Positions 1 to 12,558 of a stretch of DNA of 12,558 nucleotides are shown in pieces. Under the pieces are notes generated by a model. It was not told the origin of the DNA. It did not search any database and saw only the letters and a list, made by a program, of their open reading frames with translations. Position 1 is the stretch's first letter; every line of letters starts with the position of its first letter. The position numbers and the translations under genes are program-made. Origin of the DNA: Acidobacteriota bacterium (GTDB lineage: Bacteria > Acidobacteriota > Thermoanaerobaculia > Multivoradales > UBA5704). The DNA lies in the NCBI GenBank assembly GCA_040005235.1, contig JBDTZG010000107.1, positions 1 to 12,558 of the forward strand, given 5' to 3'.

Positions 1-1527
1 GAGGCGAGCGACCGGGGGCATCTGTATCTGCCGAAAGAGCGCCTGTTCTTCGACGCGGCAACTCTGCTCGGCGGAGTCGATCCGGAGCTTCTCGCCCGGG
101 CGCTCGCCGAAATCGCGGGCGACGGCCGGGCGGTGGCCGAAGCCGATCTTGCCGAGCAGGTCGAATCGAAAGGGGGATCGAAGCGCCCCGGCGGGACCGC
201 CGTCTATCTGTCGACGCTCCATGCCGCCGAGACGGGCCTGGCGGAGCGGCTGAGAAAGCTTCTGCTTGGACCGCCCGCTCCCCGACCGCTGGACATCGAT
301 CCCGAGCGCGCGCTCGCCTGGCTCAAGGCGAAGCAAGGAATCGAGCTTGCGGACCAGCAGCGCGAGGCGATCCGGCAGGGCTTGGCGAGCCAGCTGCTGG
401 TGATCACCGGCGGCCCGGGAACCGGCAAGACGACGCTGATCCGCGGCCTCGTGCGCATTTTGACCAAGAAGGGCTTGAAGATCGCACTCGCCGCCCCGAC
501 CGGACGGGCGGCCAAAAGACTTTCCGAGGCGACCGGCGCCGAGGCTTCGACACTCCATCGCCTGCTCGAATTCGACCCCCGATTGCGGCGATTTCAACGC
601 TGCTCCGATCTGCCGCTCGAAGCCGAGATCACGATCGTTGACGAGGCTTCGATGATCGACGCCCAACTGGCCTTTAGCCTCGCGAGCGCGCTGCCGCCGC
701 GCGGCCGGTTGATCCTGGTGGGCGACGTCGATCAACTGCCTTCCGTCGGCCCCGGCAGCGTGCTGGCCGACCTGATTCAATCGGGAGCGGTCGACGTCGT
801 CCGCCTGACCGAGATCTTTCGCCAGGCCGAGAAAAGCGCGATCGTGACGAACGCCCACAAGGTCAACCGGGGCGATATCCCGGAGTCCGGCCCGGCCGGC
901 GGCGATTTCTTCATCATCGAACGGCGCGATCCGGAGGAGATTCTTCAGATGGTCGTGCATCTGGTGACGGAGAGGATTCCCGCGAGCTTCGGGTTCGATC
1001 CGATCACCGAAATCCAGGTGCTCGCGCCGATGAACCGCGGCCTGCTGGGCACCGAGCGGCTGAACGCGGAGCTGCGCTCGCGGCTGAATCCCCACGGCGC
1101 GCAGATCGAACGGGGGGGACGGCTCCTGCGCGTCGGCGACAAGGTGATGCAGATCCGCAACAACTACGACCTCGAAGTCTGGAACGGCGACCTCGGGCGG
1201 ATCTCGGGGCTGGATGAAGAGGAGTCGAAAGTGACCGTAAGCTTCGACGGCCGCGAGGTCGAGTACGACCTCGCGACCCTCGACGAGTTGCAGCTCGCCT
1301 ACGCCTGCACGATCCACAAGGCGCAAGGGAGCGAATATCCGTGTGTCGTGGTGCCGCTCCACAGCCAGCACCACCTGTTGCTGCAGCGGAACCTGCTGTA
1401 TACGGCGCTCACCCGCGCCAGGAAGCTCGCGGTGCTGGTGGGCGAACCCAAGGCGCTCGCCGCGGCGGTGGCCAACCGCCGCAGCGAGCCGCGCTTCACC
1501 CGCCTGGCCGAGCGGTTGCGCGGGTAG
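1..1527 (+). CDS. recD2: ATP-dependent RecD-like (RecD2 / SF1B) DNA helicase, 5'-truncated by the window edge
   Basis: Frame 1 is open from base 1 (EASDRGHLYLPKERL...), so the 133 start in the ORF track is internal. Motifs: Walker A ITGGPGTGKTT, LAAPTGRAAKRL, STLHRLL, Walker B IVDEASM, LILVGDVDQLPSVGPG, LTEIFRQ, GDKVMQIRNNYD, NGDLG, LAYACTIHKAQGSEY, RNLLYTALTRA. Confidence 0.93.
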   Translation, partial: EASDRGHLYLPKERLFFDAATLLGGVDPELLARALAEIAGDGRAVAEADLAEQVESKGGSKRPGGTAVYLSTLHAAETGLAERLRKLLLGPPAPRPLDIDPERALAWLKAKQGIELADQQREAIRQGLASQLLVITGGPGTGKTTLIRGLVRILTKKGLKIALAAPTGRAAKRLSEATGAEASTLHRLLEFDPRLRRFQRCSDLPLEAEITIVDEASMIDAQLAFSLASALPPRGRLILVGDVDQLPSVGPGSVLADLIQSGAVDVVRLTEIFRQAEKSAIVTNAHKVNRGDIPESGPAGGDFFIIERRDPEEILQMVVHLVTERIPASFGFDPITEIQVLAPMNRGLLGTERLNAELRSRLNPHGAQIERGGRLLRVGDKVMQIRNNYDLEVWNGDLGRISGLDEEESKVTVSFDGREVEYDLATLDELQLAYACTIHKAQGSEYPCVVVPLHSQHHLLLQRNLLYTALTRARKLAVLVGEPKALAAAVANRRSEPRFTRLAERLRG

Positions 1528-1532
1528 CTGCG

Positions 1533-3311
1533 TCAGGCGCCGGGCTCGTTGGGCTTCGGCGTTTCGTCCTCTGCCGCCTCGGCGTCCGCGGCGTCTACCG
1601 AAGGCGGGATGATCGGCGACCCTGGGATCGGATCGATCGGCGGAATCGGCGGGACTGGAGCCATTGGAGCCATCGGCGCCATTGGAGCCATCGGATAGGC
1701 CTCGTAGGGGGGAATCTCGCTCGCCGCTCCTCGCGGCCGGCGCGGCCCCATGCCGAACCGGGTGAGGATCACCGCGCCGAATCCGAACGTCCAGGCGGCG
1801 TAGGTCAACAACAAGCCGGTGATCGAAAAGAACCAGCCGAACACGTCGAGCGGCCCAGCCCCAAGAGAGAGCAGACGCCCCATGATGCGACAGACCTCGA
1901 TCGAGAACAGGCCGACCAGGGCGGTCGCCACCGCGCTGCCGAAGTGCCGGTCGAACCGATGCTCGATCAACCGACCGATCCGCAGCGCAAAGCCGGAAAA
2001 GCCGATCAAGCCGCCGATGATCAGCGCCAGGGCCAGGAACGGATAGAGGATCAAGAGCGGTATGCCGATGATCGAAACCACCAGGATCGCGGTCACCACC
2101 ACGAACAGGGGAATGAACAGCAGTTGGGCCAGAAAGCCCGCGAGGCCCGCCTGCCAAAATTCGCTCGTCAGCTTCGCCTCGATCCGCGCCACGGGATCGC
2201 GGGCGACGGCCACGGTGACCGCGACCAGAAGGCCGAGCAGGGCGAGCGTAAGGATCGACCACATCAAGCGCATAGCTCCGGCGAACGGACTCCACCAAGG
2301 CCAGAAATCGAAATCGTGATCGCCGCCGATCTGGATTCCCGGGCCGGCCGCCTGATTGATCCGACCATGAATCTTGGCGCCCGGCTCCCGTTCGACCGTA
2401 CCGCCGACGCTCGTGACGTCCCCGTCGACTTCCGCCTTGGGTCCGAGGTGTACGTCGCCACCGACCGAAAGCACATTGCGACCGACGTGGCCGTTCACCT
2501 TCACGTCGCCGCCCATCGATATCACGTCCCGCCGCACCGAACCGTCGATGGTCGCCGGGCCGCCGATCACGACGACGATTTCGGCCTCTTCGTCGGAATC
2601 GACGTGGGCGCTGCCGGAAAAGCGCAAGACTTTGCCGATCCGCACCCGATTGGCGTCGGAGTCGTCGCCGCCGTTTTGCACCTCGGGCAATTCAGGAGCG
2701 GCCGGCGCCTCGGGGGGTACCGGCACCGCCGGCAACTCGGTGACCGCTTCGTCGGTCGACTCCGCTGCAGCGGCCGCATCGGCGCCGCCCTCCTTAACGG
2801 CGTCGGCACTCGGCGATGTTGCAGAGGGTGCAGAGGGCGCAGAGGGTGCAGAGGGCGCAGGGGCCGCTTCACGAGGCGATCCGCCGGACGACGAGAACCC
2901 GAAGAGCGCGCGGCGTTCGGCAACCGGCAGCGCCAGCAGCCGAAGCAGCGGTGCCGCATCCGCCCCCAGCCAGGCGTTGAGCACGCTGTCGCTCACCCGC
3001 TCGCCATTGACCGCGATCGATGAGCCGCTCACCTCGATCGAACGGACACCCGATCGTTCGACCCGCGGACGCAGCATCACGCCTTCGCGCAGAGGCAGGA
3101 TTTCGTAGCGGTTTTCCAACTCTTGCCGCAGGGGGCCGGCCGCCGGACCGGCGCTCGACCGGCTCGAACCTCCGGCTTGCGCCGCCGCCGGGATCGCGCC
3201 GAGGTGAAAGGACAACGCAGCCATCGCCATGATCGCGGCCATCGCCGCCAAAACCCAACGAACCGATCGCCGGGCGGAACGCTTCAAGATCCATCGTTTA
3301 GAGATCCACAT
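1533..3311 (-). CDS. Secreted-domain/polytopic membrane protein: signal peptide, N-terminal domain, Pro/Ala linker, bactofilin-like (polymer-forming cytoskeletal) beta-helix repeats, about 5-6 C-terminal TM helices and a Pro-rich tail (592 aa)
   Basis: ATG at 3311 is preceded by SD GAGGAG at 8 nt, a better start than 3329. Signal-like hydrophobic stretch ending AAAQA. Beta-helix-type repeats VVIGGPATIDGSVRRDVISMGGDVKVNGHVGRNVLSVGGDVHLGPKAEVDGDVTSVGGTV. Hydrophobic helices include ILVVSIIGIPLLIL. Start overlaps the stop of the upstream gene. Confidence 0.75.
   Translation of the reverse strand: MWISKRWILKRSARRSVRWVLAAMAAIMAMAALSFHLGAIPAAAQAGGSSRSSAGPAAGPLRQELENRYEILPLREGVMLRPRVERSGVRSIEVSGSSIAVNGERVSDSVLNAWLGADAAPLLRLLALPVAERRALFGFSSSGGSPREAAPAPSAPSAPSAPSATSPSADAVKEGGADAAAAAESTDEAVTELPAVPVPPEAPAAPELPEVQNGGDDSDANRVRIGKVLRFSGSAHVDSDEEAEIVVVIGGPATIDGSVRRDVISMGGDVKVNGHVGRNVLSVGGDVHLGPKAEVDGDVTSVGGTVEREPGAKIHGRINQAAGPGIQIGGDHDFDFWPWWSPFAGAMRLMWSILTLALLGLLVAVTVAVARDPVARIEAKLTSEFWQAGLAGFLAQLLFIPLFVVVTAILVVSIIGIPLLILYPFLALALIIGGLIGFSGFALRIGRLIEHRFDRHFGSAVATALVGLFSIEVCRIMGRLLSLGAGPLDVFGWFFSITGLLLTYAAWTFGFGAVILTRFGMGPRRPRGAASEIPPYEAYPMAPMAPMAPMAPVPPIPPIDPIPGSPIIPPSVDAADAEAAEDETPKPNEPGA
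1657..1694. repeat. In-frame 9-bp tandem repeat, 4 copies (GG[A/C]GCCAT[T/C]), encoding (PMA)n in the C-terminal tail
   Basis: ggagccatt-ggagccatc-ggcgccatt-ggagccatc read directly. Confidence 0.85.
2821..2865. repeat. In-frame 9-bp tandem repeat, about 5 copies (GCAGAGGG[T/C]), encoding an (APS)n linker
   Basis: gcagagggt-gcagagggc-gcagagggt-gcagagggc-gcaggggcc read directly. Confidence 0.85.
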
Positions 3312-3825
3312 AGGACCAACTCCTCTCACGTCGAATCAGGGTCTGGAGGAGGGTGAGGGCACCGCCCGCCACGGCAACCAGAATGGCCAGACTCAAGACG
3401 ACCGTCGGTTGTCCGAACGGCGCCGCCAGCGTCCGGCGCATCGCACCGAGGGCGTCGGCCCAGCTGGCGAGAACCACCAGAGCGTCGCCGAGCCGGCGTA
3501 CCAGATCCGCGGCGAGCCCGACACTTCCCGAAGCCGAGGGGCGCGGCGCGAGCCACCAGACGAGCGGCACCAACCAGAGCGCGGCGCAACCGGACAGAGT
3601 CACGCCGCCGAGCACCAGGGCCCGCGCCCAACGCCGGGAGAAGGCCCCTTGCGGTCGGGCTTCGGCACGGACGTCGGTCATCACCCGGGCGGCAAAGCCC
3701 GGCGAGGGCGAACGGTCGGGAAGCTCTGCCGCCAACGCCGCAAGCGCCGATTCGGCGGCCTCGTCATCGAGGTCCTCTTCGGCGGCAAGCCAGCGGGTCA
3801 GGAGCTCAGGGGTCGAACGGTTCAT
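3298..3825 (-). CDS. Putative membrane-bound anti-sigma-factor-like protein (175 aa)
   Basis: Directly downstream of the ECF sigma. ATG 3825 has SD GGAGG at 5 nt (alternative GTG 3837). Short helical cytoplasmic N-domain ends in PSPGFAARVM, resembling the P-x-F-x-x-R-V-M segment common in anti-sigma domains, followed by 2-3 hydrophobic segments. No HxxxCxxC zinc motif. Confidence 0.6.
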   Translation of the reverse strand: MNRSTPELLTRWLAAEEDLDDEAAESALAALAAELPDRSPSPGFAARVMTDVRAEARPQGAFSRRWARALVLGGVTLSGCAALWLVPLVWWLAPRPSASGSVGLAADLVRRLGDALVVLASWADALGAMRRTLAAPFGQPTVVLSLAILVAVAGGALTLLQTLIRRERSWSYVDL

Positions 3826-3844
3826 CGCATCCTCCACCGTGCCT

Positions 3845-3870
3845 TACGGCGGCCGGTCGCTCCGAGTTTC
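3845..3870 (-). promoter_or_regulatory. Candidate ECF (SigW-like) promoter GAAAC-N17-CGTA upstream of the anti-sigma-like gene
   Basis: Minus strand cGAAAC tcggagcgaccggccgc CGTAagg, matching the B. subtilis SigW-type consensus TGAAAC-N16/17-CGTA. Located in the sigma/anti-sigma gap. Confidence 0.5.
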
Positions 3871-3922
3871 GTCGCTTTCCGTGTCGCTCCGGCTCCCTGG
3901 GGTCCCTCGGGCGCGGGAGGCG

Positions 3923-4498
3923 CTAACGCCGAAGCGGGGCCGCTATGCCGGTCAGCTTCGTGGCGATACTGGGGCGGACGCGGTTGACGGGTTGGGAAAG
4001 GAACATCTGATGACTGAGCGCGGCGAGGCAGCGGTGGGTGATCTTGCCGATGCTGGTCGAGCTGTAGCCGAGTTTCTCCGCCACCTCCTGCGGCTCGTAG
4101 CCGAGCAGGAACCGGAGCCGGAGGACCTTTCGGCATTTGGGCGGCAGGCGCTCGATCAAGCTCTCCAGATCGACGAGCAGCTGCTCGCGCTCCTGGGGCG
4201 GCGCCATCGGCGTCGCCAGCCATTCGAGCAGCGTCTCGTCGACCGCGTCGTACAGGCTGCGTCGCCGTTTGCGCCAGTACATCAGACACTTGCGCTTGAG
4301 CGTTCCGAGCAGCCAGGCTTCCGGGTCGTTGACCTCGTGGGCGCTGTAGAGGAGCGAAAAGAAGGTGTCCTGGAATAGATCCGCCGCGTCGGCGGTGGGG
4401 ATGCGATAGAACCAGAGCAGACCCTTGAGCCGGGGCTCGACGCGTTCCAGGAGTTCCTCGAACGAATTCGCAACCGGCGCTGGCTCTTGATCCTGCAT
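3923..4498 (-). CDS. RNA polymerase sigma-70 family ECF sigma factor (divergent)
   Basis: Region 2 DAADLFQDTF...PEAWLLGTL. Region 4 LIERLPPKCRKVLRLRFLLGYEPQEVAEKLG. Size of 191 aa is typical of an ECF. Confidence 0.85.
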   Translation of the reverse strand: MQDQEPAPVANSFEELLERVEPRLKGLLWFYRIPTADAADLFQDTFFSLLYSAHEVNDPEAWLLGTLKRKCLMYWRKRRRSLYDAVDETLLEWLATPMAPPQEREQLLVDLESLIERLPPKCRKVLRLRFLLGYEPQEVAEKLGYSSTSIGKITHRCLAALSHQMFLSQPVNRVRPSIATKLTGIAAPLRR

Positions 4499-4523
4499 TT
4501 ATCTTGTCCAAAAGTTTCCGAAG

Positions 4524-4532
4524 ACGGTATCA
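4524..4532 (-). promoter_or_regulatory. Possible extended -10 element (TGaTACCGT) for the ECF sigma gene
   Basis: TGn followed by TAnnnT, about 25 nt upstream of ATG 4498 in the udg-sigma spacer. No clear -35. Confidence 0.3.
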
Positions 4533-4563
4533 CGAGGCCGACGTCACGGCGAGGGTGCCTGCG

Positions 4564-5337
4564 TCACTCTCCTAGCAGGCGGTCCCGCACCAGCTGCATG
4601 TCTTCCCAGGTCGGGCGCTTGAGCGCCGGATTGCGCAGCAGGGCGGCCGGATGGTACGTCACCATGGTGGGCACGCCGAGCACCTTGAACCACCGGCCGC
4701 GCATCCGCCCGATCGGGTCCTCGTTGCCCAGCAGCGTCTGGGCCGCGATCCGGCCGAGCGCCACGATCACCCGCGGCTGGATCAGCCCGACCTGGCGCTC
4801 CAGATACCCGCGGCAGGCGACCACCTCGTCGGGCTGCGGATCGCGATTGCCCGGCGGCCGGCATTTGACGACGTTGGCGATGTAGACCTCTTCGCGGGAG
4901 AACTCGATCGCCTGGATGATGCGGGTCAGCAACTCCCCCGCCCGGCCGACGAACGGCAGCCCCTGCTTGTCCTCTTCCGCCCCCGGCCCCTCGCCGATGA
5001 ACATCAGTTCGGCGGCGGGGTTGCCGGATCCGAACACCGTCCGGGTCCGGCCCTCGCTCAGGCGGCAGCGGGTGCAGACGGAGACGCGCTGCTCGATCTC
5101 CGCCAGCTCGGCGACGCGCGCGGAAAGATCGGCCGGCTCGACGCGATCCGTGCGAGGGGCGACGGCGGAGGCCGGGCTCTTCGGGGAGGATCCGTCGCCC
5201 GGCGCGCCCAATCGCTCCACCGTGGAGGCGGATCCGGAGCTTTGTGCCGGAGAGGAGACGTACAGGTCGCCGTAGCCGATGTCGGCCAAGTATCCGAGCA
5301 GGTCGCGGAGGGCGGGATCGACTTCCGGCCGGCTCAT
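4564..5337 (-). CDS. udg: Uracil-DNA glycosylase, family 4 ([4Fe-4S] type)
   Basis: CTRCRL, TVFGSGN, motif [34 protein letters not shown], fourth Cys in VVAC, motif [14 protein letters not shown] overlap with the coaBC stop. Confidence 0.93.
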
Positions 5338-6554
5338 CGGCGGACCGCCGCGGCGCCGAGCGCCGGGGTGAACAGATCGAGCAGCGCGGCGGCGACTCTC
5401 GCTTTTCCCTGCCGCGGAATCGCTACCGGCTCGCCATCGCGCGGCAGGACCAGCACCTCGTTCTCGTCGCGCCCGAACGCGATGTCCCCGCGCGAGACGT
5501 CGTTGGCGACGATGAAGTGAACGTCCTTGCGGATCAGTTTGCCGCGGGCGTTTTCCTCCAGCCGTTCGGTCTCGGCGGCGAAGCCCACGCGGACGGCGGA
5601 GGGCGCGATCCGGGAGAGCCCGGCGAGAATGTCCTCGGTCGGTTCGAGGTCAAACGCCGGCACCCCTTGGTCCTTCTTGATTTTCTGCCCGGCCGGCACC
5701 TTGGGGCGAAAATCCGCGACCGCCGCCGCCAGGATTACAAGGTCGGCGCCGGGGGCCGTCGCCGCCACCGCCGCGGCCATCTCGGCCGCCGTTTCGACGT
5801 CGATCCGCTCGACACCGGAGGGGGTGGCGAGCGCCACCGGTCCGGCGACCAGGATCGTGCGGGCGCCCCGGAGAGCGGCCTCGGCGGCGATCGCGAACCC
5901 CATCTTGCCGCTCGACCGGTTACCCAGGAAACGCACCGGATCGACCGGCTCGAACGTCGGTCCGGCGCTGATCAACACCGTGCGACCGGCAAGGGGCCCC
6001 GGCGCGATCCCCGCGACCGCCGCAAGCACCGCGGCGACGATGCGCTCCGGATCGGCCATTCGGCCCATGCCGAACTCGCCCGAGGCGAGCGGCCCTTGGA
6101 TCGGCCCGACGAGGCGTGCGCCGCGTGCTTCGAGGTCCGCGACATGCTGCCGGACGGCGGGCTTTTCCCACATCTCGAAATGCATCGCGGGGGCGATCAC
6201 CAGCGGCCCGGAGAAGGCGAGCGCGGTGGTGGTCAAGAAATCATCGGCGAGCCCGAGCGCCAGCCTGGCGAGGGTATGCGCGGTCGCGGGGGCGACGCAC
6301 AGCACGTCGGCCCAGGCGGCGGCGGCGATGTGCAGCTCGTCGCCGCTGCCGTTCTCTTCGAGGTATTCCTCGCCGTAAACCGCTTGGCCGGAGAGGACTT
6401 CGAGCGTGAGCGGCGAGACGAACGCGTGAGCGCTCTTGGTGAGCGACACGCGAACCTCGGCTCCGGCGCTCTTTGCCCGGCGGACGATCTCTGCGGCCTT
6501 GTAGGCGGCGATGCCCCCGGTGACGCCCAGCAGAACGCGCGGACTGCGACTCAA
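5334..6554 (-). CDS. coaBC: Bifunctional phosphopantothenoylcysteine decarboxylase / phosphopantothenate-cysteine ligase
   Basis: LGVTGGIAAYKA, VAPATA, GLADD, PAM, GxGRM, GPTFEPVDPVRFLGNRSSGKMG, AAVADF, KIKK, VGFAAET, IVANDVS. TTG start with SD AAGGAG. Classic gmk-rpoZ-coaBC synteny. Confidence 0.95.
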   Translation of the reverse strand: MSRSPRVLLGVTGGIAAYKAAEIVRRAKSAGAEVRVSLTKSAHAFVSPLTLEVLSGQAVYGEEYLEENGSGDELHIAAAAWADVLCVAPATAHTLARLALGLADDFLTTTALAFSGPLVIAPAMHFEMWEKPAVRQHVADLEARGARLVGPIQGPLASGEFGMGRMADPERIVAAVLAAVAGIAPGPLAGRTVLISAGPTFEPVDPVRFLGNRSSGKMGFAIAAEAALRGARTILVAGPVALATPSGVERIDVETAAEMAAAVAATAPGADLVILAAAVADFRPKVPAGQKIKKDQGVPAFDLEPTEDILAGLSRIAPSAVRVGFAAETERLEENARGKLIRKDVHFIVANDVSRGDIAFGRDENEVLVLPRDGEPVAIPRQGKARVAAALLDLFTPALGAAAVRR

Positions 6555-6589
6555 ACGTCTGGCTCCTTAGCCGGAATTGGGTCGCGCTT

Positions 6590-6814
6590 CTAGTTCGACT
6601 CGGGCTCGGCCGACTCGTCGGCCGGCTGCTCGACCACGGGTGCAGGACCGATGCCCCAAGCAACCATGTCGGCGTCGATCTCGCCCATGGCGACCCGCGT
6701 CGGCTTGTTGCCTTGCGGATTGTCGGCTTTCGGGCGGGCGCCGCGCATGAGGTACTCCGCGCGGCGCGCGGCGACGAGGACGTAACGGAACTTGCTGTCG
6801 ATGTTCGTGGCCAT
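6590..6814 (-). CDS. rpoZ: DNA-directed RNA polymerase subunit omega (74 aa)
   Basis: IDSKFRYVLVAARRAEYLMRGA...KPTRVAMGEI omega signature. Lies between gmk and coaBC. ATG 6814 is preceded by GGAAGAG. Confidence 0.92.
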   Translation of the reverse strand: MATNIDSKFRYVLVAARRAEYLMRGARPKADNPQGNKPTRVAMGEIDADMVAWGIGPAPVVEQPADESAEPESN

Positions 6815-6887
6815 GTCGATCTCTTCCAATCTCAAAGTTCTGGAGGCGAAAAGCGCTTTCGCCGAGGTACGGCATTTCCCGGCGACT

Positions 6888-7541
6888 TTAGGGCGCGCCC
6901 CGTTCCTGGAAGTCTTTTAGGATGCCCTGGAGGCGATTTTCCATCCGCTCTCGGCGGTGACGCTTCTCTAGGAGAATCGCAGCGAGCGCTTCGCTCGCAC
7001 GGCGGGCGTCGTCGTTGACGATAACATATCGATACCGATCGTAACGCCGGATCTCCCACAGGGAGACCGCCAGGCGCCGGGCGATGGCGTCGGGGTCGTC
7101 GAGCGCCCGACCGGCGAGCCGCCGTTCCAGATCGGCGTAGCTCGGAGGCATGATGAAGATGCTGTGCGCTTCGGGGTAGCGCGCGAGCACCCGCTCGGCC
7201 CCCTGGACGTCGATGTCCATCAGGACGTCTACCCCAGCCTCCAGCCGGGGAAAGACCTCGGCCATCGAGGTGCCGTAGTAGTTGTTATGGACCTCGGCCC
7301 ACTCCAGGAACTCCTCGGCGACGATCATCCCTTGGAAGGTCGTGACGTCGACGAAATGGTAATCGGTCCCGTCGCTCTCCCCCTGGCGCGCTCCCCGGGT
7401 CGTGTGACTGACCGAAAACGCGATCTCCGACAGGCCTAACAACCCGCCGTGTAGCAGGCTGTTGATGAGCGTCGTCTTGCCGGCCCCCGAAGGGGCCGAC
7501 AGGATGAAAAGCTCGCCGCGGTGGGGTAGATTCTGACTCAA
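6888..7541 (-). CDS. gmk: Guanylate kinase
   Basis: P-loop SAPSGAGKTT, SVSHTTRGARQGESDGTDYHFV, FLEWAEVHNNYYGT, DIDVQGA, IFIMPPS, VIVND. Exact start (TTG 7541) is uncertain. Confidence 0.96.
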   Translation of the reverse strand: MSQNLPHRGELFILSAPSGAGKTTLINSLLHGGLLGLSEIAFSVSHTTRGARQGESDGTDYHFVDVTTFQGMIVAEEFLEWAEVHNNYYGTSMAEVFPRLEAGVDVLMDIDVQGAERVLARYPEAHSIFIMPPSYADLERRLAGRALDDPDAIARRLAVSLWEIRRYDRYRYVIVNDDARRASEALAAILLEKRHRRERMENRLQGILKDFQERGAP

Positions 7542-7574
7542 TCGGTGGCCGGGGTCGGAGGAGCTACTCAGGCG

Positions 7575-8183
7575 CTACCTCTTCGCGAACTTTTCGCGCG
7601 CGCGGGCGATGTCGGCCTCGATCGCCTTGGCCTGTTCGAGGATCTGATCGGCCTTCTGCTTGGCCGCCGCGTAATCGCCGCCGGCAAACGCAGTGTCCGC
7701 ATCGCCGAGCGCCGTCTGGAGCCCATCAAGGTCGCCCTTCATCGCTTCCAAATCGGCGCGGCTGTCTTTGCCGACCGGCGCGGTCGCAAGCGAAGTCCTG
7801 GCGGTTTCAATCGCCAGCCGCGCCTGATCGAGCGCGGTCTGCGCCTGTCCCTTGAACTGCTCCTTGCCGGAGACCGCCTGAAGCTTCGCCGTATCGGCAT
7901 CGGTGCGCGCCTGAGCGAGCAGGGCGCGAGCCTTGCCGTAGCTGCGTAGCGGAGCGAACCGGCCATCCTGCGCCGCAACCTCGGCCTTCGCCTGATCGAA
8001 AGTCTGCTGCGCCTTGGTGAACGACTCGGGCGCGTACGCGTCGGCGCCCGAGCTCTTCGCTTCGCCGAGGCTGTTCTGGGCGATTTGCAGATCGCCGGTC
8101 GGCGGTTTGGCGCACCCCAGCCCAAGAACCAAGGCGAGGGGAAGCAAAGTCGCACAGCGCAACGAGGATCGAAACGGGTTCAT
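7575..8183 (-). CDS. Alanine-rich helical lipoprotein, DUF4398-like
   Basis: Lipobox LGLG-C. CAKPP...AKSSGADAYAPESF..A pattern recalls DUF4398. All-helical Ala/Gln/Lys composition. SD GGAGG 6 nt upstream. Confidence 0.7.
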   Translation of the reverse strand: MNPFRSSLRCATLLPLALVLGLGCAKPPTGDLQIAQNSLGEAKSSGADAYAPESFTKAQQTFDQAKAEVAAQDGRFAPLRSYGKARALLAQARTDADTAKLQAVSGKEQFKGQAQTALDQARLAIETARTSLATAPVGKDSRADLEAMKGDLDGLQTALGDADTAFAGGDYAAAKQKADQILEQAKAIEADIARAREKFAKR

Positions 8184-8238
8184 CGGATACCTCCGCTTGA
8201 GGTTGGATACGGCGTGACGTTTCCATCGCCGCCGACGG

Positions 8239-8247
8239 AGCTTATCA
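8239..8247 (-). promoter_or_regulatory. Possible extended -10 promoter (TGaTAAGCT) for the lipoprotein-gmk-rpoZ-coaBC-udg unit
   Basis: TGn followed by TAAGCT, downstream of the terminator and about 55 nt before ATG 8183. No recognisable -35. Confidence 0.35.
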
Positions 8248-8293
8248 GCAGCCCGCCGAGCCTGCGCTGCGGGAGGCGATCCATCTCGCCATC

Positions 8294-8328
8294 AAAAGCC
8301 GACGGCCCGGCGTTGCCGCCGAGCCGTC
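8294..8328 (-). terminator. Intrinsic terminator of the TPR-tonB-exbB-exbD-exbD operon
   Basis: 12-bp stem GACGGCUCGGCG/CGCCGGGCCGUC with one G-U pair (pairs only on the minus strand), GCAA GNRA tetraloop, followed by ggcUUUU. Confidence 0.7.
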
Positions 8329-8402
8329 TTTCCAGTCCGGGTTGACCTTCCAGGTCCAGGAGGTCTGCCGGAATCCAACCTGCGAGAAAAGGAGCGGCGG
8401 CC
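8294..8402 (-). ncRNA. Candidate 3'-UTR-derived regulatory RNA antisense to the tonB-exbB junction
   Basis: Contains CUCCUUUUCUCG (8394-8383, complement of 10026-10015 including the exbB SD) and CUGGACCUGGAAG (8359-8347, complement of 10088-10076). Ends in the terminator. Existence as a separate RNA is inferred. Confidence 0.4.
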
Positions 8403-8849
8403 TTAGGTGGCGCCGACCGCCTGTGCCGCGGCGCCGGGACCGTCGAGATCGTCGAACACGATCCCCAGGTTCTCGGCTCCTGCGTCGCGGCACATGTCCA
8501 TGAAGTCCGCGACTTTGCCGTATTCGAGATCGCCGTCCGCCGCGAAGAAGATCACCTTCGACGAACGGCCGGTCAACGCTTCCTTGAGCTTGCCCGGAAA
8601 CTCAGCCAACGGCACCGACACCTTGTTGATGTAGGTGGTGCCCTTGTCGTCCATCCGGACGATCAGCTGATCGGAGGATGGCGGCGGCTGCGCCGACTCC
8701 ACTTTCGGCGGCACCTGCACCGGGTAGCCCATCTGGATCAGCGGCGTGATCACCATGAAGATGATCAGCAGCACCAGGACTACATCGACCAGCGGGGTGA
8801 TGTTGATGTCGCTCCGGGGTCCACTACCGGAGGAGGGGCCCATAGCCAT
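8403..8849 (-). CDS. exbD: ExbD/TolR family biopolymer transport protein (second copy)
   Basis: DINITPLVDVVLVLLIIFMVITP TM motif with the conserved Asp. C-terminal ADGDLEYGKVADFMD...AG. Confidence 0.9.
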   Translation of the reverse strand: MAMGPSSGSGPRSDINITPLVDVVLVLLIIFMVITPLIQMGYPVQVPPKVESAQPPPSSDQLIVRMDDKGTTYINKVSVPLAEFPGKLKEALTGRSSKVIFFAADGDLEYGKVADFMDMCRDAGAENLGIVFDDLDGPGAAAQAVGAT

Positions 8850-8895
8850 CGCAAGTACCTCGTCTCTTCGGGTCCGGTGAGGGACCGCGATTCTT

Positions 8896-9333
8896 TTAGG
8901 CGCCCGCGAGCGCCTTGCGTTCGGTGATCAATCCAACGCGGGTGAACCCGGCCTCGTTGATCGTCTGCATGAGCTTCCGCACGTCCTTGTACTTCAACCG
9001 CCGATCCGCCTTGACCACCACTTCGCGATCGTTGTTGCGGCCGTAGATGTCCGCGAACATGTTCACGAGCTGGGCCTCTGGAATCCACTTCTCCTGAATG
9101 AAGACGGTGCCGTCGAGCTTGAGAGCAACGTTCAGCTGCTTCTCGTTCTCGGGCATCTTCGCGGGAGAGGCGGTCTCCGGCAACTGGACGTCGACACCTT
9201 TCTGGAGCAGCGGCGTGACCACCATGAAGATGATCAACAGCACCAGGCAGACATCGACCAGCGGGGTGACGTTGATGTCACCTCGGACGCCAACGTCGCC
9301 GATCGGATGCTGTCGGCTAGCGAACTTGTGCAT
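8896..9333 (-). CDS. exbD: ExbD/TolR family biopolymer transport protein (first copy)
   Basis: DINVTPLVDVCLVLLIIFMVVTP, VDVQLP, VVVKADRRLKYKDV...AGFTRVGLIT. 17-nt overlap with exbB, SD GAGG. Confidence 0.92.
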   Translation of the reverse strand: MHKFASRQHPIGDVGVRGDINVTPLVDVCLVLLIIFMVVTPLLQKGVDVQLPETASPAKMPENEKQLNVALKLDGTVFIQEKWIPEAQLVNMFADIYGRNNDREVVVKADRRLKYKDVRKLMQTINEAGFTRVGLITERKALAGA

Positions 9334-10006
9334 TTCGAGTCCTCTGTCGCTTCATGAAAAAGTCGACCAGCTCCGAGGAGGAGTTCGACATCTCAACTTG
9401 CAGGCGCTCGATGCGGCCGGTGAAGTAGTTGAACATCCAGGCGGCGGGAATCGCGACGAACAGGCCGAACGCAGTGGTGACCAGCGCTTCGGAGATACCT
9501 GCGGAAACCGCGCCGATGCCGCCCGAACCGGTGGCGGCCATGCCCTGGAACGCGTTGATGATGCCGATAACGGTGCCGAACAGGCCGATGAATGGCGCGG
9601 TCGTCGCGATCGTCGCAAGAGTGCCGATGCCGCGCTTGAAATCGGCCGTGGTGAGCAGGGCCGAGCGGTCGACGGCGCGGGCGGCGGCTTCGACGACTTC
9701 CGGGTCGGAGAGCGGACTGGTTTCGCTTTCGAATTGGTACGACTGAAGGCCGGCGGAGACGACTCGCGCGAGGTGGCTCTGCGGGAACTTCGACGCCGCG
9801 TCGATTGCCGCCTGGGCGCGATCATGCTTCATGTGATCGGTCGCGAGGCGCGCGAAGGCCAGAGACTGTTTGCGGGCCTTGTTGTAGAGGAGCAGGCGCT
9901 CGACCGAGATGTACAGCGACCAGATCGACATTATGAGCAGGATGACGGCGACGGCCCGGGCGATGAAGCCCATCGATTGCCAAAGACCAGCGGGGGAAAG
10001 ATCCAT
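9317..10006 (-). CDS. exbB: MotA/TolQ/ExbB proton channel family protein
   Basis: LATIATTAPFIGLFGTVIGIINAF and GISEALVTTAFGLFVAIPA signatures. SD AAGGAG 8 nt upstream. Confidence 0.93.
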   Translation of the reverse strand: MDLSPAGLWQSMGFIARAVAVILLIMSIWSLYISVERLLLYNKARKQSLAFARLATDHMKHDRAQAAIDAASKFPQSHLARVVSAGLQSYQFESETSPLSDPEVVEAAARAVDRSALLTTADFKRGIGTLATIATTAPFIGLFGTVIGIINAFQGMAATGSGGIGAVSAGISEALVTTAFGLFVAIPAAWMFNYFTGRIERLQVEMSNSSSELVDFFMKRQRTRNAQVR

Positions 10007-10072
10007 TCTTTGTTCTCCTTTTCTCGGATTCGACTTTAGTCTTGACTCGAGTCTTGATTGCTGGACCTGGTT

Positions 10073-10828
10073 TTACTGGACCTGGAAGTTGACCGTCAGT
10101 ACGTAGTAGACCTTCACCGGGCGACCCTGGAACATCGCCGGCCGGAATTTCCATTTCTCGACCGCGTCGACCGCGGCCCGGTCGAGCCCCATCGGCAGAC
10201 CCTTGAGCACCCGCACGTTGGTGACGTTGCCCCGCTCGTCGATGATCGCTTCGACGATCACCGTGCCTTGGAGGCGGGCGCGGCGCGCGATCTCGGTATA
10301 GACCGGGTTCACCTTGGTGACGAACTCGGGTCGCGAGACGCCGCCGCCGACCCGCAGCGGAGCGTCGTCGACCACCGGCGCGACGCCGGTGCCGCCCAAA
10401 ACTCCGCCTGGAACGCCGCCCTCGACTCCCCCGGCGACACCGCCGGGAATGCCGCCTTCCACGCCGCCTTCCACGCCGGGCGCGGACGTCGGCTCTTCGG
10501 TCGGCGGCGGGATTTCCTCCGGCACAGTTACCGGCTGCACCGGTTCGGTCGGCGTCACCACCTGCTCGACTTTCGTCACCACCGGCTTCGGCGCGCTCGG
10601 CGGCGGAGGAGGTGGCGGAGGAGGAGGAGGAGGTGGCGGAGGCGCGGACGCCGAGAGGAACACCACGTTGATCGGCGGCTCGGGCACCGGATCGATGTTC
10701 CAATAGTGGGCGAACAGATACCCCCCCGCCGCGACGAGGTGGAGGCCGACCGCTATCGGTACGAACAAATATCGGTACTTACTGAAGATTCTCGTCTTGT
10801 CCAGATCGATGAGCGAGGCTTCGAACAT
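10073..10828 (-). CDS. tonB: Energy transducer TonB family protein
   Basis: N-terminal TM with conserved His (AVGLH), 15-proline run, GGVxGG repeats, TonB_C domain (PVYTEIARRARLQGTVIVEAIIDERGNV...GLDRAAVDAVEKWKFRPA..G.PV). Confidence 0.92.
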   Translation of the reverse strand: MFEASLIDLDKTRIFSKYRYLFVPIAVGLHLVAAGGYLFAHYWNIDPVPEPPINVVFLSASAPPPPPPPPPPPPPPPSAPKPVVTKVEQVVTPTEPVQPVTVPEEIPPPTEEPTSAPGVEGGVEGGIPGGVAGGVEGGVPGGVLGGTGVAPVVDDAPLRVGGGVSRPEFVTKVNPVYTEIARRARLQGTVIVEAIIDERGNVTNVRVLKGLPMGLDRAAVDAVEKWKFRPAMFQGRPVKVYYVLTVNFQVQ

Positions 10829-10832
10829 CGGC

Positions 10833-11660
10833 TTACCCTTCCGCCGGACTCTTCGGCTCGTTGGCGGCTGCTTTTTTGCGCAGCTCGATCGCCTTCTGCA
10901 TCCACTCGGTCGCCTTGTCCAGGAAAACCTGGCGCGCAGCCGGATCGGTGGTCATCTTGGCCTTCTCGCGGTAGAGAAGGTTGTAGTACGCCATCGCCTC
11001 GAAGTAGTCCGGCTTGAGCTTGAGCGCCTTATCCGTCGCGGCGATCCCCAAATCGACGATTCGCTCGCGATCTTCCAGGCTGTACTTCGGGTCGTTGTAC
11101 GACTTGTCCCACGCCGACACGCCTAGGGTATACAGGATCTCCGGTGCGTCGGGTCCTTCAAACGCCATCCCAAACTTCACCGCCTCGTCGTAGCGATCCG
11201 CCTGGTTCAGGATGTTGATTTTCGAGCGCATCGCTTCGCCAGCCTTGGTCGGATCCGTCTGCGCTTCCTGATCGACGAAGGCGAGCGCCTTGTCGTACTG
11301 CTTCCCGTTGATGTACATCGAGAGCAGGTAGTCCTTCATCTTCTGGTCGGCGGCGTTTTCCGGATCGGCCAGATACTTTTCGAAAGCTTCGGTCGCCACG
11401 CGCCCCAGCTCTTGGTTCGCCGGGCTTTCGTCGCCCGGCTTGAAGATCGCGAGCGCCGAAAGACCGACCGAGCGCCAGGCGAACGTGGCATCCGGATCGT
11501 TCTCCAGGCCCTTCTGAAACTCGGCGAGGGCCTGCTTGTACTCCTCGTTCGCGTAGTACTCGTTGCCCTGCTTCATCTCGATCCGGGCCCTGACCTTATT
11601 GCAGCCGATGGCCGGGAGCATCAAGAGAGTCACTGCGATGGCGATCGAACACTTGTGCAT
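10833..11660 (-). CDS. TPR-repeat lipoprotein, first gene of the Ton-type motor operon
   Basis: Lipoprotein signal ending PAIG-C. TPR-like helices (GNEYYANEEYKQALAEFQKGLENDP; ALKLKPDYFEAMAYYNLLYREKA). 4-nt gap to tonB. Confidence 0.8.
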   Translation of the reverse strand: MHKCSIAIAVTLLMLPAIGCNKVRARIEMKQGNEYYANEEYKQALAEFQKGLENDPDATFAWRSVGLSALAIFKPGDESPANQELGRVATEAFEKYLADPENAADQKMKDYLLSMYINGKQYDKALAFVDQEAQTDPTKAGEAMRSKINILNQADRYDEAVKFGMAFEGPDAPEILYTLGVSAWDKSYNDPKYSLEDRERIVDLGIAATDKALKLKPDYFEAMAYYNLLYREKAKMTTDPAARQVFLDKATEWMQKAIELRKKAAANEPKSPAEG

Positions 11661-11802
11661 GAGAGCCGCTTCCCCGACGTGTTAGAAGGGTGAGACTGCC
11701 GTTTGGTTCCCGAGCTTCTGGACAGGTGGAAAGAACAACCATTCCGACGAACGCTCCATCAGCCTGATTTCGCGCATTTTCCACCCCGAGCTCAGGGCGG
11801 GA

Positions 11803-11830
11803 AGTCTACTCGGCCCCCCGTTCCTGTCAA
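11803..11830 (-). promoter_or_regulatory. Sigma70-type promoter TTGACA-N16-TAGACT for the TPR-tonB-exbBDD operon
   Basis: Perfect -35 TTGACA (11830-11825), 16-nt spacer, -10 TAGACT (11808-11803). Predicts a leader of about 135 nt. Confidence 0.75.
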
Positions 11831-12109
11831 GCCCGTCGCGGACCGCTCGAATCTGCCCTACGGGCCATAGATTCCAATGCTTTATCGAAGCCATGAGGCT
11901 TTGGGGGGACAGGCTTCCCTCGCCCGGGATGAACGGCGGCCACAGCGGGTCGAAGGCCGCGCTCGACGGCAGCGTCTCGACCGGTCTACGCGTGGAGCGC
12001 AGACCGCGACCGCGGGGTTCTGTGACGAATCGCCTCAAATTTGGCTCCGAGTCGGGGGATGGTATGCGAAACCCCCGAACAAGGCCAAGCGATTTGCAAC
12101 TTCGACGCC

Positions 12110-12128
12110 AAATCCGCCCCCGGGCGGA
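12110..12128 (-). terminator. Possible weak terminator downstream of pal
   Basis: UCCGCC-cggg-GGCGGA hairpin followed by only UUU. Confidence 0.3.
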
Positions 12129-12210
12129 AGACCCCGGCGGCCCATCCGCCCGGAGTTCGGGCAGCAAGATCTACCGGGAAGACGCGTAACGCTTGCCGCG
12201 TGGCCGCGGC

Positions 12211-12558
12211 TCAGCGCCGGCTGGAGAGCACGAAGTGCGCGCGCCGGTTCTCGTGCCAGCAAGACTCTTCGCTCTCAGAGCAGAACGGCCGCTCTTCACC
12301 GTAGCTGATCGTGCGGATCCGGTCGGCGGCGACCGCGAGCGACCCAAGATACTGCTTGACCGAGTTGGCGCGCCGGTCGCCGAGGGCGAGGTTGTACTCG
12401 TTCGTGCCGCGTTCGTCGCAGTGCCCTTCGATCGTCACCTGAAATTCCCGATGATCTTGGAAGAACTTGGCATTGGCGGCCAGCCGGTCGCGGGTGGCGG
12501 AGCTCAGCTCGGCCTGGTCGTAGTCGAAATAGACGTCGCCGAGCAGGCCCTGGGCGCG
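12211..12558 (-). CDS. pal: Peptidoglycan-associated lipoprotein (OmpA C-like domain), 5'-truncated by the window edge
   Basis: Frame open to the window end: RAQGLLGDVYFDYDQAEL...TIEGHCDERGTNEYNLALGDRRA...ISYGEERP...NRRA. Confidence 0.93.
   Translation of the reverse strand, partial: RAQGLLGDVYFDYDQAELSSATRDRLAANAKFFQDHREFQVTIEGHCDERGTNEYNLALGDRRANSVKQYLGSLAVAADRIRTISYGEERPFCSESEESCWHENRRAHFVLSSRR

Follow-up and report, generated by a model that had tools for sequence, protein, structure and literature searches.

The operon and its complementary blocks

The window, i.e., the whole stretch of DNA that was analysed (12,558 nt), contains a five-gene operon of the order TPR-tonB-exbB-exbD-exbD, followed by a 3'UTR that runs on the minus strand from 8402 to about 8291 (Table 1). 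Blocks of 12, 5, and 13 nt at the tonB-exbB junction and in this 3'UTR are exact reverse complements of each other and follow a nested antiparallel order. This three-block arrangement had been pointed out in the first-pass annotation of the locus, and each of the blocks was indeed found where it had been placed.

Table 1. Genes of the operon and sequence blocks of the junction and the 3'UTR (positions in the window; block coordinates are read on the minus, i.e., mRNA, strand)
Feature	Coordinates	Strand	Remarks
TPR-repeat protein gene, upstream operon member	10833..11660	-	Pfam TPR_11/TPR_14 matches
tonB-like gene, TonB_C domain	10073..10828	-	Pfam PF03544, 78.8 bits; stop codon 10075-10073
exbB (MotA/TolQ/ExbB proton channel)	9317..10006	-	Pfam PF01618, 111.8 bits; ATG at 10006
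exbD, first copy (exbD1)	8896..9333	-	Pfam PF02472, 92.4 bits
exbD, second copy (exbD2), last gene before the UTR	8403..8849	-	Pfam PF02472, 90.3 bits; stop codon 8405-8403
Junction block 1, CTTCCAGGTCCAG, last tonB codons	10076..10088	-	complement of UTR block 8347-8359
Second direct copy of CCAGGTCCAG, just past the tonB stop	10061..10070	-	could pair with the UTR block in another register of 10 nt
Junction block 2, GAATC (10031-10027) and CGAGAAAAGGAG (10026-10015)	10015..10031	-	spans exbB SD AAGGAG, 8 nt before ATG 10006
UTR anti-SD block CTCCTTTTCTCG, proposed seed	8383..8394	-	exact complement of 10015-10026; 8 nt past the exbD2 stop
UTR GATTC	8371..8375	-	complement of GAATC 10027-10031 after a 7-nt bulge
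UTR block CTGGACCTGGAAG	8347..8359	-	complementary to the end of tonB; occupies the loop and 3' arm of a short hairpin
Intrinsic terminator	8291..8328	-	12-pair stem 8328-8301, then GGCTTTTGAT

The terminator stem stands directly before GGCTTTTGA, with only 4 U in the tail. In the predicted MFE fold of the UTR, the CU-rich block is mostly unpaired, and the hairpin GACCUCC-uggaccu-GGAAGGUC is present. The hairpin agrees with the earlier description, in which the CU-rich block was likened to a seed near the 5' end of the UTR; its start lies 8 nt past the exbD2 stop. As modeled, an unpaired seed 5' of an intrinsic terminator is an architecture typical of 3'UTR sRNAs. A search of the whole window with the Rfam 15 covariance models yielded only sub-threshold chance matches located elsewhere (MIR815, sR3).

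Readings of the UTR block on the opposite strand were also considered. Its use as a ribosome-binding site is rejected: it would serve a plus-strand ORF at 8407-8634 (GTG start, with AAGGAG 12 nt upstream), for which no Pfam match was found; in genus g5, the largest genus of the comparison, the corresponding plus strand reads GGAGAAGCGC-TGG and offers no start codon. A possible tonB remnant on the plus strand of the UTR (LTFQVQ compared with LTVNFQVQ) amounts to a similarity of about 17 nt, with no extended homology. Separately, weak pairing with numerous SDs would be expected of any CU-rich anti-SD-like block.

Excess over chance and conservation in the family

The 12-mer occurs twice in the 6.22-Mb genome, both times at this operon, and the 13-mer occurs four times, twice here and twice within unrelated coding sequence. 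When the UTR was dinucleotide-shuffled 2000 times, its longest exact complement to the junction did not exceed 11 nt, compared with the 13 and 12 nt observed. Cofolding of the junction and the UTR with shuffled controls, as suggested in the first-pass annotation, gave a binding energy of -21.3 kcal/mol; the shuffles averaged -6.8 kcal/mol (sd 2.9), and none of them (0/300) reached the observed value. The complementarity is thus in excess of chance by both measures.

A trivial explanation would be composition, a CU-rich stretch of the UTR happening to fit an A/G-rich SD leader. Every stretch containing CTCC complements an SD, and when all colinear blocks of at least 5 nt were summed, a less strict measure, 14 of 5000 shuffles matched the observed value. 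Against this stand the restriction of the 12-mer to this locus genome-wide, the absence of any shuffle reaching 12 nt or the observed energy, and two comparative observations given below, namely, the near-absence of matches at the other start regions in these operons, which served as controls (0-1/85), and the recurrence of the match in relatives with different sequences. We regard coincidence as very improbable.

The comparison set consisted of the operons of 85 species from one family of Thermoanaerobaculia (25 for the tonB start), each of which was searched for an exact complement of at least 9 nt between a start region and the exbD2 3'UTR. Of the 85 species, 18 have such a complement to the exbB start region; the numbers for the control start regions were 0/85 for exbD1, 1/85 for exbD2, and 0/25 for tonB. 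The other 67 species have no exact exbB-start complement of this length, and none was seen in genera g7 (10 species), g8 (4 species), g10 (9 species), g4, g9, and g11, or in families f4 and f9.

The paired sequences vary by lineage yet remain complementary. The genus of the window has the pair CGAGAAAAGGAG/CTCCTTTTCTCG, genus g2 has CTGGGCTGGAA/TTCCAGCCCAG, and genus g3 has GGAGAAGAGC/GCTCTTCTCC. In g5, the pair is GGAGAAGCGC/GCGCTTCTCC, often reaching across the start codon (ATCCA versus TGGAT), and subclades of this genus have GGAGACGCGC/GCGCGTCTCC(TT). Since a MAFFT alignment of the span from exbB to the terminator misplaced several UTR blocks, an alignment-free Hamming test and a local-alignment score were used instead. 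In the Hamming test, with at most one mismatch allowed, every UTR fitted the complement of the start-region type of its own operon (16+2+2 unique assignments, 3 ties, and 0 discordant cases). The regular expressions that define the UTR classes were written by hand after the data had been seen and are descriptive only.

Within g5, an A-to-C change of the start region has four origins on the tree of coding sequences, and the UTR change T-to-G follows it in two to three of these, never the reverse; in species G034, the start region is changed but the UTR has not followed. A sign test on independent pairs gave a median p of 0.25, with only four pairs, which is too few for significance. In our own reading, single-sided changes in g5 have no clear bias towards G-U pairs. 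Comparison of these genomes indicates that the anti-SD match is kept in relatives through paired changes. Conserved or covarying complementarity, which the first-pass annotation had named as a check of its proposal, was found for the anti-SD block, with paired changes and in several genera.

Duplex energies were compared as well. When the whole junction was set against 120-nt UTRs by RNAduplex, the window had a z of -3.3, and five other species of its genus ranged from -1.7 to -4.6; in the same scan, G005, also a member of this genus, had z of -0.09, and most other genera were near 0. The whole-junction variant is noisy in GC-rich DNA and was replaced by shorter windows together with counts of exact matches; with the shorter windows, p was below 0.05 at 20 of 52 loci.

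The second block, complementary to the end of tonB, has a much narrower distribution. It is kept, with compensated or wobble changes, in five of the seven species of the window's genus, and judging from the genomes compared it is nearly confined to this genus. In G002, a G-to-A change is compensated by C-to-T (junction ttccaAgtc, UTR gacTtggaag); G001, G004, and L031 each have single changes compatible with G-U pairing, whereas in genus g4 the change is a double one. Two species of the window's genus, G007 and G005, lack the block, and in G005 the anti-SD block is weak as well. The UTR of G004 contains the tandem TGGACCTG-a-TGGACCTGGAAG, reminiscent of the tandem CCAGGTCCAG at the junction of the window. 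Additional complements of 8-9 nt were noticed in L022/L177 and L144, either out of the nested order or as single cases.

Three genes flanked by inverted repeats may also call for an explanation at the level of DNA: the repeats could be scars of inverted duplication, they could bound an exbB-exbD-exbD segment that inverts, or they could be sites of one DNA-binding protein. The tandem in G004 that recalls the one at the junction could be taken in the same sense. This explanation appears very improbable. None of the 18 window ORFs scanned matches a recombinase or transposase family, and in run X1 the DNA contigs keep one order and contain no joint at which the strand changes, although rare forms are dropped from contigs; the invertible segment offered as an alternative in the first-pass annotation finds no backing in these ORFs and contigs. 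Moreover, inversion would join tonB to antisense exbD2. With a length of 10-13 bp, the repeats fall short of what gene conversion requires, and still paired changes are seen repeatedly; also, one arm is always the exbB SD, which is explained by RNA pairing and not by a DNA site.

The seed-plus-terminator element of g5 and known 3'UTR regulators

In g5, the seed block is situated just 5' of a conserved terminator, and the two form a compact module. A model of this seed-plus-terminator element, R1, was built in this analysis; it has strong matches in 37 of the 41 g5 genomes, where the element is single-copy, and 37 of the 39 strong matches sit 870-1025 nt downstream of exbB. The g5 element and the window UTR are alike in their position after the second exbD gene, in having the exbB start region as target, and in their logic. 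They differ in the terminator stems and in the pairing register, which covers the SD and the sequence upstream of it in the window, whereas the g5 pairing runs from the SD as far as the start codon. R1 has no match in the genome of the window (G000), and in genus g1 none was found at the operon, the single weak match (32 bits) being on another contig of G005. The window UTR could not be aligned with the g5 element, and the two may be either diverged homologues or products of convergence.

The closest known counterparts are OppZ and CarZ of Vibrio cholerae, described as autoregulatory sRNAs derived from 3'UTRs (Hoyos et al., 2020; PMC7398697) and, in the relevant part of a 2022 review, as the first of this kind (PMC9438474). 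Here, too, the 3'UTR of an operon ends in an intrinsic terminator and is predicted to pair with an initiation region of its own operon. As in the published outline of OppZ, the operon is polycistronic and the element is located at its 3' end, by the terminator; its 5' part complements the initiation region of an internal gene (oppB there and, by prediction, exbB here); and genes upstream of the target are spared, oppA in Vibrio, as tonB and the TPR gene would be here. Members of the OppZ/CarZ class are set free from the mRNA by RNase E and depend on Hfq for stability and action, and OppZ represses its target and the genes downstream through Rho; the present genome encodes hfq (61.9 bits), two RNase E/G homologues, and rho. 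On the other hand, the sequences are unrelated, and the phylum here is Acidobacteriota (class Thermoanaerobaculia). In the window's genus, a second pairing block lies inside the preceding coding sequence, which has no equivalent in OppZ. Finally, OppZ was characterized by experiment, whereas the present case is known from paired changes in a genome comparison. The sRNA AbnZ was set aside as a relative, because the available description names TamAB as its target (PMC11724286).

Another parallel is the icaR mRNA of Staphylococcus aureus. According to the published summary, its 3'UTR contains a UCCCC motif that base-pairs with the SD on this mRNA (Ruiz de los Mozos et al., 2013; PMC3868564). In both cases, an SD is matched by a C/U-rich anti-SD motif within the 3'UTR of its transcript, and a block of initiation would be expected. 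As summarized there, icaR has a single cistron, whose 5'UTR is the target, whereas the predicted target here belongs to a five-gene operon, being an internal cistron that lies 1.7 kb upstream; in addition, the g5 motif is part of a compact seed-plus-terminator module and is in this respect more sRNA-like.

By the icaR precedent, the 3'UTR of the full-length mRNA could act solely in cis, folding back by about 1.7 kb onto the tonB-exbB junction, blocking initiation, and perhaps creating a site for a double-strand RNase, with no sRNA set free. The same pairing and covariation evidence applies to this variant; two nested blocks in the window's genus resemble the clamp typical of one continuous antiparallel interaction; and a sequence scan found no promoter-like site near the operon 3'UTR. 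Nevertheless, we consider action in cis only to be unlikely, given that the g5 seed adjoins the terminator in a conserved sRNA-like module, that ribosomes translating 1.7 kb of coding sequence would impede a stable fold-back, and that for OppZ long-distance intramolecular pairing was, as outlined in the report, tested and excluded (PMC7398697).

Predicted feedback on the proton-channel genes

Taken together, the 3'UTR of this operon probably serves as an RNA brake by which the proton-channel genes are held back through feedback. More specifically, we put the chances at slightly better than even that it is an OppZ-like autoregulatory element repressing exbB translation, in the likeliest form as a terminator-bearing small RNA excised from the mRNA's 3' end. 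The CU-rich block of the UTR would pair with the SD region of exbB, and in the window's genus the second block would pair with the last codons of tonB. This pairing would hide the ribosome-binding site of exbB and lower synthesis of ExbB, and both ExbD proteins would also decrease, through coupling or premature termination, while TonB and the TPR protein would escape this effect. Because the element is made only after the whole operon has been transcribed, its action would constitute negative feedback on the proton-channel part. We infer pairing of the RNAs in the cell, repression by this pairing, and release of the UTR as an sRNA. The feedback device proposed in the first-pass annotation is supported in part: the paired complementarity at the exbB start is kept in several genera, while the tonB-end block is nearly genus-specific and most genera are without the complement.

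Metatranscriptome contigs from a relative 90-95% alike (X3, X4, and X8) cover the coding regions of the operon, and none extends over 8200-8397. These contigs stop 17-22 nt past the exbD2 stop; they come from one study and have loose ends, and this position is not counted as an RNA end.

Pairing might also act in the opposite direction, either by closing a loop that recycles ribosomes from the exbD2 stop to exbB or by protecting or defining an exbB-exbD-exbD mRNA segment, so that ExbB and ExbD would be raised relative to TonB. The Ton complex of E. coli needs more ExbB than TonB, though tonB is the upstream gene here. The junction is flanked by the tonB-end block, and in the window the seed lies so close to the exbD2 stop (8 nt) that a terminating ribosome would open the helix. 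However, pairing covers the SD, and in g5 also the start codon, which is the classical repressive layout, and the variable distance from the exbD2 stop to the seed in g5 (about 8 to 47 nt) argues against a mechanism linked to the stop codon. A non-repressive role therefore seems improbable.

Returning to the repressive element, a broader proposal can be put forward for the family as a whole, with somewhat less confidence than an even chance would warrant. The 3'UTR of the Ton motor operon, whether as an sRNA or by fold-back, would titrate the exbB start, and the two sites would co-evolve. In the window's genus, the second arm at the tonB end would serve as a clamp opened by ribosomes finishing tonB, coupling synthesis of ExbB and ExbD to translation of TonB. 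If so, this may be the first OppZ-type regulator outside Proteobacteria and the first for a Ton/Tol motor, and it would have natural compensatory evolution in its favor. The literature on tonB, exbB, and exbD operons that we searched contains no such element, although supplementary tables of sRNA screens (e.g., the TIER-seq lists of PMC7398697) could hold one.

OppZ-type logic in uncultured soil Acidobacteriota, recognized solely by its sequence and supported in several genera by paired changes, suggests that such designs are common and that comparing genomes is a way to find them. Natural compensatory variants are ready for use in reporter assays, and the proposed element offers a testable answer to the question of how one transcript may set the ratio of the ExbB/ExbD proton channel to TonB.

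Complementary blocks of the Ton-motor operon

ORF calling and Pfam place a five-gene operon on the minus strand of the window, with a spacer of 219 nt and a strong intrinsic terminator between the last exbD stop codon and the DUF4398 gene. Gene order across 7575-12558 is OmpA-family, an unknown 161-aa ORF, TPR, TonB_C, ExbB, ExbD, ExbD and DUF4398, a neighbourhood no less like a rearranged Tol-Pal-like envelope system than a classical TonB one. A direct repeat of 109 nt is shared by the exbD paralogues (8709-8817 and 9178-9286, 82% identity). In DNA run X1, a single contig of low depth (2.6) fuses position 8776 to 9257 with 11 additional letters at the joint; it is a recombinant or deletion form, or else a chimera of the assembly. 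Elsewhere in the window, at least three overlapping tandem copies of a 9-nt repeat like GCAGAGGGT lie at 2804-2855 inside a minus-strand ORF (1533-3329, 598 aa), whose sole Pfam match is a sub-threshold Bactofilin (18.7 bits; cut-off 27.9).

Features of the operon and its complementary blocks
Feature	Positions	Strand	Basis or partner
OmpA-family gene, upstream of operon	12211-12558		
TPR protein gene	10833-11660	-	ORF + Pfam
TonB_C protein gene	10073-10828	-	ORF + Pfam
ExbB gene	9317-10006	-	ORF + Pfam
ExbD paralogue, first	8896-9333	-	ORF + Pfam
ExbD paralogue, second (exbD2)	8403-8849	-	ORF + Pfam
DUF4398 gene, past the spacer	7575-8183		
Intrinsic terminator	8328-8301 (stem)	-	tail GGCTTTTGAT
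Junction block CTTCCAGGTCCAG (13-mer)	10088-10076	-	UTR block CTGGACCTGGAAG, 8359-8347; exact reverse complement
Junction block GAATC	10031-10027	-	UTR block GATTC, 8375-8371; exact reverse complement
Junction block CGAGAAAAGGAG (12-mer), over exbB SD	10026-10015	-	UTR block CTCCTTTTCTCG, 8394-8383; exact reverse complement

The first-pass annotation had described three block pairs in nested antiparallel order, judged them unlikely by chance and placed the 13-mer partly in a hairpin loop; all three observations hold. In all 2000 dinucleotide shuffles of the UTR the longest exact UTR-junction complement was 11 nt or less, and the cofold binding energy of the 106-nt junction and the 113-nt UTR (-21.3 kcal/mol) was reached in 0 of 300 controls with the pre-terminator 74 nt shuffled (mean -6.8, sd 2.9). 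A looser statistic, the summed length of colinear blocks of at least 5 nt, reached the observed value in 14 of 5000 shuffles. Both occurrences of the 12-mer in the 6.22-Mb genome (66% G+C) are at this operon, as are two of the four occurrences of the 13-mer, the other two lying within unrelated coding sequence. The UTR alone is predicted to fold as the terminator plus a small hairpin containing the 13-mer, with the CU-rich block mostly unpaired, and the junction is unstructured (z = +0.6).

The sequence CCAGGTCCAG occurs twice in tandem at 10061-10085, across the tonB stop codon and with TAAAA between the copies, so that the UTR block may pair in two registers. This duplication is present in the related genome G003 and absent in G007, G002 and G004; in its place, the UTR of G004 has the tandem TGGACCTG-a-TGGACCTGGAAG.

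Distribution of the element among relatives

The operon is conserved within the family: a DNA search matched it in all 61 genomes searched, that of the window and those of 60 relatives, and an exbB orthologue was present in 90 of 92 family genomes from 11 genera. Loci were drawn from four sources (genome DNA search, metagenome scan, species-genome scan and direct fetching), taking from each the tonB-exbB junction and 100-170 nt after exbD2. Both parts were obtained for 85 species loci; five others were omitted: four because they ran off a contig or the fetched segment or had no usable protein match, and L163 because its exbB start was not placed. In 18 of the 85 species, the initial 100 nt of the UTR contain an exact complement, at least 9 nt long, to the exbB start region (-25..+8), namely in 4/7 species of the window's genus (g1), 1/4 of g2, 2/2 of g3, 10/35 of g5, the largest genus, and 1/7 of g6. 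The remaining 67 species have no such exact complement, including those of g4 (0/2), g7 (0/10), g8 (0/4), g9 (0/1), g10 (0/9) and g11 (0/1) and of the families f4 (0/2) and f9 (0/1). The shuffle p was at most 0.01 in 15/85 species; control start regions compared with the same UTRs gave 0/85 for exbD1, 1/85 for exbD2 and 0/25 for tonB. Many more g5 loci have the block with one mismatch or a bulge. By these sequence matches, the anti-start-site block is not peculiar to the window's genome.

The tonB-end block is nearly confined to g1, where it reaches at least 10 nt in 5/7 species; elsewhere, G010 (g4), G033 (g2), G097 (g5) and G054 (f9) match the tonB end or its junction over 9-10 nt. It is lacking in G007 and in G005, where the anti-SD block (the CU-rich part of the UTR) is also weak. 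Both sides have changed in G002, all pairs being Watson-Crick (junction CTTCCAAGTC, UTR GACTTGGAAG). One G-U pair is seen in the metagenome locus L031 (CTTCCAGGT, ACTTGGAAG) and in G001 (CTTCCAGGTCCAG, CTGGACCTGGAGG), one U-G pair in G004 (GGTTCAG, TGGACCTGGAAG), and a double change with one G-U in G010 (GGTGCAG, CTGCATCTGG). On the junction side the changes fall at third codon positions of tonB and are synonymous. Intermediates compatible with G-U pairs are expected if RNA pairs on the mRNA strand, three events being too few for proof; single-sided changes in g5 are mixed, by our reading of the alignment. In two loci (L022 of G028, L177 of G085), AAGACGTA lies immediately 5' of the anti-SD block and is complementary to the tonB-exbB spacer TACGTCTT, in an order that bars a simple nested duplex.

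In g5, where the exbB start region reads ...AAAAGGAGAAGCGC-ATGGAT, the UTR block (A)TCCA-GCGCTTCTCC is followed after 4-8 nt by a conserved terminator (CCCCCTCG...CGAGGGGG and a run of T). The block complements the SD, the spacer and, once a one-base bulge is allowed, the start codon with the codon after it. Aligning 37 UTRs (36 of g5/g6 and two of g3, less L133, which runs straight into another gene) gave the consensus G.TCCAGCGCTTCTCC....CCCCCTCG...CGAGGGGG..TGTTTT, for which RNAalifold predicts an unpaired seed and a folded terminator. The covariance model built from this alignment (R1), searched against the family, gave strong matches (at least 40 bits) in 37 of the 41 g5 genomes, one in each but G091, which has two, and one in a g6 genome. 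Of these 39, 37 are found on the exbB strand at 870-1025 nt downstream of that gene; two are unplaceable, one being on a different contig (G082) and one in a genome without an exbB match at threshold (G098). Weak matches elsewhere look like similar terminators. Those of 27-36 bits are spread over many contigs (18 matches in G074, 8 in G028, 7 in G082), suggesting that these genomes carry repeated copies of an element, terminator-like or REP-like, with the CCCCCTCG/CGAGGGGG stem. R1 has no match in the window's genome; hence the window's UTR, which shares its position with the g5 element, would be a functional analogue, sequence homology not being demonstrable.

At two loci (L133 of G069, L130 of G030) a third exbD-like gene occupies the UTR's usual place after the second exbD, the sequence there reading ...atcaacatcacgccgctggtggacgtg, and at L012 of g8 a gene directly follows exbD2 without a terminator.

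Paired changes at the exbB start site

The paired start-region and UTR sequences vary by lineage while their complementarity is kept. The window's genus has CGAGAAAAGGAG/CTCCTTTTCTCG; most of g5 has GGAGAAGCGC/GCGCTTCTCC, and some of its species GGAGACGCGC/GCGCGTCTCC(TT), exact over 12 nt in G091; the two g3 species have GGAGAAGAGC/GCTCTTCTCC(T) and one g2 species CTGGGCTGGAA/TTCCAGCCCAG. In an alignment-free test, each UTR was assigned to its nearest reverse complement among three start-region 10-mers (types A, C and G3). With at most one mismatch, 16 UTRs pointed to type A, two to C and two to G3, all matching their own start region, with three ties and no disagreements; at up to two mismatches a few UTRs were discordant or tied, mostly from genera without the element.

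In a coding-DNA tree of exbB-exbD-exbD, A-to-C in the start region has four origins within g5, three of them accompanied by the matching T-to-G in the UTR; among these three is the sister pair G081/G084, whose members differ at just this pair of positions. In G034 the start region has changed and the UTR does not follow, leaving one uncompensated lineage. A test on four independent pairs, in which the UTR changed in the same direction in 2-3 and in the opposite direction in none (median p 0.25), cannot reach significance by a sign test with four pairs only. The case therefore rests on specificity, recurrence with different sequences and a few clean events taken together. Conserved or covarying complementarity in relatives, the comparative check proposed in the first-pass annotation, is seen for the anti-SD block.

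The alternative it had offered, that the repeats are DNA-level scars or ends of an invertible exbB-exbD-exbD segment, is unlikely. None of the 18 window ORFs scanned matched a recombinase family, and the DNA contigs, which drop rare forms, are colinear, with no joint that changes strand from one repeat to the other. Conversion would need longer repeats, and an SD always forms one of the arms.

Proposed regulation of exbB

We propose, as the most likely mechanism, that pairing of the anti-SD block to the start region of exbB hinders binding by 30S subunits. This would lower ExbB and, via coupling or premature termination, the ExbD proteins, leaving TonB and the TPR protein unaffected. Being transcribed last, the element would report completed operon transcripts, giving feedback on the channel genes. 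The additional tonB-end arm present in the window's genus would open as ribosomes complete tonB.

OppZ is released from the 3' end of oppABCDF by RNase E cleavage; together with Hfq it binds the start region of oppB and brings about Rho-dependent termination (PMC7398697; PMC9438474). There the feedback logic is shown by experiment, whereas for the exbB element the same logic is proposed from sequence. Genes for Hfq (61.9 bits), Rho and two proteins of the RNase E/G family (open frames of 519 and 963 aa) are present in the genome. No sigma-70-like promoter was found between 8150 and 10250, so the UTR would come from the operon transcript.

Two public DNA runs contain the window and could be where it came from. 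In three soil metatranscriptome runs of one study, contigs 90-95% alike cover exbB and both exbD genes; the cover is coding only, with none over the UTR, and contigs show neither ends nor levels. The contigs of these runs (X3, X4, X8; near window position 8404) all end 17-22 nt past the exbD2 stop of a close relative, within its CTCCTTT stretch (loose letters AAAGGAGCGGCTGGCGC, plus strand), a hint only, as a contig end differs from an RNA end.

The compactness of the g5 seed-plus-terminator module favours a released sRNA as the form of the element. A purely intramolecular fold-back, as described for icaR (PMC3868564), is possible, and the pairing may instead have an activating or stabilising role.

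No Rfam family matches the element. As the first-pass annotation had supposed for Ton/Tol motor operons, among the papers listed by full-text literature searches the text returned describes no 3'UTR element or sRNA from a tonB/exbB/exbD operon, and a 2022 review of 3'-end-derived sRNAs does not mention tonB, exbB, exbD or tolR. We rate the element as a putative member of the autoregulatory 3'UTR elements; the clade that hosts it, the gene it targets and its naturally occurring compensatory variants make it notable.
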